The notes under the pieces: model-generated
What the model was told of the DNA's origin: nothing
Databases searched by the model: none
What the model saw: the letters and a program-made list of their open reading frames with translations, nothing else
Translations under genes and position numbers: made by a program
Shown: one piece after another, positions 1 to 64,000 of the stretch
Position numbering within the stretch: the stretch's first letter is position 1
Layout: each line of letters begins with the position of its first letter
Assembly (NCBI GenBank): GCA_013001685.1
Contig: JABDMD010000001.1
Coordinates: forward strand, 10,101 to 74,100
Reading direction: 5' to 3'
Length of the DNA: 64,000 nt
Origin: Gammaproteobacteria bacterium
GTDB taxonomy: Bacteria > Pseudomonadota > Gammaproteobacteria > UBA4575

Positions 1-1
1 T

Positions 2-361
2 TCTGAGTTAATTATGGATGGAAAACGCACAGGAAAGTATGCACCTGGCTTTGTGATCGGCGCACAATATGCCTACAAAGATTTATATTTAATTGTAACT
101 TCATGGAATTGCCCCTATGAAGAATCACAAGAATTCATATTATTATCAAATGACTTAACTGTGTTATGCAAAAAACATATCGGTCATATTTATTCCACTA
201 TTCTACTTGAAGGACATGAACCTGTCGCAGAAGATCAAGTGCTGTTTCATTGTAACGACGATATAGATATTCTTGTAACAGCAAAATCTGGTTTATTACA
301 CTCCTCTCCACCTTTTTTTACCACGCAAAAAATACGACGTGAGATTGTAACTGCCGTATAA
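2..361 (+). CDS. hypothetical protein, C-terminal part (gene starts upstream of window)
   Basis: ORF runs from the window edge in frame 2 (..SELIMDGKR..) to a stop at 359-361. No recognisable motif. Confidence 0.3.
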   Translation, partial: SELIMDGKRTGKYAPGFVIGAQYAYKDLYLIVTSWNCPYEESQEFILLSNDLTVLCKKHIGHIYSTILLEGHEPVAEDQVLFHCNDDIDILVTAKSGLLHSSPPFFTTQKIRREIVTAV

Positions 362-401
362 TCCGCTTTGTAGATTTCGTGCTTCTCAATCTAAGTGTAT
401 T

Positions 402-1376
402 ATGAAAATAATAATTCATATTCTAGTTTTTTTAGCATTATGCATTCTATTAGGCTGCGTAGCTATTACTAGACCAAGTCTGACAACATACAGCTCTTAC
501 AATCCTGAACATACAGTTTCCCCTGAAGCACTAAGTGCGCATGTGCAGTTCTTAAGTGAAACATGCTTACCTCGGGACCATGAAAATACTCTGAACCTAA
601 ACAAGGCTGCAAACTATATTGAAAATGCATTTTCTCAGAGTGCAGACCAGGTGGAATTACAAACTTATGTTGCAAATAACTATGAATATAAAAACGTGAT
701 TGGTTTCTATGGCCCCGAATCAGATGAAGTGTTCATAGTTGGCGCCCATTATGATGCATTCATGGATTTTCCAGGTGCTGATGATAATGCAAGTGGAGTA
801 GCGGGCTTAATCGAACTTGGGAAACTACTTAGCAAAGCATCTTTAGAATCTCAAATCATTTTAGTGGCGTATACATTAGAAGAACCACCCTATTTTAGAA
901 CAGAGAATATGGGTAGTGCTGTGCATGCTCAATCTTTAATTTCTAATAAAGTAAAGGTTAAATTGATGATTTCACTGGAAATGATTGGTTATTTTTCTGA
1001 AGTTGAAGGCACCCAGGAATTTCCTAATCCTATTATGCGTTTGCTTTATCCAGATCGAGGTAACTATATTGCTGTCGTTGACCAGATGTTTACCAATAAC
1101 GCGCACTCAATTAAACAAGCCATTAATACTTATACAGATTTACCTGCATATTCCATCAATGCGCCTAAATCTATACCTGGTGTCGATTTTTCAGATCACA
1201 TGAGCTATTGGAGTAATAGCTATCCTGCGGTAATGATCACAGACACTGCGTTTTATCGCAACAAGAACTACCACACGCCTGAAGATACGTATGATAAATT
1301 AAATTACGAAAAAATGAGCCAAGTTGTTTATGGTGTATTTAAATACTTACAAGACAATACTGATAAATCTAGTTAG
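402..1376 (+). CDS. M28-family zinc aminopeptidase, lipoprotein
   Basis: 324 aa. Signal peptide with lipobox (LLGC). M28 metal-ligand motifs (HYDAF, DDNASGVAG, EE pair). Confidence 0.7.
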   Translation: MKIIIHILVFLALCILLGCVAITRPSLTTYSSYNPEHTVSPEALSAHVQFLSETCLPRDHENTLNLNKAANYIENAFSQSADQVELQTYVANNYEYKNVIGFYGPESDEVFIVGAHYDAFMDFPGADDNASGVAGLIELGKLLSKASLESQIILVAYTLEEPPYFRTENMGSAVHAQSLISNKVKVKLMISLEMIGYFSEVEGTQEFPNPIMRLLYPDRGNYIAVVDQMFTNNAHSIKQAINTYTDLPAYSINAPKSIPGVDFSDHMSYWSNSYPAVMITDTAFYRNKNYHTPEDTYDKLNYEKMSQVVYGVFKYLQDNTDKSS

Positions 1377-1383
1377 TTAAAAT

Positions 1384-1833
1384 TTATTCAGACCAGGTTT
1401 TATAGTTTTTCTTCATTTCCTCAACCATATCTGGCAAAGACTGATTAGTTGCAATATTAAAAGAATCACCAAAATATTGTTTTAATCGTACCATCATCAC
1501 CTCAGCATCTATGTCAAAACATTCATCCAAACTCTCTCCTAGTCTTTTTGGATTCGGCTGAAGCTTTGGATCGGGCTGCACAATATTAAAAATAAATTGG
1601 ATTTCACGTCGGTATTGATTTGCGCGCACTTTAAGATCATCTTTTTCTATTTCTTTTTGCATGGGATCTTCAGATGGAAACATCCTGATCAAGATTTTAC
1701 CTATAAGCGCTGTGATAACTGATGAAATTATCAGCAATAGGTAAACCGAACCAAGTTGATATCGCTCGAAAACAAATAATAACCCTATCGTTATGGTAAA
1801 AAATAAGACTGCGTAGACTAGAACAGGATGCAT
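1384..1833 (-). CDS. hypothetical membrane protein
   Basis: 149 aa with two N-terminal hydrophobic helices; convergent with the peptidase gene. Confidence 0.4.
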   Translation of the reverse strand: MHPVLVYAVLFFTITIGLLFVFERYQLGSVYLLLIISSVITALIGKILIRMFPSEDPMQKEIEKDDLKVRANQYRREIQFIFNIVQPDPKLQPNPKRLGESLDECFDIDAEVMMVRLKQYFGDSFNIATNQSLPDMVEEMKKNYKTWSE

Positions 1834-1902
1834 AATTCTTGATTTTTTTTGTATAGTTCAATAACAATATTCAGTCACTAATATCATAAGCAGGAGAAAG
1901 GA

Positions 1903-2097
1903 ATGTTCACACCAATCAGAGTATTTTTTACGATTGCGGTGTTATTTTCACAATGTTTACATGCAGCGTCTGTAGAAGAGTATGTAAAAGTTTGCACCGA
2001 CAATCAAGGCAACAAGATGGGGCCTGAATTATGCAAATGTATGGGTAACAAAAGCAAAAATTTGACAGAAGAAGAGTTTGATTTTTTTACGCAATAG
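1903..2097 (+). CDS. small secreted Cys-containing protein, 5' part of a frame-split gene (see finding)
   Basis: Signal peptide MFTPIRVFFTIAVLFSQCLHA. The ORF stops just after a T7 run (2082-2088); the reading continues in the -1 frame to 2312. Confidence 0.45.
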   Translation: MFTPIRVFFTIAVLFSQCLHAASVEEYVKVCTDNQGNKMGPELCKCMGNKSKNLTEEEFDFFTQ

Positions 2098-2364
2098 CTG
2101 CAAAAGATCAAGAAAAAGTAAACAAAGGGCATGCCGCCTTAGATCCAAACCAGAAAGTAAATGTAATGCAACTAACCATGATGGGACCATCTAAGTGTGC
2201 AAACGAACTTGCAGCACAAAAAAATTCATCAAACACACAAAGCTCTTCTGAAAACGCATCAAGTGCAAGTTCATCTACCTCATCTGAAGCGGCAGATTCA
2301 GCTTCACAATAAAAACAATTAAGTAGAAGAACAGAGATCTCCTGCTCTCCTACTTTTAAGGACT

Positions 2365-2913
2365 TTAAGCAGCTTTTGCTGAGATATAACCCGGCTTACC
2401 ATTAATGGTTGCGGTACCGGTTACCTTAATGGGTCTTTGCAAAGTATCTAAGATCGGACACTGCGCTTCTACGGCATCTACTAACTGCCTAATCACTTCT
2501 TCGCTAGCTGGGCTTTCGATTATTGATTCATATGATAGGTCTTGAAAGCCTGGTGGAATACCTTTATCAGTTCCCATGCCAAATAAACCGTGCAAATCTA
2601 AGTTACCTTCAAGCTTCACTTTGTACGAAGTTAATTCAATGCCCATAGCAGATGCCAGTGCAGCATACATGATTCCTTGACAGGTACCTAAGGCTGTGAG
2701 TATTAAATCACCCGGGCTTTGCGCAGCATCGCCACCGCCAAATGCTTCTGGCTCATCTACTGGAACGGGCGGTAAATCACGTACTTGGGAAGTGCAATGC
2801 ACATCTCCATCCCAGTTTACTTCGGCACGATATTTTAATCGTGCAGATTTTGGATTATCAGTTATTGCAGCAGCCAAGCTATCGACAGCTGTTTTTACCG
2901 TGGCTTGTGACAT
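2365..2913 (-). CDS. OsmC/Ohr-family peroxiredoxin-like protein
   Basis: 182 aa. OsmC-like fold signatures (GGGDAAQSPGDLILTALGTC, C-terminal conserved Cys region). Confidence 0.65.
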   Translation of the reverse strand: MSQATVKTAVDSLAAAITDNPKSARLKYRAEVNWDGDVHCTSQVRDLPPVPVDEPEAFGGGDAAQSPGDLILTALGTCQGIMYAALASAMGIELTSYKVKLEGNLDLHGLFGMGTDKGIPPGFQDLSYESIIESPASEEVIRQLVDAVEAQCPILDTLQRPIKVTGTATINGKPGYISAKAA

Positions 2914-3090
2914 GAGCCCCTCCTATATAATTATTTTGTGGATATCGGTATGTAAGTTTGTTTTATTTTATTATCTCGACATGCAATTATACATTTTAAA
3001 ATTGCCAACTATTGGCTTATCTCTGATACAAGGCATACAAATTACTAATAGCAATTATAAGTAATCTGCAAAGCACAATAATTAACCAAG

Positions 3091-3807
3091 ATGTTAACGC
3101 TATATCAATTTCCTATTTCTCACTATTGCGAGAAAATACGTTGGGCGCTTGAATATAAAAATATTGAATATAAAAAGGTTAATTTACTACCGGGACTTCA
3201 CGCCAAAAAAGCAAATAAACTTACCTCTAACTTCTCCTTACCCATTCTCGTTCATGATAAAAAAGTAATTAACGAATCTAGTGAAATTATTAGTTATTTG
3301 GATCAAGCTTTTCCCGAAAACTCTCTTACTCCAGATGATCAGAATTTAAAACAAGAGGCTATGCAATGGGAGCAGTTTGCTGACGAGGAACTTGGTTCTG
3401 ATGTACGTCGTGTTTGCTATAACACCTTATTAAATCATCCAGATATCATCACTCCTTACTTTACAGAAAATGGCCCCTGGTATGGAAAGCTCTATATGAA
3501 AGTTACTTTTCCAAAATTATCACATACCATGCGAAAATTAATGAAGCTTGACGATACAACGGTTATACAAATCAACCAAAGACTTTCGCAGGCAATTGAA
3601 AAGGCTCACACACATATCAAAGATAAAGAATTTTTCGTAGGTAATTCTTTCACCCGCGCAGATCTTGCGGTAGCTTCCTTATTAGCACCGCTATGCAAAG
3701 TTAAAAACTATGGCATTGAGTGGCCAGAAAAATTTCCAGAGCCCTTACATAGCACTATCAGTGAATATGAGGATAAATTAGACTGGGTACATCGCATTTA
3801 TAACTAA
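3091..3807 (+). CDS. glutathione S-transferase-like protein
   Basis: N-terminal thioredoxin-fold GST motif (MLTLYQFPISHYCEKIRWAL..) and a C-terminal helical domain. Confidence 0.6.
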   Translation: MLTLYQFPISHYCEKIRWALEYKNIEYKKVNLLPGLHAKKANKLTSNFSLPILVHDKKVINESSEIISYLDQAFPENSLTPDDQNLKQEAMQWEQFADEELGSDVRRVCYNTLLNHPDIITPYFTENGPWYGKLYMKVTFPKLSHTMRKLMKLDDTTVIQINQRLSQAIEKAHTHIKDKEFFVGNSFTRADLAVASLLAPLCKVKNYGIEWPEKFPEPLHSTISEYEDKLDWVHRIYN

Positions 3808-3812
3808 TATCG

Positions 3813-4382
3813 ATGAAACGTTGCACTTGGGCTAAAACAAGCCCTGCGGGAAAAAAATATCACGATGAGGAATGGGGCATACCGCTACATGATGATCAAT
3901 TGCTATTTGAATTTTTAATTTTAGAAGGGGCACAAGCTAGATTGAGTTGGTCAACGATTTTAAATAAGCGAGACGGATACCGAAAAGCCTTTAATAACTT
4001 TGATGTTCAAAAAGTATCAAGTTACTCCGTAAAGAAAATTGACAAGCTACTCTTAAATCCGGCTATTGTACGTAATAAACTTAAAGTTAATGCAGCAGTT
4101 ACCAATGCAAAAGCCTTTTTGAAAACACAACAAGAATTCGGTAGTTTTAATAACTATATTTGGCAATTTGTAAACGACAAACCGATTCAAAACTCTTGGA
4201 AAAATGCACCACAAGTACCAGCCAGCACTACTGAATCTGATGCAATGAGCAAAGATTTAATGAAAAGAGCTTTCAAGTTTGTTGGTACTACAATCTGTTA
4301 TGCCTATATGCAAGCCATTGGCATGGTTAGTGATCATTCGGTTGGTTGTTTTCGCCATGCAATTGTTAAGAAGCTAGCTTAA
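3813..4382 (+). CDS. tag: DNA-3-methyladenine glycosylase I
   Basis: Tag signatures: CxWA..YHDEEWG, LFE.L.LEG.QAGLSW, and the C-terminal Cys/His zinc site. Confidence 0.8.
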   Translation: MKRCTWAKTSPAGKKYHDEEWGIPLHDDQLLFEFLILEGAQARLSWSTILNKRDGYRKAFNNFDVQKVSSYSVKKIDKLLLNPAIVRNKLKVNAAVTNAKAFLKTQQEFGSFNNYIWQFVNDKPIQNSWKNAPQVPASTTESDAMSKDLMKRAFKFVGTTICYAYMQAIGMVSDHSVGCFRHAIVKKLA

Positions 4383-4383
4383 G

Positions 4384-4695
4384 ATGCCTCTTACAATTTC
4401 ATTAAGAGTAGTTGCTGTAATTTTAATCGTTGCAGTAGCTTTACAATTCTATTTCTATAATCAATTTTTAGTTAAAACCATTATCGTTGCACATATACTT
4501 TTCCTCCTCAGCATTTTTAGTGACTCACACACTCAACGTATTGCTGTAATCTCCTTAGGACTAGCCATTGTGGTGCCAATTGGCGCTTGGCGCATGGTTG
4601 AAACTGGCTATGCAACACAAGGATTTTTTGTTTTGAATCTTATCGTCTTTTTGTATATTGCTTATGTTGCTTATCAAGCATTAACTAACAAATGA
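4384..4695 (+). CDS. small integral membrane protein
   Basis: 103 aa with 3 predicted TM helices; its stop overlaps the next start (ATGA). Confidence 0.4.
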   Translation: MPLTISLRVVAVILIVAVALQFYFYNQFLVKTIIVAHILFLLSIFSDSHTQRIAVISLGLAIVVPIGAWRMVETGYATQGFFVLNLIVFLYIAYVAYQALTNK

Positions 4696-5045
4696 AAAAT
4701 AGGATACTGTTTACAATTTTAATTACTGCAATAATATTACTTGCCATAGACCGTAGTGCTGCTTACTTTCATAAACCCAAACCTGATTCAACAGACATTG
4801 TTCTTTACACAACAGATTGGTGTCCTTACTGCAATAGCTTACGAATACACTTAGACACCTATAACATTCCATATACAGAACATGACATTGAAAAGTCCAT
4901 ATCAGGTATTGCGGGCTTCTGGGCGCTACGCGCCAGAGGCGTTCCAGTGTCAGTTATCGGTCCAAAGGTAGTATATGGCTATGATATCAATACAATTAAC
5001 CAGTCTTTAGTAGAATTAGGTTACAGCCCAACACTTTTAGACTAG
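4692..5045 (+). CDS. membrane-anchored glutaredoxin/thioredoxin-fold protein (CPYC)
   Basis: N-terminal TM/signal segment followed by a WCPYC active-site motif and glutaredoxin-like spacing. Confidence 0.55.
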   Translation: MKNRILFTILITAIILLAIDRSAAYFHKPKPDSTDIVLYTTDWCPYCNSLRIHLDTYNIPYTEHDIEKSISGIAGFWALRARGVPVSVIGPKVVYGYDINTINQSLVELGYSPTLLD

Positions 5046-5080
5046 CCTGCCAGCAAAGTAGCTCAGTCTTACTGATATAT

Positions 5081-5374
5081 ATGCATCAGTTAAATAATAA
5101 TTCCATCATTGAGTCTATCGGTGAATTTTTCTCCGAATTATCCCCGCAGGCTCTTGCTTTAATTGTCGGAATTTGCACTGCAGGTCTTTATGTAGTCGGT
5201 GGGTTACTCATAGCATTTATAGTTGGTTTACTAGCCTTGGGTGTTACCAAATTTGGCCCAATAATAACTAGTCTATGTGGTTTACTGCTTGCAGGATTTT
5301 CAATGTACGTCTTTTTCAAAGCAGTTCTTAATTATAAAAAGATAATACTGAGTTACGAAAATCATAACACTTGA
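5081..5374 (+). CDS. small integral membrane protein
   Basis: 97 aa with 2-3 TM helices. Confidence 0.4.
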   Translation: MHQLNNNSIIESIGEFFSELSPQALALIVGICTAGLYVVGGLLIAFIVGLLALGVTKFGPIITSLCGLLLAGFSMYVFFKAVLNYKKIILSYENHNT

Positions 5375-5383
5375 TAACTCCTT

Positions 5384-5902
5384 ATGACATCAATAGTAAT
5401 TTTCTTTATCGTTACCATTGCACTGGTCTGGGGTGTACTGATTTATAACAAACTCGTACATGATAGAAATACCTCGCTTGCGGCTTGGAGTGATATCGAC
5501 GTTCAACTTAAACGCAGACATGATTTGATTCCCAAGCTCATCGATGCTGTTAAACAGTACGCAAGTTATGAAAGCAGCCTACTAGAATCAGTAACTTCAT
5601 TACGCTCTCAAGCTAAAGCTATTAAAAAAATATCAGAACGAGAAAATGTAGAACGCGAATTACAAACTCAAGTACATAAACTCATCGCAGTAGCCGAAGA
5701 TTATCCTGAGCTCAAAGCAAACCAAAATTTTCTTGAACTACAGAAAGATATTTCAAATGTAGAAAATGATATTCAATACGCACGACGTTATTACAACGGC
5801 GCAGTACGAAACATAAATACACGCATCGATTCATTCCCTGATTTAGTTATTGCTCGATTTTTAAACTACAAATATCACGAATACTTTCAATTAGATGATT
5901 AA
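5384..5902 (+). CDS. lemA: LemA family protein
   Basis: N-terminal TM helix, then the conserved LemA region (YNKLV...W..ID.QLKRR.DLIP.L...VK.YA.HE...L..VT..R). Confidence 0.75.
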   Translation: MTSIVIFFIVTIALVWGVLIYNKLVHDRNTSLAAWSDIDVQLKRRHDLIPKLIDAVKQYASYESSLLESVTSLRSQAKAIKKISERENVERELQTQVHKLIAVAEDYPELKANQNFLELQKDISNVENDIQYARRYYNGAVRNINTRIDSFPDLVIARFLNYKYHEYFQLDD

Positions 5903-7835
5903 ATCACTCTCAAAATATACCTATATATGCTTAGTCTTAGTAATTAGCCACCACTGCTTAGCTGAGCATGCATTCTCTGCTGAAGAAATCTTATCTTTTG
6001 ATAGTCATATTCATATACATGAAGACTCATCAATGTCTGTAACTGAAAATATTACAGTTCGTGCAGAAAACAATAAAATAAACCGTGGCATATATCGGGA
6101 CTTCCCTACTAAATATGAAGGCAAACTTGGCAACAAGATCAAAGTGGGATTTGAAATTGTTGAAGTACTAAGAAATGGCAATTCTGAGCCTTTTCACACG
6201 AAAAAAATGAGCAATGGAATACGTATCTATGTAGGAGACAAAAATAGATATGTGAATCTGGGCGAGCATACTTACACCATTAAATATAAAACAAACCAAC
6301 AACTTGGTTACTTTGATCGCCATGATGAGCTTTACTGGAATGTAACCGGGAATGGTTGGGACTTTCCAATCCTTAATGCTAAAGCCAGTGTAATGCTGCC
6401 GGATTCAATTAAATCAAACGAGGTAAAATTGGAAGCCTATACAGGAGTTATGGGAAGCAAAGGCCAAAGTTATTACACAGATATTAGCTATTCTGGAAAT
6501 TATTTATTTTCAGCTAATCGTACTCTTGCAAGCAACGAAGGCTTAACCATCGTAGTTACTTGGCCTAAAGGGCATGTAAGCCAACCAAGTTTCATGCAAA
6601 AAGCCACTTGGTGGTGGCAAGCTAACGTTGATAATCCAATAAACTTACTTGGTTTCTTTGGTTTATTCTTTTTTTACTTAAGTGCATGGTGGAAACTAGG
6701 CAAAGACCCTGAGCCCGGTGTCATCATACCTCATTACCAACCACCTAAAGGTTTTCCTCCCGGTGGACTGCGCTACATAAATGAAATGGGACACGATAAA
6801 AAATCTTTTACCGCAGCTCTACTTAATCTTGCTGTAAAAGGATATCTGAAGATTGAAGAAGTTGGTAAGACTTATAAATTACAAAAATTAAAAAATACTG
6901 ATCTAAGATTACCACCTGGAGAAAAAGCTATTCACTCTAGCTTATTTGGAAATGCTGGACATTACATTGAGTTAAAAAATAGTAACCATGCAAAAATCTC
7001 TGCTGCTATATCTAAGCACAAAAGTGCTATAAAAAATGAATACAGTCAAAGTTACTTTATCTATAACCGAAAAATTCTTTATATTGGCATTCTTATCTCA
7101 GTCATTATTGCCGCATTTATTCTCTTTGGTTTAAAAAACGGTGAAGACAAAGGAGCCGCACTATTCCTCATGTTTTGGCTATCTATCTGGACACCAATAA
7201 CTGCTTTCTTAGTGCTAGGCTGGCTGAGCCTTTTTAAAACACGATTCACTATTGGAAAAGTTGTTGAACTGCCCGTAGCTACCATATTTGCCGGAGCTTG
7301 GACTACTGCTGAGCTAGGTGCCATAGTAGGATTGTGCTCAATAATAGGAGTTGCGAACGGCTTGGTATTAATTTCTTTATTCATCATTAATACCATTTTT
7401 TATTATTTACTTAAAAAACCAACACTGGAAGGAAGAAAACTATTAGATAAAACTGAAGGTTTCAAAAAGTACCTAGAAGTTGCTGAGCAAGAAGATTTAA
7501 ATCTTAAATACCCGCCTCAAAAAACACCTGAACTATTTGAAACTTATCTCCCGTATGCACTCGCACTAGGAGTAGAAAATCAATGGGCCGAGCAATTCAC
7601 CAATTTATTTAATTCACGAGGTGAACATAACGAATATCAACCTTCATGGTATAGTGGCAGTAATTGGAATAACAATAATTTAAACTCTTTCACAAATTCT
7701 GTAGGCAACTCACTTAACTCTGCTATCTCATCATCCTCTAAAGCACCTGGCTCATCTTCTGGCAGTAGCGGTTTTGGTGGCGGAGGTGGTTCCTCTGGCG
7801 GTGGCGGTGGCGGTGGCGGCGGTGGCGGCTGGTAG
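5895..7835 (+). CDS. DUF2207-like membrane protein with a Gly-rich C-terminal tail
   Basis: 646 aa: signal peptide, large extracytoplasmic domain, several TM helices, then a Ser/Gly-rich tail ending GGGGGGGGGGGW. Overlaps the lemA stop, the usual LemA partner arrangement. Confidence 0.6.
   Translation: MIKSLSKYTYICLVLVISHHCLAEHAFSAEEILSFDSHIHIHEDSSMSVTENITVRAENNKINRGIYRDFPTKYEGKLGNKIKVGFEIVEVLRNGNSEPFHTKKMSNGIRIYVGDKNRYVNLGEHTYTIKYKTNQQLGYFDRHDELYWNVTGNGWDFPILNAKASVMLPDSIKSNEVKLEAYTGVMGSKGQSYYTDISYSGNYLFSANRTLASNEGLTIVVTWPKGHVSQPSFMQKATWWWQANVDNPINLLGFFGLFFFYLSAWWKLGKDPEPGVIIPHYQPPKGFPPGGLRYINEMGHDKKSFTAALLNLAVKGYLKIEEVGKTYKLQKLKNTDLRLPPGEKAIHSSLFGNAGHYIELKNSNHAKISAAISKHKSAIKNEYSQSYFIYNRKILYIGILISVIIAAFILFGLKNGEDKGAALFLMFWLSIWTPITAFLVLGWLSLFKTRFTIGKVVELPVATIFAGAWTTAELGAIVGLCSIIGVANGLVLISLFIINTIFYYLLKKPTLEGRKLLDKTEGFKKYLEVAEQEDLNLKYPPQKTPELFETYLPYALALGVENQWAEQFTNLFNSRGEHNEYQPSWYSGSNWNNNNLNSFTNSVGNSLNSAISSSSKAPGSSSGSSGFGGGGGSSGGGGGGGGGGGW
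7774..7829 (+). repeat. GGY (Gly codon) microsatellite encoding a poly-Gly tail
   Basis: ggtggcgga ggtggt...ggtggcggtggcggtggcggcggtggcggc. Confidence 0.6.
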
Positions 7836-7873
7836 CCAAAATAACTAATCAAGCAATCTACCGAATAATAAGC

Positions 7874-8851
7874 ATGAACCCAGACCCTCGCCTCACTCAA
7901 CTGCACGAGTGGATAAAAGAAACCCTAGGCAATATTAAATATTCACTGACTGCAGTTTCTGGTGACGCCAGTTTTCGACGCTATTTTCGACTAGCAAGCA
8001 AAGACTATCTGTATATCGCAGTAGATTCCCCTCCTAAAAAAGAAAAAAATGAGGAATTTGTAAATGTAACTCATTTACTTGAAGCAGAAGGCCTACCTGT
8101 TCCTCATATCCACTATAGTTCTCTAGATTTTGGTTTTTTTCTACTTAGTGATTTAGGTGATGAGCTATTGTTAAACATACTGAATGAAAATAATGTCGAT
8201 GAGTTATACATCAAAGCACTTAATGCTCTTAGTATTATTCAACAAACACCAGCGACAAGTTTACCTTTGTATGATGAGCAACTGTTACTACAAGAAATGG
8301 AACTGTTTAGAGAATGGTTTTTAACTAAATACCTTTCTCAACAACTTACTAACAATGAAAATCAAATTTTAAGCGATACATTTAAAAACCTTGCAAATAA
8401 TGCATTACAACAGCCACAAGTATTTGTACATCGAGATTTTCACTCTCGCAATCTCATGCACATAAAAGGCAAATATCCTGGAATAATTGACCATCAAGAT
8501 GCAGTACTTGGCCCTATCACCTATGACCTGGTTTCTTTATTACGTGATTGTTATATTAAATGGCCTAACGAAAAAGTAATCGAATTTGCACTAAGCTTTT
8601 ATAAAAAAATTATAGACTGTGGAACAATTGAAAATATTGAAGAAAAAACATTTATAAAATGGTTTGACTTGATGGGCATACAACGGCACCTTAAAGCTAT
8701 AGGCATTTTTTCGCGCTTAAATATCCGCGATAACAAGCCTAACTATTTACAAGATATACCGCGAACCTTAAGTTATATAAAATCGGTTACGAAAAATTAT
8801 CCAGAAACGAATAAGTTGTCTGAAATCATAAATAATAAAGTAAATATTTAA
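7874..8851 (+). CDS. amgK: anomeric MurNAc/GlcNAc kinase (aminoglycoside-phosphotransferase fold)
   Basis: ASGDASFRRYFR signature and HRDFHSRNLM catalytic loop; immediately followed by a MurU-like nucleotidyltransferase, as in Pseudomonas. Confidence 0.65.
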   Translation: MNPDPRLTQLHEWIKETLGNIKYSLTAVSGDASFRRYFRLASKDYLYIAVDSPPKKEKNEEFVNVTHLLEAEGLPVPHIHYSSLDFGFFLLSDLGDELLLNILNENNVDELYIKALNALSIIQQTPATSLPLYDEQLLLQEMELFREWFLTKYLSQQLTNNENQILSDTFKNLANNALQQPQVFVHRDFHSRNLMHIKGKYPGIIDHQDAVLGPITYDLVSLLRDCYIKWPNEKVIEFALSFYKKIIDCGTIENIEEKTFIKWFDLMGIQRHLKAIGIFSRLNIRDNKPNYLQDIPRTLSYIKSVTKNYPETNKLSEIINNKVNI

Positions 8852-8858
8852 TACTGAA

Positions 8859-9527
8859 ATGAAATGCATGTTACTTGCTGCTGGTCTAGGTGAACGCCTA
8901 CGTCCCATTACAGACAAGATGCCCAAACCTTTAGTCGAAATCGCCGGCAAACCTCTAATTGAGTATCATCTAGAAAATTTAAAATCTGCTGGCTTTAAAG
9001 AAGTAGTTGTTAATCTCTCACATCTAGGCGAAATGATACAAAAACATCTCGGTGATGGTTCTCAATTTGATCTAGAAATAGAATACTCTCAAGAAGGCGT
9101 AGAACCGCTGGAAACTGCAGGTGGGATAATCCATGCTCTGCCGTTGCTAGGAAATACACCATTTTTAGTTCTCAATGCTGATATCTGGTGCGATCACTCA
9201 CTTTCCTTTGCAAACTTGTCTTTAGATAAGCTCGCTCACATCGTGCTTGTTGATAATCCCGCACACAATCCAAACGGTGACTTCGCGTATGAATTTGGGA
9301 AAGTTTATAACACAGGAGAAAACTTCCTTACCTTCAGTGGCATAGGCATATACCATCCTAAGTTTTTTAAAGAATTTACAAAAGGAAAGCGTGCTTTGGC
9401 GCCTATCTTACGTAATGCGATCGATCAAGAACTTGTCAGTGCAGAATATTTCACCGGTAAGTGGTTTGATATAGGTACCCATGTTCGATTGGCAGAAGCT
9501 GAAAACTATGTCTCAAAAATACATTAA
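8859..9527 (+). CDS. murU: N-acetylmuramate alpha-1-phosphate uridylyltransferase
   Basis: MKCMLLAAGLGERLRP..KPLV.IAGKPLIEYHL sugar-nucleotidyltransferase N-terminus; about 222 aa; paired with amgK. Confidence 0.65.
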   Translation: MKCMLLAAGLGERLRPITDKMPKPLVEIAGKPLIEYHLENLKSAGFKEVVVNLSHLGEMIQKHLGDGSQFDLEIEYSQEGVEPLETAGGIIHALPLLGNTPFLVLNADIWCDHSLSFANLSLDKLAHIVLVDNPAHNPNGDFAYEFGKVYNTGENFLTFSGIGIYHPKFFKEFTKGKRALAPILRNAIDQELVSAEYFTGKWFDIGTHVRLAEAENYVSKIH

Positions 9528-9551
9528 ACTCTTGTAAATAAATTATAGTTT

Positions 9552-10316
9552 CTAATAACCAACATACTTATACCAAAACTTACCTAAATATTCATGCATT
9601 GCGATTCTTGTTTGCTTTAGTGCACGAGCATTAGGTATATATTCATACAGCTCTGATGCAGAAGTATTACGTTTATAAAAAATAGTTGGCGCTGGAATTG
9701 GTGTTAAACCTACATCTTCAAAACACCACACTGCTCTAGGCATATGATAGGCATGAGTCACTAATAAAACCTTACTGACAGAATTTTCTTTTAAGGTTTT
9801 CTTAGTAAACATTGCGTTTTCAAAAGTAGTTTTACTTTTTTCTTCAAGCCATTCTACTTGTACACCAAAATCTGTCTCCAACACTTTTTTCATTAATGAA
9901 GCATCAGATTGCCTTTCATCATTAACACTTCCACCCGCTACCATGATTGGAAGCTGATGAACTTTTGAAAGCCTGGAAGCATATCGCAAACGTTCTAAAC
10001 TAGTAGCATTTACAGTATCCAGATTTGTGTATTCACGCGCTATAGGAATGCGTCCACCAGACAGAACAACAATGGCTTGCGTACCCTCTGGCACTTCTCT
10101 TAGAACTTCATATTGGTATTGCAGAGGGTCTAATAGTTTATGAGCTATAAATGGTGTGCTAGCGAAATAAAGCAACGCCGAAGCAAACAATATACAAAAC
10201 GCAGCCGTTTTACGTAGACGTATTAACCAAAAAAACAAACCTATGGCTAATAGGATAATAAATCCAGAAGGAGGTAATAAAATATCGCAAATGGTGCGTA
10301 ATGTTTCAGAATTCAT
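9552..10316 (-). CDS. DUF218 (ElyC/YdcF-like) envelope protein
   Basis: N-terminal TM helix, then DUF218 motifs (VVLSGG..., LVTHAYHMPRA). Confidence 0.6.
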   Translation of the reverse strand: MNSETLRTICDILLPPSGFIILLAIGLFFWLIRLRKTAAFCILFASALLYFASTPFIAHKLLDPLQYQYEVLREVPEGTQAIVVLSGGRIPIAREYTNLDTVNATSLERLRYASRLSKVHQLPIMVAGGSVNDERQSDASLMKKVLETDFGVQVEWLEEKSKTTFENAMFTKKTLKENSVSKVLLVTHAYHMPRAVWCFEDVGLTPIPAPTIFYKRNTSASELYEYIPNARALKQTRIAMHEYLGKFWYKYVGY

Positions 10317-10325
10317 TGCTTAAGA

Positions 10326-11318
10326 TTAACCCAATGCACCCTGTGCTTGAAGGTCTGCATGATAAGAAGAACGCACCAATGGACCGCTGGCGACATGTTC
10401 AAAACCTAGCTCTTTACCAATATTTTTCAAAGCTACAAACTCTTTAGGGTCAAGATAGCGTTGTACAGCTAGATGATGAGCACTAGGTTGCAAATATTGT
10501 CCTAAAGTGAGCATATCAACATCATGTGCACGCAAATCTTTCATCACCTCTACCACCTCATTGATTTCTTCACCCAAACCCAACATTAAGCCAGACTTAG
10601 TTGGCACATGTTTTATATTCAGTTTGTGTTTCTTTAATAGCTTTAACGAGTGTAGGTAATCTGCTCCAGGTCGCGCAGCCGGGTAAAGTCGCGGCACAGT
10701 TTCTAAATTATGATTAAATACGTCTGCCGGTACTTGGCTAAATATATTTAGAGCCTTATCAATCCGACCTCGAAAATCAGGCACTAGAATCTCAATTTTG
10801 ATATCACTATTTTGCTGTCTAATTTCCTGAATACAATCAACAAAGTGGTTTGCGCCACCATCTTTTAAATCATCACGATCTACTGAAGTTATAACAACAT
10901 AACGCAAACCAAGTTTTAATACTGTTTCTGCCAAGTTAGCAGGTTCATTTTCATCCAGAGGTAAAGGCCTGCCATGAGCAACATCGCAAAATGAACAACG
11001 GCGGGTACAAACATCACCCATGATCATAAAGGTGGCAGTGCCACTGCTAAAACACTCGGCTAAATTTGGACAAGATGCTTCTTCACAAACAGTATGTAAT
11101 TTTTGTTCGCGCAATAAATTCTTTAACTCTCTAACTTTAGCAGTGGTAGGTGCTTTAACGCGCAGCCATTTAGGTTTAGAGATTCGTGAACCAGTAATTT
11201 CATTCATGAATTTGAAAGCTACCGGAATCTTAGTCACTTTTTCATGACCTCTCTGTTTAACACCAAGCTTAGCTACATGTGATTTTGGCTGTGTAGTGTT
11301 TGGAGTTTTAGATGTCAT
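10326..11318 (-). CDS. lipA: lipoyl synthase
   Basis: Radical-SAM CxxxCxxC (CTRRCSFC) plus the N-terminal CEEASCPN cluster motif. Confidence 0.9.
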
Positions 11319-11949
11319 AATTATTAATTTTGCTGCAATTATATTCTAGATATTTACAAAGCTTAAAGGTTAATTTTTCAGAAACCATTTCTAAACTTTC
11401 AGTTACTCCATGATCTTTAAGTTGAGTGATCGCTAAACCTGGGAAGCCGCATGGATTAATCAACGAAAACGGACTTATATTCATATTAACATTTAGTGCA
11501 ACACCGTGATAACTACAACCACTATGCACGCGTAAACCAAGTGATGCAATTTTTGCCTCATCGACATATACACCATGTGCATTAGCGCGAGCGTGAGAAA
11601 CTATATTATAATCATCTAGCAATTCAACTATAGACTGCTCTATAAGCCCAACCAAGCGTTTCACACCAATTGATTTACGTCTTAAATCAATTAATAAATA
11701 GATAATCACTTGTCCAGGACCATGATAAGTCACTTGTCCGCCACGATCTGATTGTACAATTGGGATATCGGTTTGTTTAAGAATATGCTGCTGATCTGCA
11801 TTGGCACCCAAAGTGAATACTGCAGGATGCTGTAAACACCAAAACTCATCTACTGTTGTTAAAGTTCGTTGCGTAGTAAATTCACGCATTTTATTGAATA
11901 CAGAGCTGTATTCTTGCATCCCTAGGTTTCGTATATGCAGCTCATACAT
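11308..11949 (-). CDS. lipB: octanoyltransferase (lipoyl(octanoyl) transferase)
   Basis: LipB motifs ([21 protein letters not shown]-terminal region). The start is probably Met-8 of the track ORF (track ORF 11308..11970), giving a TAATG overlap with ybeD. Confidence 0.8.
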
Positions 11950-12215
11950 TATAGCGCCATGATGACCCATTCACATGCAGTAAGCTCATAGTAAATTCCA
12001 TCCAATTGGTCTTTACTAGTAGCATTTACCACTACCGTGATACTGCAATAATTCTTTTGCTTACTCTCCACCTCACTGATCTTAGTATCTTCAAAATCAT
12101 TAAGGTGTTTCTTGAGTATCTCAATTACTGCTTGATGAAAGCCGTGATGATTCTTGCCCATAATCTTAATTGGGAACTCACATGGAAAAACTAAAAGCGA
12201 TTCTTCGTCAGACAT
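11949..12215 (-). CDS. ybeD: UPF0250/DUF493 protein YbeD
   Basis: 88-aa C-terminal part of the track ORF, starting MSDEESLLVFPCEFPIKIMG, which aligns with E. coli YbeD (LEFPTPFTYKVMG). Conserved dacA-ybeD-lipB position. Confidence 0.75.
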   Translation of the reverse strand: MSDEESLLVFPCEFPIKIMGKNHHGFHQAVIEILKKHLNDFEDTKISEVESKQKNYCSITVVVNATSKDQLDGIYYELTACEWVIMAL

Positions 12216-12240
12216 AGATAATATTGAAATGTAGTGTGCT

Positions 12241-13083
12241 TTACATCTTTCGTTGTTGATATAAATTATAGGTTTTTCTCCAAACTTCTCCCGGCTTGCC
12301 ATCAGCAACTATTTTTTGATCTATTTTCGTCGCCGCTAACACCTCTTTACTTGAGCTTGTAATCCATAGTTCATCTGCAGAGTATAGCCATTCTTTTGGG
12401 ATTCGTTGTTGTTTACATTCAATACCAAGTTCTTCTAATAACTCTAAAACAAAATCTCTTGTTATACCTGGCAGAATTAAATTATCTTTAGGATGAGTAT
12501 AAACAACTTCATCGCGCACTAAAAATAAGTTACTTGCAGAACCTTCTAGCGCATAATCATCACGAATCATAATGGCTTCGACTGCAGAAGCTTCTGCTGC
12601 TTCTTGTTTAGCAAGAATATTAGCCAATAAACTTATTGCTTTAATATCACAACGCTGCCAGCGAATATCATTACTAGTTATAAGCTCAACACCATTTTCC
12701 AAATATTCACTTGGTATTATTGGCAGTGGATTAGCCATCGCAAACACTGTGGCTTGTGTAGCTGATGGAAACACATGGTCTCTAGGTGCAACACCACGTG
12801 TAATTTGAATATAGATAGCCAGATCATCATGTTCTGACTGCTGAATTAAATTATTAATTAATGCTTGCCACTCCGAATTATCGTATGGACTGTCAACTTT
12901 AATTTCACCCATACTGCGCTGTAAGCGCTCTAAATGTTGTGTTAAATAAAATGCATTATTTTTATAGACAGGTAATAGCTCGTAGACACCATCACCATAA
13001 ATAAAACCGCGATCTAAAACAGAAACACGGCATTCATCTAATGGCAGATATTCACCATTTAAAAATGCAGGGATAGATGCCAC
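12241..13083 (-). CDS. class IV PLP aminotransferase (D-amino-acid aminotransferase-like)
   Basis: 280 aa. N-terminal GFxYGDGVYE motif and the fold-type IV pattern. Could also be PabC-like. Confidence 0.6.
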   Translation of the reverse strand: MASIPAFLNGEYLPLDECRVSVLDRGFIYGDGVYELLPVYKNNAFYLTQHLERLQRSMGEIKVDSPYDNSEWQALINNLIQQSEHDDLAIYIQITRGVAPRDHVFPSATQATVFAMANPLPIIPSEYLENGVELITSNDIRWQRCDIKAISLLANILAKQEAAEASAVEAIMIRDDYALEGSASNLFLVRDEVVYTHPKDNLILPGITRDFVLELLEELGIECKQQRIPKEWLYSADELWITSSSKEVLAATKIDQKIVADGKPGEVWRKTYNLYQQRKM

Positions 13084-13095
13084 TGGGTGTTTAGC

Positions 13096-14262
13096 TTAAA
13101 ATAATAACTTCACAAAGAAATCGACAATACGTCGCCATAATCCACCTTCTGGATTAGATTGCAAAGCAACCAGTGACTGCTCTAAATAATTTTCTCCCTT
13201 GAGGGTAACTTTAACCACACCAACCTGATCACCTTGTTGAATGGGCGCAACAATTTCAGCATTTATATCCATATCTGCTTTCAAGTCCTCATACCTTCCT
13301 CTGGGAATGGTTACAAATAAATCTTTATCTAAGCCAAGCTGAATGGATTTTGATTCACCTTTCCACATACGTTGCTGAGCTAAAACTTCTCCAGCTTTAT
13401 ATAATTTATGTGACTCATAATATCTAAAACCATAGTTCAGCAATGCCTGGCTGTTCACTGTGCGTGCCTTGTCGCTATCAGTACCCATCACTGCGGATAT
13501 CAAACGCATATCATTTTTTATCGCAGATGCAGCTAAACAATAACCCGCAGCCTCAGTGTGCCCGGTTTTAATACCATCTACCGCACTGTCACGCCACAGC
13601 AAGCGATTACGATTAAATTGTTTAATCCCATTGAAGGTATATTCTTTTTGAGCATAACGTTTATATTCTTCAGGAAACTCACTAATCATTGCGCGAGATA
13701 ACAATGCAATATCATATGCTGTTGTGTAATGATCCGTATCAGGCAAACCGGTTGCATTAACAAAATGCGAGTCTTTCATACCGATACGTTTTGCTTGCGC
13801 ATTCATTACATCAGCAAACGCTTGCTCAGTTCCAGCTACATGCTCCGCCAACGCAATACTTGCATCATTTCCGGATTGAATAATGAGTCCTAGCATCAAA
13901 TGCTCTAATTTAATTTTATCGCCAACCTCAACAAACATCCTCGAACCAATGCTGCGCCATGCGTATTCACTAATTTCTACTTGATCTTCTAACGTGATAT
14001 CTCCTGCCTCTAGAGATTTATACACTACATAGGCAGTCATAATTTTAGTAATACTTGCAGGGTCGACACGCTCATTGGAATTGTGATCTGCTAAAACTGC
14101 ACCACTTCCGAAGTCCATCAATACATAACTACTAGCATCAAAACTTGGTGGCGCGGGAATGGGTAATGATTCCGCATTTATAACAGTACTTGCTAAAAGC
14201 ATCGACGCAAGAAAAGTCGTTAGCAATAAGCTTTTAGCTTTAAATTTCACCAATATCTCCAA
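13096..14262 (-). CDS. dacA: D-alanyl-D-alanine carboxypeptidase (PBP5/6 family)
   Basis: Signal peptide; SITK (SxxK), SGN and KTG motifs; C-terminal beta domain. Confidence 0.8.
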   Translation of the reverse strand: MEILVKFKAKSLLLTTFLASMLLASTVINAESLPIPAPPSFDASSYVLMDFGSGAVLADHNSNERVDPASITKIMTAYVVYKSLEAGDITLEDQVEISEYAWRSIGSRMFVEVGDKIKLEHLMLGLIIQSGNDASIALAEHVAGTEQAFADVMNAQAKRIGMKDSHFVNATGLPDTDHYTTAYDIALLSRAMISEFPEEYKRYAQKEYTFNGIKQFNRNRLLWRDSAVDGIKTGHTEAAGYCLAASAIKNDMRLISAVMGTDSDKARTVNSQALLNYGFRYYESHKLYKAGEVLAQQRMWKGESKSIQLGLDKDLFVTIPRGRYEDLKADMDINAEIVAPIQQGDQVGVVKVTLKGENYLEQSLVALQSNPEGGLWRRIVDFFVKLLF

Positions 14263-14279
14263 AACCTGCTCCTTAATTA

Positions 14280-15215
14280 TTATTCAATCACTACACGGTG
14301 ATCACTCATACCCATTGCAGTTAACTCAGCAACCGTATCATCCGCAGATCGCACCGTAGCTAATGGGCCAATTCGAACACGGTGTAGTTGTTTTGCATTT
14401 TTAACAACTGAAGAAATAGTCACTTCTCCCAAGTTTAAACCGCTAAGTTGGTTCTTTAATTGATTTGCATTCTCACGCTCTCCGAATGCACCTACTTGCA
14501 CATAAACTTGTGGGCCTCTAGCGGATATTGTAATTGCTGAATCATCAACATAAGTTGCCTGTTGCTCAGCAATCACTTTGGATTCTGGCTCTGCAACTGT
14601 GGTGGCTGACTCAGCTTTAACACTTGCGTTGCCACTTGAATTAACCATTCGGTTTTGCGCGAGCCGATAGTTACGCGGATCTAGTGCACGCACTTCTACC
14701 AAACCTGTACCTTCTTTAACAATATCCAACTTCATTGCAGCTGTGTATGACAAATCAATCACCCTATTGCCATGAAATGGCCCACGGTCATTCACACGTA
14801 GGACTACTTGTTTACCGTTTTTTAAATTAGTGACTTGCACGTATGTCGGCAGAGGTAATTGTGTATGTGCAGCAGTCATAGCATACATATCGTAGGGTTC
14901 TCTACTCGAGGTTAGTCTTCCATGAAATTTTTTTCCGTACCAAGAAGCGATTCCTCGTTGCACAAACCCTTGGCTACTTGGCAATGTGTGATAGGTTTTT
15001 CCGAACACAACATATGAACTCGGATTTCCATATTTACTTAGCGGTTCAATTCTTGGAACTTGATCTGCAGGTAACGACCGCTCGGGGCGATCCACCACAG
15101 ATGGCGGACCATCTTGTGGCTCCTTACGTAATGATGAACACGCAGTGAAAGCGAACAAAACCAAAATCCATAGAGCTAGATGATGGCTATGCTGAATGGA
15201 ATTAATTTTGAACAA
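14280..15215 (-). CDS. rlpA: septal ring lytic transglycosylase RlpA (DPBB + SPOR)
   Basis: Lipoprotein signal, DPBB motif (GIASWYG...TASGE) and a C-terminal SPOR domain. Confidence 0.75.
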   Translation of the reverse strand: MFKINSIQHSHHLALWILVLFAFTACSSLRKEPQDGPPSVVDRPERSLPADQVPRIEPLSKYGNPSSYVVFGKTYHTLPSSQGFVQRGIASWYGKKFHGRLTSSREPYDMYAMTAAHTQLPLPTYVQVTNLKNGKQVVLRVNDRGPFHGNRVIDLSYTAAMKLDIVKEGTGLVEVRALDPRNYRLAQNRMVNSSGNASVKAESATTVAEPESKVIAEQQATYVDDSAITISARGPQVYVQVGAFGERENANQLKNQLSGLNLGEVTISSVVKNAKQLHRVRIGPLATVRSADDTVAELTAMGMSDHRVVIE

Positions 15216-16203
15216 CGTAATCTTTAATGTCTTGTTTGATTTGCTGGCTCAATTGATAAACTGCCATGGCATACATATGACTATGATTATAGCGAGTAAT
15301 GACGTAAAAATTATTAAATCCTAGCCAATATTCATCTGAGTCATTATTCTTAAACTCAAGAAGTGCGACAGCTTGCTTTGCATCAGCATTATGTTCAGCA
15401 TCGACATCATATTGAGGCAACTCAGAAATGGATGCAACCGGTTTAAGACCTTTTTCTAATAGTGCTTTATAACGCTTGCCTTGTACTTTTGCTGGCACTG
15501 TAATTATCTCGTTTGCCTTCCAACCGTGACGCTTAAAATAATTTGCCACACTACCAATTACATCTTCATTACTTTCCCAAAGATCTCGTCTGCCATTTTC
15601 ATCAAAATCGACTGCATAGCGTCGGTAACTGCTAGATATAAACTGACTTTTACCCATCGCTCCCGCATAAGAACCTTTAATTGCTAAAGGGTCTAAATTT
15701 TCTTCCTGCGCAAGTAATAAAAATTCCGCTAGTTCACTACGAAAAAATTTCTGCCGAGGCGGGTAATCAAAACCTAAGGTTACCAGTGAATCAAGTACTG
15801 GATACTTTCCCTTATAACGGCCATAAAAAGTTTCCACACCAACTATGGCGACAACAATTTCTGGTGGCACCCCATATTCTCGCTCCGCCGCGGCAAGTAT
15901 AGAAGCATTTTCAGTCCAGAATGCCATGCCTTCCTTAATGCGTTTATCTGTGATGAAAATCTTTTGATATTCTTCCCAATTTTTTTCCTTTTCAGCCGGT
16001 CGTTGTATGGCCTCTAAAACTTGTGTTTGCCTGGTGACCTTTTTAAACAGTATGTCCAAAGACTCTTTGGAATACTTATTTTTAACTGAAAATTCATCAA
16101 TAAATTTCTGCACCTCCACCCTGCTAAGATAATCGTTGTTAGCGAAACTTTGGGTACCACAAGAAAAAAATAAAGCTGTAAGTAAAAATGAATACTTATA
16201 CAT
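15202..16203 (-). CDS. mltB: lytic murein transglycosylase B
   Basis: MltB/Slt35-like motifs (ETxYG, AGAMGxxQF); sits between rodA and rlpA. Confidence 0.75.
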   Translation of the reverse strand: MYKYSFLLTALFFSCGTQSFANNDYLSRVEVQKFIDEFSVKNKYSKESLDILFKKVTRQTQVLEAIQRPAEKEKNWEEYQKIFITDKRIKEGMAFWTENASILAAAEREYGVPPEIVVAIVGVETFYGRYKGKYPVLDSLVTLGFDYPPRQKFFRSELAEFLLLAQEENLDPLAIKGSYAGAMGKSQFISSSYRRYAVDFDENGRRDLWESNEDVIGSVANYFKRHGWKANEIITVPAKVQGKRYKALLEKGLKPVASISELPQYDVDAEHNADAKQAVALLEFKNNDSDEYWLGFNNFYVITRYNHSHMYAMAVYQLSQQIKQDIKDYVVQN

Positions 16204-16207
16204 AAAA

Positions 16208-17338
16208 TTAGTAAGATAAAAATTTACGATGTGAATGAATGGACATTAAAATTCCAAATGCAGCTAATAGTGTAACGGCCGAAGTTCCACCATAGCTAAT
16301 TAATGGTAACGGAACCCCCACCACTGGAAGCAAACCACTTACCATTCCGATATTTACTAAAAAGTAAGCAAAAAACGACAAGCTTAAACTTCCTGCTAAT
16401 AATCTAGAGTAGGTATTTTTTGCGCGTGCTGCAATTGTCAAACCACGCATAACAATAAAACCATAAGCACATAATAATAAGACCACACCAAGAAAACCAA
16501 ATTCTTCGCTAAAAACTGCAAATATGAAGTCAGTAGATCTTTCCGGAATAAAGTCTAGTTGAGACTGGGTTCCATTCAACCAACCTTTTCCATAAACACC
16601 GCCAGAACCTATTGCAATCTTAGACTGTATTATGTGGTAACCAGTTCCAAGTGGATCACTTTCAGGATTTAACATCGTAAGTATGCGTTGGCGTTGATAA
16701 TCATGCAGGTAAAACCAAAACACTGGCATAGATGCCAGTGCGATACCACCAAATACAGCCAGCAGTCGCCAGGTGATCCCTGCAAGAAATATTACACAAA
16801 TTCCAGCAAAAGCAATCAATAAGGCAGTACCTAAATCAGGCTGGGTCAACACTAATCCGGCAGGTATAGCGATAATTATCAGCGCAATAAAGATTTGCGG
16901 AATAGTCGGCGGCATGGGTTTTTCGCTGAAGTACCAGGCCACCATCATCGGCAAGAAAATTTTTAATAATTCTGATGGCTGAAAACGCACAACACCTAGA
17001 TCGATCCAACGCTGTGCACCTTTGCCACTATAGCCAATCATCATCACCACCAGCAATAACGCTATACCTAATAAATATAGCCACGGTGACCAACGCGCTA
17101 ATTCTTTTGCCGGTATCTGCGCTAAAAATATCAGTACAGCAAAGCCTAAAGCAAAGCGAATCGATTGCCTTGTGATAGCTGCCATTTCACCACTGGTTGC
17201 GCTATATAATACTGCCAAACCGATAGTACAAAGTAGTACTAGAGAAATAAATAAAGTTGGATCAATATTGAATAAATTCCTCTCCTCCCTAATTGGAGAA
17301 TTAACTAATGAGTCTCTAATGGAGTAACTGCTTGCCAT
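16208..17338 (-). CDS. mrdB: peptidoglycan glycosyltransferase RodA (SEDS)
   Basis: 376 aa polytopic SEDS protein directly downstream of PBP2. Confidence 0.85.
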   Translation of the reverse strand: MASSYSIRDSLVNSPIREERNLFNIDPTLFISLVLLCTIGLAVLYSATSGEMAAITRQSIRFALGFAVLIFLAQIPAKELARWSPWLYLLGIALLLVVMMIGYSGKGAQRWIDLGVVRFQPSELLKIFLPMMVAWYFSEKPMPPTIPQIFIALIIIAIPAGLVLTQPDLGTALLIAFAGICVIFLAGITWRLLAVFGGIALASMPVFWFYLHDYQRQRILTMLNPESDPLGTGYHIIQSKIAIGSGGVYGKGWLNGTQSQLDFIPERSTDFIFAVFSEEFGFLGVVLLLCAYGFIVMRGLTIAARAKNTYSRLLAGSLSLSFFAYFLVNIGMVSGLLPVVGVPLPLISYGGTSAVTLLAAFGILMSIHSHRKFLSY

Positions 17339-17341
17339 GTG

Positions 17342-19291
17342 CTAATTAACCGCGTTGTTTATCGATATATTGGCCGATGAATTTGCTAGTGAATTTGAGT
17401 CTTTATTTTTCTGCGCTTTATTTTTAGGACCATATGTTGCAGTAAGTTCTTCTTTACTCAACAAAAAATGATCCATCACAACTCTTGCCACAGGCGCCGC
17501 GGATTTACTGCCACTTCCACCATTTTCAACAATCACTGCAATCGCAATTCTTGGATCATCAGCCGGAGCAAAGGCTATAAATAATCCATGATCACGTAAT
17601 TTTTCAGCCACATTTTCTTCTTCATATTCTTCATCTTCTGCCAAACCAAATACTTGCGCTGTACCTGTTTTTCCTGCAATTTTATATTTTGCATCTTTAC
17701 CAATTCTAAAGGCTGTACCGTTAGGTTTATGCGCAACATCAACCATCGCAGATATCACTTGATCCCAATACAAATCACTCTCAACATTTACAGTAGGCAT
17801 GGCAGTTGCACTCGCAGGCTCTTCTGCTTGAGCTTGTCTACGTGTTGCACGTAAAAACCTTGGACGTACACCCTGACCACGCATTGCAATCGCACTCGTT
17901 GCAACAGCAAGTTGTAAAGGCGTTGCCAACATATAACCTTGACCAATACCGGTAATTACCGTTTCACCTGGATACCAAGGCTGACCATAAACGGCTTTCT
18001 TCCATTGCACAGACGGCATCAAACCTTTTGCTTCTCCCCATGTATCTAATTCAGTTCGAGAACCTAAATTAAATTGGCTTAAAAATTCTGAAATTTTGTC
18101 GATACCAAGCTCTGTCGCCAGCGTGTAAAAATACACATCACACGATTGAATAATAGCTTTATACATATCAACTTTACCGTGGCCGCCTTTTTTCCAATCA
18201 CGGTATTTTCGCTTATGCCCAGGTAATATATAATAAGGTCCGGCATACATAGTTTCACCCGCCCAGGTTGCGCCATAATGCAATCCAGCTAATGCCATCA
18301 TCGGTTTAATCGTTGAACCTGGCGGATATTGGCCACGCAGTGCACGATTAAATAAAGGACGATCACCATCATCGCGCAGCAACGAGTATTGCTTACTGCT
18401 AATTCCATTTACAAAAAGATTAGGGTCAAAAGTCGGTGTACTTACAAATACTAAAATTTCTCCAGTGACTGGGTCCATCGCTACTACCGAACCATTACGT
18501 TCTCCTAAACTTTCTTGCGCAATTTTTTGTAAGCGTGCGTCAATCGATAAAACTATATCTGCACCAGGTGTGGGTGGCACTTTTTCTAGCACCCGCAACT
18601 TGCGTCCTTGCGCATTAATTTCAATATGCTGATAACCCACTTCGCCATGCAATAAGTTTTCGTAAAATTTTTCTACGCCCACTTTTCCTACATGCGTAGT
18701 ACCACTGTACATTTGTTTATCAAGCTTTTGCGCTTCATCTGCATTTATTCGACCCACATAACCTAATGCATGAGTATTCAATCCAGAAAAAGGATAAAAG
18801 CGATTTGCACGTGCTGTAATTTCAACTCCAGGGAAACGATGACGGTTTACAGAAAACTTAGCAACTTCAATTTCGTTTAAATTTAATTTTAGCGGTATAG
18901 CTTCAAAAGATTGCTTGCGTTTTACATCTTCAAAAAACTTTTTTAAGTGATGCTCTTCTAATTCAATATATTCAGCTAGCTGCTTTACGATTTGTTGGAG
19001 ATCGTCGACTTGAACCGGGGTGATCTCTATTTGATAGCTAGATTTATTATCAGCCAGTAGTTTTAAATTACGGTCAAAAATTAACCCACGTGTTGGTGCG
19101 AGCGGTACCACACGAACTCGATTTTCTTGAGACAAAGTGGCGTAGTGTTCATTGCTGACTATCTGCAGATGAAATAACCTAACCCCTAGCACAAAAATGC
19201 TACAAATAACTAAAAAAGCAACCATATAGACACGCGCCCGGAAAAAACGTTCTTCCAGCTTTGGATTTTTAAGAAAATCTCGTGACGCCAA
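17342..19291 (-). CDS. mrdA: penicillin-binding protein 2 (transpeptidase)
   Basis: 649 aa. N-terminal TM, PBP dimerisation domain, STIK/SxN/KTG motifs. Confidence 0.85.
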   Translation of the reverse strand: MASRDFLKNPKLEERFFRARVYMVAFLVICSIFVLGVRLFHLQIVSNEHYATLSQENRVRVVPLAPTRGLIFDRNLKLLADNKSSYQIEITPVQVDDLQQIVKQLAEYIELEEHHLKKFFEDVKRKQSFEAIPLKLNLNEIEVAKFSVNRHRFPGVEITARANRFYPFSGLNTHALGYVGRINADEAQKLDKQMYSGTTHVGKVGVEKFYENLLHGEVGYQHIEINAQGRKLRVLEKVPPTPGADIVLSIDARLQKIAQESLGERNGSVVAMDPVTGEILVFVSTPTFDPNLFVNGISSKQYSLLRDDGDRPLFNRALRGQYPPGSTIKPMMALAGLHYGATWAGETMYAGPYYILPGHKRKYRDWKKGGHGKVDMYKAIIQSCDVYFYTLATELGIDKISEFLSQFNLGSRTELDTWGEAKGLMPSVQWKKAVYGQPWYPGETVITGIGQGYMLATPLQLAVATSAIAMRGQGVRPRFLRATRRQAQAEEPASATAMPTVNVESDLYWDQVISAMVDVAHKPNGTAFRIGKDAKYKIAGKTGTAQVFGLAEDEEYEEENVAEKLRDHGLFIAFAPADDPRIAIAVIVENGGSGSKSAAPVARVVMDHFLLSKEELTATYGPKNKAQKNKDSNSLANSSANISINNAVN

Positions 19292-19526
19292 TTCGCTAAT
19301 ACACCTTATATAAGACGTTAATCATGCCAAATAAATTTCTAACGTATATTTTATAGTGTATTTTAACCAATTGTATTTTTTGATTGCATAAGATTATTCA
19401 TTAGTGGAAAGACCTCAATTTACTTATATAATCAGCGGCCAGTCGATAATGACGAGAATAACGATAATAGCTCGACTGCCCTCATCTAAGACATAAATAA
19501 CAAGCGATTTTTAGGGAGAAAGATTC

Positions 19527-21533
19527 ATGACCATTGACCAGATACCCGTCATTCTCGGAGGAATAGGCTTAGTAGTTGCCTTTATTATCTATCGAATTAT
19601 TTTGAGTTATTCAGCAGGCAGCGGCAAAGTCGTTGAGATTGGTGAAGAAATTCATAAAGGTGCTATGACCTTTATGCGTCGTGAATATTCTATATTGTTT
19701 ACTTTCGCTGCTTTCGTAGTAGCAGCCATCTGGATCTCAGATCTAGGCTCTAGAACTGCCATCGCGTTTATTATTGGTGCTTTGTGTTCATCCGGAGCGG
19801 GTTATATCGGAATGTACACCGCCACCCGCGCAAACGTACGCACCACTACTGCAGCAAGTGAAAAAGGTGCTGGTGCTGCACTCAATGTTGCTTTCTTTGG
19901 TGGCTCAATTATGGGCCTCACCGTTGCCGCCATGGGCTTACTCGGTCTAGGCGTACTCTATTTAATGTATGGTCGTGATCCTGCAACTGCGAATGTAATT
20001 CACGGCTTCGGCATGGGTGCATCCACAGTAGCATTATTTTCCCGTGTAGGTGGTGGTATCTTCACTAAGAGTGCAGATGTTGGTGCAGACTTAGTAGGAA
20101 AAATTGAAGCTGGCATCCCGGAAGATGATCCACGTAACCCGGGTGTAATTGCCGATAACGTTGGTGATAATGTCGGTGATGTTGCGGGAATGGGTTCCGA
20201 TATTTTTGAATCATATTGCGGATCAATTATTGCCACCATCGCGATTGCAGCAACACTTAGCCCTGCTGTCATTGAACATCTTGGTGCAAAACAAACTCTG
20301 ATGTTTTTGCCACTAGGCCTCGCATCTGTAGGAATTGTTTGTTCTATCCTAGGCATCATTCTAGTCAAAGTATTTTCTGCAAAAGCACCCGCTACGGCAT
20401 TACGAATCGGTACTTTCTCAGCTGCTGTGCTCTTTATCATTGCTGCGTATTTTGTAATACAAGCACTTGCTGTGAGTAATGGCGTATGGGTCGCGGTACT
20501 AACAGGCGCTGTAGGTGGAATTGTTATTGGACTCGTAACCGAGTATTACACCGGTGGTCCTCCTGTAAGAAAAATTGCTAAGGATGGCGAAACTGGTCCT
20601 GCAACCGTAATGATTTCTGGATTAGCTACAGGCATGCAATCAGTGGTTGTTCCAGTGCTATCCATCGCTGCGATAATTTTCTTCGCGAATCATTTTGCTG
20701 ATCTTTATGGTGTTGGGATTGCAGCAGTAGGAATGTTAGCTACGGTAGGAATAACCATGGCGATCGATGCATACGGTCCAGTTGCAGATAATGCAGGCGG
20801 AATTGCAGAAATGGCTGAGCTGGGTGAAGACGTTAGAAAAATTACCGATGGACTTGATGAAGTAGGCAACACAACAGCAGCGATTGGTAAAGGCTTTGCG
20901 ATTGGTGCTGCAGCACTCGCAGCGCTTGCCATCATCACAGCTTTCCTTGCAGAAGTAAGTGCTCATGGTAGCGGTAAAATTATTCTCGATTTAAGTAATC
21001 CGAATGTCTTAATCGGCCTCTTCATTGGTGGCATCTTCCCGTTCATAGTCGCTTCAATGACCATGACCGCAGTAGGCGATGCAGCCTTTGACATGATTAA
21101 AGAAATTCGTCGTCAATTTAAAGAAATCCCTGGCCTGTTAGAAGGCACTGCAAAACCGGATACAGTTCGTTGTGTAGACATCGCAACCACAGCCGCACTA
21201 AAACGCATGATCCCACCAGGCTTGTTAGCGGTAATTGCGCCGGTAGTGGTCGGTTTTGGTTTTGGCGCTGAAACACTTGGCGGCATGCTAGGGGGGGCAT
21301 TACTAGTATGTGTGTTAATGGCCTTAATGATGGCCAACGCCGGTGGTGCATGGGACAACGCTAAAAAGTATGTAGAAAAAGGCAACCTTGGTGGTAAAGG
21401 CTCAGATACGCATACTGCTGTTGTCGTAGGTGACACCGTAGGTGACCCGTTCAAAGACACTTCAGGCCCATCCATGAACATTCTAATTAATGTAATGGCA
21501 ATTGTAAGTTTGGTGATTGCACCGTTACTTTAA
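19527..21533 (+). CDS. hppA: membrane-bound proton-translocating pyrophosphatase
   Basis: 668 aa polytopic protein with H+-PPase motifs ([38 protein letters not shown]). Confidence 0.9.
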
Positions 21534-21553
21534 TTATTAACGTTTTGTAAATC

Positions 21554-21588
21554 AAAAACGCCGAATTATTATTCGGCGTTTTTTATTT
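21554..21588 (+). terminator. Rho-independent terminator of hppA
   Basis: aaaaaCGCCGAATtattATTCGGCGtttttt. Confidence 0.7.
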
Positions 21589-21643
21589 AAAATTAGTGCC
21601 GATAAACGAATCAAGATTTTCGCCTACAACCCAATTCGGACAT

Positions 21644-21676
21644 TTAAAAAAAGCCCCATTAAAAATAAAGGGCTTG
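21644..21676 (-). terminator. Rho-independent terminator (minus strand)
   Basis: Minus-strand reading: AAGCCC-13 nt loop-GGGCTT followed by a T7 run. Lies 10 nt after the formamidase-fragment stop. Confidence 0.55.
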
Positions 21677-21685
21677 AGGATACTA

Positions 21686-21829
21686 TTAGGAGGAGTGTAA
21701 AACTCGAAATTCATCACCAGGTTTAACAGTTCGCGAAAATGGAATATCCGGATGCCAACGATTGTGTAATACATCAGCTTGTTCTTCGAGGGTTTTATTA
21801 AAATCAAACTCAATTAACATTTCGATCAT
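21686..21829 (-). pseudogene. acetamidase/formamidase (FmdA_AmdA family) N-terminal remnant
   Basis: A 47-codon ORF (below the track size cutoff; in a different frame from the track's 21583..21813 TTG ORF) reads MIEMLIEFDFNKTLEEQADVLHNRWHPDIPFSRTVKPGDEFRV-LHSS*. The HNRWHPD(I/L)P...VKPGDEFRV block is the conserved FmdA N-terminus as I recall it; the sequence diverges and stops where the catalytic domain should begin. Confidence 0.45.
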
Positions 21830-22134
21830 TCCTACTGAACTCCTATATATTATTCTTTAATCACCCTTTATTAATTTTAGGAATAAAGAGTGGATAAGTT
21901 TTATAGCGCAGGATTCGTGCCATAAATCAGAAACTATTAGAGCAAGCATATACATAGTTCTATATGCACTAAAACAATTTTATGCGCACTTAACAAAGGA
22001 AGAAATTTATTTAATATAATCAAACTATTCACATTAAGCACTAAATAAGTGCCTTACTTAATTTTTTAATATTAGGTTGATTATTTCGAACGGAAATGCC
22101 CGCTTTATATAAGTGGATATTATAGGTTTACTAT

Positions 22135-23460
22135 TTAAGCATGCGAACTATGTTGGCGTGAACGATTGCCTGTTCGTCCTTGGTTGTTTGAACGACCCTT
22201 ATATGGAGACGATGGCGATGGCCGCTGTTTTTTCCTAGAACTAGATTGTTTGTTTCTTGAAGAATTTTTCACACCTAGCCGCTGTTGATTTCGACCCATG
22301 GTAATCGGTTGTGCTTTTATAGTCGGATCTGGCTCAAAGTTTTCTATGATTACTTTCGGTATTTCAATCTTAATAAGGCGTTCAATGTCTTTTAATAACT
22401 TTGCTTCGTCTATACACACTAACGATACGGCTTCACCTTCATGACCCGCACGCCCAGTTCGGCCAATACGATGTATATAGTCTTCTGGAACATGAGGTAA
22501 TTCATAATTCACTACGTGTGGAAGCTGGCTTATGTCCAAACCTCGTGCTGCAATATCGGTTGCAACTAATATTCTCACATTCCCGGATTTAAAATTTGCT
22601 AATGCTTTAGTACGTGCACCCTGGCTCTTACCGCCATGAATAGCGGCAGCATTCAATCCATCCTTAATTAATGCTAGCGCAAGACGATCACAATTACGTT
22701 TTGTACGTGCAAACACTAAAACCTGTTTCCAATTTCCAGATCCAATCAGCAGAGAAAGTAATTTACGTTTTTTCTTACTATCAACCGGATGTACCACTTG
22801 TGTGACTCGTTCAGCCGCAGTATTACGTTGTGCAACTTCAATAAGATCAGGCTTATGGAGTAAGTTGTCAGCTAGCCGTTTAATATCGTTCGAAAACGTA
22901 GCCGAGAACAACAAGGTCTGTTTTTTCTTCGGTAACAGCTTCATAACTTTGCGAATATCATGAATAAAACCCATGTCTAACATGCGATCTGCTTCATCCA
23001 GCACCAGAATTTCTACCCTGGAAAGATCAATTGTAGTTTGACTCACGTGATCTAACAGTCTGCCTGGTGTTGCCACCAGAATATCTACACCATCACGAAG
23101 TTTTTTAATTTGAGGATTAATGCTTACTCCACCGAATACTGCGGCAGAACGAAGCGGCAAATATTTGCCGTACACGCGCACACTTTCAGTGACTTGCGCA
23201 GCCAGTTCACGGGTTGGCGTTAGCACTAAAGCCCGAATTGCACGACGACCCTTTTCTGGTTTACTCGACATTAAACGTTGTAACAATGGCAAAGTAAAAC
23301 CAGCGGTTTTACCCGTTCCGGTTTGCGCGCCACCCATGAGATCTCGCCCATCCAAAATAGGCGGAATGGCTTGGGATTGTATGGGTGTAGGTGTGCGGTA
23401 GCCTTTTTCAGACGCAGCACGGAGCAATTCGGTTCTTAAACCGAGTGATTCAAATGACAT
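22135..23460 (-). CDS. rhlE: ATP-dependent DEAD-box RNA helicase
   Basis: Q-motif, AQTGTGKT (motif I), [15 protein letters not shown], and an Arg/Ser-rich basic C-terminal tail. Confidence 0.85.
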
Positions 23461-23717
23461 TTATTTACTATCTCCAGAAATCAGCCCACCCAAGGTATGC
23501 ACTAAGCATATGTTTTGGAATGGTCTAGGCGAAAACTATTTTGTGTTTATTTTAGTTTTTTGAGGTGAATCGGGACGATTACCGCTTTGAACAAGGATGC
23601 AGACCAATGTGCACCTTAGATTGAATAGTCACTATAGCAGGTTTTTTAAACAACATAACTACTCAAAGGGCTAGTACTATATATTACCAAAATCAATACA
23701 TCTAAATCTAAAAGTTT

Positions 23718-26700
23718 CTATGCAGGGCTTTCCTTCATAGACCTAATCTTTGCAGAAGTATAGTTACGCAAATCATCTGCAATCATATAAAAGCATGGCA
23801 GCACGACCAGTATCAGCATGGTCGCAAAAATCAAACCAAACCCCAAACTTACTGCCATGGGCGAAAGAAATGCAGTTTGACCACTAGCAAAAAATATTAA
23901 CGGCGAAATTCCTAAAAAAGTAGTTACTGTTGTAAGCAAGATCGGGCGAATGCGCACACGCCCTGCTTCAACCAGCGCATCAAAACAATCTTCTCCATCA
24001 GCCATTTTCTTTTTAGCAAAGTCAATCAGTATTAGTGAATCGTTTACAACGATACCCGTCAATGCAAGAAAACCTATCATGGATAAAAACTGCAAGTTAT
24101 AACCAAACAGAATATGGCCAACAATCACACCCACAATCGCAAAAGGTATCGCGAACATGATTACAAATGGATCGAGCAATGATTTAAATAATGCAGCCAA
24201 GATAAAAAAGATTACTGCTAGTGCAATCACTAACATCTTACCTATATCATTAAATGAATCCTGAGCTTCTTTTTTCTCGCCTAAAAACAACAATGAGTAG
24301 CCAAAGTGGTCGTCACTTAAGGTTTTAAATTCTTCTTCTAAAAGTGCAGTTACCTCAAGTGGAGTAATGGCATCCTTATCTACTTCAGCAGTAATTAATG
24401 ACAAACGTTTTGAATCTCGCCGTTGCACTGCACCCAAACCACGACCTAGCTCAATATTAGCAACCTCACCCAAATAAACTGTTCCCCCACTATCTAGAGT
24501 AATTGGTAATCGATTTAATCCTGCGCCATCTTCACGAATCGAATCAGGATAAATTACTCGCACAGGGTAACGATCCGCTTCCCAATTCACTTGCATCACT
24601 TCTAAGCCTAAATAGCCTGTACGAACTGCATCTGCAATTTGGGTTTGCGTAAGACCCAACTCTCGCCCACGTGCATTAATGGTGTATTGATACTCAAGCT
24701 TGCCGGGTTCTAAATCTTGGCGCACATCCCTCACACCAGGTATGCGACGCAAAAACGTTACCACTTCACCCGACAAACTAAGTAACTTTTCAGTCTCTTT
24801 GCCAACAATCCCTACTTCAATGTCCGAACCTGCAGGACCACCTTGTGGACGCAAGATAGAAAAGCGCTGAATACCGGGTATCGTCGCAACACTTTCTCTG
24901 ACTTCATTTAATATGGTTTCTGTACTACGCTCTCTAACGCCTTGCGCTGTAAAACGCATATTCACCAGTGGGCTTACAAATTTTTCGACAACCCCTTTTG
25001 GTTTTGGTTTTTTTAAATCCACCACAAACTGAATATAGTTACTACCAAGCTTTAAACGATTGAAATCAATTAGCGTCACGCCTACATTAGTTAGTAACGT
25101 ATCCAGTTCGTTTTCTTGAAAAATTCCATCGAATCGCTTTTCAATTTCAATAGCAAGTTCAGTAGTATCTTCAATGCTATACGTATTTGGTGCTTCTATA
25201 TTTACTAGGAACTGTCCGATCTCAACATCACCGAATTGATTGTATGGCATATGTGTTTTTGCAAATACTAGCACAACACTTAATACACCAATGGTCGCTG
25301 CAGAAATAAAGTAGCGATTTCGCAGCGCATATTTCACAACAAAAATGTATTTCTCTAACCATTTATTCCAATTAATTCTACTGTGCTTCTTTTTCTTGGT
25401 TAAGCGTAACATTTCAGCCGAATGCGAAGGCAAAACAATAAAGGCTTCTAATAATGAACCAACCAGTGATGCTGTAACCACAACTGGAATCACTTGTATA
25501 AATAAACCCAATGTTCCTGATACACCAAACATTGGTAAGAACGCAGCAACCGTAGTACAAGTAGAAGCCATTACTGGCCAAAATACTTCCTTCGCACCAC
25601 GCTGTGCAGCTGCAACTGCCTGCATACCATTTTCCATATGACGATAAGAATTTTCGGTAACGATGATGGCATCATCCACGATCATTCCCAGCGCAATCAA
25701 GAACGCAAACATTGAAACCATATTAATGGTGTAGCCAAGGTAATAAATAATGATAACGGCAACCAAGAACGAAACTGGTATCCCCATTGCTGTAATCGCA
25801 GCAACTCTAAAATTTAGAAATAAATATAGTGACAATAAGACCAGCACTAATCCCACTGCACCAGAAGACTTTAAAGTTTCTAAACGAGTTTTTACATAGA
25901 TAGATAAATCACTAAACAATCCTACTTTTATTCCAGCTGGGAGTTCCTTTTGCAACTGTGCTGCAAGGTCACGAGTTAATTTTGAAACCTCTATTGTTGA
26001 AGCTTTGGCCGTTTTAGTGATGGTCAGATTAACAGACGGTTTGTTGTTGAAACGCCCTAACGTTTTAGTTTCTTCCAGCCTTAGTTGCACATCAGCAACT
26101 TCGCCTAATACAAGCTGACCTCCACCGCTATCACTACGTAAAACAATCCTTTTAGTAGCTTCAATATTGGGTGCTGCGCCCTTACCTCGCAGCAAAATAT
26201 CCCCTTCCGATGCTTTGAGTGATCCACCTGGCAAATCTCTAAGGTTATTACGCAATGCTGAGATGACTTCGTTTAATGAAACACTGCGTGCAGACATAAT
26301 AAATGGATCAACTTCAACCCATAATTCCCATTCACGCTCACCTGCAATACTTACGCTGGCAACTCCATCAATTTGCTGTAAACGACTTTTAATATCTTTA
26401 GCTGATTGCACCAGCGTACCAGGTGAAACATCTCCATATACACTTAGGCTGATGACTGGAAAACGCGTTTTCAAGCGTGTGATATTTGGTCGTTCGGATT
26501 CTTCTGGAAGATCAGTTATCGCTTCAACTGTTGCACGCAAGTCGCGAACGAATTCATCTACATCTGCGTCTGGCTTGAGATCAATAACAATTTTAGAAAT
26601 GCCTTCATTACTCTCTGATGTGACTACATCAATATCTGGTAATAAATCCAACTCTTCTTCGATAGGTATAGTTACTTGCGATTCAACTTCTTCAGGAGGC

Positions 26701-26861
26701 GCACCTTCAAATTCAGTACTGATACGAACCTTATCAATTTCAACTACCGGAAACATTTCTTGCGGCATACTGCGCCAAGAAATTACACCTAAGACAACAA
26801 TGAGTATTAAAAAAAGATTTACTACGAGAGGATTTTTGATTGAAAAATTAATGATTCCCAT
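23718..26861 (-). CDS. RND-family efflux transporter permease (AcrB/MdtB-like)
   Basis: 1047 aa. 12-TM RND topology with two large periplasmic loops. Confidence 0.85.
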   Translation of the reverse strand: MGIINFSIKNPLVVNLFLILIVVLGVISWRSMPQEMFPVVEIDKVRISTEFEGAPPEEVESQVTIPIEEELDLLPDIDVVTSESNEGISKIVIDLKPDADVDEFVRDLRATVEAITDLPEESERPNITRLKTRFPVISLSVYGDVSPGTLVQSAKDIKSRLQQIDGVASVSIAGEREWELWVEVDPFIMSARSVSLNEVISALRNNLRDLPGGSLKASEGDILLRGKGAAPNIEATKRIVLRSDSGGGQLVLGEVADVQLRLEETKTLGRFNNKPSVNLTITKTAKASTIEVSKLTRDLAAQLQKELPAGIKVGLFSDLSIYVKTRLETLKSSGAVGLVLVLLSLYLFLNFRVAAITAMGIPVSFLVAVIIIYYLGYTINMVSMFAFLIALGMIVDDAIIVTENSYRHMENGMQAVAAAQRGAKEVFWPVMASTCTTVAAFLPMFGVSGTLGLFIQVIPVVVTASLVGSLLEAFIVLPSHSAEMLRLTKKKKHSRINWNKWLEKYIFVVKYALRNRYFISAATIGVLSVVLVFAKTHMPYNQFGDVEIGQFLVNIEAPNTYSIEDTTELAIEIEKRFDGIFQENELDTLLTNVGVTLIDFNRLKLGSNYIQFVVDLKKPKPKGVVEKFVSPLVNMRFTAQGVRERSTETILNEVRESVATIPGIQRFSILRPQGGPAGSDIEVGIVGKETEKLLSLSGEVVTFLRRIPGVRDVRQDLEPGKLEYQYTINARGRELGLTQTQIADAVRTGYLGLEVMQVNWEADRYPVRVIYPDSIREDGAGLNRLPITLDSGGTVYLGEVANIELGRGLGAVQRRDSKRLSLITAEVDKDAITPLEVTALLEEEFKTLSDDHFGYSLLFLGEKKEAQDSFNDIGKMLVIALAVIFFILAALFKSLLDPFVIMFAIPFAIVGVIVGHILFGYNLQFLSMIGFLALTGIVVNDSLILIDFAKKKMADGEDCFDALVEAGRVRIRPILLTTVTTFLGISPLIFFASGQTAFLSPMAVSLGFGLIFATMLILVVLPCFYMIADDLRNYTSAKIRSMKESPA

Positions 26862-26894
26862 GACTAAAAATTATATATTTTCAGTAAAAGGAAA

Positions 26895-28091
26895 TTAGTT
26901 AGCTTCAGCGATTACGCGCTGACCATCTTTTAGCCCAGCAACATCACGTGCTACTATTTGCACACCTGCTTCTACACCAGATGCAATAATATATTTACTA
27001 CCAACTCTATTACTCACTACAACAGGAAGTTTATCTAATACACCATCCTGATAGCTATATACAAAACTTTCGCCAGCATTAGTTGAAACTGCAGACACTG
27101 GCACCGTTAGCACATCAACTTGTTGACTTAGTGGCACATCTGCACTCGCCAGCATTCCAGATTGCACCTGATCGCCAGGTAAACGTATGCGAATCGCATG
27201 TGTGTTGGTAGAAATATTTGGATCTGGTTGAAGCGCTATCAATTTTCCCGGAATGGTATTTGAGCCAACAAGTACATTGATTTCTTGATTAAGTTTTAAG
27301 GCTGCAACTACCTCTCCACGAACATCAAGTTGTAAATCTAAAGAACTGGTATCTACTACGATTGCTACAATTTGTGTAGCGGTGACATAGTCACCAACTT
27401 CAACATTAACTTCATTTACGTAACCTGAAAAAGGTGCAACTAGTGTCGCGCGCTCTAAGTTTCGTTGCGTTAAATCACGTTCAGACTCCTTCAGTGCTAC
27501 TCTGGCTTTTGAAGTAGTTACTTTGTATTGCAGATCAGAAACTTGCGAATCTAGCGTTAACATTTGTTGACGTGCTGCATCAAGTTGCGATGCAGATATT
27601 AATGAATCACTATTTAACTGCTCATAACGTTGTACTTCGGCTTTTTGCAATTCTAAATTTTGTTTAGCCAACTTAAGCATTCGTTGATCACGTCGTATAC
27701 CTGCCTGCTCGATATCATATTGAGACTGAGATTGAATGAATTGATCTTGCAAATCTTGAGCATCAAGTTTTATTAATTCATTGCCTTGCTCTACAAATAC
27801 ACCTGGCTCGACCAAGCGCTCTTTAACTCGCCCCTGCACTTCAAATTTAAGTTGCGCGGTTCTTACTGGCTGTAAACGTCCAGTTAATGATTCAGTTGGT
27901 GATAGGTCTTGGCGTTGCACTTCTAAAAGCACCACCTTCAGTGGCGGCAGCTCTTCTAGCTTGGCTTCAGGCCCTTTTTTTGTCCAAACCAATGCAACCA
28001 CCAACACAACAGCCGTAGCTATCGCGATTAAGCTAGCAACCAGCTGCCTAGAAGTGCTGGTATTGCCTTGAAGATGTGCAGAATCAGTCAA
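26895..28091 (-). CDS. RND efflux periplasmic adaptor (membrane fusion protein)
   Basis: N-terminal TM anchor, coiled-coil hairpin, lipoyl and beta-barrel domains; immediately upstream of the RND permease. Confidence 0.8.
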   Translation of the reverse strand: MTDSAHLQGNTSTSRQLVASLIAIATAVVLVVALVWTKKGPEAKLEELPPLKVVLLEVQRQDLSPTESLTGRLQPVRTAQLKFEVQGRVKERLVEPGVFVEQGNELIKLDAQDLQDQFIQSQSQYDIEQAGIRRDQRMLKLAKQNLELQKAEVQRYEQLNSDSLISASQLDAARQQMLTLDSQVSDLQYKVTTSKARVALKESERDLTQRNLERATLVAPFSGYVNEVNVEVGDYVTATQIVAIVVDTSSLDLQLDVRGEVVAALKLNQEINVLVGSNTIPGKLIALQPDPNISTNTHAIRIRLPGDQVQSGMLASADVPLSQQVDVLTVPVSAVSTNAGESFVYSYQDGVLDKLPVVVSNRVGSKYIIASGVEAGVQIVARDVAGLKDGQRVIAEAN

Positions 28092-28211
28092 TGCTTCACC
28101 TTAAAACTGTTACACTATAATTGCCTGATTATCAGATAGGCTAAGTGGTTAAATCCAATAAAAATAAATACTAAAAGTCCTTACTAGCAACCAATACTGT
28201 ACCTATATTCC

Positions 28212-30467
28212 GTGTTGACAAAAGCCTTAAGCAAGCTGTGTGTATCCGTTTTAACGCTAGCATGCATACTCTTATGTACCTGGGCCCAGGCAGCAGATAG
28301 TCCTTATGGCCTATGCAGTGACAGCTCAGTAACGGAGTCTAGCCAGAAAGTTATACCTATAGACCCCAATATCCCTGCAGAGTTTACCGCAGATCAAGCA
28401 AAACGCGATGAAAATGGAATCGCAATATTAGAAGGTACTGTGCATATGAAGCGTGGCACACAGAAAGTCGACGCAGAAAAACTTGAATATGACGAAAACA
28501 ATAAACACGTTACCGCAAGTGGCAATGTTCGGGCCGAAGATCAACAACTAATAATCAAAAGCCAAGAAGCAGAACTTAATCTGGAAACTGATTATGCAAA
28601 ATCGAATGACGCCAGTTACTTCTATAAGCCACTACATGCAAGCGGCAAAGCAAAAAGTATTGAACGTAAATCAGCTGACTTTGTGCGATTTGAAAACACA
28701 ACCTATAGCACATGCGAAGAAGACGATCGCACATGGGAATTATCTGCCGATGAAGTTGACTTAGACAAAAATACTGGCGACGGTATCGGAAGAGATGTAA
28801 CCGTAAAATTTAAAGGAGTGCCGATCTTTTATACACCTTGGATTCGTTTTCCAATTGACGATCGACGCAAAACTGGATTCTTAACCCCAACAATCGGCAA
28901 TTCAAATAATTCTGGATTTGAACTTGAAACACCATGGTATTGGAATATTGCACCAAACAAAGATGCTATTTTTGCGCCAAAATTACTGACTGATAGAGGC
29001 TTACAACTGAAATCTAATTTTCGATATTTAAATCAGAAAAGTTATGGTCAATTTGGCTTGGAATACTTGGACGACAGCGAATTTAAAGATGATCGGTATT
29101 TGACGAATTTTAAACATCTCAGTCAATTTACACCTAAATTACAACTTGATCTGTTATATAATAAAGTCTCAGATGAGAACTATTTTGAAGACTTGGGTGA
29201 TGGTTTAGGCATTACCAGCACCTCATTCCTTGAGCGTCGCAGTGACCTTAATTATAACACTGAACATTGGAATTTTTTGGCACGCGCGCAAAGCTTTCAA
29301 GTTACTGATGAGAGCATACTTAATGTTGACAAACCTTTTAAACGTGTACCGCAAATTAAATTGGATAGTAATTATTACAACCTGCTCAGTGGATTTGATC
29401 TCAGCTCCGAAAGTGAATGGGTGCAGTTTGAACACGACGACAAAATTGATGGCGACCGCCTGCATTTAGGTATTGAACTTGAGCATCCCTTTGAGAGTAA
29501 CGCTTTCTTTATTCGCCCTGGCGCACGACTTACGCATACTGAATATGATTTAAATCGTAGAGATGGTGTAGATAACAAACCTTCGCGCAGTTTGCCCAGT
29601 GCACATTTAGATGCAGGACTAATATTTGAAAAGAATTTAAAAAAATCAGCCCACATTCAAACTTTAGAGCCACGTTTATACTACTTACACACGCCATTTC
29701 GTAATCAAGAAGATATTCCAATATTTGATACTGATGAATATGATTTTGGTTTTGAACAATTATTTCGTGATGATCGCTTCAGCGGTAGTGATCGAATTGG
29801 AGATGCCGATCGTTTAAGTGTTGGTTTTACTACACGTGTACTTGATCTTGAAGATGGTAGTGAAAAATTCCGCGCCAGCTTAGGACGAATCTTTTATTTT
29901 CGTGACCGTAAAGTTACTCTACCTGATGAACCCCGCGAGAATGAGGATTCTTCAGAAATTGCGGCCGAACTCAAAATTGGTCTGCATGATCGCTGGGAAG
30001 CTATTGCATCGGTTCTTTATGATACGCATGATGACGAAACTGAAAGAAACTCAGTACGCTTTCAATACCACAGTGAGAATGATTTTATCTTCAACATGTC
30101 TTATCGTTACCGTAACAGAGATATTGAGCCTATCGACCCACTAACCAACAGACGCGTTAGTCTTGAACAATCTGATATTTCTATGGTGCTACCAATCAAT
30201 GAGCATTGGCGGGCTGTAACACGCTGGAACTATGACTTACAAGAAAAACGCAACTTAGAGCAATTAGTAGGGGTCGAATACGACACTTGCTGTTGGAAGC
30301 TACGCCTGGCAGGACGGCGCTATAATCAAAACACTGATGAAGACTATAATAATACTATAGAGCTTCAGCTTGTATTAAAGGGATTGGGCCAAATAGGATC
30401 ACCGATTGGTGAATTACTTGAACGTGGCATTCGTGGTTATGATGCCAGAGATGATGAGTATTTTTAA
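28212..30467 (+). CDS. lptD: LPS-assembly outer-membrane protein LptD
   Basis: 751 aa with signal peptide and OstA N-terminal domain; conserved position upstream of surA. Confidence 0.85.
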   Translation: MLTKALSKLCVSVLTLACILLCTWAQAADSPYGLCSDSSVTESSQKVIPIDPNIPAEFTADQAKRDENGIAILEGTVHMKRGTQKVDAEKLEYDENNKHVTASGNVRAEDQQLIIKSQEAELNLETDYAKSNDASYFYKPLHASGKAKSIERKSADFVRFENTTYSTCEEDDRTWELSADEVDLDKNTGDGIGRDVTVKFKGVPIFYTPWIRFPIDDRRKTGFLTPTIGNSNNSGFELETPWYWNIAPNKDAIFAPKLLTDRGLQLKSNFRYLNQKSYGQFGLEYLDDSEFKDDRYLTNFKHLSQFTPKLQLDLLYNKVSDENYFEDLGDGLGITSTSFLERRSDLNYNTEHWNFLARAQSFQVTDESILNVDKPFKRVPQIKLDSNYYNLLSGFDLSSESEWVQFEHDDKIDGDRLHLGIELEHPFESNAFFIRPGARLTHTEYDLNRRDGVDNKPSRSLPSAHLDAGLIFEKNLKKSAHIQTLEPRLYYLHTPFRNQEDIPIFDTDEYDFGFEQLFRDDRFSGSDRIGDADRLSVGFTTRVLDLEDGSEKFRASLGRIFYFRDRKVTLPDEPRENEDSSEIAAELKIGLHDRWEAIASVLYDTHDDETERNSVRFQYHSENDFIFNMSYRYRNRDIEPIDPLTNRRVSLEQSDISMVLPINEHWRAVTRWNYDLQEKRNLEQLVGVEYDTCCWKLRLAGRRYNQNTDEDYNNTIELQLVLKGLGQIGSPIGELLERGIRGYDARDDEYF

Positions 30468-30469
30468 CG

Positions 30470-31792
30470 ATGAATAATTTTAATATTAAACAACTCAGAT
30501 TTTTCTCTGCACTTTTTTTGATAGCTGTATCACTAACATTTCTATTTGCGACTAAATCTAATGCAAAATTATTAGATCGCATTGTCGCAGTAGTAGAAAA
30601 CGATGTAATCATGGAAAGCGAATTACGCCAGCGCGTGAATGTTTTAGTGAAACAGTTTGAAGGCAATCCAGAAGCACTTCCACCGCAAGATGTATTGCTT
30701 GACCAAGTGTTACAACGCTTAATTATAGAACGCTTACAACTCCAATTGGCAGAACAAAGAGGAATTCAAGTTGATGAATTAAGCTTAGACCAGACGATGC
30801 GTAATTTAGCTAAACGGAATCGCATGACGTTAGAACAATTTCGCGAAACTTTAATTAAACAAGGGCATGACTATGTCGCTTATCGCGATCAAGTGCGCAA
30901 TGAAATGTTACTTGATCAGTTACGCAGACGTACGATAGTCAGTGGCATTGAAATATCAGAAAGTGAGGTTGAAGAATTAGTAACGAAAGCCGATAAAGAC
31001 TTACTAAAGAAAGAGTATGAATACAATGTTGCGCATATTCTAATTGCGGTTCCTGAAAACCCAAAACCTGGTCAAATAGAGAAATCCCAACATCGTGCAT
31101 CACTTGTACATGACCGAGCCAAGTCTGGAAATAATTTTGCGAAACTCGCAATTGCGGCTTCCGATGCCCAAGATGCATTGCAAGGGGGTGATTTAGGTTG
31201 GCGTAATAAAGCGCAGTTACCAGAAGTGTTTTTACAGCAAATTGATAGTATGCAAGCGGGCGAGGTTAGCAAGATTGGACAAAGCGCTGCCGGTTACCAT
31301 ATTTTTAAAGTGCTTGATCGGCGAGAAATCAAAAACACTATGGTTGACCAAGTTCTTGCTCGGCATATCTTGATTCGCACCAATGCTTTACTTTCAGATG
31401 AAGAAGCAGAAAGAAAACTCAATGATCTAAAAACAAGAATCGAAAATGGTGATGATTTTGAAGAGCTAGCGCGCGCAAATTCTGAAGATACCGGAAGTGC
31501 TGTAAATGGCGGTAAAATGGATTGGACAGTAAGCAGTAATTTTGTACCAAAATTCAAAGAAGTAGTCGATGAGCTCGAACCAAAAACGATTAGCGAACCT
31601 TTTAAAAGTAGATTCGGATGGCATATCGTAGAAGTTCTCGATAAACGTAAACATGACAACTCTCAAGAAGCCATGCGCGCTCAAGCACGTGAGCAAATTA
31701 GACAAAGAAAAATAGAAGAAGAAACCGAATTGTGGTTACGCCAACTTCGAGATGAAAGTTACATAGAGAATCGATTACATACTTCTAACTAA
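30470..31792 (+). CDS. surA: periplasmic chaperone / PPIase SurA
   Basis: Signal peptide, SurA N-terminal domain, two parvulin domains; lptD-surA-pdxA synteny. Confidence 0.85.
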   Translation: MNNFNIKQLRFFSALFLIAVSLTFLFATKSNAKLLDRIVAVVENDVIMESELRQRVNVLVKQFEGNPEALPPQDVLLDQVLQRLIIERLQLQLAEQRGIQVDELSLDQTMRNLAKRNRMTLEQFRETLIKQGHDYVAYRDQVRNEMLLDQLRRRTIVSGIEISESEVEELVTKADKDLLKKEYEYNVAHILIAVPENPKPGQIEKSQHRASLVHDRAKSGNNFAKLAIAASDAQDALQGGDLGWRNKAQLPEVFLQQIDSMQAGEVSKIGQSAAGYHIFKVLDRREIKNTMVDQVLARHILIRTNALLSDEEAERKLNDLKTRIENGDDFEELARANSEDTGSAVNGGKMDWTVSSNFVPKFKEVVDELEPKTISEPFKSRFGWHIVEVLDKRKHDNSQEAMRAQAREQIRQRKIEEETELWLRQLRDESYIENRLHTSN

Positions 31793-31835
31793 TCAAAAAT
31801 CTCCATATTTTCTTTTACTAGTTTGTTCAAAACTA

Positions 31836-32849
31836 ATGTCTAACATTGTTCGTATCGCTATCACGCCTGGAGAGCCTGCTGGTATTGGCCCAGAATTAAC
31901 GCTTAAGCTTGCACAGCAAACTCTTAACTATGAAGTTGTAGCCATTGCAAATATACAAATGCTGCAACAACAATCCAAACAGCTAGGCTTAGGTGTTAAA
32001 TTAGAGCCTTTTGATATCAACGCAGATAGTGAATCTCATCACCCAGGACAATTAAAAGTCATAAATGTTGTGATGCCAAATAAATTCGAGTTCGGCAAAC
32101 TTGATGCTACAAATTCAAGTTACGTAATTGAAACACTCAAAACAGCTGTAAATTTAGTACAAAGTAACACCCTTCAAGCATTAACCACAGGGCCCGTGCA
32201 AAAAAGTATTATCAATGAAGCAGGTATCGCTTTTTCTGGCCATACTGAATTCATTGCGGATAAAACAGGCGGCCACCCTGTTATGTTGCTCGCTAATGAA
32301 AACCTCGATGACAAAACTAACTCCTATTTACGTGTAGCTCTAATAACCACTCACTTACCCGTAAGTGAAGTAGCCAAACACATCTCCGCCGAAAAAATTA
32401 CCAAAGTTCTAAATGTATTGCATGATGGTTTAGTACAACGCTTTGGTATCGCCAATCCATGCATAGCAGTATGTGGGCTCAATCCACATGCTGGCGAAGG
32501 TGGTCATCTTGGCAAGGAAGAAAGTGAAATTATAATTCCTACGCTTGATAAATTACGCCAGCAAGGCATGAATCTAGAAGGGCCATTGCCCGCGGATACT
32601 GCATTTACTCAACAGAAACTTAAAGGCAAAGATGCGGTAGTCGCTATGTACCACGACCAAGGCCTACCGGTAATAAAACACCAAGGTTTTGGGAAGGTTG
32701 TCAATGTAACACTCGGCCTACCCATCATTCGCACTTCAGTAGACCATGGCACGGCATTAGATATCGCTGGACAAGGTATTGCCGATGAAAGTAGCCTTCT
32801 TACTGCAGTGAATTTAGCTGCTAAATTGTGTGAAAAATCTTTAACGTAA
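31836..32849 (+). CDS. pdxA: 4-hydroxythreonine-4-phosphate dehydrogenase
   Basis: PdxA motifs (ITPGEPAGIGPE, GHTE, metal-binding His residues). Confidence 0.85.
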   Translation: MSNIVRIAITPGEPAGIGPELTLKLAQQTLNYEVVAIANIQMLQQQSKQLGLGVKLEPFDINADSESHHPGQLKVINVVMPNKFEFGKLDATNSSYVIETLKTAVNLVQSNTLQALTTGPVQKSIINEAGIAFSGHTEFIADKTGGHPVMLLANENLDDKTNSYLRVALITTHLPVSEVAKHISAEKITKVLNVLHDGLVQRFGIANPCIAVCGLNPHAGEGGHLGKEESEIIIPTLDKLRQQGMNLEGPLPADTAFTQQKLKGKDAVVAMYHDQGLPVIKHQGFGKVVNVTLGLPIIRTSVDHGTALDIAGQGIADESSLLTAVNLAAKLCEKSLT

Positions 32850-32865
32850 ACACCTAGGATTAAAC

Positions 32866-33243
32866 ATGGCAAAACTTACACCTGAAGCACTACAAGCATG
32901 GCAACAACACGACGAAAGAATGGTTTTTACTACAACCGATGCGAATAATATTGCAAATTCGATCTGGGTGATCTGTGCAAAACTGATTAATGACGAACAA
33001 ATTGTCATTGCTAACAATGCATTCTACAAAACTCTAGAAAATATCAAGCGCGGTAGCAAAGGTGTACTGCTCTACATAGCACCCGAGAGAGAGTCTTATC
33101 AAGTAAAAGGATCCCTGGAATACTATACTGATGGACCAGTTTATGACGATATGAAAAGCTGGCTAGATCCTAAATTTCCCGGCAAAGGCGCTTTGGTATT
33201 AAATATCGAAGAAGTTTATTACGGCGCAGAACAAGTTGTTTAA
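32866..33243 (+). CDS. pyridoxamine-5'-phosphate-oxidase-like FMN-binding split-barrel protein
   Basis: 125 aa with the small PNPOx-like/general-stress-protein pattern (RMVFTTTD...., YQVKG.LEY..D, ALVLNIEEVYY). Confidence 0.55.
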   Translation: MAKLTPEALQAWQQHDERMVFTTTDANNIANSIWVICAKLINDEQIVIANNAFYKTLENIKRGSKGVLLYIAPERESYQVKGSLEYYTDGPVYDDMKSWLDPKFPGKGALVLNIEEVYYGAEQVV

Positions 33244-33880
33244 TAACATATCTAAAACTATGAAATTAAAAATCTCTTTAACGGCGCTAGTATTTTTTTC
33301 TTTAGCAATTTTGAATACTTCATTTTCTGCAGGCATAGAAGACCGTACCATTACACTCAAAAGCAATGAACGCTTTGACTTAGTGCAGGCAAACTCCGTT
33401 ACCTTTAAATTTCAGCCTTTATCAGAAGATGCACGCAAACTAGAGATTACGAATGACGCTGCCGCATTAGGCGTCGCCTATCTAGGGCAGATAAAATTAA
33501 AAGAAAATAATACTGCATTATCTGCACTACGCTCTATAGCTGAACAGATAGGTGAGAGCTTAGATATTAGCTTTGGAGTTATTGCTGACTCTAATACTTC
33601 AGAGGCTTTAAAAGCTAATGAATTACTATTGTTGTACCATCCAAATGTAACCATCACTCTTGCTCTAGCAAGACCTGATAAAGCCAATGATTATGAAATT
33701 ATTTGCACTTATGCATTAAAAGAATACGCTAAGAAAGAAGACAATCAACAAGTTGTTACACCTCCCACAACAATTCCTCCAACCGATACCCAACAACTCA
33801 CACCTGTACCAGATCAAAAACCTGAAGCTAGTAGCGACATAGCACCTGTTGAAGACGCGCCAGAAGCTACTACAAACTAA
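33236..33880 (+). CDS. secreted protein with Pro/Thr-rich C-terminal tail
   Basis: Signal peptide (start possibly at MKLKISL, 33260) and a C-terminal TPPTTIPPTDTQQLTPVPDQKPEA.. low-complexity tail. Confidence 0.45.
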   Translation: MFNNISKTMKLKISLTALVFFSLAILNTSFSAGIEDRTITLKSNERFDLVQANSVTFKFQPLSEDARKLEITNDAAALGVAYLGQIKLKENNTALSALRSIAEQIGESLDISFGVIADSNTSEALKANELLLLYHPNVTITLALARPDKANDYEIICTYALKEYAKKEDNQQVVTPPTTIPPTDTQQLTPVPDQKPEASSDIAPVEDAPEATTN

Positions 33881-33911
33881 ACCTAACCCTTTTGTACACT
33901 AAGGCATCTAA

Positions 33912-34691
33912 ATGACTAGGCCATTACGCAAACGCTTTGGTCAGCATCTACTAAGCAATCCAAATACAATAAACAGCATCGTAAAAGTCATTCATCCAAA
34001 AAAAAATGACATGCTAGTTGAAATTGGTCCAGGACGTGGTGCAATAACTATCCCAATACTAAAAAACGTTGGCACCTTACACGCCATTGAAATTGATCGT
34101 GATATTGCCAAGGAAGTTACTGGGCAATGTGAAGGCATCGGCAAACTAATTATTCACCAAGGTGATGTTCTAAATTTTGATTTCAACAAACTTGCAAGTA
34201 AAAGCAAACCAATTAGATTATTTGGCAACCTCCCATACAATATCTCAACGCCGCTACTTTTTCACTTATTAAAGTTTTCTGAGCAGATCGTCGATATGCA
34301 TTTTATGCTGCAAAAAGAGGTAGTTGACCGTATTACCGCTTCAGCTGGAAATTCTAACTACAGTCGATTAAGTATAATGATTCAATCTAGTTACAAAGTT
34401 GAAAGCCTATTTGATATTGGTTCTAATGAGTTCACTCCTCCTCCAAAAGTTAACTCCAGTTTTATGCGCCTTATCCCCAGCGACGAATATAGAGTACAAA
34501 TCAAAGATCACAATACATTTGACAGGTTAGTTGAAACTGCTTTTCAACAGCGCCGTAAAACAATCAAAAACAGCCTGTCTAATGTAGCGACTGAAGAACA
34601 GTTGATTAATGCAAATATTAAAACCTCTCAGCGTCCCCAAGAAATTTCTATTCCTCAATACATAAAACTTTCCAATCAGTTAGCCTTATAG
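33912..34691 (+). CDS. rsmA: 16S rRNA (adenine1518/1519-N6)-dimethyltransferase
   Basis: KsgA N-terminus (RKRFGQHLL) and SAM-binding motif (VEIGPGRGAIT), NLPYNIS. Confidence 0.85.
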   Translation: MTRPLRKRFGQHLLSNPNTINSIVKVIHPKKNDMLVEIGPGRGAITIPILKNVGTLHAIEIDRDIAKEVTGQCEGIGKLIIHQGDVLNFDFNKLASKSKPIRLFGNLPYNISTPLLFHLLKFSEQIVDMHFMLQKEVVDRITASAGNSNYSRLSIMIQSSYKVESLFDIGSNEFTPPPKVNSSFMRLIPSDEYRVQIKDHNTFDRLVETAFQQRRKTIKNSLSNVATEEQLINANIKTSQRPQEISIPQYIKLSNQLAL

Positions 34692-34840
34692 CCGAAAAGG
34701 GTTAACAACTAATTGAATCTTTTATGTCTAATGCTGCCTAATAATAATAGGCTTAAAGCAATAGTGGTTAATTAATAATCAGTATTTTTCTGTTATCTAC
34801 ATCTGAGTTTTTTAGTTTTAACATAGGTATAATTAATGCT

Positions 34841-35224
34841 ATGGAAGATCCAAATAATCATGAAATCGACGTTAGTGTAGATACCGCTTTTATAGAAGCG
34901 CAGTCTGATGAGGACGAAAGTCGCTTTGTGTTTGCCTACACAGTAACTATTCATAACTCCGGCCATGTACCAGCAAAGCTGGTTACTCGTCATTGGTTAA
35001 TTACCGATTCTAATGGCAAGACACAGGAAGTCAAAGGCGAAGGCGTAGTAGGTGAGCAACCTTACCTACGTCCTGGCGAAGCCTTTCAGTACACTAGTGG
35101 CACCATGTTAGAAACGCCTGTGGGTACCATGCAGGGTAGTTATCAAATGTTAGCGGATGATGGTACGGAATTTGATGCACCGATTGACGCTTTCACGCTA
35201 GCAGCACCTCGCGTTTTACACTAA
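34841..35224 (+). CDS. apaG: ApaG (DUF525) protein
   Basis: 127 aa with the ApaG signature (TRHW.ITD..G....V.G.GVVGEQP.L.PGE.F.Y.S). Confidence 0.85.
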   Translation: MEDPNNHEIDVSVDTAFIEAQSDEDESRFVFAYTVTIHNSGHVPAKLVTRHWLITDSNGKTQEVKGEGVVGEQPYLRPGEAFQYTSGTMLETPVGTMQGSYQMLADDGTEFDAPIDAFTLAAPRVLH

Positions 35225-35445
35225 CGGAGCTCTGATTTAATCCGAGACTTCGTTAAAAGGCCTCTCAAAATGCTCATGTATTTATATTGCGCTATCTCGT
35301 TCTATTTTGTCTCATCTAAATTAAATCAGTGTTCTGTTAAAGTCATTTAAAGTATTTATCAATTTTTAATAAAGCTGATATACAATTTACTAATATCTTG
35401 TCTTGCCATACTCTTTGGTAAAAATTTAAGTGGTGTAGTTTTTAT

Positions 35446-36288
35446 ATGGCGGTATATGCAATCGGTGACGTGCAGGGATGTTTCGATGAGCTTCAAGAAC
35501 TTGCACGCTATATTTCATTTAGTCTCAAGAAAGACCAATTATGGTTTGTTGGCGACTTAGTTAATCGTGGCCCTAAATCACTAGAAACATTACGTTGGAT
35601 AAAATCACTCGGTAATACCGCTGTTACTGTATTAGGCAATCACGACCTTCATCTACTCGCAGCACATGCTGGCGCAAAAGAAATCACTACGACCAGTAGC
35701 TTGTATCCTGTTTTACAAGCTAAAGATATAGATTCACTAGTAGAATGGTTAAGACGACAACCGCTTATGCGCTACAACAAACAGTTAAAGTTTGCCATGG
35801 TACATGCGGGGCTCGCACCACAATGGAGTATTAAAGATTCTTTACGTTATGCTAAAGAAGTTGAAATCGTATTACGATCTAAAAAATATAAAGACTTTCT
35901 CTACAATATGTATGGAGACCAACCTAATCAATGGGATGGGCGATTAAAAAGCTGGAATCGTTTACGAACTATTACTAACTTTATGACGCGTGTTCGTTAT
36001 TGCACCAATAAAGGGGTTATGAGTTTTACTGAAAAAGGCCCACCGGGCATACAATGCGCAAGAATGAAGCCATGGTATGAAATTGCTTCTCGCAAAAGCC
36101 AAGACACCACTGTCGTATTCGGGCATTGGTCAACATTAGGCTATAAACATGATCATAATATTATCGCCACAGATACAGGATGTTTATGGGGAGGAGCCTT
36201 AACTGCAGTTAAAATCGAACTAGAAAAATTGACTATCTACCAGATCGACTGCGAAGCTAAAAAAGAAATTCCAAGATTAAATAGATGA
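35446..36288 (+). CDS. apaH: bis(5'-nucleosyl)-tetraphosphatase (symmetrical)
   Basis: Metallophosphatase motifs (GDVQGC, GDLVNRGP, GNHD) and ApaH length. Confidence 0.85.
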   Translation: MAVYAIGDVQGCFDELQELARYISFSLKKDQLWFVGDLVNRGPKSLETLRWIKSLGNTAVTVLGNHDLHLLAAHAGAKEITTTSSLYPVLQAKDIDSLVEWLRRQPLMRYNKQLKFAMVHAGLAPQWSIKDSLRYAKEVEIVLRSKKYKDFLYNMYGDQPNQWDGRLKSWNRLRTITNFMTRVRYCTNKGVMSFTEKGPPGIQCARMKPWYEIASRKSQDTTVVFGHWSTLGYKHDHNIIATDTGCLWGGALTAVKIELEKLTIYQIDCEAKKEIPRLNR

Positions 36289-36650
36289 TCAATACATTTT
36301 CCCATGCAAATAAATGGTTGGAATTCTTGAATAGCTTAGAATTACCAGACAAAAATTTATTTAAGAAGCATGTTTTAGCTGGAGCAATTTCAAGCCTATG
36401 TGAATGTGGCTGCAATTCATTTGAGTATCACATCTCTAGTGATGTGGATATTGAACCTCTAACAGAAGGAAGCGGATTATTCTATGAAATAGCTTTTAGT
36501 ACTAACATGGATGATGTTATCGACTTTTTAGTATTTACAGATGATCGTGGATATTTTTCAGGTGTAGATATAACTTATGGTTTTGCTACCCATGAAGCCC
36601 TACCTGACGGCATCGCATTAAAAGAATGTGTGCATTCCCAAGGCAGATGA
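36285..36650 (+). CDS. hypothetical Cys-containing protein, translationally coupled to apaH
   Basis: 121 aa. ATGA start/stop overlap with apaH. CECGC motif. No family recognised. Confidence 0.45.
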   Translation: MINTFSHANKWLEFLNSLELPDKNLFKKHVLAGAISSLCECGCNSFEYHISSDVDIEPLTEGSGLFYEIAFSTNMDDVIDFLVFTDDRGYFSGVDITYGFATHEALPDGIALKECVHSQGR

Positions 36651-36667
36651 TTTGATAAATTAGAAAA

Positions 36668-37150
36668 TCAAGTAATACGTATATATTGAATATTATCTAC
36701 ATCAAATTTATTTTTATTATCTTTGCCACGAAACTCACGCTCTACTTCCTGCCACTCTTCTTTATTCCAGGCAGGGAAATACGTATCGCCCTCTAACTCA
36801 GCATGCACAATAGTGGTATAGAGATGTTTTGCTATAGGTAATGCATATTTGTAAATATCCGCACCACCAATCACAAAAGCTTGGCCATTAACTAGAATTT
36901 CTATCTGTGCCCAATTGGTAACGACTATACAGCCTTCTGCTGCATAATCTGAATTGCGTGTAAGTACGATATGTTGTCGACCAGGCAATAATCCCGGCAA
37001 GGATTCAAAAGTTTTTCGCCCCATAATTATGGGATGACTCATGGTAATCTTTTTAAAGCGTTGTAAATCGGCCGGCAAATGCCATGGAATTTGATTGTCT
37101 TTACCGATCAGGCCTTGCGGCGTCATCGCCACGATGATTGCGATATCCAT
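36668..37150 (-). CDS. folA: dihydrofolate reductase
   Basis: DHFR motifs (IVAM...G.IG....PW, GRKTFES). Confidence 0.85.
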   Translation of the reverse strand: MDIAIIVAMTPQGLIGKDNQIPWHLPADLQRFKKITMSHPIIMGRKTFESLPGLLPGRQHIVLTRNSDYAAEGCIVVTNWAQIEILVNGQAFVIGGADIYKYALPIAKHLYTTIVHAELEGDTYFPAWNKEEWQEVEREFRGKDNKNKFDVDNIQYIRIT

Positions 37151-37162
37151 AACTGAAACAAT

Positions 37163-37957
37163 CTATACCGCTACGGGTGCAGCAATATGTTCATGGCATT
37201 GGTAATTCTGCAATTCAAAGTCTTCATATTTAAAATCAAAAATAGATTTCACATCTGGATTAATTTGCATATGCGGCAATGCATAAGGTGTACGATCAAG
37301 CTGCTTTTGCGCTTGATCCATATGGTTGTTATATAAGTGCACATCACCAAAAGTATGTACAAACTCTCCTGCTTGGTAACCGGTTACTTGCGCAACCATC
37401 TGTAACAACAATGCATAAGATGCAATGTTAAATGGCACGCCTAAGAAAACATCTGCACTTCGCTGATAAAGCTGACAAGAAAGTTTATTTTGTGCGACAT
37501 AAAATTGAAAAAAAGCATGGCATGGGGGCAAAGCCATATTATCGAGCTCACCCACATTCCACGCACTCACTATGTGACGCCTGGAAAGTGGATTTTCTTT
37601 TAAGTCTTCAATCAACTGAGTAATTTGGTCGATGCTTTTACCCTCTGCACTTTGCCAACTTCGCCATTGTGATCCATATACCGGCCCAAGTTCCCCATCT
37701 TCATCTGCCCATTCATTCCAAATGGAAACACCATGTTTATTTAAGTAATCTACATTGGTCTCGCCACGTAAAAACCAAAGTAATTCATAAATAATAGATT
37801 TTAAATGTAACTTTTTAGTTGTCAGCATTGGAAAACCGTTTTGCAGGTCAAAACGCATTTGATAACCAAATATAGAAACCGTACCGGTGCCAGTGCGATC
37901 GCCTTTTTCTACACCATGCCTCATCACATGATTTAAAAGCTCAAGATATTGCTGCAT
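37163..37957 (-). CDS. thyA: thymidylate synthase
   Basis: ThyA motifs (MQQYL.LL..V...G..K.DRTGTGT.S.FG, PCH.F.QFYV catalytic Cys). Confidence 0.9.
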
Positions 37958-37960
37958 GGT

Positions 37961-38746
37961 CTATTTGTCTTTTGCCATTCCAAATTTATTATATGCCAGC
38001 CATATGGTTACTATACCTACTATGATCATCGGTATAGTTAATAGTTGCCCTCTAGTTAGCCAGTCTAGAGTTGGCGCATCCGGCTCACGCACAAACTCAA
38101 CAATGAATCGGAAAATGCCATAGAGTAGTATAAAAAATCCACACACAGCACCAGTGGGACGTGGCTTTTGTGCAAACAACCAAAGAATTACAAACATTAC
38201 TAATCCTTCTAAAAAGGCTTGATATAACTGCGAAGGGTGACGTGGCAAGTCACCTGCGTGTGGAAAAACCATACCCCATGGAGCCTCTGTAACCCTTCCC
38301 CATAGTTCACCATTAATAAAGTTACCGATTCGTCCTGCGCCCAATCCAATCGGCACCATTGGAGCCACGAAATCGCAGAGACGCAATAAACCATAGCCTT
38401 TAGCGCGCTGGTAAACCCAAAGCGCAACAATTACACCTAGCAAACCGCCATGAAAACTCATGCCGCCTTCCCAAATTTTAAAAAGATAAAGCGGGTTATC
38501 TAAAAAATGAGAAAAGTTATAAAACAATACTGAACCAATGCGCCCACCTAGAATCACACCTAGCATGCCGTAAAACAAGATGTCACCTACATCATCAGGC
38601 TGTGTCACGGTATGTGTTTTTTTGGCATGGATCCGTCCCAATAACCAAAAGCCCAAAAAGCCAATGGCATACATAAGCCCATACCAACGCAATTTAAGTG
38701 GCCCAAGTGAAAAAATGATTGGATCGATTTCAGGGAAAGCAAGCAT
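37961..38746 (-). CDS. lgt: phosphatidylglycerol--prolipoprotein diacylglyceryl transferase
   Basis: Lgt N-terminus (FP.IDPIIFSLGPL.LRWYGLMY) begins at an internal Met of the track ORF (37961..38812). Polytopic membrane protein. Confidence 0.8.
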   Translation of the reverse strand: MLAFPEIDPIIFSLGPLKLRWYGLMYAIGFLGFWLLGRIHAKKTHTVTQPDDVGDILFYGMLGVILGGRIGSVLFYNFSHFLDNPLYLFKIWEGGMSFHGGLLGVIVALWVYQRAKGYGLLRLCDFVAPMVPIGLGAGRIGNFINGELWGRVTEAPWGMVFPHAGDLPRHPSQLYQAFLEGLVMFVILWLFAQKPRPTGAVCGFFILLYGIFRFIVEFVREPDAPTLDWLTRGQLLTIPMIIVGIVTIWLAYNKFGMAKDK

Positions 38747-38804
38747 ACTTACACTATAACAACAGTTAGACTTAGTTAGTAACCAGCAAAATAATGTATA
38801 AAAA

Positions 38805-40913
38805 TTGAACACACTTATGGTTGAAACAAAAAATCATCTTGCTGATCAGACCAGTCCTTACTTACTGCAACATGCAGATAATCCAGTGGAATGGTATCCG
38901 TGGGGAGAAGCTGCGCTCAAGCGCGCGAGAGAAGAAAATAAACCAATTCTATTATCGATCGGTTATTCCGCATGTCATTGGTGTCACGTCATGGCACATG
39001 AATCGTTTGAAGACGAAGCCACAGCAAAAGTAATGAATGATTTATACATAAATATTAAAATTGATCGTGAAGAACGCCCTGACCTCGATAAAATTTATCA
39101 GACTGCGCAATATTTACTTACCCAGCGCTCCGGTGGTTGGCCGCTTACCATGTTTTTAACCCCCGAAGATCAAATGCCATTCTTTGGTGGTACTTATTTT
39201 CCAGATGAACCTCGTCATGGTTTGCCTTCATTCAAAGAACTGCTGCATCACATCTCTGACTTCTACCAAAATCGACGTGAAGAAATTGGCACCCAAAATG
39301 AATCGATGAATACTGCATTGCAAAATATTTATCAGCCAAGTTATACAGAAGTAAATTTAACACCCGACATTCTTGATAGTTGTAACCAACTTCTAGAGCA
39401 AACCTTTGATGCTGAGCACGGTGGTTTTGGCAATGCACCTAAGTTTCCTCACCCTTCTCACATTGAACGACTATTACGTTTTTATGCTCAATCAAAGATT
39501 ACTGATATAGAAAAATCTCGAGCTTTGCATGCGGCAATTTTCAGTTTGGAAAAAATGGCTGCAGGAGGAATTTATGACCATCTAGGTGGTGGCTTCAGCC
39601 GTTATTCTGTAGATCAATATTGGATGATTCCACATTTTGAAAAAATGCTCTACGACAACGGGCCTCTACTTGCACTGTACGCACAAGCCTTTTCTTTAAA
39701 TTATTCAGAGCAGTTTAAGAAAACCTGCGAAGGCACAACCGAATGGTTAATGCGCGAGATGCAATCACCAGAAGGTGGGTATTACTCAACACTGGATGCT
39801 GATTCGGAAGGAGTGGAGGGCAAATTCTATGTATGGGATCGAGCTGAAATTCAAAGTATATTAAGTACTGATGAGTATGCTGTGTTTGCTCCGCATTTTG
39901 GCTTTGATGGTGTAGCGAATTTTGAAGGCCAATACCATTTACATGTTTTTAAAACTGAAAAACAAATTTGCGAAGATCAGTCGATTTCTTCTGTTGAATT
40001 TAATAAACGTCTTGATAGTGCAAAATCTAAACTTTTCGCACTACGTGAAAAAAGAATTAAGCCGGGACGCGATGAAAAAATCCTTACCAGCTGGAATGCA
40101 CTGATGATTCGCGGCATGGCTATAGCAGGACGCGCCCTCAACAATAAAGAATATATTGATTCGGCAGATCGTGCGCTGGACTTTATTCGTAACACGATGT
40201 GGGAAAACCAACGCTTGTTTGCAACCTACAAAGACGGTAAAGCTCATCTTGGTGCCTATTTAGATGACTATGCAAATTTGTTAAATGCCTTGCTAGAAAT
40301 ACTGCAAGCTCGCTGGAACACAAAAGACTTAAATTGGGCTTGTGAAATTGCAGATGTAATTTTAGAACAATTTGAAGACCCAGAGTTTGGTGGTTTTTAT
40401 TTTACATCTAGCGATCATGAACAATTAATCCAACGACCGAAAACCATCAGCGATGACTCCACACCATCCGGCAATGGCATTGCTGCTTTCGCCTTAACGC
40501 GTTTGGGTTATCTATTAGCAGAATCAAAATATATTCAAGCTGCAAAACGTGTACTTAAGTTTGCAGCACAAGCCATTAGTCAATCCCCCCTAGGCCACAC
40601 AAGTTTGCTAAATGCTTTCGAAGAACAACTGTGCCCACCACAAATTATTATTCTTTGCGGCGAAAAGGAAGCATTAACGAAATGGCATGAAGAGTGTAAC
40701 CACGGCTATGCACCGCAACGCTTGGTATTTTCAATTGACGAAGACAAAAAAGATTTACCCGATGCAGTTGCAGAAAAGAAACATAAGACCTCAAGCACAG
40801 AAGGTGTAACTGCTTATGTCTGCAAAGGCATAAAATGTGATGCACCGGTAGAAACTTTTGCTGAATTACAAAAGATATTAGCAGAAACCAGCATTCAGCC
40901 TACAACGAATTAG
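38805..40913 (+). CDS. thioredoxin-domain protein YyaL (DUF255 + six-hairpin glycosidase-like domain)
   Basis: [27 protein letters not shown] motif, about 700 aa. Confidence 0.75.
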
Positions 40914-40934
40914 AACCAAGTAAAAACCGTAATA

Positions 40935-41681
40935 ATGAACTCGCTGCGCGGCACTTTGCGACTTTTACATCTCATCGCACACTTATTCAAAGGCCTTTTT
41001 TTATCTTATACCAAACTGCATGGTACACAGAGCCACGATCTTAGTGTAGCGCAACATAAAATTATACAAACATGGTTGCATCGTAGCGCAGAAATCATTG
41101 GTATTGATATACAAATTCATGGAATCCCCACACACGCTCCTACTTTTGTAGTAGCCAATCATATTTCTTGGTTAGATATTTTAATTATCTCTTCCGTGTT
41201 ACCAGTTTCATTCTTATCGAAAGCAGAAATACGTAGCTGGCCAGTCATTGGCACGCTCGCCGCCAAAGCCGGCACATTATTTATTCATCGCGGTTCCAAG
41301 AATGGCGCTGCAGAAGCGATTCAACTTATGCAAAAAAAGCTTAAATCAGGACATAGTGTTGCATCATTTCCTGAAGCTAAAACTACTCACGGCATCGAGG
41401 TACACACATTTCACCCAAGATTATTTGCAGCAGCAATAGAAACCGGTATTTTAGTTCAACCGGTTGCAATTCGTTACCCGCATGAAGATGGCACTCACCC
41501 ACACGTACCTTATGTAGATGAAGCCAATATCATTAGCCATTCATTTCGGATTATGTGTGCTAAATCAACGCTCGCAGAAGTCACATTCTGCGAACCTATT
41601 GAAAGTAAAAACCGGATGAGAAAAGATGTAGCGTTTTCAGCAAGAAAAGCTATTGCATCAGTTGTCGAGTGCCCTAATTAA
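40935..41681 (+). CDS. lysophospholipid acyltransferase (PlsC/LPLAT family)
   Basis: HX4D motif (ANHISWLD) and downstream FPE and P-rich blocks. Confidence 0.65.
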   Translation: MNSLRGTLRLLHLIAHLFKGLFLSYTKLHGTQSHDLSVAQHKIIQTWLHRSAEIIGIDIQIHGIPTHAPTFVVANHISWLDILIISSVLPVSFLSKAEIRSWPVIGTLAAKAGTLFIHRGSKNGAAEAIQLMQKKLKSGHSVASFPEAKTTHGIEVHTFHPRLFAAAIETGILVQPVAIRYPHEDGTHPHVPYVDEANIISHSFRIMCAKSTLAEVTFCEPIESKNRMRKDVAFSARKAIASVVECPN

Positions 41682-41690
41682 ACTATTTAA

Positions 41691-42191
41691 TCAACCAAGG
41701 GCCTGCATTGCGGCATCGTAGTCAGGCTCATCAGCAATTTCGCCTACGAGTTCTGCATGCACTATTGAATTTTCTTGATCAAGCACAAGAAGTGCCCGTG
41801 CAGTAATCCCCGCCAGAGGACCGTCCTCTATTAACACTCCATAATCACGTGAAAACTCATTGGAGCGCATAATAGAAAGTGGATCGACGTTATCCACTCC
41901 TTCGGCCCCACAAAAACGCGACATCGCAAAAGGTAGATCTGCTGCGACAACCAATATCACAGTATCCTCATGATCTTTTGCATAGTCATTAAACTTCTTT
42001 GTAGAAGTTGCACATACTGGCGTATCTAAACTTGGAACAATACTTATAAGTTTTTTCTTACCAGGGAAAGAGGATAAAGATATATTTTCTAAATCTTTAT
42101 TCACCAACACAAAATCGGGCGCGGTCGAGCCTATTTCTGGAAGGTTCCCATTAGTGTGTATCTCATTTCCTTGCAATGTAATTTTTGCCAC
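41691..42191 (-). CDS. tpx: thiol peroxidase
   Basis: Tpx signature (SLDTPVCATS, peroxidatic/resolving Cys spacing); 166 aa. Confidence 0.85.
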   Translation of the reverse strand: MAKITLQGNEIHTNGNLPEIGSTAPDFVLVNKDLENISLSSFPGKKKLISIVPSLDTPVCATSTKKFNDYAKDHEDTVILVVAADLPFAMSRFCGAEGVDNVDPLSIMRSNEFSRDYGVLIEDGPLAGITARALLVLDQENSIVHAELVGEIADEPDYDAAMQALG

Positions 42192-42258
42192 TATTTTTTC
42201 TCCGAAATAACTTGTGTCATGGCTTATTTATATTTTTATAGTGTTTATTTTATGAACA

Positions 42259-42645
42259 CTAGACTGAAACTAAAGAATCATATTGGCTTGCATTCAATAG
42301 ACTGTCAATTAATGATTTATCTAATATTTCTACCTTGCACAACCAACCATTCTCATATGGGCCTTCATTTAATATCTCAGGGGAATCAACTAATTCCTCA
42401 TTGACTTCAATGATTTTGCATCCAACTGGTGCAAAAATATCACTAGCAACTTTTACAGATTCCACCACTGCACAAGCTTCCCCTAACTGATACACATTCC
42501 CAACTTTTGGTAATTCTACATATACGATATCTCCTAGCTCAGATTGTGCATACTCTGTTATACCTATCGCTGCAATTTCGTCGCTTTTCAACAGTAACCA
42601 AATATGCTCTTCTGAATATATACGATCATCAGGACTTTCATTCAT
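42259..42645 (-). CDS. gcvH: glycine-cleavage H-protein-like lipoyl carrier
   Basis: 128 aa. H-protein fold with the lipoyl-Lys motif ESVK(V)ASD. No gcvT or gcvP nearby. Confidence 0.7.
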   Translation of the reverse strand: MNESPDDRIYSEEHIWLLLKSDEIAAIGITEYAQSELGDIVYVELPKVGNVYQLGEACAVVESVKVASDIFAPVGCKIIEVNEELVDSPEILNEGPYENGWLCKVEILDKSLIDSLLNASQYDSLVSV

Positions 42646-42742
42646 AATTAATCCTCAGACACTTACTAATATTTAAAATACTTAAATTATAATTATAGAA
42701 AGTTTCATTCAAATACAAATGAACTATTAATATTAAACTACA

Positions 42743-43189
42743 ATGTACAAATTTATACTATTTGCTTTCATTGCTCTGCTTACTGCCTGCAATCAAGACT
42801 CCAAAAACACATTCACTACAAACGATGCTTGGGTGCGCGAAGCACCACCTAATGCATCTATGATGGCAGGCTATGTCACCCTTAAAAATAATACCGATCA
42901 AGATAGTTTTATTACCTATGTTAAAAGCAAACAATTCAACATGGTTGAAGTGCATCGCACCATAGTTGTAGATGGTGTAGCTAAGATGCGTCGTCAGGAT
43001 GACCTGCCGATTCCTGCTGGCAGCTCTCTTAAACTAGAACCAGGCAGCTACCATTTAATGTTGATGGGTCCTAAATCTGCACTTAAACTCAATGACGAGA
43101 TCACTGTGACATTAGGCATGAAGTTAGGAGATAAAATAGAAGACATAGACATTGTCATGCCAATCAAGAAACAGTTGACCAAAAATTAG
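42743..43189 (+). CDS. periplasmic copper chaperone PCu(A)C lipoprotein
   Basis: Lipobox LTAC. PCuAC pattern (..MVE.H.......V.KM.....L.IPAG....L.PGGYHLMLMG). Confidence 0.65.
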   Translation: MYKFILFAFIALLTACNQDSKNTFTTNDAWVREAPPNASMMAGYVTLKNNTDQDSFITYVKSKQFNMVEVHRTIVVDGVAKMRRQDDLPIPAGSSLKLEPGSYHLMLMGPKSALKLNDEITVTLGMKLGDKIEDIDIVMPIKKQLTKN

Positions 43190-43325
43190 GGGCAATAAAC
43201 AATAACCATAAATACAGCATGGCTATATAAGAGAATTACCTTTAATTATCGCACTAGCCGATTCTGAATTCGGTATCATCGCTAAAGAAATATAACTCTA
43301 GATCAGTAAATGATCTATCAAATTA

Positions 43326-44042
43326 TTGGTATTTGTCTTGAACGATTTTTCGCAAGCTTTCTCAAAAGCGATTCAACTCATTTTTCAATTAGACCCTGCT
43401 CTTTTAGAAATCATTGGCTTGTCTTTGCGTGTAAGCATAACTGCGGTTTTAATTGCCAGTTTAATCGGCTTACCATTGGGTGCCGCGTTGGCTTTATATA
43501 AATTTTATGGCCGAGGTATAATCGTTGCTCTACTGAACGCTTTTATGGGTTTACCGCCAGTAGTAGTTGGTTTAGTGGTATATTTGATTTTATCGCGCTC
43601 AGGTCCACTTGGTGTTTTAGGTTTGTTGTTTACACCCACTGCAATGATCATTGCGCAAGTTTGTTTAATTACACCCATCATTGCTGCACTTACGCGCCAA
43701 ACTATTCTTGATGCAAATGTTGAATATCATGAGCAACTTCGTGCATTAGGTGCCAAAGCCTCGCGCATGATGAAAACGCTTTTATGGGAAACACGTTTTA
43801 GTTTAATGACTGGTGTGTTTGCAGGTTTTGGTCGCGCGATTGCCGAAGTCGGCGCAGTGCTAATAGTTGGCGGCAACATTAATCATGCAACGCGCGTCAT
43901 GACCACCGCTATTGCATTGGAAACTCGCAAAGGAGACATCGAACTCGCCCTCGCATTGGGCATCATTCTAATAACCATTTCGTTAATTGTTACTTCACTT
44001 GTTATGAGTGCCAAACATGCTGCATACCAATATCATAGCTAA
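43326..44042 (+). CDS. ABC transporter permease (tungstate TupB-like)
   Basis: 6-TM permease with an EAA-like loop; resembles TupB/ModB-type permeases. Confidence 0.6.
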   Translation: MVFVLNDFSQAFSKAIQLIFQLDPALLEIIGLSLRVSITAVLIASLIGLPLGAALALYKFYGRGIIVALLNAFMGLPPVVVGLVVYLILSRSGPLGVLGLLFTPTAMIIAQVCLITPIIAALTRQTILDANVEYHEQLRALGAKASRMMKTLLWETRFSLMTGVFAGFGRAIAEVGAVLIVGGNINHATRVMTTAIALETRKGDIELALALGIILITISLIVTSLVMSAKHAAYQYHS

Positions 44043-44043
44043 C

Positions 44044-44772
44044 ATGAACGAAGTAAATGCGTTGCCATTGCAGGTGAAAAATCTGCAAATTACAAAAAAC
44101 GGCAACGTATTATTAAAAGATGTTACGCTTTCAATTGAATCCAATAATGTAACCGTAATTCTTGGCCCAAATGGTGCTGGCAAAAGCCTTTTATTACGTT
44201 GTGCACATGGATTAGAAAATTTATCCAAAGGTTCACTGATGTGGAATACGAATATTCCTCAACCTCAACAATCTTGGCGTGCATATATTTTTCAAAAACC
44301 TGTGTTATTACGCCGCAGTGTGCGCGCCAATCTCGAATATGTTTTGTCTCTACATAGCATTAATAAAGCCAACTACGCTTCATTGATCGATGCAGCTCTA
44401 AAAAACACAGGCCTAGGCCAGTTAGCGGATCGCAACGCACGTGTGTTATCAGGTGGAGAACAACAGCGCTTAAACATTGCCCGCGCCTGGGTTCTACAGC
44501 CAAGAGTAATACTGCTAGATGAACCAACTGCAGAATTAGACCCTAATGGCACTGCGGGCATAGAACGTTTAATCATGACAATTGCCCAAGAAGGCACTAA
44601 AATTATTATGTCGACACATGACCTAGGTCAGGCACATAGATTAGCCAATGACATAGTCTTCTTGCATCAAGGAAGATTAATCGAACGCACACCTGCTCAG
44701 TCCTTCTTTGAACAACCACAAACTAAAATGGCGCAAGACTTCATTGCCGGAAAATTACTGAATGGAGAATAA
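44044..44772 (+). CDS. ABC transporter ATP-binding protein (TupC-like)
   Basis: Walker A GPNGAGKS, signature LSGGEQQR, Walker B ILLDEPT. ATG is 1 nt after the permease stop; the track ORF starts upstream at 44008. Confidence 0.7.
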   Translation: MNEVNALPLQVKNLQITKNGNVLLKDVTLSIESNNVTVILGPNGAGKSLLLRCAHGLENLSKGSLMWNTNIPQPQQSWRAYIFQKPVLLRRSVRANLEYVLSLHSINKANYASLIDAALKNTGLGQLADRNARVLSGGEQQRLNIARAWVLQPRVILLDEPTAELDPNGTAGIERLIMTIAQEGTKIIMSTHDLGQAHRLANDIVFLHQGRLIERTPAQSFFEQPQTKMAQDFIAGKLLNGE

Positions 44773-44777
44773 TAAAT

Positions 44778-45617
44778 ATGAAGCGAGTTTTAACTACCAT
44801 CCTTCTAATTCTCATTACTATGAGTGTAGTGATTGCTGAGGAAGAGTCTTTTATTACACTCTCCTCGACCACCTCTACAGACAACTCTGGCTTGTTAGAT
44901 TATTTAATTCCAAAATTTAAAGACAAAACTGGTATCGATGTACGTGTAATAGCGGTAGGCACTGGACGTGCATTACAACTAGGGGAACGTGGCGATGCAG
45001 ACCTAGTATTAGTACACCACAAAACTTCTGAGGTAAAATTTATAGAAAATGGTTTCGGAATCAAGCGCCGTGATGTCATGTATAATGATTATGTAATTGT
45101 TGGACCAAAAGATGATCCTGCAAACATCAAATACTTAACAAAAGCAGTTGAAGCCTTTAAATTGATCAGTGAACACAAAGTGCCTTTCATTTCTCGTGGG
45201 GATGAAAGCGGCACGCATAAGAAAGAACTTGAACTGTGGTCACTTGCGAAGATTGATATACAAAAATATAGCGGAGATTGGTATCGCGAAGCGGGTGCAG
45301 GTATGGGTGCAACCCTTAACATCGCTAATGGTATGAATGCCTACACCATGACCGACCGCGGTACATGGCTATCCTTCAAAAACCGCGATGACTTAACCTT
45401 ATTATTTGAGAACGATCCACCATTGTTTAATCAATATGGAGTGATTTTGGTTAATCCAGAACGCCATGAGCATATTAAATATCAGCAAGCCAAACTTTTC
45501 TCAGACTGGCTAACTTCGAATGAAGGCCAACAAGCCATTGCAGAATTTGCCTTAGAAAATCAGCAGTTATTTTTCCCGAACGCCCAGCGAGAAATTGCTA
45601 CAGTTGAGACTGAGTAA
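44778..45617 (+). CDS. ABC transporter substrate-binding protein (tungstate TupA-like)
   Basis: Signal peptide, then a TSTDNSGLLDYL-type motif characteristic of the TupA/WtpA oxyanion-binding family. Confidence 0.6.
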   Translation: MKRVLTTILLILITMSVVIAEEESFITLSSTTSTDNSGLLDYLIPKFKDKTGIDVRVIAVGTGRALQLGERGDADLVLVHHKTSEVKFIENGFGIKRRDVMYNDYVIVGPKDDPANIKYLTKAVEAFKLISEHKVPFISRGDESGTHKKELELWSLAKIDIQKYSGDWYREAGAGMGATLNIANGMNAYTMTDRGTWLSFKNRDDLTLLFENDPPLFNQYGVILVNPERHEHIKYQQAKLFSDWLTSNEGQQAIAEFALENQQLFFPNAQREIATVETE

Positions 45618-45680
45618 TATTCTAACTCATTGAACAACAAAATATTATCGAGTGCTCTATATTTTAGTTAGAGCACGAAA

Positions 45681-46028
45681 ATGGATATCAACGAAATATT
45701 AGCAATCTTATTCACCATTCCTAATTGGGCATGGGTAGTTGGTGGCTTTATCGTATTTGCAATGCTATTTAGTGACCGAAAACTTTGGGAACTTGAAGTT
45801 AAGTTCCCAATGAAACCTGGCGTTGGCCGAGGCGAAATTGAACTTGAATGCCATAAATAGAAAGGCAGTTCCATAGAAGTGGAATTTCAACTTGAAAACT
45901 TATTCAATAATAAAAAGATTGAGGTTCTATTTAATAATAGGATTATTTACACCGTACCAGAGTCAAAAATTACTGGCTCACGAATTTATATCAATGAAAA
46001 ATTGGATATTCAGAAGGCTCTAAGGTAG
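45681..46028 (+). pseudogene. hypothetical membrane-anchored protein with an in-frame amber codon (TAG 45858-45860)
   Basis: A 59-codon ORF ends at TAG, but the same frame stays open for 55 more codons up to TAG 46026-46028. Unlikely by chance in AT-rich DNA. Confidence 0.35.
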
Positions 46029-46113
46029 AAGTAAATATTGGTGGGCAAAAACAATTTTAAGGCGTACTTCTATGAGACTAAACATGCGGGTTTATAAATC
46101 TCAGTGAACAATA

Positions 46114-46389
46114 ATGAAAGTCTTTTCGATATTCATTCTCTTCCCTCTTTCAGCATTTGTCATTGGTATTATCTTTCTAGTTTTATATAAAAAATCTAAA
46201 TCTAAAATCTCAATGATTACCGGAATACTCTGGGTGCTATATTCGATATACGAATTTCTTATATACATACGAATATTATGCACAGGCGAATGCAATATTC
46301 GAATAGATTTATTAATTATATACCCTCTGCTAGTATTTCTTTCGCTAGCTTCTATATTTTTTTACTTCACCCGCAAAAATAAAACATGA
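46114..46389 (+). CDS. small integral membrane protein
   Basis: 91 aa, 3 TM; its stop overlaps the next start. Confidence 0.4.
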   Translation: MKVFSIFILFPLSAFVIGIIFLVLYKKSKSKISMITGILWVLYSIYEFLIYIRILCTGECNIRIDLLIIYPLLVFLSLASIFFYFTRKNKT

Positions 46390-46877
46390 GTGAAAAAAGA
46401 TATTTATATAAACCTAAAATACTCACATATGTTTTAGTTACTATAGGATTTGCAATAGCTGGAGCAATATTAAGCAAAGTTGCTTTATCTAATACTCAAG
46501 GTGTAATTATAAATCGCTTCATTGAGCTCTCTGTTAAGAATGCAACTATTTTTTACTGGTGCCTAGTTGGCGCTTCTGCAATATTTGTTGTCATAGGTAT
46601 TCTATGCATTTACTCAGCTATTACCTCAAAAAACGAAATTATCCTTACCGATACAGGGTTTTCAGCACCGAAAAGACTGATTGGTAATAAGACAGTCTCC
46701 ATAAACTATTCAGACATAACTCATTTAGCACCTATCAATGTTCACAGACAAAAGATGCTTATAATTAAGCATATAAATAGAAATATAACTATTCAACAAA
46801 GCGCAATGCCAAATAAACAAGCGTATGATGAAGTCGTAAATATCATTACAACTAAAGCACAGTCTTTAAAAGGTTAA
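46386..46877 (+). CDS. membrane protein with a C-terminal bacterial PH-like domain
   Basis: 163 aa: 2 TM helices followed by a soluble beta-rich domain. Confidence 0.4.
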   Translation: MSEKRYLYKPKILTYVLVTIGFAIAGAILSKVALSNTQGVIINRFIELSVKNATIFYWCLVGASAIFVVIGILCIYSAITSKNEIILTDTGFSAPKRLIGNKTVSINYSDITHLAPINVHRQKMLIIKHINRNITIQQSAMPNKQAYDEVVNIITTKAQSLKG

Positions 46878-46880
46878 TGA

Positions 46881-47306
46881 ATGAAACACATCATAACTGC
46901 GCTTCTCATTTCACCTGCATTATTAAGTGTTGCACATGCAGAATCATCAAATGTAGAAAAATATAAGCAAGTCTACGTTGAACAAATCACTCCGATTCTA
47001 AAAAAACAGTTTGTAGATGCGTTAGCAACAGAAGCAGACCCTGAAGCGAAACTCTCTTTTGTTGCCAATGGCATGGCGAACTGCCAAGTTGAAACCATAA
47101 GTGCCTACCCACAAAAATATCAAGATGCTTCCATCAACCCCGTTGCTGAAGGTGGAGATTTAAGTGAAGTCACAAAGCAAGTAAATAAAATGATCAAAGC
47201 TGATATCGAAAGCGGCGCGATTTCAGAAGAAGATTTTAAAGCCATGGTAGAAAGTGCGACAGAAAAGTATATTAACTGTACAAAGGCGCTTGAAAAACAG
47301 CTTTAA
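46881..47306 (+). CDS. secreted alpha-helical protein
   Basis: Signal peptide MKHIITALLISPALLSVAHA; 3-nt gap from the previous gene. Confidence 0.45.
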   Translation: MKHIITALLISPALLSVAHAESSNVEKYKQVYVEQITPILKKQFVDALATEADPEAKLSFVANGMANCQVETISAYPQKYQDASINPVAEGGDLSEVTKQVNKMIKADIESGAISEEDFKAMVESATEKYINCTKALEKQL

Positions 47307-47316
47307 TATAAAGAGC

Positions 47317-47350
47317 TAATGTCCGCTTTCGGCCAGTAGTAATCATCATT
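47317..47350. repeat. direct repeat copy A (TAATGTCCGCTTTCGGCCAGTAGTAATCATCATT)
   Basis: About 70% identical to copy B at 47788-47819; the pair brackets the cupin-like gene. Confidence 0.4.
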
Positions 47351-47415
47351 AGTTTGTGTTATCAACGATTTGACTCGGGTACGAAATTTCAAGAATTATG
47401 CAACCAGTCTCTGTT

Positions 47416-47727
47416 TTAAATGGACCGTGAACTTCTCCAAGGGGGTCTGCTTGCATAGCCCCCAACTTCAAACCAAGTTTCAAAAGCCGCATCATAAAGC
47501 TTCCCCTCAATAACCAAAATTTCTTCTGGGTATTCGTGACTCTTTTCACCAAATTTGGATGTGTCTGCACCTGGCTTAAATCGAGTTAGTCTTGTGTAGT
47601 CGCCAGTTGTCTCATCAATGGCTAAAGTTAACTCTTCTGCATACTCTTCCATTCCTTCAATAGGGCTCCATTGATTTTTATTCTCAATTAGCAATGGGTT
47701 CCAATATGTATTAGTCGATTTCGACAT
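47416..47727 (-). CDS. cupin-like small protein, probably frame-split at a C5/G5 homopolymer
   Basis: HEYPEEILVIEG (cupin motif-1-like). The P-x-G-x-x-H motif-2 element (PLGEVH) lies in the adjacent frame (track ORF 47349..47570), immediately after ccccc at 47441-47445. Confidence 0.4.
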   Translation of the reverse strand: MSKSTNTYWNPLLIENKNQWSPIEGMEEYAEELTLAIDETTGDYTRLTRFKPGADTSKFGEKSHEYPEEILVIEGKLYDAAFETWFEVGGYASRPPWRSSRSI

Positions 47728-47787
47728 CGTTTAATTAAATGTGATAGTAAACTTTTGACAATAGTTAAACTCAATTGGTAACAAACC

Positions 47788-47819
47788 GTAATGTCCGCTT
47801 TGGGTCGTTAGCACTCATT
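47788..47819. repeat. direct repeat copy B (TAATGTCCGCTTTGGGTCGTTAGCACTCATTC)
   Basis: See copy A. Confidence 0.4.
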
Positions 47820-49024
47820 CAACGTGCGTAAGTAGGTCTATCCTTACCTAACCCCATCGCATGTTTCATAAAAAACTTTTTCACAGGTTGAATTGAATCT
47901 GCTGTTCTCAAAGCCACATTTCTTGCCTTCACTATCGTAGCGTTGCTAGAACCAAACGCTGCCACAAAGGTATCCATCGCACTTTGCATGATTTGTGTTT
48001 CTCCCACCCTAGCACGTTCATACTTCCGTAAAACTTTTAAGCTACCGATATCACGTTTTGCATGTTCTAGAACATCTGTTAACACTGCAGCATCGGTAAA
48101 CCCTAAATTTGCTCCTTGGCCTGCAAGTGGATGAAGTGCATGTGCAGCATCCCCCACAAGTGCAATGCGCGATTGCACCATGCTATCCGCTTGCCCTGAC
48201 ACTAATGGAAAGGCTACACAATTAGACTTTAATGTGATTTTGCCGAGTTGCATGTTGCTAGCTTGAGTCAAAGCATTTGCAAACTCATGTTCATTGAGTT
48301 TCATTAGTTCATCTGCGTAATCTTCGCTCACCGACCAGACAATCGAACATTGGCCATTGTTTAACGGAAGCAATGCTAGTGGCCCAGTAGATAAGAAACG
48401 TTGCCATGCTGTATTTTCATGCGGATGCTCCGTTTCCACTAATGCAACCAAACCCATTTGCTGATAACTTTTTTCAGTGTAAGCAATTTCTGTCAAATTT
48501 CGCACAGTGGAACGACCACCATCTGCACCCACTACTAACTTAGCGGAAATTACACTGCCGCTAGCTAACTCAAGTTCTGCATGATCTTGAAAGGTAATCA
48601 CTTTGCTTATCTGCTCAGGCAAAAACCATTCAACATCACTCTGTTGTTGCAAGTTTTCATGCAAACTAGCTTGAATCACTACGTTTTCTACAATATGCCC
48701 AAGATTATTTCGCTGTAGATCATTCGCATTAAAGTGAATATTAGAATTACCTTTTTCATCCCATACATGCATGTCTGTAAAAGGTGAAACCCGCTTGGAT
48801 TGCATGGCTGACCATGCGCCTACATATTCAAAGATAGCTTGCGAACCTGGGCTTACTGCAGTGACACGTGATTGATAATCTTGATTATCTTTAAATACTT
48901 CGACTTCGCTTCGGTCTACAATTGCAATCGACCTACCTTGTTTAGCTAACAAATTTGCCAGCGTGAGTCCGACTATGCCGGCGCCTACTACGACAACATC
49001 AACTGTTACGTGCTCAGAACACAA
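47819..49024 (-). CDS. ubiI: FAD-dependent ubiquinone-biosynthesis monooxygenase (UbiI/VisC-like)
   Basis: GAGIVGL FAD motif and UbiH/UbiF-family pattern; sits downstream of ubiH as in E. coli ubiH-ubiI. Confidence 0.7.
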   Translation of the reverse strand: MCSEHVTVDVVVVGAGIVGLTLANLLAKQGRSIAIVDRSEVEVFKDNQDYQSRVTAVSPGSQAIFEYVGAWSAMQSKRVSPFTDMHVWDEKGNSNIHFNANDLQRNNLGHIVENVVIQASLHENLQQQSDVEWFLPEQISKVITFQDHAELELASGSVISAKLVVGADGGRSTVRNLTEIAYTEKSYQQMGLVALVETEHPHENTAWQRFLSTGPLALLPLNNGQCSIVWSVSEDYADELMKLNEHEFANALTQASNMQLGKITLKSNCVAFPLVSGQADSMVQSRIALVGDAAHALHPLAGQGANLGFTDAAVLTDVLEHAKRDIGSLKVLRKYERARVGETQIMQSAMDTFVAAFGSSNATIVKARNVALRTADSIQPVKKFFMKHAMGLGKDRPTYAR

Positions 49025-49146
49025 AAGAAGTACCTCTAAGAGAACTGTGCTTTAAAAAAGTCTCTTTCATGAATTAACCACAATACCTCTAAGCAGGCTT
49101 GCATCAGAACCTGTAATAACAACGATAATTATAGAATACCCGGTTG

Positions 49147-50370
49147 TCATGGGTTAATCATGTGTCCACGCAGAAGGCTGACATTAGATCCTGATTCACC
49201 CAAATTCTGTTTCACTATCCGCTCTTCCAATACCGGAATTGCTCCCAGCATAGCCAATCCTAATCCTCGTGATTGTTTTAACACTGGATAATCAGTATTA
49301 AATAAGAAATTAAGTCGGTCGGTAAAGCGAATAGTCTTTTCGATATCCGGATGGCGTTTGTCTGCATAGATATCCAATTTTTCATCAACATTCTGCAAAT
49401 CATTTTCATTTAATAACTCTACGAGCTCAGCAATATCTCTCAATGCAAGATTTAACCCTTGGCCTGCGATAGGATGCAATGTTTGTGCAGCATTACCAAT
49501 CAACACCACGCGTTGTTGTACGCGTTGATGGCTCATTAATAAGGCCAGTGGATAAGCAAAGCGTTTGCTCACCGATTGAAAATGACCTAAACGAAAGCCA
49601 AAAGCCTGTTGGAGTTTATCTTTAAAAGCCTGATCGCTCAGTGTTAGATGATTTTCTGCAGCCTCGGTTGGGTTCATCCAGATAAAACCGCAACGATTCC
49701 CTTCTCTTGGCAATAAGGCTAACGGACCCTCTTCTGTAAAGCGTTCATAAGCGGTGTTATTATGCGCTTGTTCGCACTCGACACTGCCAACGATGGCAGA
49801 CTGTTGATATTGTTTTTCTTCTAAGCCAATACCCAATGCTTTGCGAATAAAAGAATTAGCGCCATCTGCAGCAATAAGCAAGGTTGCTTGTACTGTTTCA
49901 CCATCATTTTGTTTTAAAATGACATGATTGCTGTGGTTTTCAATTGCGGAAACTTTATAGGGTTGCAAACGAGTGACATTATCTAAACTATCTACCTGAT
50001 TATTTAATGTATTTATCAAGTGATCTGCAGGCACCAAGTACCCAAAGCTTTCTACTGCGTAACGCGTGCTGTCTAAACGTGTTGCACCAAAGCGGCCTTG
50101 GTCTGATATATGAATTTTTTTAATTGCAGTGGCATGCTCTTGCAAGTTATCCCACAATCCTAATGCATATAGCATTTTTTTTGAGGATAGTGCGAGTGCA
50201 ATGCTACGACCATCGAGACTATCGGCTTTGAGTTGGATATCAGCCAGTGGTTGAGAATCAATTAATACGATCTTGTAAGAAGACGAAGTCAGTGAGCTTG
50301 CTAATGCAATGGCCAAGCTGCTGCCGACTAAACCGCCTCCGACTACTGCGATATCGTAATGTGAAGCCAT
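49147..50370 (-). CDS. ubiH: 2-octaprenyl-6-methoxyphenol hydroxylase
   Basis: GGGLVG FAD motif and UbiH-family signature; pepP-ubiH synteny. Confidence 0.7.
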   Translation of the reverse strand: MASHYDIAVVGGGLVGSSLAIALASSLTSSSYKIVLIDSQPLADIQLKADSLDGRSIALALSSKKMLYALGLWDNLQEHATAIKKIHISDQGRFGATRLDSTRYAVESFGYLVPADHLINTLNNQVDSLDNVTRLQPYKVSAIENHSNHVILKQNDGETVQATLLIAADGANSFIRKALGIGLEEKQYQQSAIVGSVECEQAHNNTAYERFTEEGPLALLPREGNRCGFIWMNPTEAAENHLTLSDQAFKDKLQQAFGFRLGHFQSVSKRFAYPLALLMSHQRVQQRVVLIGNAAQTLHPIAGQGLNLALRDIAELVELLNENDLQNVDEKLDIYADKRHPDIEKTIRFTDRLNFLFNTDYPVLKQSRGLGLAMLGAIPVLEERIVKQNLGESGSNVSLLRGHMINP

Positions 50371-50430
50371 GAGTAAAATTCTGAATTAATAAGTTGCTAT
50401 GTCGTATTGAGAAGGCATGACAGAGAATAT

Positions 50431-51750
50431 TTAATTCACAGAAGCTGACATTAGCGCTTCAATTTCATCTGGATCACGGGTAAGTTTTTCGGTTAGCACC
50501 TGGCTGCCGTCTTTGGTGACCAATACATCGTCTTCTATACGAATACCGATGTCCCAGAATTTTTTCGGTACGCCTTTCGCTTTAGAAATATATAACCCTG
50601 GTTCTACAGTGAGCGTCATGCCGGGCTCTAATAGACGCCATTCTTCATCAAAACGATAATCACCCACGTCGTGTACATCTAAACCAAGCCAGTGCCCGGT
50701 GCGATGCATATAAAACTGTCGATATTCTTCATCTTTAATCAACTTTGCAGGCTTACCTTTTAATAAACCGATTTCTATCAGTCCTTTGGTAAGCACTTTC
50801 ACGGCTTCATGATGCGGATCGTTCCAGTGGTTCCCCGGCTTCACTTTTTTAATCGCTGCAATTTGCGACTCTAATACTAGTTCGTACACTTCGCGTTGCA
50901 CTTTAGAAAACCTGCCATTGACTGGAAAGGTGCGTGTAATGTCACTAGCATAGCCTTGATACTCTGCACCGGCATCTATTAATAGTAAATCACCATCTTT
51001 AAGTTCTTGATTGTTTTCGATGTAATGCAGAATACAGCCATTGTCACCACCACCAACAATGGAAGGATAAGCCGCTACACAACCTGCTTTTCTAAACTCG
51101 TACATTAATTCCGCTTCAACTTCATACTCATACATACCTGGCTGGCAGGCTTTCATTGCACGAGTGTGGCCCGCGATTGCAGCTTTTGCAGCTTGGCGCA
51201 TGAGTGTGAGTTCACTACGCGATTTATACAAACGCATGTCGTGTACAAAATAATCTAGTGACAATAGTTCGTGTGGCACATGTTTTGAAGTACGCGCTGA
51301 TCCGCGCGATTGGTTGACCCAATTTATTAAGCGGCGATCAAAGTTTGTATCGCGACCCATTGGGTAAAAGAAACGTTCACGATCTGCAAATAGTTTCGGC
51401 ACCATTTCATCGAGATCATCAATCGAATACGCTAGTTCAGCGCCATAATTTTCCTTTACGCCTTCAATGCCTGCTCGACGCCCATCCCAAATCTCTTGCT
51501 CAGGATTGCGCTCACGACAAAAAAGTATGAACTGGCCTTTTGAGTTGCCTGGCAAAATCAACGCCAATGAATCAGGCTCATCAAAACCTGTCAAATAGAG
51601 AAAATCACTATCTTGTCTAAAGACAAAATCCACATCTCGGTTGCGGGGAATCGATGTTGCAGAAGGAATAATGGCTACACCATCTTTACCCACCATACGC
51701 ATAAGTGTTTTGCGTCGCTTCAGCAGCTCTTTTTGATCGATCTTATACAA
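50431..51750 (-). CDS. pepP: Xaa-Pro aminopeptidase
   Basis: AMP_N domain plus the M24 pita-bread domain with metal ligands (D, D, H, E, E); 439 aa. Confidence 0.85.
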   Translation of the reverse strand: MYKIDQKELLKRRKTLMRMVGKDGVAIIPSATSIPRNRDVDFVFRQDSDFLYLTGFDEPDSLALILPGNSKGQFILFCRERNPEQEIWDGRRAGIEGVKENYGAELAYSIDDLDEMVPKLFADRERFFYPMGRDTNFDRRLINWVNQSRGSARTSKHVPHELLSLDYFVHDMRLYKSRSELTLMRQAAKAAIAGHTRAMKACQPGMYEYEVEAELMYEFRKAGCVAAYPSIVGGGDNGCILHYIENNQELKDGDLLLIDAGAEYQGYASDITRTFPVNGRFSKVQREVYELVLESQIAAIKKVKPGNHWNDPHHEAVKVLTKGLIEIGLLKGKPAKLIKDEEYRQFYMHRTGHWLGLDVHDVGDYRFDEEWRLLEPGMTLTVEPGLYISKAKGVPKKFWDIGIRIEDDVLVTKDGSQVLTEKLTRDPDEIEALMSASVN

Positions 51751-51787
51751 ACTAATTTTTAATTAGATAGGAATTGTTGAATGCTTA

Positions 51788-52336
51788 TCATTGAATAGTT
51801 TGATGTCTATTCATCGGATGCATTTCTTCATTGATAAGTAGCACTCCCATGCGAACGTATTCAACAATGTCTGAATAGGCGACTTCATTCATCTCATCTT
51901 CTTCGTCATCTTCTGAGGCTTGAGAAATCGTAGTAATATCTTGCAAAATTTCCATTGAATCTTCTGGCACATGGGTTAAATCTTTAACGCCGGCGAGGGC
52001 TAAGCCAAATAAGAAACCATCACACCATTTCTTTAGTGAGGTTACTCGCGCACTCAAACTGTTGTGCTCCTCAGGGATCAGCAATGTGAAATTCAACAGA
52101 GCGTCATTCAACTCTTGTTTAGTGTGCTCATATAACGCACAAAGGGTGTCGTGGTTATCACCATCGAGCGACTTTCCTTCTTCACTTTGTGTACAAATTT
52201 CATCCAGCCATCTTTTGCATTGCAAAGAATTATTTACTATTAACATGGCGCACAGCATGCCGTGGCAATCTTCTGGTGTATAAGGTGATTGCACATAAGA
52301 AAGGATATCTTGGATTTGTTCGTAGTTAGGTGTCAT
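51788..52336 (-). CDS. ygfB: UPF0149 family protein YgfB
   Basis: 182 aa acidic protein in the conserved ygfB-pepP-ubiH position. Confidence 0.7.
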   Translation of the reverse strand: MTPNYEQIQDILSYVQSPYTPEDCHGMLCAMLIVNNSLQCKRWLDEICTQSEEGKSLDGDNHDTLCALYEHTKQELNDALLNFTLLIPEEHNSLSARVTSLKKWCDGFLFGLALAGVKDLTHVPEDSMEILQDITTISQASEDDEEDEMNEVAYSDIVEYVRMGVLLINEEMHPMNRHQTIQ

Positions 52337-52559
52337 ACGTTATTGATTCTAACATCTCGCTAGCGTAATCACTCATATATTGATGTGGACAGGATGAATT
52401 ATAAAAGTGATTGTTAAAGTGCTAACAATCGAAACTCGATTTCCCCTATTTCTATCATGAAATTATGACTGAAATTAAAGCTAATATTAAAGAATTTTAC
52501 AGGTGTATTTGTTAACAATTTTAGTTGACGAGTAAGCCCGTACAGCCTAACATTTTGCC

Positions 52560-52793
52560 ATGGAAAAGCGAGACACCGGAAAGCTCAGCGAGCAAGATTT
52601 AAAGGGATTAGAAATTCGTGTTAACGAACTGATTACCACTTGCGAAGAACTGAAAAAAGAAAACAAACTTCTAAAGTTGCAACAAGATTCCTACTCTTCA
52701 GAACGCGCTAACTTGATCGACAAAAACGAGCAAGCACGCAAGCGTGTTGAAGCGATGATTACTCGTCTAAAATCTATGGAAGTAAGCGCTTAG
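52560..52793 (+). CDS. coiled-coil protein (TIGR02449/ZapB-like) upstream of zapA
   Basis: 77 aa, essentially one heptad-repeat helix. Confidence 0.5.
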   Translation: MEKRDTGKLSEQDLKGLEIRVNELITTCEELKKENKLLKLQQDSYSSERANLIDKNEQARKRVEAMITRLKSMEVSA

Positions 52794-52797
52794 TAGT

Positions 52798-53103
52798 ATG
52801 GACGAACCCATTACTCTCAATATCCTAGATAAAGAATATCGTATTGCCTGCCCTACAGGCGAAGAAGAATCCCTGCAGGCTTCCGCACATTATCTAAACA
52901 CAAAAATTCAAGAAATCCGTGATAGTGGCAAAGCCATAGGCACTGACCGTGTGGCGGTTATGGCTGCTCTTAACATGGCACATGAGTTTTTGAATCAAAA
53001 AAGTGACTACGAGCGACACAGCAAATCATTTTTCAATCGTGTTCGTAGCTTACAAGACCGCATCGATGTTGCATTGAAGAATACGCAGCAACTCGAACTC
53101 TAA
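52798..53103 (+). CDS. zapA: cell-division protein ZapA
   Basis: 101 aa with the ZapA pattern (I.I..K.Y.I.C...E...L...A..L). Confidence 0.8.
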   Translation: MDEPITLNILDKEYRIACPTGEEESLQASAHYLNTKIQEIRDSGKAIGTDRVAVMAALNMAHEFLNQKSDYERHSKSFFNRVRSLQDRIDVALKNTQQLEL

Positions 53104-53124
53104 CTTAATAATCTGCTACAGTTT

Positions 53125-53328
53125 CACATGTCGGGTACCACTGCGGTACAGGTGTGCTTCCTGGTATTTCCCTTGAGCCTATTTTTATCCTCCGGGGGCA
53201 ATGCTGTTTAAATGTTGATGTGCATATCCGTTCTGCGGAGAGCCTAATTCATTTTTCGGTGCTCCCACTTGAACCTTTGGTTCAAGGACAACGGCTGCCA
53301 CGGTATTCGTGGGGTACCCACATTTTTA
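53125..53328 (+). ncRNA. ssrS: 6S RNA
   Basis: Immediately after zapA, as in E. coli. The 3' half (CACUUGAACCUUUGGUUCAAGGACAACGGCUGCCACGGUAUUCGUGGGGUACCC) aligns with E. coli 6S (ACCUUGAACCAAGGGUUCAAGGGUUACAGCCUGCGGCGGCAUCUCGGAGA). The closing stem GGGUACC (53133-53139) pairs with GGUACCC (53313-53319), and a T5 run follows. Confidence 0.7.
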
Positions 53329-53367
53329 CAACCAGGCTCTAAATTAAATTTCCAAGGAAACTTTGCG

Positions 53368-53820
53368 ATGCAACATTGGCTTATGAAAAGCGAACCAAGC
53401 GAATTCAGTATTGATGATTTAAAGCGAGTTAAAGTAGAACCCTGGGACGGTGTGCGCAATTATCAAGCACGCAACATGATGAATAAAGAGATGAAAAAAG
53501 GTGATTTAGCCTTTATGTATCATTCCAATTGCGATGAGATTGGAATTGTTGGAATCATGACAATCGCACGTGAAGGTTACGTTGATCACACTGCCTTTGA
53601 CAAAAAGGATAAACACTACGATCCAAAAAGTAATCCTGAAAACCCACGCTGGTTTATGGTTGACGTGCGTTATAAGCGAAAACTAAAACGCACTATTACT
53701 CTTGCGGAATTAAAAGAGCATAAAAAATTAGCCGAAATGCAGTTGTTAAAACGCGGAAACCGACTCTCAATCATGCCGGTTAGCAAAAAACATTGGGATT
53801 TTATTCTCTCTTTAGAGTGA
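53368..53820 (+). CDS. EVE (PUA-like) domain protein
   Basis: MQHWLMKSEP..FSIDDL start, with an SD 8 nt upstream; EVE-domain pattern throughout. Confidence 0.75.
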   Translation: MQHWLMKSEPSEFSIDDLKRVKVEPWDGVRNYQARNMMNKEMKKGDLAFMYHSNCDEIGIVGIMTIAREGYVDHTAFDKKDKHYDPKSNPENPRWFMVDVRYKRKLKRTITLAELKEHKKLAEMQLLKRGNRLSIMPVSKKHWDFILSLE

Positions 53821-54262
53821 TTTTTTACAGAAAATTGTAAAAATTTTTGTAATTTTTTCTAAATTTCGCAAAAAAACTAGTTTTTTTAAAAAAATTTACA
53901 GTTTTTTTAATATTTTTTAAAAAAAATTTCGCATTGTTTTTCTACATTAAATTACGTTTTATTAATTAAAAAAACGTTGCAAACAAACTACAAAATTTCA
54001 GTAAACTTTGCTTAATTTTAGCAAAATGCTTGTTGTTATGTTAAATAAATAGCGATTTTTACTGTTTTCCAGGTGAATACTGTCACACTTTTTGAAACTT
54101 AAAAAACGTTTTGTAAATTTTAAAACTAAAAAAGTTTAACAAACTAAAAAACATTAACGATGGAAAGCTATAAAAACACTACAAAAATACTAGTATTTAT
54201 AGATTAAATATATATACTTTGGCGCGTTTACAACTAACATTAATTGTTTGGAGGGAGTATTG
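53821..54262 (+). promoter_or_regulatory. ORF-free A/T-tract (predicted curved) region upstream of the H1-like gene
   Basis: Alternating A- and T-tracts at about 10-bp spacing. Duplicated motifs AAATTTCGCA (x2) and AACAAACTA(C)AAAA (x2). Ends with the SD GGAGGG. Confidence 0.4.
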
Positions 54263-54619
54263 ATGGCCATCAAACGTAAATCTACCACTAAACGTCGCGT
54301 TACAAAACGTAAGGCGACTAAACGTAAGGCTACGAAACGCAAATCTACTGCGAAGCGCAAAACTGCGAAACGCAAGACTAAGCGTAAAACAAAACGTAAG
54401 ACTACTAAACGTAAGACTGCGAAGCGTAAGACTAAACGTAAGACTGCGAAGCGTAAGACTAAGCGTAAGACTGCGAAGCGCAAGACTGCGAAGCGTAAGA
54501 CTAAGCGCAAGACTGCAAAGCGTAAGGTCAAACGTAAGACTAAACGCAAGACTGCAAAGCGTAAGGTCAAACGTAAGACTACTAAACGCAAAACTAAGCG
54601 GAAGACTAAACGTCGTTGA
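54263..54619 (+). CDS. histone H1-like lysine-rich nucleoid protein
   Basis: 118 aa made of KRKT(A/K)KRK units (MAIKRKSTTKRRVTKRKATKRK...), with a strong SD and a terminator. Resembles Hc1/Hq1/BpH1/AlgP-type proteins. Confidence 0.75.
   Translation: MAIKRKSTTKRRVTKRKATKRKATKRKSTAKRKTAKRKTKRKTKRKTTKRKTAKRKTKRKTAKRKTKRKTAKRKTAKRKTKRKTAKRKVKRKTKRKTAKRKVKRKTTKRKTKRKTKRR
54380..54600 (+). repeat. coding tandem repeats (27-bp and 39-bp units)
   Basis: aaacgtaagactgcgaagcgtaagact x2; cgcaagactgcaaagcgtaaggtcaaacgtaagact x2; further degenerate 12/15-bp units. Confidence 0.6.
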
Positions 54620-54643
54620 TAGTCGCTGGATTAAACATCCAAA

Positions 54644-54677
54644 CAAAAAAGGGCTCTTAATAGAGCCCTTTTTTTAT
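54644..54677. terminator. bidirectional Rho-independent terminator (H1-like gene / ilvA)
   Basis: aaaaaaGGGCTCTTaaTAGAGCCCttttttt. The A-tract and T-tract on either side let it act on both strands. Confidence 0.7.
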
Positions 54678-54814
54678 GACGATAGTTTATGCTTCTAGAG
54701 ACTGCTATCTAGGCTTGCAAATAGCTTTATCTATAGGGTTTGCGTTAAATCACGCTAAGCTATCGTCAGCCAAGAAACAATTTGTAAACCGGATTATTCA
54801 CTTCGGAAAATAAC

Positions 54815-56329
54815 TTAGCCAAGGAAAAGTTTATACACTGGATTGCTGGTTTCTTCCCAATATCGATAACCTAATTTTTCTAAAAACTCATCAAAACGAG
54901 AGCGCTGGGAATCAGGCACCTGTATGCCAACCAACACACGCCCATATGCAGCACCATGGTTACGATAGTGAAATAAACTTATATTCCAGTCAGTACCTAT
55001 CGTTTCTAAAAATTTTAATAACGCACCAGGGCGTTCTGGGAATTCAAATCTAAATAGGATCTCATCTTGTATCTGAGTACAGTGTCCACCCACCATATGA
55101 CGCAAATGCAAAATCGCCATTTCATTATCCGAAATATCCAGTGCCGCATAACCATCGGTATTCATAGCTTTTAGTAGCTGCTCTTTTTCCTTATCAGCAT
55201 CCTCGACTTTCACACCAACAAAAATATGTGCAGCTTGGTTATCCGCATAACGATAGTTAAACTCGGTAATTCCGCGTGCACCCAGGATTCGACAGAACTT
55301 CAAAAAACTACCTGGCTGCTCTGGAATAGTTACGGCAAATAAACATTCACGACGTTCACCTAGCTCAGCACGCTCGGCAACATGACGTAAACGATCGAAG
55401 TTGATGTTCGCACCACAATTGATCCCGACTAAAGTCTGCCTGGTAACTTTTTCTCTGGAAATATATTGTTTAATACCGGCTAAAGATAAAGCACCTGCAG
55501 GTTCTACCAATGTACGTGTTTCATCAAAGATATCTTTGATCCCAGCACAGATATCATCGGTGGTTACTAGCAGCACTTCATCGATAAGATCTTTGGCAAT
55601 TGCATAGGTTTTTTCACCTATTTGCCGTACTGCAACCCCGTCAGCAAATATGCCTACTTGCTCTAATTCGACTCTTTTCTGAGCTTTTAACGCAGCATGC
55701 ATGGTGGGTGCATCTTGCGGCTCTACCCCGATTATCTTTATTTCTGGTCGATAATGCTTGATGTAGGCTGCCATTCCGGCTACTAAACCACCACCGCCAA
55801 TTGCGATAAATATGGCATCAATTTTCCCTGGATGCTGCTTTAGTATTTCCATCGCGATCGTACCCTGCCCAGCAATCACATCTTCATCATCATAAGGATG
55901 CACATAGATAAGATTTTGTTGCTCAGCTAGTTGCAAAGAGTGCTGATGTGCTTCGTCATAGGTATCACCAAACAAAATGGCTTTGCCGCCTAAGCGAGTT
56001 ACCGATTCAACTTTGATATTGGGTGTTGTCGTCGGCATCACAATAGTTGCAGGAATTCCAAGTTTATTTGCAGCTAATGCCACACCTTGCGCATGATTAC
56101 CGGCAGATGCAGCAATTACGCCTTGTTTACGTTCTGCTGCAGAGAGATGTGCGATTTTGTTGTAAGCCCCCCTGAGCTTGAAAGAAAAGACACTTTGCAA
56201 GTCTTCTCGTTTCAGATAAATATTATTAGCAAGTCGCGCCGAGATAACTTTTGCATGGTCAAGTGGCGTTACAATCGCCACATCATAGACCTTGGAATTT
56301 TCTATTTTTTTAATTAGTTGCTGATTCAC
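54815..56329 (-). CDS. ilvA: biosynthetic threonine dehydratase
   Basis: 504 aa. PLP fold-II domain (SFKLRGA) plus two C-terminal ACT-like regulatory domains. Confidence 0.85.
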   Translation of the reverse strand: MNQQLIKKIENSKVYDVAIVTPLDHAKVISARLANNIYLKREDLQSVFSFKLRGAYNKIAHLSAAERKQGVIAASAGNHAQGVALAANKLGIPATIVMPTTTPNIKVESVTRLGGKAILFGDTYDEAHQHSLQLAEQQNLIYVHPYDDEDVIAGQGTIAMEILKQHPGKIDAIFIAIGGGGLVAGMAAYIKHYRPEIKIIGVEPQDAPTMHAALKAQKRVELEQVGIFADGVAVRQIGEKTYAIAKDLIDEVLLVTTDDICAGIKDIFDETRTLVEPAGALSLAGIKQYISREKVTRQTLVGINCGANINFDRLRHVAERAELGERRECLFAVTIPEQPGSFLKFCRILGARGITEFNYRYADNQAAHIFVGVKVEDADKEKEQLLKAMNTDGYAALDISDNEMAILHLRHMVGGHCTQIQDEILFRFEFPERPGALLKFLETIGTDWNISLFHYRNHGAAYGRVLVGIQVPDSQRSRFDEFLEKLGYRYWEETSNPVYKLFLG

Positions 56330-56469
56330 TTTTATTGGCTCGTATTTTTCTATTCTTTGGCCTATTTTTAGCCGTTGGCATCCTAATATGAAATTCTAAT
56401 TAGCTAAATTAACAATGCTTTTAACAGCTTCTGTGGGTATTATTCAGTAAAACTTAGCCCATACATACA

Positions 56470-57123
56470 ATGTCTTTAGAAAAAAAGAAACAAATTGCTG
56501 CTGAAGCCGCGCTAGATTATATACAACTCAATGATGTAGTCGGTGTTGGCACCGGATCTACCGCAAATTACTTTATAGATGGCCTTGCAAAACTTAAAGG
56601 CAAAATAGAAGGCGCTGTAGCAAGCTCTGTAGCGTCTTCTGAGCGATTAAAACAACATGGTATACCCGTACTTGATTCAAACAGCGTTGCAATGCTTCCG
56701 ATCTATGTAGACGGCGCAGACGAGACTACAACGCATAAACATTTAATCAAAGGTGGCGGTGGTGCACATACACGTGAAAAAATTGTTGCTGCGATCAGTG
56801 AAAAGTTCGTTTGTATTGCCGATGATTCAAAATTAGTCGATATATTGGGTGAATTTCCATTACCAATCGAAGTAATCCCTATGGCACGAAGCTATGTCGC
56901 CAGACAATTAGTAAAAATAGGAGGAGTACCCGAGCTACGCGAAGACTTTATCACCGATAATGGCAATGTCATTTTAGACGTGCACAACCTGGAAATTCTA
57001 AATCCGGTAAAAATGGAACAACAGCTAAACAATTTAGCCGGTGTGGTTACTGTAGGAATTTTTGCAATACGGCCAGCAGATGTGCTTATTCTTGGAACCG
57101 ATAATGGAATCGTCACTTCTTAA
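56470..57123 (+). CDS. rpiA: ribose-5-phosphate isomerase A
   Basis: RpiA motifs (GVGTGST, DGADE, KGGGGA). ilvA-rpiA adjacency as in Pseudomonas. Confidence 0.85.
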
Positions 57124-57227
57124 ACCTAAATTATTTAATTTGGAACGTCTCAGGTAAATATCTTAGGGAAACCACTTTGGAAAAAAAGACTCTAAGTTTC
57201 CAATAGCAAATTTTTTTGGAGGACTTC

Positions 57228-57653
57228 ATGAAAACAACAATAACTTTATTTTCACTTTTAGCATGCTTTTCCTTGTTTATACCCGTACAGGCTAAATCAC
57301 CTGCTGCACCTGATAGTTACGTTTACATCATCAGCCCACAAGATGGCGAAATAGTACACAGTCCGGTGTTAGTTAAATTTGGCTTACGTGGTATGGGTAT
57401 TGCTCCTGCAGGTGTAGAAAGCGAAAACACTGGACATCATCATTTATTAATAGATGTTGAAAAACTACCTGATCTCGACAAACCGATTCCGGCTGACGAT
57501 CATCATGTACATTTTGGCAAAGGCCAAACTGAAGCATTGATTGAACTAAGCCCTGGTGCTCACACCTTGCAATTGCTCTTAGGTGATTTTTCACACATTC
57601 CACATGACACAGCAATTACTTCCGAGAAAATAACAATCAAAGTAGTGGAGTAA
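57228..57653 (+). CDS. DUF4399-like secreted His-rich protein
   Basis: SD ggagga, signal peptide, His clusters (GHHHLLID, DDHHVHFG). Confidence 0.55.
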   Translation: MKTTITLFSLLACFSLFIPVQAKSPAAPDSYVYIISPQDGEIVHSPVLVKFGLRGMGIAPAGVESENTGHHHLLIDVEKLPDLDKPIPADDHHVHFGKGQTEALIELSPGAHTLQLLLGDFSHIPHDTAITSEKITIKVVE

Positions 57654-57812
57654 CACATCTTTAAATCATTTCGTCAACGCCTGCAAGCAGGTGAAATTTT
57701 ACTAAGCACCCTGGTTTCATTTCCAAGCCCAGAAATCGTTGAACTACTTTCCAAGTTAAATTTTGATTGGCTGTTTATCGACGGTGAGCATGGCCCTTTT
57801 GGTACGTTTGAA

Positions 57813-58409
57813 ATGCAAAGGATGTTGCAAGTAGCGGGTAATAATTGTCCATGTCTGATCCGCGTGCCTAGTAATGATCTGGTTTACATCAAACAAGCTT
57901 TAGATATTGGTGCAGCGGGAATTATCGTTCCGCAAATTAATAACGCCGATGAAACACAAGCCGCAGTACGGGCGGCGAAATATCCCACACTAGGCAATCG
58001 TGGTGTAGGTCTGGCACGCGCGCATGAATATGGAATTTCTTTCACTGACTATTTAGCAAATGCGGATAGTGAAACCTGTGTAGTAATCCAAGCGGAAACT
58101 CAAGGTGCGATCGAACACATCGATGAAATTGTAGCGATCAAAGATGTCGATGCGATATTAATTGGTCCTTATGACTTGTCAGCAAATCTTGGCTACACCG
58201 GACAGATTGATCATCCAGAAGTGGTTGCTGCAATAAGCAAAGTTGAACATGCATGTAAACAAGCAAATGTGAAATTAGGCTACTTTGGTGTTAACGCGGA
58301 AACTGTGCTTCCCTATAAAGAAAAAGGCTTCACACTGCTTACTATTGGCGTAGACAGCTTGTTTGTTTTAAACAGCGCGCAACAACTTTTAGATGAAATG
58401 AGCGCTTAA
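57813..58409 (+). CDS. HpcH/HpaI-family aldolase (track ORF); conserved N-terminus extends in-frame to 57654 without a canonical start
   Basis: Family motifs FDWLFIDGEHGP... lie upstream of the first ATG. No ATG/GTG/TTG occurs in-frame between the upstream TAA (57651-57653) and 57813. Confidence 0.6.
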   Translation: MQRMLQVAGNNCPCLIRVPSNDLVYIKQALDIGAAGIIVPQINNADETQAAVRAAKYPTLGNRGVGLARAHEYGISFTDYLANADSETCVVIQAETQGAIEHIDEIVAIKDVDAILIGPYDLSANLGYTGQIDHPEVVAAISKVEHACKQANVKLGYFGVNAETVLPYKEKGFTLLTIGVDSLFVLNSAQQLLDEMSA

Positions 58410-58422
58410 AAACAATCTGATC

Positions 58423-58800
58423 ATGTCTCGCAAACTACAAATGAGCATTAACAAACATAAGATATTGGTAACCCTACGCAACACCGCCACAGCAGACGCA
58501 ATTTATGCTGCTTTACCGTTTGAGTCACATGCACAAACGTGGGGTGATGAAGTGTATTTTTCAACACCAGTTTCAAATCAAATCTTAGAGGGCGATGCCA
58601 AAGCTGTTGTTGAACTAGGTGAGCTCGCATTTTGGGTTGAAGGTGATTGCATCGCTATAGGATTTGGACCAACTCCAATTTCTCAAGGTGATGAAATTCG
58701 ACTTGCGGCTCGCACTAATATTTGGGCAGATACTGATTATGAGTTAACGGCACTGAAAAATGTTCGGTCAGGTGAGTTAGTTAGCGTAGTGGCTGCTTAA
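58423..58800 (+). CDS. cyclophilin-like-fold small protein
   Basis: About 120 aa with a beta-barrel pattern (I.V.L.DN.TA.A.....P....W). Confidence 0.45.
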   Translation: MSRKLQMSINKHKILVTLRNTATADAIYAALPFESHAQTWGDEVYFSTPVSNQILEGDAKAVVELGELAFWVEGDCIAIGFGPTPISQGDEIRLAARTNIWADTDYELTALKNVRSGELVSVVAA

Positions 58801-58804
58801 AATT

Positions 58805-59161
58805 TTACGATGTAGCAATAAATTTGCTACTTAGAATGCGAAACACAATTAGAGCGACCATTATCCCCAGTAAATCCGCTGCAAAATCATACATACTGAA
58901 AACTCGTCTAGGCACATAAAGCTGCAAGACTTCAATTGCTAGACCAAATAAAGCCATCACCAACGCGGTAGTAAAAAACGGCTTGCTAAATTTATACGCA
59001 AATAACAGCAAAATTGATAATACGCAAAATGTACCGAAATGAGCAAGCTTGTCTAAATGTTGTATTGAATTGCTCACAGAACCTGGTATCGATGACAGAA
59101 CCAAAACCGCTATAACTAAAACCCAAAATATCAGCTTTATATATTTTTGTTTTATCAGCAT
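58805..59161 (-). CDS. VanZ-like family membrane protein
   Basis: 118 aa, 4 TM, with the DK(L/F)AH motif in the first loop. Confidence 0.55.
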   Translation of the reverse strand: MLIKQKYIKLIFWVLVIAVLVLSSIPGSVSNSIQHLDKLAHFGTFCVLSILLLFAYKFSKPFFTTALVMALFGLAIEVLQLYVPRRVFSMYDFAADLLGIMVALIVFRILSSKFIATS

Positions 59162-59281
59162 AGCTATTATTATTTTACTTTAACCAGGTATTTTTTTAGA
59201 CCGAACATGTATGAGATGGTTTCAATAATCAAGGCAAGCCCTAGTTCGCTCCACGAACTGCCATACTAAGCTCCTTAAACC

Positions 59282-60463
59282 ATGAAAACCAAACATAAAT
59301 TCTTATCTGTAATTGGTACTGTCTTCATAGCTGTTACGGCAATCGTTTTTACCTGGCTACCAACTTATATAGAAAAATCGAGGAATCGAGTATTGCCAAG
59401 TCAGAATGTAGAGATTTCCACCACAACAAAAAAACTACATCAATCATTATTTATTGCCGATTTACATAGCGATTCACTATTATGGAATCGTGATTTAGCC
59501 AAAAAATCAGACTACGGACATGTAGATATCCCGCGATTGATCGAAGGCAACGTTGGATTACAAGTTTTTTCAGTTGTCACTAAGACCCCGAAGAATCTTA
59601 ATTTAATTACCAACTCAGATGATACGGATAACATCACCTTGCTCACCATGGCTCAGTTATGGCCCGTTAAGACTTGGTTTAATTTGTTTGAGAGAGCAAT
59701 TTACCAAGCAAAAAAATTACACCGCGTGACCAATGATTCCTCTCATAACTTTTTCTTAGTCAGAAACCAACAAGATTTCAAAATCTATTTACAAAAGCGT
59801 AAAAATAATCCACAAATCACTGCAGGCTTACTTAGTCTTGAAGGCGCACACGCTCTGGAAGGAAAAATTGAAAATGTAGATCGCTTATATGAAGCAGGCT
59901 TCAGAATTATCGGCTTTACACACTTTTTTGATAATGCTCTTGGAGGCTCAGCACATGGAATTAATAAAGGCGGCATCACGGAGTTTGGCAAACAAGTACT
60001 AAAGCGTATGCATGAATTAGAAATGTTCGCCGACATATCTCACGCCTCACCTGCCTTAACAGAAGATATATTTATTCACAGCAAGCGCCCTGTATTAGCT
60101 ACGCATATTGGTGTGCAAGCAGTGTGTGAATCAAAATCTAAAAGAAACTTAACCGATAAACAGATTAAGCAAATTGCCGATTCTGGTGGATTAATTGGGA
60201 TCGGTTTTTGGCCTACTGTAACTTGCAATAGAAGTATTACAGGCATTGTTGAATCAATTCGCTATGTTAATGATTTAGTAGGTGTCGATTATGTTGGGCT
60301 AGGATCCGATTTCGATGGCAATGTTCAAGTACCCTTCACTTCTTCAAGCATTGAACAATTAACGCATGCGCTTACTCAAGCAGACTTTAGCAAGCAACAA
60401 ATCAGAAAAATTATGGGTGGTAATCTGCAAAGAATTTTTACAGAGTACCTGCCTAGTAATTAA
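59282..60463 (+). CDS. membrane dipeptidase (peptidase family M19)
   Basis: N-terminal TM anchor and M19 signatures (ADLHSD, GLGSDFDG). Confidence 0.75.
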   Translation: MKTKHKFLSVIGTVFIAVTAIVFTWLPTYIEKSRNRVLPSQNVEISTTTKKLHQSLFIADLHSDSLLWNRDLAKKSDYGHVDIPRLIEGNVGLQVFSVVTKTPKNLNLITNSDDTDNITLLTMAQLWPVKTWFNLFERAIYQAKKLHRVTNDSSHNFFLVRNQQDFKIYLQKRKNNPQITAGLLSLEGAHALEGKIENVDRLYEAGFRIIGFTHFFDNALGGSAHGINKGGITEFGKQVLKRMHELEMFADISHASPALTEDIFIHSKRPVLATHIGVQAVCESKSKRNLTDKQIKQIADSGGLIGIGFWPTVTCNRSITGIVESIRYVNDLVGVDYVGLGSDFDGNVQVPFTSSSIEQLTHALTQADFSKQQIRKIMGGNLQRIFTEYLPSN

Positions 60464-60472
60464 ACACAGACA

Positions 60473-61231
60473 CTAAAGCTGTAAAAGCGGTTTTAGCGTT
60501 TTATTACGAATGCTAAATAGCAGTTTTTTGCTCCAGATGCTGATATACATTCTTTTAATTAATCGCATCTTTTCAAATAGAGTTTGTGGTGGGCGTTTTG
60601 CGTCTTTTAAAACATACCAACAATTTTGTCTTGTTCTTTTTACAAGCCTGTATCCATTCTTTTTTAGATAACGATGCTTATCAAGATAAAGATGTTTATC
60701 TTCTAAAAGAATCAATTTTGGTTTATATTTATTTAAGTTTGTTCCTCGCAGCACATCTAGCTCTGCACCTTCAACATCTATTGATAATAAATCTAGATTG
60801 CCAACGCTTTCTTCTTCCAAAATGGAATCTAAGGTACGTGCTCGAACCTTAATTTCTTTATGTTGGGTAAATTTACTACCATCAATATTCTTCCCTATTG
60901 CTGATCTACAATGTATTTCATCATTGGAGTATTTGTCGCAAGGTATGAATAGTGTAAGTGATTCTGGCGCATTCTCATCCACACATACGCACTCATATGT
61001 TTTCGCATTTGGTCTAGTATTTCTACATTTTTCTGCAAGTTCAGGTATGGGTTCTACAAGTATTCCACTCCAATTTAAATTAGTTTCTAGATGCCATGAT
61101 TGTGAACCGTGATTGGTTGGGTCGTTCGCGCCGACCTCAACAAAGCAGCCATTTTCTTTATTTTCAAAATAATCCCTAATCAGAATATTTTCTGCAAGAG
61201 AACGAGCCTCCTTGTCACGAACTTTAGACAC
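60473..61231 (-). CDS. FkbM-family methyltransferase
   Basis: VEVGANDP...S.S..LE....W.GILVEP motif block. Confidence 0.65.
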   Translation of the reverse strand: MSKVRDKEARSLAENILIRDYFENKENGCFVEVGANDPTNHGSQSWHLETNLNWSGILVEPIPELAEKCRNTRPNAKTYECVCVDENAPESLTLFIPCDKYSNDEIHCRSAIGKNIDGSKFTQHKEIKVRARTLDSILEEESVGNLDLLSIDVEGAELDVLRGTNLNKYKPKLILLEDKHLYLDKHRYLKKNGYRLVKRTRQNCWYVLKDAKRPPQTLFEKMRLIKRMYISIWSKKLLFSIRNKTLKPLLQL

Positions 61232-61272
61232 TAAATTACTCGCAAATAAAAATCAGGCTAGATGGTAATGAA

Positions 61273-61662
61273 TTAATTCTTAACATCTTTTGTAGCAGAA
61301 AAATTTTTGTCTTGATAACGCTGATATACCATTTCAGTTGCTATATCTGACAGAAGTTTATTATGATTTTCAGAGCAACGCTTGATCACCAAATCCGTAA
61401 GCACATACAGATCTTCTCCCCAGGTGATGTCGTATACATCTTCGGATGTGAAATTAACTCCTGACATAAACCCAGACAGCCATACTGCTCCTAATTCTCT
61501 ATAATTTTCGTCTTTAGTTTTTACTGTAAATTCTTCACAGGTCATATTCCCCAAGCCGATGGCTTCCCAATAGCCCCCACCATACACATCCGCTAGTACT
61601 GCTGACTTAATAGCACTAGCAATCAATATAGTTACTAAAAGTGTTTTTATAGATTTATGCAT
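61273..61662 (-). CDS. secreted hypothetical protein
   Basis: Signal peptide; 129 aa; no family recognised. Confidence 0.4.
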   Translation of the reverse strand: MHKSIKTLLVTILIASAIKSAVLADVYGGGYWEAIGLGNMTCEEFTVKTKDENYRELGAVWLSGFMSGVNFTSEDVYDITWGEDLYVLTDLVIKRCSENHNKLLSDIATEMVYQRYQDKNFSATKDVKN

Positions 61663-61664
61663 AT

Positions 61665-61943
61665 TTATAAATTACACCAAAAAGGAGCGTTTTCACTTTT
61701 GCATTCTTCTTCTGATTCGATTAACACACCTTCTCGATACACACTAATTTTTTCCAGCAATGAGCCACCAAATAAAGATAGAGCAACGTAAATAATTCCA
61801 ATCACTAAAATAAAATATGAAATAATTTTGTGGCTGTATTTAAGAGAGATTACTTTCGCCCGATGCAATATAACTAATAAACCTGCAGAAACTGTCAATA
61901 CAAGGGCTATCAGTAGAAATATATTTGTCATCACAACTTCCAA
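61665..61943 (-). CDS. small membrane protein
   Basis: 92 aa, 2 TM. Confidence 0.35.
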   Translation of the reverse strand: MEVVMTNIFLLIALVLTVSAGLLVILHRAKVISLKYSHKIISYFILVIGIIYVALSLFGGSLLEKISVYREGVLIESEEECKSENAPFWCNL

Positions 61944-61958
61944 TCCAAAGTTTAGTCT

Positions 61959-62564
61959 CTATATTTGCAGCCTCGAAACATCACATTTCATTAAGTAGTT
62001 TGCGGAAAGATTCCTGGCTATAAAAAATGAATGTGCAGTTAAATCTATTTTCTTTTCTTTAGAAAAACCATAAGACTCGTACAATTTAATCGCTTCAATA
62101 TTATTCTCATATACGTGCAAGCTTAAACATTGCGTTCCATTTTGCAATGCTCTTTTAGAAGCATGATCAAGCAATAGTCTAGCCAACCCTTGTCGTCGAA
62201 ATTCAGTCGCAACCCCTAATGTGTTAATATACCAACTATTATCAATCTGATTATCTGAAAAATACTTCATCCATTGAATACGATCTTCACTGAGGACGCT
62301 TTGTATTTCTGAGGTTAATTGATTTGAATCTGAGTGATAGGAAAACACTAAGCCCACCATGTTATTTCCGTCTTTGGCTATATCTACATTCTTATAAGAA
62401 TAGTTTAGGTCTTCAGCCAACACTAATGCTAGATATTTAAGTGCGAATCGATCAGGTACAAGTGAATCTAACAAGTATTCGATGTGCCCATGGCCAACTG
62501 AATTAATCCAATTAGCAATCTGATCGCAATCTTGTAGATGACCAGTTTTAAATTGAATCGTCAT
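61959..62564 (-). CDS. GNAT-family N-acetyltransferase
   Basis: Acetyl-CoA-binding motif A (L.V...FRRQGLARLLL). Confidence 0.65.
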   Translation of the reverse strand: MTIQFKTGHLQDCDQIANWINSVGHGHIEYLLDSLVPDRFALKYLALVLAEDLNYSYKNVDIAKDGNNMVGLVFSYHSDSNQLTSEIQSVLSEDRIQWMKYFSDNQIDNSWYINTLGVATEFRRQGLARLLLDHASKRALQNGTQCLSLHVYENNIEAIKLYESYGFSKEKKIDLTAHSFFIARNLSANYLMKCDVSRLQI

Positions 62565-62663
62565 GATGAGAACCTTTTTGCAAATTAATTACAAATGACT
62601 CAAGCTTTTTTAATTAGATGATTTTGAATTTTGAAATGCATAAGCAAATATATTCAGCTGCAT

Positions 62664-62701
62664 TCCTTAAAAATAACACTGCCCACATTGAGTGGGCAGT
62701 G
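62664..62701 (-). terminator. Rho-independent terminator of rpsI
   Basis: Minus-strand reading: CACTGCCCA-loop-TGGGCAGTG followed by TTATTTTTAA. Confidence 0.7.
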
Positions 62702-62755
62702 ATTCAATAGATAACTTGCTAAATACTTGGAGCTTGAAGCAAGTAAATAATTATA

Positions 62756-63148
62756 TTAACGCTTAGAGTATTGCTCTTTCTTACGAGCTTTACGCAAGCC
62801 AACTTTTTTACGTTCAACTTCACGAGCATCACGGGTAAGAAAACCACTTTTGCGTAATGGTAAACGAAGCTCTTCGTTGTATTTCAATAATGCTCTTGCG
62901 ATTCCAAGACGAATTGCACCAGCTTGACCATTTGGACCACCACCTTTAACCATGATATTTAGATCAAAAACATCGGATGTTTCGGTAACTTCAAAAGGTT
63001 GACGAATAATCATACGCGAAGTTTTGCGACCAAAATAAACATCATCAGTACGCATATTAATTGTGATATTACCTGATCCCGGCTTCATATAAACACGAGC
63101 GGTTGAGCTCTTTCTTCTTCCGGTTCCGTAAAACTGTTCTAGTGCCAT
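62756..63148 (-). CDS. rpsI: 30S ribosomal protein S9
   Basis: 130 aa with the S9 C-terminus ...[17 protein letters not shown]. Confidence 0.9.
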
Positions 63149-63159
63149 CTTCTTCTAAC

Positions 63160-63597
63160 CTATATATCTAATACTTGTGGCTGTTGTGCAGCGTGATTGT
63201 GATCGGGTCCAGCATAAACTTTTAGTTTTCGAAACATAGCTCGACCAAGAGGATTCTTTGGCAACATACCTTTAACAGCAGTTTCAAGCACGCGCTCTGG
63301 ATGTTTAGCCAACATTTCACCCAATGGAATCGACTTAAGATTACCTACATAGCCAGTATGTTTGTGATACATCTTGCCAGCAAGCTTATTGCCTGAAATA
63401 CGCACCTTTTCTGCATTGATTACAACAATACAATCGCCGGTATCTACGTGTGGTGTATAAATAGGTTTGTGCTTACCTTTTAGTCGTTTAGCAATCTCAC
63501 TCGCTAAGCGGCCAAGGGTCTTATCGGTAGCGTCCACTAGATACCAGTCTCTTTGAACTTCTGCTGGTTTGGCGCTTACAGTGCTGGTAGTTAACAT
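63160..63597 (-). CDS. rplM: 50S ribosomal protein L13
   Basis: L13 motifs and the rplM-rpsI operon order. Confidence 0.9.
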
Positions 63598-63765
63598 CTT
63601 ATTTCTTCTGCTGTTATAACTTATTTATTCTTGAGATTTATATCTCGGGAAAGGCGCGAAATACTATCGAACAACGCCCACTCTTACAAGGAAATCGAGG
63701 CCAAGTTAGCTAACTATTTGGCTATATTCACCATATCTGGGCCATTCTCGTCTATTTCCTGGGGG

Positions 63766-63797
63766 CAAAAAAAAGCGCGGAAACTTGCGTACCGCGC
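63766..63797 (-). terminator. Rho-independent terminator (minus strand) upstream of the rplM promoter region
   Basis: Minus-strand reading: GCGCGGTACGCAAGTTTCCGCGC followed by a T8 run. Confidence 0.55.
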
Positions 63798-64000
63798 TTA
63801 AATCTATGTCTACTATAAAGTAGATGGAGGAGTTCTGAATGTTTAATAACTATCAGAATATGAGAATTTTCTAATATTCTTCTATTCTTGTCAACTAATA
63901 TTGCAGCTTAATGTTTCGATATATTGCGAAGTTGCCATTAGATGTATCTATCTTGAGATAAACAAGATGTTTTAGATTTTCAGCCTTTCAACAATTTCGC

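Follow-up and report, generated by a model that had tools for sequence, protein, structure and literature searches.

A probable single-gene cassette, now decaying, bracketed by a short palindromic element downstream of ubiI in an uncultured marine gammaproteobacterium

Introduction

Downstream of a ubiI-like gene in an uncultured gammaproteobacterium, two small open reading frames (ORFs) overlap on the minus strand, with an imperfect direct repeat on either side. Are the two ORFs one gene, how did that gene come to lie there, and what are the repeats? A sequence-only reading of this DNA had proposed a single cupin gene, split by a one-nucleotide indel, inserted as a small cassette and now decaying. 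Here we follow up that proposal by comparison with near-identical loci, with more distant relatives and with metagenome contigs. By the window we mean the whole stretch of 64,000 nucleotides that was analysed. Our best explanation is that the locus probably holds a recently acquired single-gene cassette which is now dead.

Results

Layout of the locus

Both ORFs were confirmed on the minus strand and in different frames, frame A at 47416..47727 (103 aa) and frame B at 47349..47570 (73 aa). The genes around them are pepP, ubiH, ubiI, ABC-transporter genes and genes for proteins without a family match. The kept upstream neighbour is ubiI, in the gene order pepP-ubiH-ubiI that is conserved in relatives. 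The features of the locus are the following.

47819..49024, minus strand: ubiI-like gene for a FAD-dependent ubiquinone hydroxylase (TIGR01988, 430.9 bits, plus FAD_binding_3)
47789..47819, minus strand: upstream palindromic element, type 1, centre CGACCC, AATGAGTGCTAACGACCCAAAGCGGACATTA (covariance model R1, 49.3 bits)
47728..47788, minus strand: leader of 61 nt from the upstream element to the cupin ATG (partial alignment with the leader of locus L004)
47349..47727, minus strand: predicted Cupin_7 pseudogene (frames A and B, homologue alignment, sister loci)
47439..47440, minus strand: lesion, AA on the plus strand and TT on the minus strand, a single base in sister alleles (alignments)
47317..47347, minus strand: downstream element, type 2, centre TGGCCG, GATGATTACTACTGGCCGAAAGCGGACATTA (R1, 41.4 bits)
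46881..47306, plus strand: convergent gene for a 141-aa secreted protein without a family match (conserved downstream neighbour; abuts ubiI in L007)

The TGA stop codon of ubiI shares a base with the first position of the upstream repeat. At the other end, the downstream element lies 1 nt past the frame-B stop codon (47349..47351) and 10 nt from the stop of the convergent gene. Frame A encodes residues 1-96 followed by 7 out-of-frame codons, and frame B holds what were the final ~29 codons of the ancestral protein. Two homopolymers on the plus strand, G5 at 47441-47445 and C5 at 47459-47463, fall within the gene.

A promoter and terminator scan of 47200-47950 gave nothing above shuffle expectation and no terminator, and there was no sigma-70-like site on the minus strand of the leader. 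The 64-kb window contains no tRNA or tmRNA gene that might have served as an integration target. A family scan of the flanking ORFs revealed neither a recombinase nor a transposase or RAYT gene near the locus, and no integrase family appeared in these ORFs or, by eye, in the remainder of the 64 kb. This counts against the cassette reading, in that no enzyme can be tied to the insertion.

The two ORFs as one Cupin_7 gene

Rejoining the two frames gives a protein of 125 aa, slightly shorter than the ~127 aa first estimated. It matches Cupin_7 (PF12973, ChrR cupin-like) with 41.6 bits over model positions 13-98, while frame A alone reaches 29.4 bits over positions 12-80; both lie above the Pfam gathering cut-off of 27 bits. 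The family had been given as Cupin_2, which does not hold: solved Cupin_2 proteins match weakly (E ~0.05-0.7), and among solved structures the ChrR-type cupin 3o14, an anti-sigma protein, comes closest (E = 8e-4). A search of a protein collection returned 2924 homologues, the best of which are 121-127 aa long, share 70-82% identity over 95-100% of the query and are colinear from end to end. They are named cupin domain-containing, quercetin dioxygenase-like or hypothetical proteins, and for the stand-alone members no biochemical role was found.

The rejoined protein has both motif 1 (H-x..E) and motif 2 (G-x4-P-x-G-x2-H). These do not lie in one frame, as the extra base at 47439/47440 divides motif 2 (GYASRPPGEVH) between frames A and B. 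Intact homologues read ...YASRPPGEVHGPF or ...GDYASRPPGEVHGPFKTE... at the junction. Since they show PPG there, the ancestral residue is P and not L, so that the ancestral junction is YASRPPGEVH; the RPLGEVH proposed earlier has to be replaced by RPPGEVH, which sister alleles also give. In family score, colinearity and possession of both motifs, the rejoined protein is like the stand-alone Cupin_7/ChrR-like proteins (PF12973; 3o14). It differs from them in that the homologues are intact and the window gene is broken by a 1-nt insertion. Judged by these alignments, the two ORFs are one broken 125-aa Cupin_7 gene, as the sequence-only reading had supposed.

Decay of the gene in sister loci

Near-identical loci were collected by exact protein look-up followed by alignment, giving seven sequences, the window included, in two sublineages. 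The lesion in the window is one extra T on the minus strand, immediately 3' of the C5 run (CCCCCTTGGAG), which on the plus strand is an added A at 47439/47440: the window reads CCCCC-TT-GGAG on the minus strand where L003, L161 and L162 read CCCCC-T-GGAG. The one-nucleotide shift is real, although it adjoins a homopolymer instead of changing its length, contrary to the earlier suggestion; the loss from a homopolymer is found in L161 instead.

The extra T is common to the window, L001 (Logan SRR23287145), L002 (NCBI MAG GCA_024638735.1) and L163 (Logan SRR12825418). These four assemblies come from different samples and pipelines and are mutually distinct at other positions. The three loci that keep the single T are each broken at other sites. 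In L003, W20 has become a stop codon (TGG to TAG). L161 has lost one G from the G5 run, and in L162 a +A frameshift at codon 77 is combined with an ATA where the ATG start codon should be. The leader of both L161 and L162 lacks the same 29 nt. Moreover, L001 carries an extra AC close to the 3' end. None of the seven loci retains an intact cupin copy, and at least four inactivating lesions arose independently.

Because at least four independent lesions occur among sequences that differ by 2% or less, they are not assembly noise, and together with the absence of any intact copy they indicate that the gene is no longer under selection. Divergence between the window and L003 is 1.85% in the cupin and 0.8-1.7% in ubiH, ubiI, g141, g163 and pbp. 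Cupin divergence at or slightly above that of neighbouring genes indicates that the decay is recent. Programmed +1 frameshifting on CCC-C was also considered as a way of reading through the junction and was rejected, since sister alleles carry nonsense and start-loss mutations. On these grounds the cupin gene appears to be truly decaying, and not the product of an assembly error. This agrees with what had been supposed at the outset: frame A does not stand as an intact protein in orthologues, and other copies of the repeat do exist.

The flanking repeats as copies of a palindromic element

The flanking repeats are degenerate copies of an imperfect palindrome of 28-31 nt, ATGACCGCT-N10-AGCGGACAT, with two consensus forms of about 31 nt each, type 1 (AATGACCGCTAACGACCCAAAGCGGACATTA) and type 2 (AATGACCGCTATTGGCCGAAAGCGGACATTA). 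The direct repeats of about 32 bp noted earlier at the stop codons were borne out: by our own count the two window copies agree at 24/32 positions, and both contain the exact 13-mer TAATGTCCGCTTT, at 47317-47329 and 47789-47801. These two sites are its sole matches in 64 kb at one mismatch or fewer (expected 0.18), and a repeat pair equally good within 600 nt arose 0.07 times per window in 100 Markov-1 simulations. The upstream copy has a degenerate left arm and 2 differences from the L010 consensus, and no shuffled sequence came within 9 mismatches. The downstream copy, whose badly degenerate left arm adjoins the cupin stop codons, has 5 differences from the type-2 consensus.

Consensus copies can form a stem of 9-10 bp with one conserved A.A mismatch, and for the L010 consensus copy the folding energy is -10.9 kcal/mol (z = -3.6). 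The window copies fold no better than shuffled sequence (upstream z = 0.09, downstream z = -0.5). A covariance model, R1, was built from 18 copies, in which 91% of the pair cells are paired and T.G wobble pairs occur on the gene-sense strand. The covariation test on these 18 copies found no pair with compensatory changes, so that the hairpin role of the element is supported by its palindromy alone. In the 64-kb window R1 has two strong matches, both flanking the cupin (49.3 and 41.4 bits), and one weak remnant at 22092-22123 (17.3 bits). Rfam searches of the locus and of seven element-rich loci gave no relevant family. A second repeat and a 52-nt linker that occur in relatives are absent from the window.

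We also considered whether a type-2 copy is an inverted type-1 copy. This was set aside because direct alignment gives 4 mismatches and the reverse complement 7, with some doubt left by the C.A/T.G pattern.

A variable slot after ubiI in relatives

A search with UbiI, taking one genome per species, yielded 11 related loci (L005-L015) from MAGs labelled Thiotrichales or Gammaproteobacteria, with UbiI 62-86% identical to that of the window. The order pepP-ubiH-ubiI is kept in all of them (11/11), and tblastn found no cupin downstream of ubiI in any (0/11). In L007, whose UbiI is 82% identical to that of the window, the interval after ubiI measures 51 nt, holds a single degenerate copy of the repeat and ends at the convergent counterpart of the 141-aa gene. 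Both observations favour the inserted cassette that had been proposed, and a gain of the cupin in the lineage of the window would be the parsimonious reading, even if the apparently empty site of L007 may instead reflect loss of a cassette.

The content between ubiI and g141 or pbp is different in each relative. It includes single ORFs of 110-126 aa without a family match, an HNH_3 protein with an 85-aa ORF, an opposite-strand 115-aa ORF that we take, by the look of its sequence, to be a MarR-type regulator, and presumably acyltransferase-like genes, judged from sequence alone. Between ubiI and the 141-aa gene there is thus a hypervariable slot.

Copies of the element are located at the stop codon of ubiI, or close to it, in L006, L009 and L012, and L010 and L014 hold arrays. 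The slot of L009 consists of an element, an ORF of 126 aa and an element; that of L012 has the same structure around an ORF of 114 aa. In L010 an element, an ORF of 110 aa and an element are followed by a second such set, again with an ORF of 110 aa, and L014 holds several element copies. In these four loci (L009, L010, L012, L014) the array is one of co-oriented small ORFs, each followed by a repeat. All ORFs between elements lie on the same strand as the elements, and their products mostly have no family match, apart from HNH_3, BLUF and FadL proteins. Of 25 marine copies, 12 start between -5 and +1 nt from the stop of the preceding same-strand ORF, and the next start codon typically follows 8-23 nt after type-1 copies. 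Every marine copy has its higher score on the gene-sense strand; for the near-perfect soil palindromes described below, orientation is ambiguous.

The unit in a second context

The closest intact cupin, P0001, is 82% identical to the rejoined protein and lies in L004 (MAG GCA_037387285.1), where its neighbours are genes for an SDF-family transporter and for MarC. There, too, it is bracketed by two element copies, with a leader of 59 nt as compared with 61 nt in the window; the two leaders align in part, best in the ~25 nt that precede the ATG. DNA similarity between the window and L004 starts at the upstream element, takes in leader, gene and downstream element and ends ~10 nt further on; the surrounding sequences are unrelated. 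With ~15% divergence, the boundary of this similarity is not sharp.

In five further genomes, homologues of the cupin are found in other housekeeping contexts, for instance ruvA|ruvB, asd|PNP and Lnb_N|JmjC, and no element was found near any of these five. As homologues occur without the element nearby, the element is not part of the cupin gene, and these five element-free contexts imply that the gene also moves by routes that do not involve it. The cupin gene is one that travels often, in this clade in element-bounded form.

Wider distribution of the element

When metagenome contigs were scanned for an exact pattern, the element turned up in at least 120 of them. Most of the matches listed are soil contigs with a GC content of 54-60%. 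Their form of the element is a perfect 11-6-11 palindrome, ATGTCCGCTTT-TGACCC-AAAGCGGACAT, identical to marine type 1 at 24/28 positions; a minority of copies have 7-nt centres. In soil the element forms tandem mosaic (BIME-like) arrays, often 3' of genes for PF04392-type ABC-transporter binding proteins ending in ...ADEVIE, which are at most ~50% identical to Rhizobiales plasmid genes. Comparison of a soil array with 72,556 plasmids by blastn gave one weak match, and a full-text literature search with the element arms returned chance primer matches only.

Many of the matches listed, 15 of them in viral contigs, fall at contig ends, where a repeat that interrupts assembly would be expected to lie. 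In the low-GC marine contigs L099 and L060 the element brackets FadL and BLUF genes and small ORFs, and L099 has five copies in a contig of 3.5 kb. The genomes that bear the element differ widely in GC content, 37-41% in the marine and 54-60% in the soil contigs.

Discussion

Taken together, the locus is probably a single-gene cassette, acquired recently and now dead. The ancestral order would have been ubiI, its stop codon, one palindromic element of ~31 nt and the end of the convergent 141-aa gene, an order that L007 would still preserve. A segment with a 125-aa stand-alone Cupin_7 (ChrR-like) gene would have entered at or next to this element, so as to be bracketed by two co-oriented copies. 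Later the cupin may have lost its selective value in this population. The sublineage of the window would then have fixed the 1-nt insertion, by which the last ~29 codons, including the motif-2 histidine strand, were put out of frame, while sister alleles would have been inactivated by other routes. Both element copies in the window presumably decayed as well, leaving degenerate left arms and no stable hairpin.

What part the element played in the insertion is a matter of separate judgement. It may itself have mediated the event, either because copies recombined with one another, homologously or illegitimately, or through the action of an element-specific enzyme. Intact copies may also act as 3'-end hairpins for the preceding gene. 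We consider it most likely that the element is REP-like, that is, a 3'-end hairpin which accumulates in flexible regions and whose copies offer homology or a target for the gain and loss of genes. That a dedicated recombinase or transposase stands behind it seems improbable to us. We give similarly little credence to the idea that the palindrome is the recognition site of an undescribed cassette-exchange system, with its enzyme elsewhere in the genome, placing genes after housekeeping stop codons such as that of ubiI. Such a system would be active in uncultured marine gammaproteobacteria, a close variant of its site would have been amplified in soil bacteria, and the dead cupin would be one captured cassette.

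A possible, though somewhat doubtful, alternative is that the elements are ordinary 3'-end hairpins, acting as REP-like mRNA stabilisers or terminators, and that the cupin arrived by general recombination in a flexible region, its bracketing being a by-product. The elements do point the same way as the preceding gene, whose stop codon they overlap or adjoin, their T.G wobble pairs lie on the gene-sense strand, and in L099 they separate ordinary genes such as FadL and BLUF. The change of context of cupin homologues without the element and the BIME-like tandem arrays after ABC-transporter binding-protein genes in soil fit this account equally. However, the window, with its ~70 intergenic regions, has only two strong copies, both beside the single inserted gene, and the unit with both its elements recurs in L004. 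In addition, the hairpin lacks a T-run behind it, and the scan for terminators detected no likely site.

It is rather unlikely that a dedicated site-specific recombinase, encoded elsewhere in the genome, uses the element as its core site, in which case the genes between copies would be mobile units like integron cassettes or the dif modules of Acinetobacter. The 11-6-11 consensus has the layout of a dif site (PMC6449649), relatives carry arrays of co-oriented small ORFs without a family match in a fixed chromosomal slot, the element-cupin-element unit is seen in two contexts, and the element is conserved across genomes of very different GC content. Against this, no recombinase was found near the locus, and the flanking copies are direct repeats, not inverted ones as in dif modules. 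Furthermore, the two copies of a cassette usually differ in their centres (CGACCC and TGGCCG), so that a classical tyrosine recombinase could not exchange strands between them, and some copies have 7-nt centres.

Finally, it is very improbable that the cupin is still functional through an assembly error, through +1 slippage on CCC-C or because the 103-aa product of frame A suffices: the shift does adjoin the C5 run, CCC-N being a +1-prone context for ribosomal slippage, and frame A alone does exceed the Cupin_7 cut-off (29.4 vs 27 bits), yet the extra base is present in four independent assemblies, the nonsense mutation, other frameshifts and start loss in sister alleles are not expected of a recoded gene, and the motif-2 histidine strand and the final ~29 residues, conserved throughout the intact homologues, are missing from frame A.

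A broken cupin is by itself routine. What the locus provides is a clean case, at the population level, of an accessory gene lost several times independently soon after its acquisition. In addition, the element marks a gene-swapping slot after ubiI in an uncultured marine clade, and it recurs around the cupin in a second genome. If it is the substrate of a specific enzyme, this would be a compact form of gene shuffling that needs no integron. Should it be no more than a REP-like 3' hairpin, it would still explain contig breaks and the variability of small ORFs in these MAGs, and should be masked in annotation.

Comparison with known systems

The element had been thought to be either REP-like or attC-like, and the comparison supports the first: a family of palindromic repeats that brackets small ORFs stands, and an attC-like site is unsupported by the sequence. 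attC sites are much longer than 28-31 nt, and their consensus ends in RYYYAAC / GTTRRRY (AAC...GTT). The element is a simple palindrome of 28-31 nt without AAC...GTT ends, and neither RYYYAAC nor GTTRRRY was found at the element ends in its alignment. It also lacks the R and L boxes which, together with extrahelical bases, are given for attC structure (PMC4889954). The likeness to integrons and to CALINs, which are attC clusters lacking an integrase (PMC4889954), is one of arrangement: small ORFs in one orientation, most of which match no family, each have a conserved palindromic repeat behind them, and the arrays occupy a fixed chromosomal slot whose content differs between relatives. There is, by contrast, no intI gene next to the array and no Rfam match. 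The comparison with integrons and attC sites breaks down over the structure of the site and the lack of an integrase in the flanking ORFs scanned.

In the dif modules of Acinetobacter, genes are flanked by pdif XerC/XerD sites, the dif site being 28 bp long with 11-bp arms and a 6-bp centre, and occurrence in a second context was the original argument for such modules (PMC6449649). The element resembles them in its 28-nt 11-6-11 core and in flanking a gene module that is found in a second context. It differs in that its copies flank the gene as direct and not inverted repeats, in that the whole arm is palindromic and conserved, not the inner part alone, and in its location on the chromosome of uncultured marine bacteria. 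By eye, with E. coli dif (GGTGCGCATAATGTATATTATGTTAAAT) as the reference, it has no resemblance to XerC/XerD binding sequences.

Members of the IS200/IS605 type and their non-autonomous derivatives are hairpin-bounded elements that move as single strands. The cupin unit may resemble them: similar imperfect hairpins in the same orientation mark both its ends, wobble pairs are tolerated on one strand, and the similarity with L004 runs ~10 nt beyond the downstream hairpin. The unit departs from this type in that neither tnpA nor tnpB is present in the flanks examined, and it has no defined target tetranucleotide and shows no sign of transposition.

REP, BIME and REPIN sequences are repetitive extragenic palindromes mobilised by RAYT transposases (PMC3116915, PMC3337134). 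The element shares with them its nature as a short imperfect palindrome, outside genes, at 3' ends and in multiple copies, and it likewise forms tandem mosaic arrays in soil contigs and breaks metagenome assemblies. A REPIN consists of two inverted REPs with a short spacer (PMC3337134), whereas marine copies of the element are single and co-oriented, not inverted pairs. The element has no evident GTAG-type 5' head, no RAYT gene was found near the locus, and at its 5' end it typically shares bases with the stop codon of the ORF before it, in which it also differs from REPs. REPIN-RAYT systems are described as mostly vertically inherited (bioRxiv 10.1101/2022.05.22.493013), while nearly the same 28-nt sequence of the element occurs in very different genomes. 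With these differences, REP-like is the closest description of the element. The pseudogene is ordinary, and the element and its ubiI-adjacent slot appear to be a modestly novel variation on known themes of repeats and cassettes.

A tandem array and an element-like sequence elsewhere in the window

Two further features were observed in the window. The first consists of some 20 short AAGCGTAAGACT-like units in tandem, 12-15 nt each, for which TRF gave periods of 15, 27, 39, 42 and 69. The array and the genes around it are:
53269-53820, plus strand, EVE-domain gene on one side of the array
54197-54646, minus strand, ORF overlapping the array
54305-54608, tandem array
54815-56329, minus strand, 504-aa gene on the other side, putatively encoding threonine dehydratase

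No Pfam family matches the overlapping ORF, which is probably spurious.

The second is a degenerate sequence, ATATCCACTTATATAAAGCGGGCATTT (22092-22123, minus strand), weakly similar to the REP-like palindromic element (17.3 bits, E = 0.019 with R1, the covariance model built from 18 element copies). It lies 11 nt past the stop codon of a DEAD-box helicase gene (22135-23460), at one end of a gene-poor gap of about 600 nt (21534-22134), and may be the remnant of a further slot like the hypervariable interval next to ubiI.

The gene adjoining the ubiI slot encodes a conserved 141-aa secreted protein without family match; some relatives have tandem paralogues of this protein (L005 5871-6716; L009 7939-8816).

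Sequences associated with the element in other genomes

In two related ubiI loci, a second repeat, GTGAGCACAGGATGTGCGAATATGAGTCGTATCAGGGACGATACG, was found (L014 1102-1160 and 2198-2256; L011 about 5225-5290). It consists of small hairpins with AGGA-type loops and is fused to the palindromic element's left half, the junction lying directly past CCAAAG, as if it had been inserted into the element. This repeat was looked for in the window and none was found.

A different palindrome, the perfect hairpin TGTTAATGGGGAA-AGG-TTCCCCATTAACA (L139 2120-2150), occupies the spacer upstream of a cupin homologue located between ruvA and ruvB in another genome. Other lineages may use other palindromes beside the cupin gene.

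In L010 and L099, a linker some 52 nt long and conserved in sequence, AAGGGGAATCTTGGTTGGAAACTC...TAAAAT, stands before type-1 element copies (centre CGACCC); it was searched for in the window without a match. It was seen at:
L010, 3140-3191
L010, about 2672-2711
L099 (low-GC marine contig), 3276-3327, minus strand

The linker reads like a sigma-70 promoter (TTGGAA, 17 nt, TAAAAT) in which the putative -10 box, TAAAAT, runs into the beginning of the element.

In contigs from soil metagenomes with 54-60% GC, the palindrome forms tandem arrays with TTGCACTGCA-type linkers (L116 2019-2150 and 3211-3400; also L133, L137, L046 and L031). These lie directly 3' of PF04392-type ABC-transporter binding-protein genes, whose product ends in LLARADEVIE, and their arrangement is BIME-like.

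What the first reader, a model, noticed from the sequence alone, without database searches (positions are those of the whole stretch)
53821..54680. Histone H1-like nucleoid protein built from tandem DNA repeats, behind a 440-bp ORF-free A/T-tract region
Seen in the sequence: CDS 54263-54619, with a strong GGAGGG SD and its own bidirectional terminator, encodes 118 aa that are more than half Lys/Arg, made of KRKT(A/K)KRK units. The DNA itself is a tandem-repeat array, with 27-bp units and a clean 39-bp tandem duplication, so copy number could change by slipped-strand mispairing. The 53821-54262 region upstream has no ORF on either strand, is extremely AT-rich with alternating A- and T-tracts at roughly helical periodicity, and carries two pairs of duplicated motifs (AAATTTCGCA; AACAAACTA(C)AAAA). 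Established knowledge: eukaryotic-H1-like proteins in bacteria (Chlamydia Hc1/Hc2, Coxiella Hq1, Bordetella BpH1, Pseudomonas AlgP) compact the chromosome, are often stage-regulated, and BpH1 length varies through its repeats. Inference: this is a developmentally or stationary-phase regulated nucleoid-condensing protein with a length-variable repeat region, and the curved upstream DNA is its regulatory platform or a preferred binding site.
Basis: partly seen in the sequence, partly recalled or inferred. Interest (0 to 1): 0.6.

Follow-up and report, generated by a model that had tools for sequence, protein, structure and literature searches.

The report
Conserved polycationic histone-tail-like repeat protein gene
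A real, single-copy gene in an uncultured marine gammaproteobacterium encodes a 118-residue protein that is 64% lysine/arginine and built from KRKT(A) repeats. It most likely coats and compacts DNA like the tail of histone H1, so it is a new member of a known class rather than something categorically new.

Summary
CDS 54263-54619 (+) encodes 118 aa (48 K, 27 R, 25 T, 11 A; net +75) built from KRKT/KRKTA units. It has a GGAGGG Shine-Dalgarno, a strong bidirectional terminator and a DNA-level tandem array. Upstream lies a 442-bp, 21% GC, ORF-free spacer.

The gene sits in the same place (EVE gene -> AT-rich spacer -> this gene -> <- ilvA) in all 33 related genomes that have enough sequence, and in deeper lineages too. 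Its length ranges from 77 to about 160 aa, through gain and loss of 4-5-residue units.

A core promoter is conserved across all of them: an A-run, a CTAG-centred palindrome at the -35 position, 17 bp, then TATACT. The spacer is predicted to be the most curved DNA in the 64-kb window, and the same holds in most relatives.

The protein has no globular domain and passes no histone-like HMM (Hc1, Hc2, Burkholderia-type, linker histone). Similar repeats occur fused to HU, winged-helix, RHH, SWIB and DksA domains elsewhere.

Best reading: a stand-alone polycationic nucleoid protein resembling the H1 tail, Hc2 or BpH1. Nothing supports stationary-phase or developmental control; a GC-rich discriminator in the window's own and some related lineages hints at growth-linked control instead. 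Rivals are RNA binding (PhaF-like) and polyphosphate binding (AlgP-like).

The parts
53368..53820 (+). EVE-domain gene (context; conserved upstream neighbour). The real start is ATG 53368, not the TTG at 53269 that overlaps the 6S RNA.
   Evidence: Pfam EVE E = 1.6e-60. Orthologues are 60-97% identical in 50 loci.
53821..54262 (.). AT-rich intergenic spacer (442 bp, 21% GC) with no ORF of 30 aa or more lying in the spacer
   Evidence: No Rfam match and no conserved RNA structure.
53821..53990 (.). Distal block of phased A/T tracts, with predicted peak intrinsic curvature near 53855
   Evidence: 10.0-bp periodicity, z = 5.4. The end-to-end/contour ratio is 0.374 against a window mean of 0.952, the most curved 126 bp in 64 kb. 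0 of 500 dinucleotide shuffles are as curved. The sequence is poorly conserved, but the curvature is conserved.
54032..54045 (+). Invariant distal element GTTGTTATGTTAAA. It may be a protein-binding site or an extended -10 promoter (TG-t-TATGTT).
   Evidence: Exact in 21 loci. In most it lies about 231 bp before the ATG (211-233; 164 in L017), although the DNA in between is not conserved.
54146..54189 (+). Conserved A-rich block upstream of the promoter, with two A5 tracts 11 bp apart (UP-element-like)
   Evidence: Nearly invariant columns in alignments A1 and A2. The UP-element reading is inference.
54185..54198 (.). Perfect 14-bp palindrome AAATACTAGTATTT. CTAGTA (54190-54195) sits at the -35 position. 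Likely operator or activator site.
   Evidence: CTAG lies 62-76 nt before the ATG in 29 of 31 related loci, at -52 in L040, and is absent in L047. CTAGYA-N16-18-TATACT occurs once per locus, and wherever the gene could be read it lies just upstream of it (35 loci).
54213..54218 (+). -10 hexamer TATACT
   Evidence: Invariant in every clade examined, including the deepest.
54221..54226 (+). GC-rich discriminator GGCGCG between the -10 and the predicted start site (about 54225)
   Evidence: Conserved as GGCGCG, AGCGCG, CACGTCG or CGCGTTG in the window's clade and the L014, L027 and L050 lineages, inside spacers of 18-42% GC. It is weak or absent in L023, L029/L035, L043 and L045-L047. The link to stringent control is inferred from established promoter biology.
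54250..54255 (+). Shine-Dalgarno GGAGGG, 7 nt before the ATG
   Evidence: GGAGG is kept in nearly all clades.
54263..54619 (+). CDS: 118-aa polycation made of KRKT, KRKTA and KRKV units
   Evidence: The frame is intact in every complete orthologue except L014's aberrant tail, and indels are whole repeat units.
54305..54608 (+). DNA tandem-repeat array (units of 12 and 15 bp, higher-order periods of 27, 39, 42 and 69 bp)
54494..54571 (+). Two tandem 39-bp copies, 38/39 identical
54645..54674 (.). Bidirectional intrinsic terminator (A6, GGGCTCT, loop, AGAGCCC, T7), shared with the convergent ilvA (54815-56329, minus strand)
   Evidence: An analogous hairpin follows the gene in L037.

Best explanation
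The gene encodes a stand-alone, intrinsically unstructured or helix-prone polycation: +75 net charge on 118 residues, with three basic residues in every 4-5. It most likely binds the chromosome electrostatically and without sequence specificity. In doing so it would neutralise phosphate charge and bridge or compact DNA, as the C-terminal tail of histone H1, chlamydial Hc2 and Bordetella BpH1 do.

It is a core chromosomal gene of a broad clade of uncultured Gammaproteobacteria. It is monocistronic, running from its own promoter (UP-like A-tracts, a CTAG palindrome at -35, TATACT) to its own terminator, and it has a strong ribosome-binding site. The palindrome at -35 and the curved upstream DNA are where its level is set, possibly including feedback by the protein itself.

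The repeat array expands and contracts by unit-length indels, through slippage or unequal recombination. This tunes length while keeping charge density.

Shown: gene reality, composition, synteny, promoter conservation, length variation, and predicted curvature.
Inferred: DNA as the ligand, compaction, expression level, and the regulator.
For: 1. The gene is in the same position and orientation in all 33 loci of the clade with EVE identity of 76% or more that have enough sequence. It is also in deeper lineages (EVE 60-69% identical). The frame is intact in all complete copies except L014's aberrant tail, and K+R is 42-67%.
2. The promoter, 5'UTR length and SD are conserved far beyond the protein sequence. 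This indicates orthology and selection on expression.
3. There is no globular fold. AlphaFold gives a single helix over residues 8-117, and there is no Pfam, NCBIfam or PDB hit.
4. A profile of the family finds similar K/R/T/A repeats as tails on DNA-binding or transcription modules. These include HU (P0026, and P0063 with a KRKTAKRKTV tail), BlaI/MarR winged helix, RHH, SWIB and DksA. Many of them carry Pfam HC2 hits.
5. Some orthologues give sub-threshold HC2 matches.
6. Arg codons are 26/27 CGT/CGC and Thr is 84% ACT, against 61% and 35% in window genes. This fits high expression but is confounded by repeat amplification.
7. Precedents: the Hc2 and BpH1 repeat proteins bind DNA and vary in size (PMC2848022).
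Against: - No experiment or expression data exist for this lineage.
- Composition alone cannot distinguish DNA from RNA or polyphosphate as the ligand. The KPAA tail of PhaF binds specific mRNAs (PMC12818456), and AlgP sits on polyphosphate granules (PMC9239181).
- A charge density of 0.64 per residue is nearer protamine than H1 or Hc2, so behaviour may differ.
- Domain-fusion evidence comes from low-complexity matches that need not be homologous.
- The curvature model used wedge parameters recalled from memory.
Confidence: 0.55

Rival explanations
1. The protein is a late-stage or stationary-phase (sigma-S or developmental) nucleoid condenser like Hc1/Hc2 of Chlamydia or Hq1 of Coxiella. It would be switched on to shut the chromosome down.
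For: The -10 TATACT (CTATACT in the deepest lineages) fits the sigma-S-preferred -10, which is established E. coli knowledge. The gene lies next to the ZapAB-6S RNA-EVE unit, which Bell et al. speculate acts in growth-phase shifts (PMC7641849). Hq1 and ScvA are enriched in the Coxiella small cell variant (PMC4766238).
Against: The GC-rich discriminator, present in the window's own and several other lineages, and the UP-like A-tracts resemble growth-rate-controlled promoters (inference). BpH1, the closest free-standing repeat protein with data, is exponential-phase (PMC2848022). Nothing in the window suggests a developmental cycle; its gene content is an ordinary free-living Gram-negative backbone. 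The invariant CTAG palindrome points to a dedicated regulator rather than a sigma switch.
Confidence: 0.15
2. The protein is mainly an RNA-binding polycation. It could be an mRNA or ribosome-associated factor that modulates translation or RNA stability, as shown for the disordered KPAA tail of PhaF.
For: PhaF's lysine-rich disordered tail binds specific transcripts and activates translation (PMC12818456). The promoter has features shared with the translation-machinery class in several lineages (GC-rich discriminator). The neighbours are RNA-related: 6S RNA, and EVE as a reader of modified bases.
Against: The repeats differ (KRKT versus KPAA) and there is no ordered partner domain. The fusions found are mostly to DNA-binding domains. 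No conserved RNA element was detected nearby.
Confidence: 0.15
3. The protein tethers or organises polyphosphate, or another polyanionic inclusion, relative to the nucleoid, as AlgP does in Pseudomonas.
For: AlgP's H1-like repeat tail is required for polyP granule spacing (PMC9239181). A +75 polycation would bind polyP avidly (inference).
Against: There is no N-terminal helical domain like that of AlgP or PhaF. No polyP genes are linked in the window. This was not tested.
Confidence: 0.08
4. The ORF is a non-coding artefact of a DNA tandem repeat, or the real product is read from the opposite strand (the 133- and 149-aa L/R/F-rich ORFs).
For: Long ORFs exist in other frames of the repeat. Exact-sequence look-ups and HMM searches found no database orthologue.
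Against: Across more than 40 genomes the K/R frame is always kept, despite many indels and a complete change of repeat unit. The ATG, SD, promoter and terminator are conserved on the + strand.
Confidence: 0.02

Closest known systems
Chlamydia Hc2 (HctB), Pfam PF07382 / NCBIfam NF038052
   Same: It is a stand-alone, almost wholly repetitive basic protein built from 4-6-residue K/R + A/T/V units. Its length varies through gain and loss of repeat units. Some orthologues give weak HC2 HMM matches.
   Different: It is below every curated cut-off: the window protein has no hit, L030 scores 22.6 against 40 bits, and L014 scores 14.7 against 135. It has three basic residues per unit rather than two and is rich in arginine. 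It shows no 36-aa higher-order element. The host is a gammaproteobacterium with no known developmental cycle.
Bordetella BpH1 / Burkholderiales histone H1-like protein (NF038053)
   Same: It is a free-standing lysine-rich pentamer protein in a free-living proteobacterium, with size polymorphism. Its promoter features are compatible with growth-phase expression, as reported for BpH1.
   Different: The HMM score is far below the cut-off (13 against 80 bits for one orthologue, none for the window protein). The repeat is different (KRKT(A) versus A/K-rich), and the genomic context differs.
Coxiella burnetii Hq1 (HcbA)
   Same: It is a small (~13 kDa), very basic DNA-binding protein in a gammaproteobacterium with about 42% GC.
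   Different: Hq1 is reported as specific to the C. burnetii / Coxiella-like endosymbiont clade and enriched in the small cell variant (10.1101/2022.10.26.513839; PMC4766238). This organism is not Coxiella: the closest records are marine MAGs labelled Thiotrichales or Gammaproteobacteria.
AlgP / PhaF C-terminal KPAA domain (Pseudomonas)
   Same: It is a tandem basic tetrapeptide array that is predicted to be disordered. Repeat number differs between strains or species, and it binds polyanions.
   Different: AlgP and PhaF carry an ordered N-terminal domain and proline-containing KPAA units of lower charge. Their shown roles are polyP granule spacing and mRNA binding, not bulk compaction.
C-terminal domain of eukaryotic linker histone H1; protamines
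   Same: It is a low-complexity polycation whose composition rather than sequence is conserved. It probably gains helicity on nucleic-acid binding. Its charge density (0.64 per residue) is protamine-like.
   Different: It has no winged-helix globular domain and, in this clade, no S/TPKK motifs. The resemblance is compositional, not demonstrable homology.
HU and other DNA-binding proteins with lysine-rich repeat tails (e.g. P0026 and P0063 found here; mycobacterial HupB type)
   Same: These tails use nearly the same repeat words, for example KRKTAKRKTV.
   Different: There the repeat is an appendage of a folded DNA-binding domain. Here it is the whole protein.

Membership tests
Eukaryotic linker histone H1/H5 | Winged-helix globular domain (Pfam Linker_histone) flanked by basic tails | tested here: not met
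   No Pfam hit at E up to 10. AlphaFold shows one continuous helix and no globular domain.
Chlamydial Hc2 (HctB) | Match to Pfam PF07382 / NCBIfam NF038052 above the curated cut-off | tested here: not met
   The window protein has no hit. Of 12 orthologues, 4 match at E < 10, the best at 1.8e-6. L030 scores 22.6 bits against a cut-off of 40, and L014 scores 14.7 against 135.
Chlamydial Hc2 (HctB) | Consecutive basic pentamer or hexamer repeats whose number varies between strains | tested here: met
   There are 25 units of KRKT, KRKTA and KRKV. Length is 118-143+ aa among near-identical relatives and 77 to about 160 aa across the clade. Variation within a single species was not observed.
Chlamydial Hc2 / Hc1, Coxiella Hq1 | Late-developmental or stationary-phase expression with nucleoid condensation | not testable with these tools
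   No expression data. Promoter features are ambiguous.
Chlamydial Hc1 (HctA) | Conserved N-terminal dimerisation domain (Pfam Hc1) | tested here: not met
   No Pfam hit. The N-terminus is itself basic repeat-like sequence.
Burkholderiales/Bordetella H1-like protein (NF038053; BpH1) | HMM match above the cut-off (80 bits) | tested here: not met
   13 bits for orthologue L014 and none for the window protein.
AlgP / PhaF | Ordered N-terminal helical or phasin domain plus KPAA repeats | tested here: not met
   The sequence has no non-repeat domain and no KPAA.
Coxiella Hq1 (HcbA) | Sequence similarity to HcbA | not tested
Intrinsic (Rho-independent) terminator | GC-rich hairpin followed by a U-run; for a bidirectional one, an A-run in front | tested here: met
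Sigma-70-type promoter | -35 close to TTGACA and -10 close to TATAAT at 16-18 bp | tested here: inconclusive
   The -10 TATACT matches 5/6 and is invariant. The -35 position holds CTAGTA (2/6), so the scan did not call it. Conservation argues that it is the promoter, with a factor site at -35.

The most novel reading that the evidence does not exclude
A protamine-density polycation is a universal, single-copy chromatin component of a whole uncultured marine gammaproteobacterial lineage. It would run a self-sensing circuit. Its own promoter sits in the most curved, AT-rich DNA of the region, with an invariant CTAG palindrome at -35 and a fixed-distance distal box. This promoter would be bound by the protein itself or by a dedicated partner, so that expression tracks the amount of uncoated DNA. 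Repeat-number drift would then tune chromosome compaction between species.
Probability: 0.2. Interest if true: 0.6.

Novelty: new member of a known kind. Interest (0 to 1): 0.4.

Why it matters
Lysine-rich 'H1-like' proteins are scattered through bacteria but cannot be traced by sequence, because they are low-complexity. Here, synteny and a deeply conserved promoter give an independent handle on orthology. They show one such gene persisting across a broad clade while its repeat unit is completely rewritten (KRKT, AKKAVKRKT, KKKA, AAPKRKTAKK).

That makes this a clean natural series for asking what is selected in a disordered polycation: charge density, length, or the termini. It also identifies a probable major chromatin protein in an uncultured marine group.

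A practical point is that the AT-rich spacer and the array break or corrupt many metagenome assemblies at this locus.

Tried and rejected
- Exact-sequence look-ups of the protein (both starts), of the EVE neighbour and of 10 orthologues found nothing. Only rpiA matched, on a 1.4-kb ENA contig.
- Single-sequence homology searches were crippled by composition correction. They gave 2 weak hits, 5 weak hits among 1.84 billion representatives, and none for the L040 orthologue.
- The PDB profile search gave only sigma-factor low-complexity noise.
- Rfam at relaxed thresholds and RNAalifold found no RNA element in the spacer.
- A minus-strand promoter (TTAACA-18-TAAAAT) overlaps the distal box. I rejected it because its -10 is not conserved in relatives.
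- A repression loop between two CTAG palindromes (53873 and 54186) was rejected because the distal one is not conserved.
- A near match to the promoter pattern at 46330 lies inside an ORF and is probably chance.
- No second genome of the same species carrying the array was found, so polymorphism within a population is untested.
Full report
**What is there.** The + strand carries a 357-bp CDS at 54263-54619. Its product has 118 residues: 48 Lys, 27 Arg, 25 Thr, 11 Ala, 3 Val, 2 Ser, 1 Met and 1 Ile. K+R is 63.6% and the net charge is +75. Read as units it is MAIKRKSTT, KRRVT, KRKAT x2 and KRKSTA, followed by 20 units of KRKT, KRKTA, KRKTT or KRKV.

GGAGGG (54250-54255) lies 7 nt before the ATG. 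The earlier TTG at 54248 overlaps that Shine-Dalgarno, and orthologues that begin directly with MA(I/V/T)K exclude it as the start.

A hairpin lies at 54645-54674: an A6 run, a 7-bp GC-rich stem and a T7 run. The 71-nt stretch 54615-54685 that contains it folds at -23.6 kcal/mol, z = -5.3, with no shuffle as stable. Its symmetry lets it terminate both this gene and the convergent ilvA (54815-56329).

At DNA level the CDS is a tandem array. TRF finds periods of 15, 27, 39, 42 and 69 bp. There is a 32-nt exact repeat at distance 27 and a 37-nt exact repeat at distance 39. Two tandem 39-bp copies (54494-54571) are 38/39 identical.

The 442-bp spacer 53821-54262 is 21% GC. It contains no ORF of 30 aa or more lying in the spacer on either strand.

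**Is it a gene?** Yes. I used the upstream EVE-domain protein as an anchor and fetched 80 loci from species-representative genomes. Every locus with EVE identity of 76% or more and enough downstream sequence (33 of 33) has a K/R-rich ORF in the same place and orientation. Two of these have N-runs inside the array.

The gene is also present in deeper lineages with EVE only 60-69% identical (L043, L045, L046, L047, L050). It is absent from others, including Woeseiaceae- and Xanthomonadales-labelled MAGs.

The gene order is EVE, AT-rich spacer, this gene, then ilvA on the opposite strand, wherever the downstream gene was examined. The surrounding block is ubiH-like, pepP and ygfB on the minus strand, then zapB, zapA, 6S RNA and EVE. 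This is the published ZapB-ZapA-SsrS-(FAU1)-EVE / YgfB-PepP-UbiH neighbourhood, with RpiA and IlvA nearby (PMC7641849). In that paper no passage retrieved with the search terms 'histone' or 'lysine-rich' refers to a basic gene here.

The K/R frame survives every indel, and it survives a complete turnover of the repeat unit:
- KRKT(A) in the window's clade
- AKKAVKRKTAKRKT in the L014 clade
- KKKTAKRKTAKRKTV in the L027 clade
- AAPKRKTAKK in L029 and L037
- KKKA in L045, L046 and L050
- APKAKAAPKRK in L040

The long ORFs on the other strand are mirror images of the repeat and can be dismissed.

**Length variation.** A scan of metagenome contigs with the leader sequence added eight near relatives. 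Their first 39 residues and last ~17 residues are almost identical to the window's. The middle differs by insertions and deletions of KRKT or KRKTA units, giving 118 to at least 143 aa.

The closest array-bearing relative is L084, 93.8% identical across 54078-55778. It encodes 142 aa against 118 here. Across the whole clade, complete copies range from 77 to about 160 aa. The 192-aa L014 product has an aberrant hydrophobic tail and looks like an assembly frameshift.

This supports rapid unit-wise expansion and contraction. I found no second genome of the same species, and repeats are error-prone in assemblies, so polymorphism within a population remains untested.

**The upstream region.** They are:
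1. An invariant core: an A-run, CTAGTA (54190-54195), 17 bp, then TATACT (54213-54218).
2. A GC-rich patch just after the -10. It is GGCGCG at 54221-54226, and AGCGCG, CACGTCG or CGCGTTG in the L014, L027 and L050 lineages. It is weak or absent in some others (L023, L029/L035, L043, L045-L047).
3. A leader of about 37 nt and the Shine-Dalgarno.
4. A conserved A-rich block at 54146-54189, with two A5 tracts 11 bp apart.
5. An invariant 14-mer, GTTGTTATGTTAAA (54032-54045). In most of 21 loci it lies about 231 bp (211-233) before the ATG, and 164 bp in L017, although the DNA in between is not conserved.

The pattern CTAGYA-N16-18-TATACT occurs exactly once per locus in 35 loci. Wherever the gene could be read, it lies just upstream of it. 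CTAG sits 62-76 nt before the ATG in 29 of 31 loci, at -52 in L040, and is absent in L047.

In the window, CTAG is the centre of a perfect 14-bp palindrome, AAATACTAGTATTT. CTAGTA is a poor sigma-70 -35 (2/6), which is why the consensus scan missed this promoter. Its invariance suggests a dimeric regulator bound at -35.

The distal 14-mer can be read as an extended -10 (TG-t-TATGTT) or as a protein site. A minus-strand promoter reading fails on conservation. No Rfam family and no conserved RNA fold is present.

**Curvature.** A and T tracts alternate with a 10.0-bp period. The z-score is 4.6 for the whole spacer and 5.4 for the distal 180 bp, reached by 0 and 2 of 500 shuffles.

I also ran a wedge-model trajectory. 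The Bolshoy/Trifonov parameters were recalled from memory, so the result needs re-checking. It makes the 126 bp centred near 53855 the most curved segment of the whole 64-kb window, with an end-to-end/contour ratio of 0.374 against a mean of 0.952. The promoter region near 54199 comes second. None of 500 dinucleotide-preserving shuffles of the spacer is as curved.

In 19 of 31 related loci this spacer holds the most curved stretch of the 9-20 kb examined, and in nearly all others it is in the top 1%. This holds even though the distal sequence is not conserved and one subclade has only a 136-bp spacer. Predicted curvature upstream of this gene is therefore a conserved property.

**What the protein is.** It matches no Pfam or NCBIfam model. 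Four of 12 orthologues give sub-threshold matches to Pfam HC2. One example is L030, at 22.6 bits against a cut-off of 40. One orthologue scores 14.7 against 135 bits on NCBIfam Hc2 and 13 against 80 on the Burkholderia-type H1-like model.

AlphaFold, run on the single sequence, gives one uninterrupted helix over residues 8-117 (pLDDT 92.6, pTM 0.43) and no globular domain. I read that as helical propensity in a protein that cannot fold alone with +75 charge.

A profile of the family retrieves similar repeats as tails on HU, BlaI/MarR winged-helix, ribbon-helix-helix, SWIB, DUF1508 and DksA proteins. One example is P0063, an HU with a KRKTAKRKTV tail. Many of these carry Pfam HC2 hits. These are compositional matches, not proven homology. 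They do show where bacteria deploy this kind of sequence: mostly on DNA-binding and transcription proteins.

**How it most likely works.** The best-supported model is a non-specific electrostatic DNA binder. It would neutralise and bridge DNA, acting as a nucleoid-associated protein equivalent to a free-standing H1 tail, Hc2 or BpH1. I put this at about 0.55.

Expression looks strong and controlled, given the UP-like A-tracts, a near-consensus -10, a strong SD and a private terminator. Arg codons are 96% CGT/CGC and Thr is 84% ACT, against 61% and 35% in neighbouring genes. That bias is partly a by-product of repeat amplification.

The regulatory logic is inferred only. In the window's own and several other lineages the GC-rich discriminator resembles stringently controlled, growth-linked promoters. 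BpH1 is exponential-phase and dispensable (PMC2848022).

The rival ligands are real possibilities. The KPAA tail of PhaF binds mRNAs and activates translation (PMC12818456). AlgP's tail organises polyphosphate granules (PMC9239181).

**Novelty.** This is a new member of the known, compositionally defined class of bacterial H1-tail-like repeat proteins. It fails the sequence-defined tests for Hc1, Hc2, the Burkholderia/BpH1 type, AlgP/PhaF and linker histone.

What is new here:
- the charge density, which is unusually high (protamine-like)
- the clade-wide synteny
- the deeply conserved non-canonical promoter
- the conserved predicted curvature

The finding is interesting for bacterial chromatin and for the evolution of disordered proteins. 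It is not categorically new.

Noticed in passing
window 53135-53318 (+): A 6S RNA (ssrS) lies between zapA and the EVE gene (Rfam RF00013, 62.2 bits). The mechanical ORF starting at TTG 53269 overlaps it. The EVE gene really starts at ATG 53368.
   Followed up: partly
L002, L011, L021, L024, L025, L038, L039 (contig ends); L004, L029, L035, L043 (gene cut); L036 10598-11038 and L037 7414-7513 (N-runs): Many short-read MAG contigs stop inside the AT-rich spacer or inside the repeat array. Two records have N-runs in the array. This locus is a systematic assembly break point, so the gene is probably under-annotated in databases.
   Followed up: partly
L014 10593-11171: In this chromosome-level MAG the orthologue ends in a long non-basic tail (KKPLKKPLSARLP...). 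It looks like a frameshift error or a recent frameshift. Its sister L015 has a normal 147-aa product.
   Followed up: no
window 53873-53884: A second perfect CTAG palindrome (AAAACTAGTTTT) lies 313 bp upstream of the promoter palindrome. These are the only two exact matches to AAWACTAGTWTT in 64 kb, but the distal one is not conserved in relatives.
   Followed up: yes
window 54246-54275: The SD region GUUUGGAGG can pair with codons 3-5 (GCCAUCAAAC). All the pairs are conserved in 15 genomes, but there is no covariation, so a translational switch is neither supported nor excluded.
   Followed up: partly
5'UTR, window about 54230-54240, and the same position in L008, L014, L045, L046, L050: A short AACTCA / AACTAA motif about 8-15 nt after the predicted start site recurs even in the deepest lineages, where the rest of the leader differs.
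   Followed up: no
P0081 (315 aa), P0026 and P0063 (database proteins): DksA and HU homologues carry N-terminal K-rich repeat tails of more than 100 residues. They recall Streptomyces DdbA, an H1-like + DksA-like protein (PMC3643593). The DksA one is from a gammaproteobacterial MAG.
   Followed up: no
window 46330-46358 (+): There is a one-mismatch match to the CTAGTA-N17-TATACT promoter pattern (CTAGTA...TATATT). It lies inside a small hydrophobic ORF (46114-46389), just before ORF 46386-46877. It is probably chance.
   Followed up: partly
window 19527-21533, 23718-26861, 28212-30467, 17342-19291: The rest of the window is ordinary Gram-negative chromosomal backbone: H+-pyrophosphatase, AcrB-type pump, LptD, PBP2-type transpeptidase and a DEAD-box helicase. 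Nothing suggests a mobile element or an obligate intracellular lifestyle.
   Followed up: partly

Follow-up and report, generated by a model that had tools for sequence, protein, structure and literature searches.

Several described systems share features with the locus reported here. In Escherichia coli, the genes infC, which follows thrS, and pcnB lack a canonical start codon and carry AUU instead, and in infC this codon serves autoregulation and is discriminated by IF3. The thrS-infC junction (UAA-GGU-AUU) has the geometry UAA-NNN-AUH, and infC expression mixes de novo initiation and reinitiation, with about half of it derived from reinitiation (PMC3592434). The codon AUC supports initiation in E. 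coli at approximately 1-2% of the AUG level (0.02-3% across constructs), and the presence of N-terminal Met in the products was established by mass spectrometry (10.1101/063800). In another E. coli reporter, UUG and AUU were both 6-8-fold under AUG (PMC3592434).

Translational coupling of neighbouring genes has been described by Huber et al. (2019, 2023). In a typical coupled pair the genes overlap by 4 or 1 nt and their products are often subunits of a single complex; an intergenic distance of -8 to +10 nt is treated as predictive of termination-reinitiation (PMC10666635). Evolutionary switches of start codons were surveyed by Belinky, Rogozin and Koonin (2017). The documented switches occur almost entirely among AUG, GUG and UUG, and those from a canonical to a near-cognate codon number about 6 in roughly 69,000 reconstructed starts; among 2,468 ancestral UUG starts, none changed to AUH and one changed to CUG (PMC5622118).

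The HpcH/HpaI aldolases include E. coli HpaI/HpcH (4-hydroxy-2-oxoheptanedioate aldolase), GarL and RhmA/YfaU. In HpaI, His45 and Arg70 are catalytically important, whereas Glu149 and Asp175 are metal ligands (PMC8560999).

The gene considered here is located in a window of 64,000 nucleotides, which is the whole stretch of DNA that was analysed. The host is an uncultured marine-type gammaproteobacterium. An earlier note on this DNA had reported that a DUF4399 gene and an aldolase gene lie in one frame with a single TAA between them, that the region 57654-57812 is a conserved aldolase N-terminus devoid of ATG, GTG and TTG, and that a GGAG motif stands 6 nt ahead of ATC 57657. These observations, including the coordinates, were confirmed (Table 1). 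Past the TAA, the same frame reads CAC ATC TTT AAA TCA TTT CGT, and the first in-frame ATG, GTG or TTG is the ATG at 57813. The other two frames (+1 and +2) contain stops within a few codons near the junction, so that the aldolase cannot be reached by frameshifting from a start farther upstream.

Table 1. Features of the DUF4399-aldolase junction and its surroundings (positions refer to the window)
Feature	Position	Strand	Description
DUF4399 gene	57228..57653	+	141 aa, ATG 57228 to TAA; Pfam PF14347, E=6e-38
GGAG, Shine-Dalgarno-like	57647..57650	+	within the final two DUF4399 codons, GTG GAG
TAA, DUF4399 stop	57651..57653	+	in frame with the aldolase, 3 nt 5' of ATC
CAC spacer codon	57654..57656	+	CAC/CGC polymorphism within the species
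HpcH/HpaI-family class II aldolase, proposed CDS	57657..58409	+	250 codons plus TAA; PF03328, E=2e-36
ATC, proposed near-cognate start	57657..57659	+	opposite HpaI Met1 in the alignment with the E. coli enzyme
TTT, remnant of ancestral TTG start	57660..57662	+	G-to-T at 57662
Start-less N-terminal coding segment	57663..57812	+	predicted N-terminal helix, beta-1, alpha-1, beta-2, DGEH loop
CAT, His45 codon	57789..57791	+	corresponds to the catalytic His45 in HpaI from E. coli (4b5s, 2v5j alignment)
ATG, first canonical in-frame start	57813..57815	+	internal Met (residue 53) within predicted helix alpha-2
Cyclophilin-like gene, downstream	58423..58800	+	PF04126, E=3e-32; 13 nt past the aldolase stop

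The start-less leader of the aldolase comprises 53 codons and is the sole leader of more than 35 codons among the stop-to-stop open reading frames of at least 150 codons in the window. In the other open reading frames of this size, the leaders without a start codon are mostly shorter than 15 codons. An organism-wide relaxation of start usage was considered and rejected, since none of these frames has a comparable leader. The missing start is a peculiarity of a single gene and not a habit of the organism.

When the start-less segment is included, the match to PF03328 covers profile positions 10-219 of 221 with a score of 125.7 bits, compared with positions 59-219 and 108.5 bits when it is left out (Pfam gathering cut-off, 25). 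Alignment with E. coli HpaI (PDB 4b5s; E=5e-46) runs from enzyme residue 3 onwards and places ATC 57657 opposite Met1. In an alignment of 35 family sequences, 13 of the 72 invariant columns are located in the segment, including D42, E44 and H45. As judged from the profile and the alignments, the segment is genuine aldolase sequence and not a chance resemblance. Arg69, Glu147 and Asp173 are likewise invariant in the 35 homologues and are the counterparts of HpaI Arg70, Glu149 and Asp175, respectively. All of the catalytic and invariant residues of the aldolase are intact. The scores against the equivalog profiles fall well below the cut-offs for HpaI (NCBIfam TIGR02311; 189 vs 368.8), GarL (171-174 vs 393-407) and RhmA (145 vs 441). 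On these profile scores, the protein belongs to the HpcH/HpaI family but is not an HpaI, GarL or RhmA equivalog. It shares PF03328 and the predicted barrel with those three enzymes, whereas its genomic context differs from theirs. The neighbouring genes are rpiA, the DUF4399 gene and the cyclophilin-like gene, the last of which forms part of a conserved gene string with the aldolase, and the setting is not that of a homoprotocatechuate or sugar-acid operon.

The AlphaFold2 model of the 250-residue protein (pLDDT 90.5, pTM 0.88) contains eight strand/helix repeats and predicts a (beta/alpha)8 barrel. The start-less segment supplies a helix at residues 5-10, beta-1 at residues 15-20, alpha-1 at residues 25-32 and beta-2 at residues 39-42, and the codon for His45, a residue invariant among the 35 homologues, lies upstream of the first Met. 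The earlier note had stated that a start at Met 57813 would remove the first strand and helix of the barrel. The predicted loss is larger and comprises beta-1, alpha-1, beta-2 and His45, so that two of the eight strands are missing from the resulting 198-aa protein. The model shows the segment to be structurally indispensable, and the shorter product could not, on this model, close the barrel. It is very unlikely that the real product is this 198-aa protein. ATG 57813 is the first canonical start in the frame, and seven database sequences have been called from it; however, the Met lies inside alpha-2, no Shine-Dalgarno sequence precedes the ATG, and the 51 codons upstream are open and conserved in all 12 assemblies of the species.

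A search with the protein gave 2,933 homologues, of which 120 were listed. Apart from the entry of the species itself, not one of the remaining 119 begins at the equivalent of Met 57813, a finding that, had it been otherwise, would have spoken against the earlier note's account of the N-terminus. The listed proteins are 247-267 aa in length except for P0045, which represents the Met-start calls from the species itself, and P0044 (239 aa), P0071 (232 aa) and P0072 (199 aa), which are shorter and keep the N-terminus.

The DNA of 13 orthologues with 77-92% amino acid identity was obtained, the sources being Thiotrichales- or Gammaproteobacteria-labelled metagenome-assembled genomes and contigs from Logan, JGI and ENA. 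At the position of TTT 57660-57662, the orthologues have TTG in 12 of 13 cases and ATG in the remaining one. The ancestral start was therefore a weak TTG, which was destroyed by a G-to-T change in the lineage of the window. The orthologous junctions had been proposed as a place to look for an ATG near 57657; none is present there, but a canonical start is found one codon downstream. The codon ahead of the orthologous TTG is TCA, GCA, TAC, TTT, ACA or ACG and is never a near-cognate start, which indicates that ATC is also derived in the lineage of the window. ATC 57657 is invariant in the 12 assemblies of the species and occurs in none of the 13 orthologues. Neither a repaired allele nor an intermediate one with both ATC and TTG, from which the order of the two changes could be read, was found; a metagenome scan with the third position of the start codon left open yielded only one more copy with TTT. 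The comparison with the orthologues shows that the start codon has been lost (TTG to TTT).

The junction ATC TTT was read in the window and in 11 of 11 further independent assemblies of the species. These assemblies (L026-L033, L038, L040 and L041) were recovered by exact-sequence look-ups and one metagenome scan, and they originate from NCBI (GCA_018676985.1, GCA_024638735.1, GCA_947258455.1 and CAJHXG01), Logan (SRR23287145 and SRR12825417-19) and ENA (ERZ28013244, ERZ27296363 and ERZ23498799). Identity to the window over both genes is 98.7-99.9% in the eight assemblies that were compared directly. The spacer codon is CAC in the window and in L028-L033, and CGC in L026, L027, L038, L040 and L041. 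Because ATC TTT is common to assemblies that differ elsewhere, the allele is real and fixed. An error of sequencing or assembly in the contig, with TTG or ATG as the true codon, is accordingly excluded and is assigned the lowest probability of all the explanations considered; nothing was found in its favour. The earlier note had offered a recent start-codon loss or a sequencing error as one option; the loss is upheld, whereas the error is not, and the loss cannot be very recent, since alleles up to 2% apart inherited it from their shared ancestor.

The single 250-aa ENA protein with a canonical Met (P0121, on L039) was rejected as a candidate for an intact allele of the gene. It is encoded on a 960-nt contig that is probably chimeric. 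Nucleotides 1-154 of this contig are GC-rich and foreign and are joined to the rest at the conserved DW.FIDGEH motif, and the remainder is 99.3% identical to the window.

A protein identical to that of the DUF4399 gene has been called in 5 other assemblies. Its N-terminus, MKTTITLFSLLACFSLFIPVQA/K, looks like a signal peptide when read by eye, and the aldolases of the HpcH/HpaI family are cytoplasmic. The option of UAA readthrough, which would produce a DUF4399-aldolase fusion, was raised in the earlier note, and in its favour the two frames are separated by one TAA in this species. The arrangement in the orthologues argues against it. The spacer between the DUF4399 stop and the TTG is 6 nt in 5 of 10 orthologous junctions and 7 nt in the other 5, and the latter, in which the two genes are out of frame, include those of the two closest relatives, L034 and L035. 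The orthologues have their own TTG start, which is kept in L009 and L010, where no DUF4399 open reading frame is present upstream. A protein that looks secreted would also be fused to a cytoplasmic enzyme, and UAA terminates more efficiently than the other bacterial stop codons, which further counts against readthrough. The fusion is considered highly improbable and this part of the earlier note is not sustained.

Selection on the gene was evaluated from 11 full-length alleles, all of which carry TTT and which show a pairwise divergence of up to 2.0%. The whole gene contains 14 synonymous and 11 non-synonymous events (pN/pS 0.23, P=3.5e-4 vs neutrality), and the part 3' of the Met contains 11 and 7, respectively (pN/pS 0.19, P=5.6e-4). 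The 51 codons 5' of the Met contain 3 synonymous and 4 non-synonymous events (pN/pS 0.40, P=0.2), a value that is compatible with constraint although, with only 7 events, it is underpowered and too weak as proof by itself. No difference was seen between the segment and the remainder of the gene (Fisher P=0.66). The four replacements in the segment (I/V, V/I, F/L and F/I) are conservative and are all located in variable columns. Along the stem branch of the species, 25 synonymous and 4 non-synonymous substitutions were fixed, and no stops or indels were present across the 11 alleles. Since all of the variation among these alleles arose with TTT already present, its synonymous bias means that the gene was still constrained after the start was lost. 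The polymorphism data show a gene that is intact and under purifying selection and is not decaying. Selection acts on the downstream part, and the predicted barrel needs the upstream part, which argues that the upstream part is translated.

These data also bear on the explanation that the locus is a young pseudogene or silent gene, which yields little full-length protein without TTG and whose reading frame has not yet decayed. Such a state would fit the absence of the canonical start and the low yield of AUC in the E. coli reporters mentioned above, and the density of non-synonymous changes is nominally higher in the N-terminal part (4/118 sites vs 7/456 elsewhere), a difference that is not significant. 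However, the pN/pS of the whole gene, the lack of stops and indels at up to 2% divergence, the intact catalytic and invariant residues and the conservative nature of the four N-terminal replacements oppose this explanation, which is judged unlikely.

The candidate for the present start is ATC 57657. Seven near-cognate codons occur in frame in the leader, and only this one has a Shine-Dalgarno sequence at a workable distance. The GGAG, which was 9 nt ahead of the former TTG, is 6 nt ahead of ATC, inside the 5-9 nt expected for an AUH start of the infC/pcnB type. Each of the 10 orthologues with an upstream DUF4399 has a motif of this kind (GGAG, TGAG or GAGGA) in the last DUF4399 codons. The genes are co-directional, and their intergenic distance (+3 nt to ATC here, +6/+7 nt to TTG in the 10 orthologues) is within the range that is taken as predictive of coupling. 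The junction RNA folded no better than its shuffles (z=-0.11), and nothing in this fold suggested coupling of the unfolding type. An internal promoter or terminator between DUF4399 and the aldolase was not found, as matches were no commoner than in shuffled sequences and the spacer measures only 6 nt.

The ancestral, clade-wide TTG was thus lost through the G-to-T change at 57662, and this change became fixed while the gene was kept. In the mechanism that is proposed, initiation by fMet-tRNA at the near-cognate AUC 57657, one codon upstream, would still give the full-length enzyme, with the conserved GGAG serving this codon. Ribosomes finishing DUF4399 at its UAA may also reinitiate at AUC, and the spacer codon 57654-57656 is probably untranslated. 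The output of aldolase is probably low, and it could be very low given how poorly AUC serves as a start in E. coli. The reading that the TTG was lost from a constrained gene and that AUC 57657 is most probably the replacement start, with or without reinitiation, is favoured with moderate confidence. AUC initiation, reinitiation or both had been among the options of the earlier note, and this option is now the best supported, by the Shine-Dalgarno motif, the spacing and the alignment with HpaI Met1. From the same features we infer the use of AUC, and the shares of de novo initiation and reinitiation in it are a matter of inference in the same way.

Use of another non-canonical codon in the leader, either UUU 57660 or AUU 57696, would give a slightly different N-terminus. 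Hecht et al. observed low-level initiation, at 0.01-1% of AUG, from many codons that are not near-cognate (10.1101/063800). UUU 57660 retains the ancestral 9-nt distance from GGAG, but it has two mismatches with the initiator anticodon, and initiation from codons of this type is 10-100 times below that from AUH (10.1101/063800). AUU 57696 is preceded by the SD-like sequence AGGTGA, but this ends only 2 nt away, which is too close, and a protein started there would lack the N-terminal helix and begin right next to beta-1. The other near-cognate codons of the leader (CTG 57681, 57711 and 57771; ATC 57735 and 57777) have no Shine-Dalgarno sequence. An alternative start of this kind has a small probability, similar to that of a pseudogene, and AUC 57657 is retained as the preferred start.

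The change from a weak UUG to AUH with a better-placed Shine-Dalgarno sequence need not be catastrophic and may be tolerable for a gene that is already set low. It is possible, though somewhat doubtful, that the tight juxtaposition of stop and start, through termination-reinitiation, together with a strong and well-placed Shine-Dalgarno sequence relaxes the stringency of the start codon, and that this allowed a conserved enzyme gene to survive without any canonical start, for as long as the species has existed, by handover to an adjacent, newly arisen AUC, which would be compensatory or permissive and no coincidence. From base composition, the chance that a near-cognate codon occurs at one of the two spacer codons is approximately 0.09-0.17, which is not very improbable.

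The junction UAA CAC AUC resembles that of thrS-infC in the lack of a canonical start and in the UAA-NNN-AUH geometry. It differs in that the codon is AUC and not AUU, is derived, is present in one species only and is a putative rather than a demonstrated site of initiation. The AUC resembles a replacement that followed the loss of a conserved UUG, and a regulatory role is not indicated, in contrast to infC. With the coupled pairs of Huber et al., the locus shares co-directional genes, a short distance (+3 nt) and a Shine-Dalgarno sequence within the terminal codons of the first gene. In contrast to the typical pairs, the first gene encodes a DUF4399 protein that looks secreted and the second a cytoplasmic enzyme, and the coupling is putative. 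The weak UUG, the conserved Shine-Dalgarno sequence and the substitution on a recent branch are features in common with the start-codon switches of Belinky, Rogozin and Koonin, whereas here the start triplet itself was destroyed and the adjacent triplet apparently took over. As switches from canonical to near-cognate codons are almost absent from the surveys, the event in the aldolase gene is rare, though of a known kind.

The ATC start is already annotated in GenBank and is a rare but known kind of bacterial start. Two NCBI proteins, MBT8125165.1 and NNC66475.1 (250 aa, MFKSF...), begin at ATC 57657, and the 198-aa form with the Met start, a Prodigal-type call, constitutes the cluster P0045 with 7 members. 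The databases thus contain a correct-looking form of 250 aa and a truncated form of 198 aa without the catalytic His for one and the same gene, which represents an annotation hazard.

The case opens no new mechanism or biology, and the reasons for its importance are modest. It provides a clean, population-validated natural example in which a bacterial gene, to judge from selection, still works after the loss of its sole canonical start. The UAA-NNN-AUH junction is suited to measuring how far reinitiation may rescue a near-cognate start.

Public protein databases hold two forms of the aldolase gene, of 250 and 198 aa (the clusters of proteins P0001 and P0045, respectively). The 250-aa form, begun at ATC, is represented by NCBI MBT8125165.1 and NNC66475.1. 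The 198-aa form, begun at the internal Met, appears in seven gene-called sequences of NCBI, ENA and Logan; it does not contain the catalytic His45.

A 250-aa aldolase with a canonical start (P0121) is encoded on the metagenome contig L039. An unrelated, GC-rich aldolase gene is the source of the first ~44 residues of P0121 and of the upstream Shine-Dalgarno motif and ATG, and the remainder of L039 matches the window at 99.3% identity. The junction of the two parts falls within the conserved DW.FIDGEH motif. The likeliest explanation of L039 is a chimera formed in metagenome assembly, but it could conceivably be a genuine recombinant in which a canonical start has been restored.

Coordinates of features at and around the aldolase gene and elsewhere in the window
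Feature	Position	Details
Contig L039	L039 1-960	ENA ERZ1687912 k141_4002472; from nt 155 = window 57762-58567
Hairpin CGCCTGCAAGCAGGTG	window 57678-57693	6 pairs, loop of 4
Aldolase/cyclophilin-like junction	window 58407-58425	13 nt (AAACAATCTGATC) from stop to ATG
Conserved gene neighbourhood	window 54815-60463	
ORF with start-less leader	window 7769-8851 (+)	35 codons before first ATG
ORF preceding it	window 5895-7835	

The small hairpin, terminator-like by scan, lies within the aldolase coding sequence and begins 22 nt past the proposed AUC start. Terminator-like matches in this region are not commoner than in shuffles, and the fold around the hairpin is not unusual.

The gene order ilvA(-), rpiA, DUF4399, aldolase, cyclophilin-like (PF04126), VanZ-like(-) and M19 dipeptidase is conserved clade-wide, as judged from the window and loci L029, L030, L034-L037 and L040. 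The secreted-looking DUF4399 adjoins the cytoplasmic aldolase at 6-7 nt, which would be unusual for a coupled pair. The aldolase stop and the cyclophilin-like ATG are only 13 nt apart, and no obvious Shine-Dalgarno motif precedes the cyclophilin-like gene in this spacer. Elsewhere in the window, one other ORF ranks second among the large ORFs for the length of its start-less leader, which overlaps the end of the preceding ORF.

At the site matching window 57660-57662, a weak TTG start is kept in 12 of the 13 orthologues (L001-L010, L034-L036), and two of them (L009 and L010) retain it although they have no upstream DUF4399 ORF. This conservation, even in the absence of DUF4399, suggests that the aldolase has been under long-term selection for low translation.
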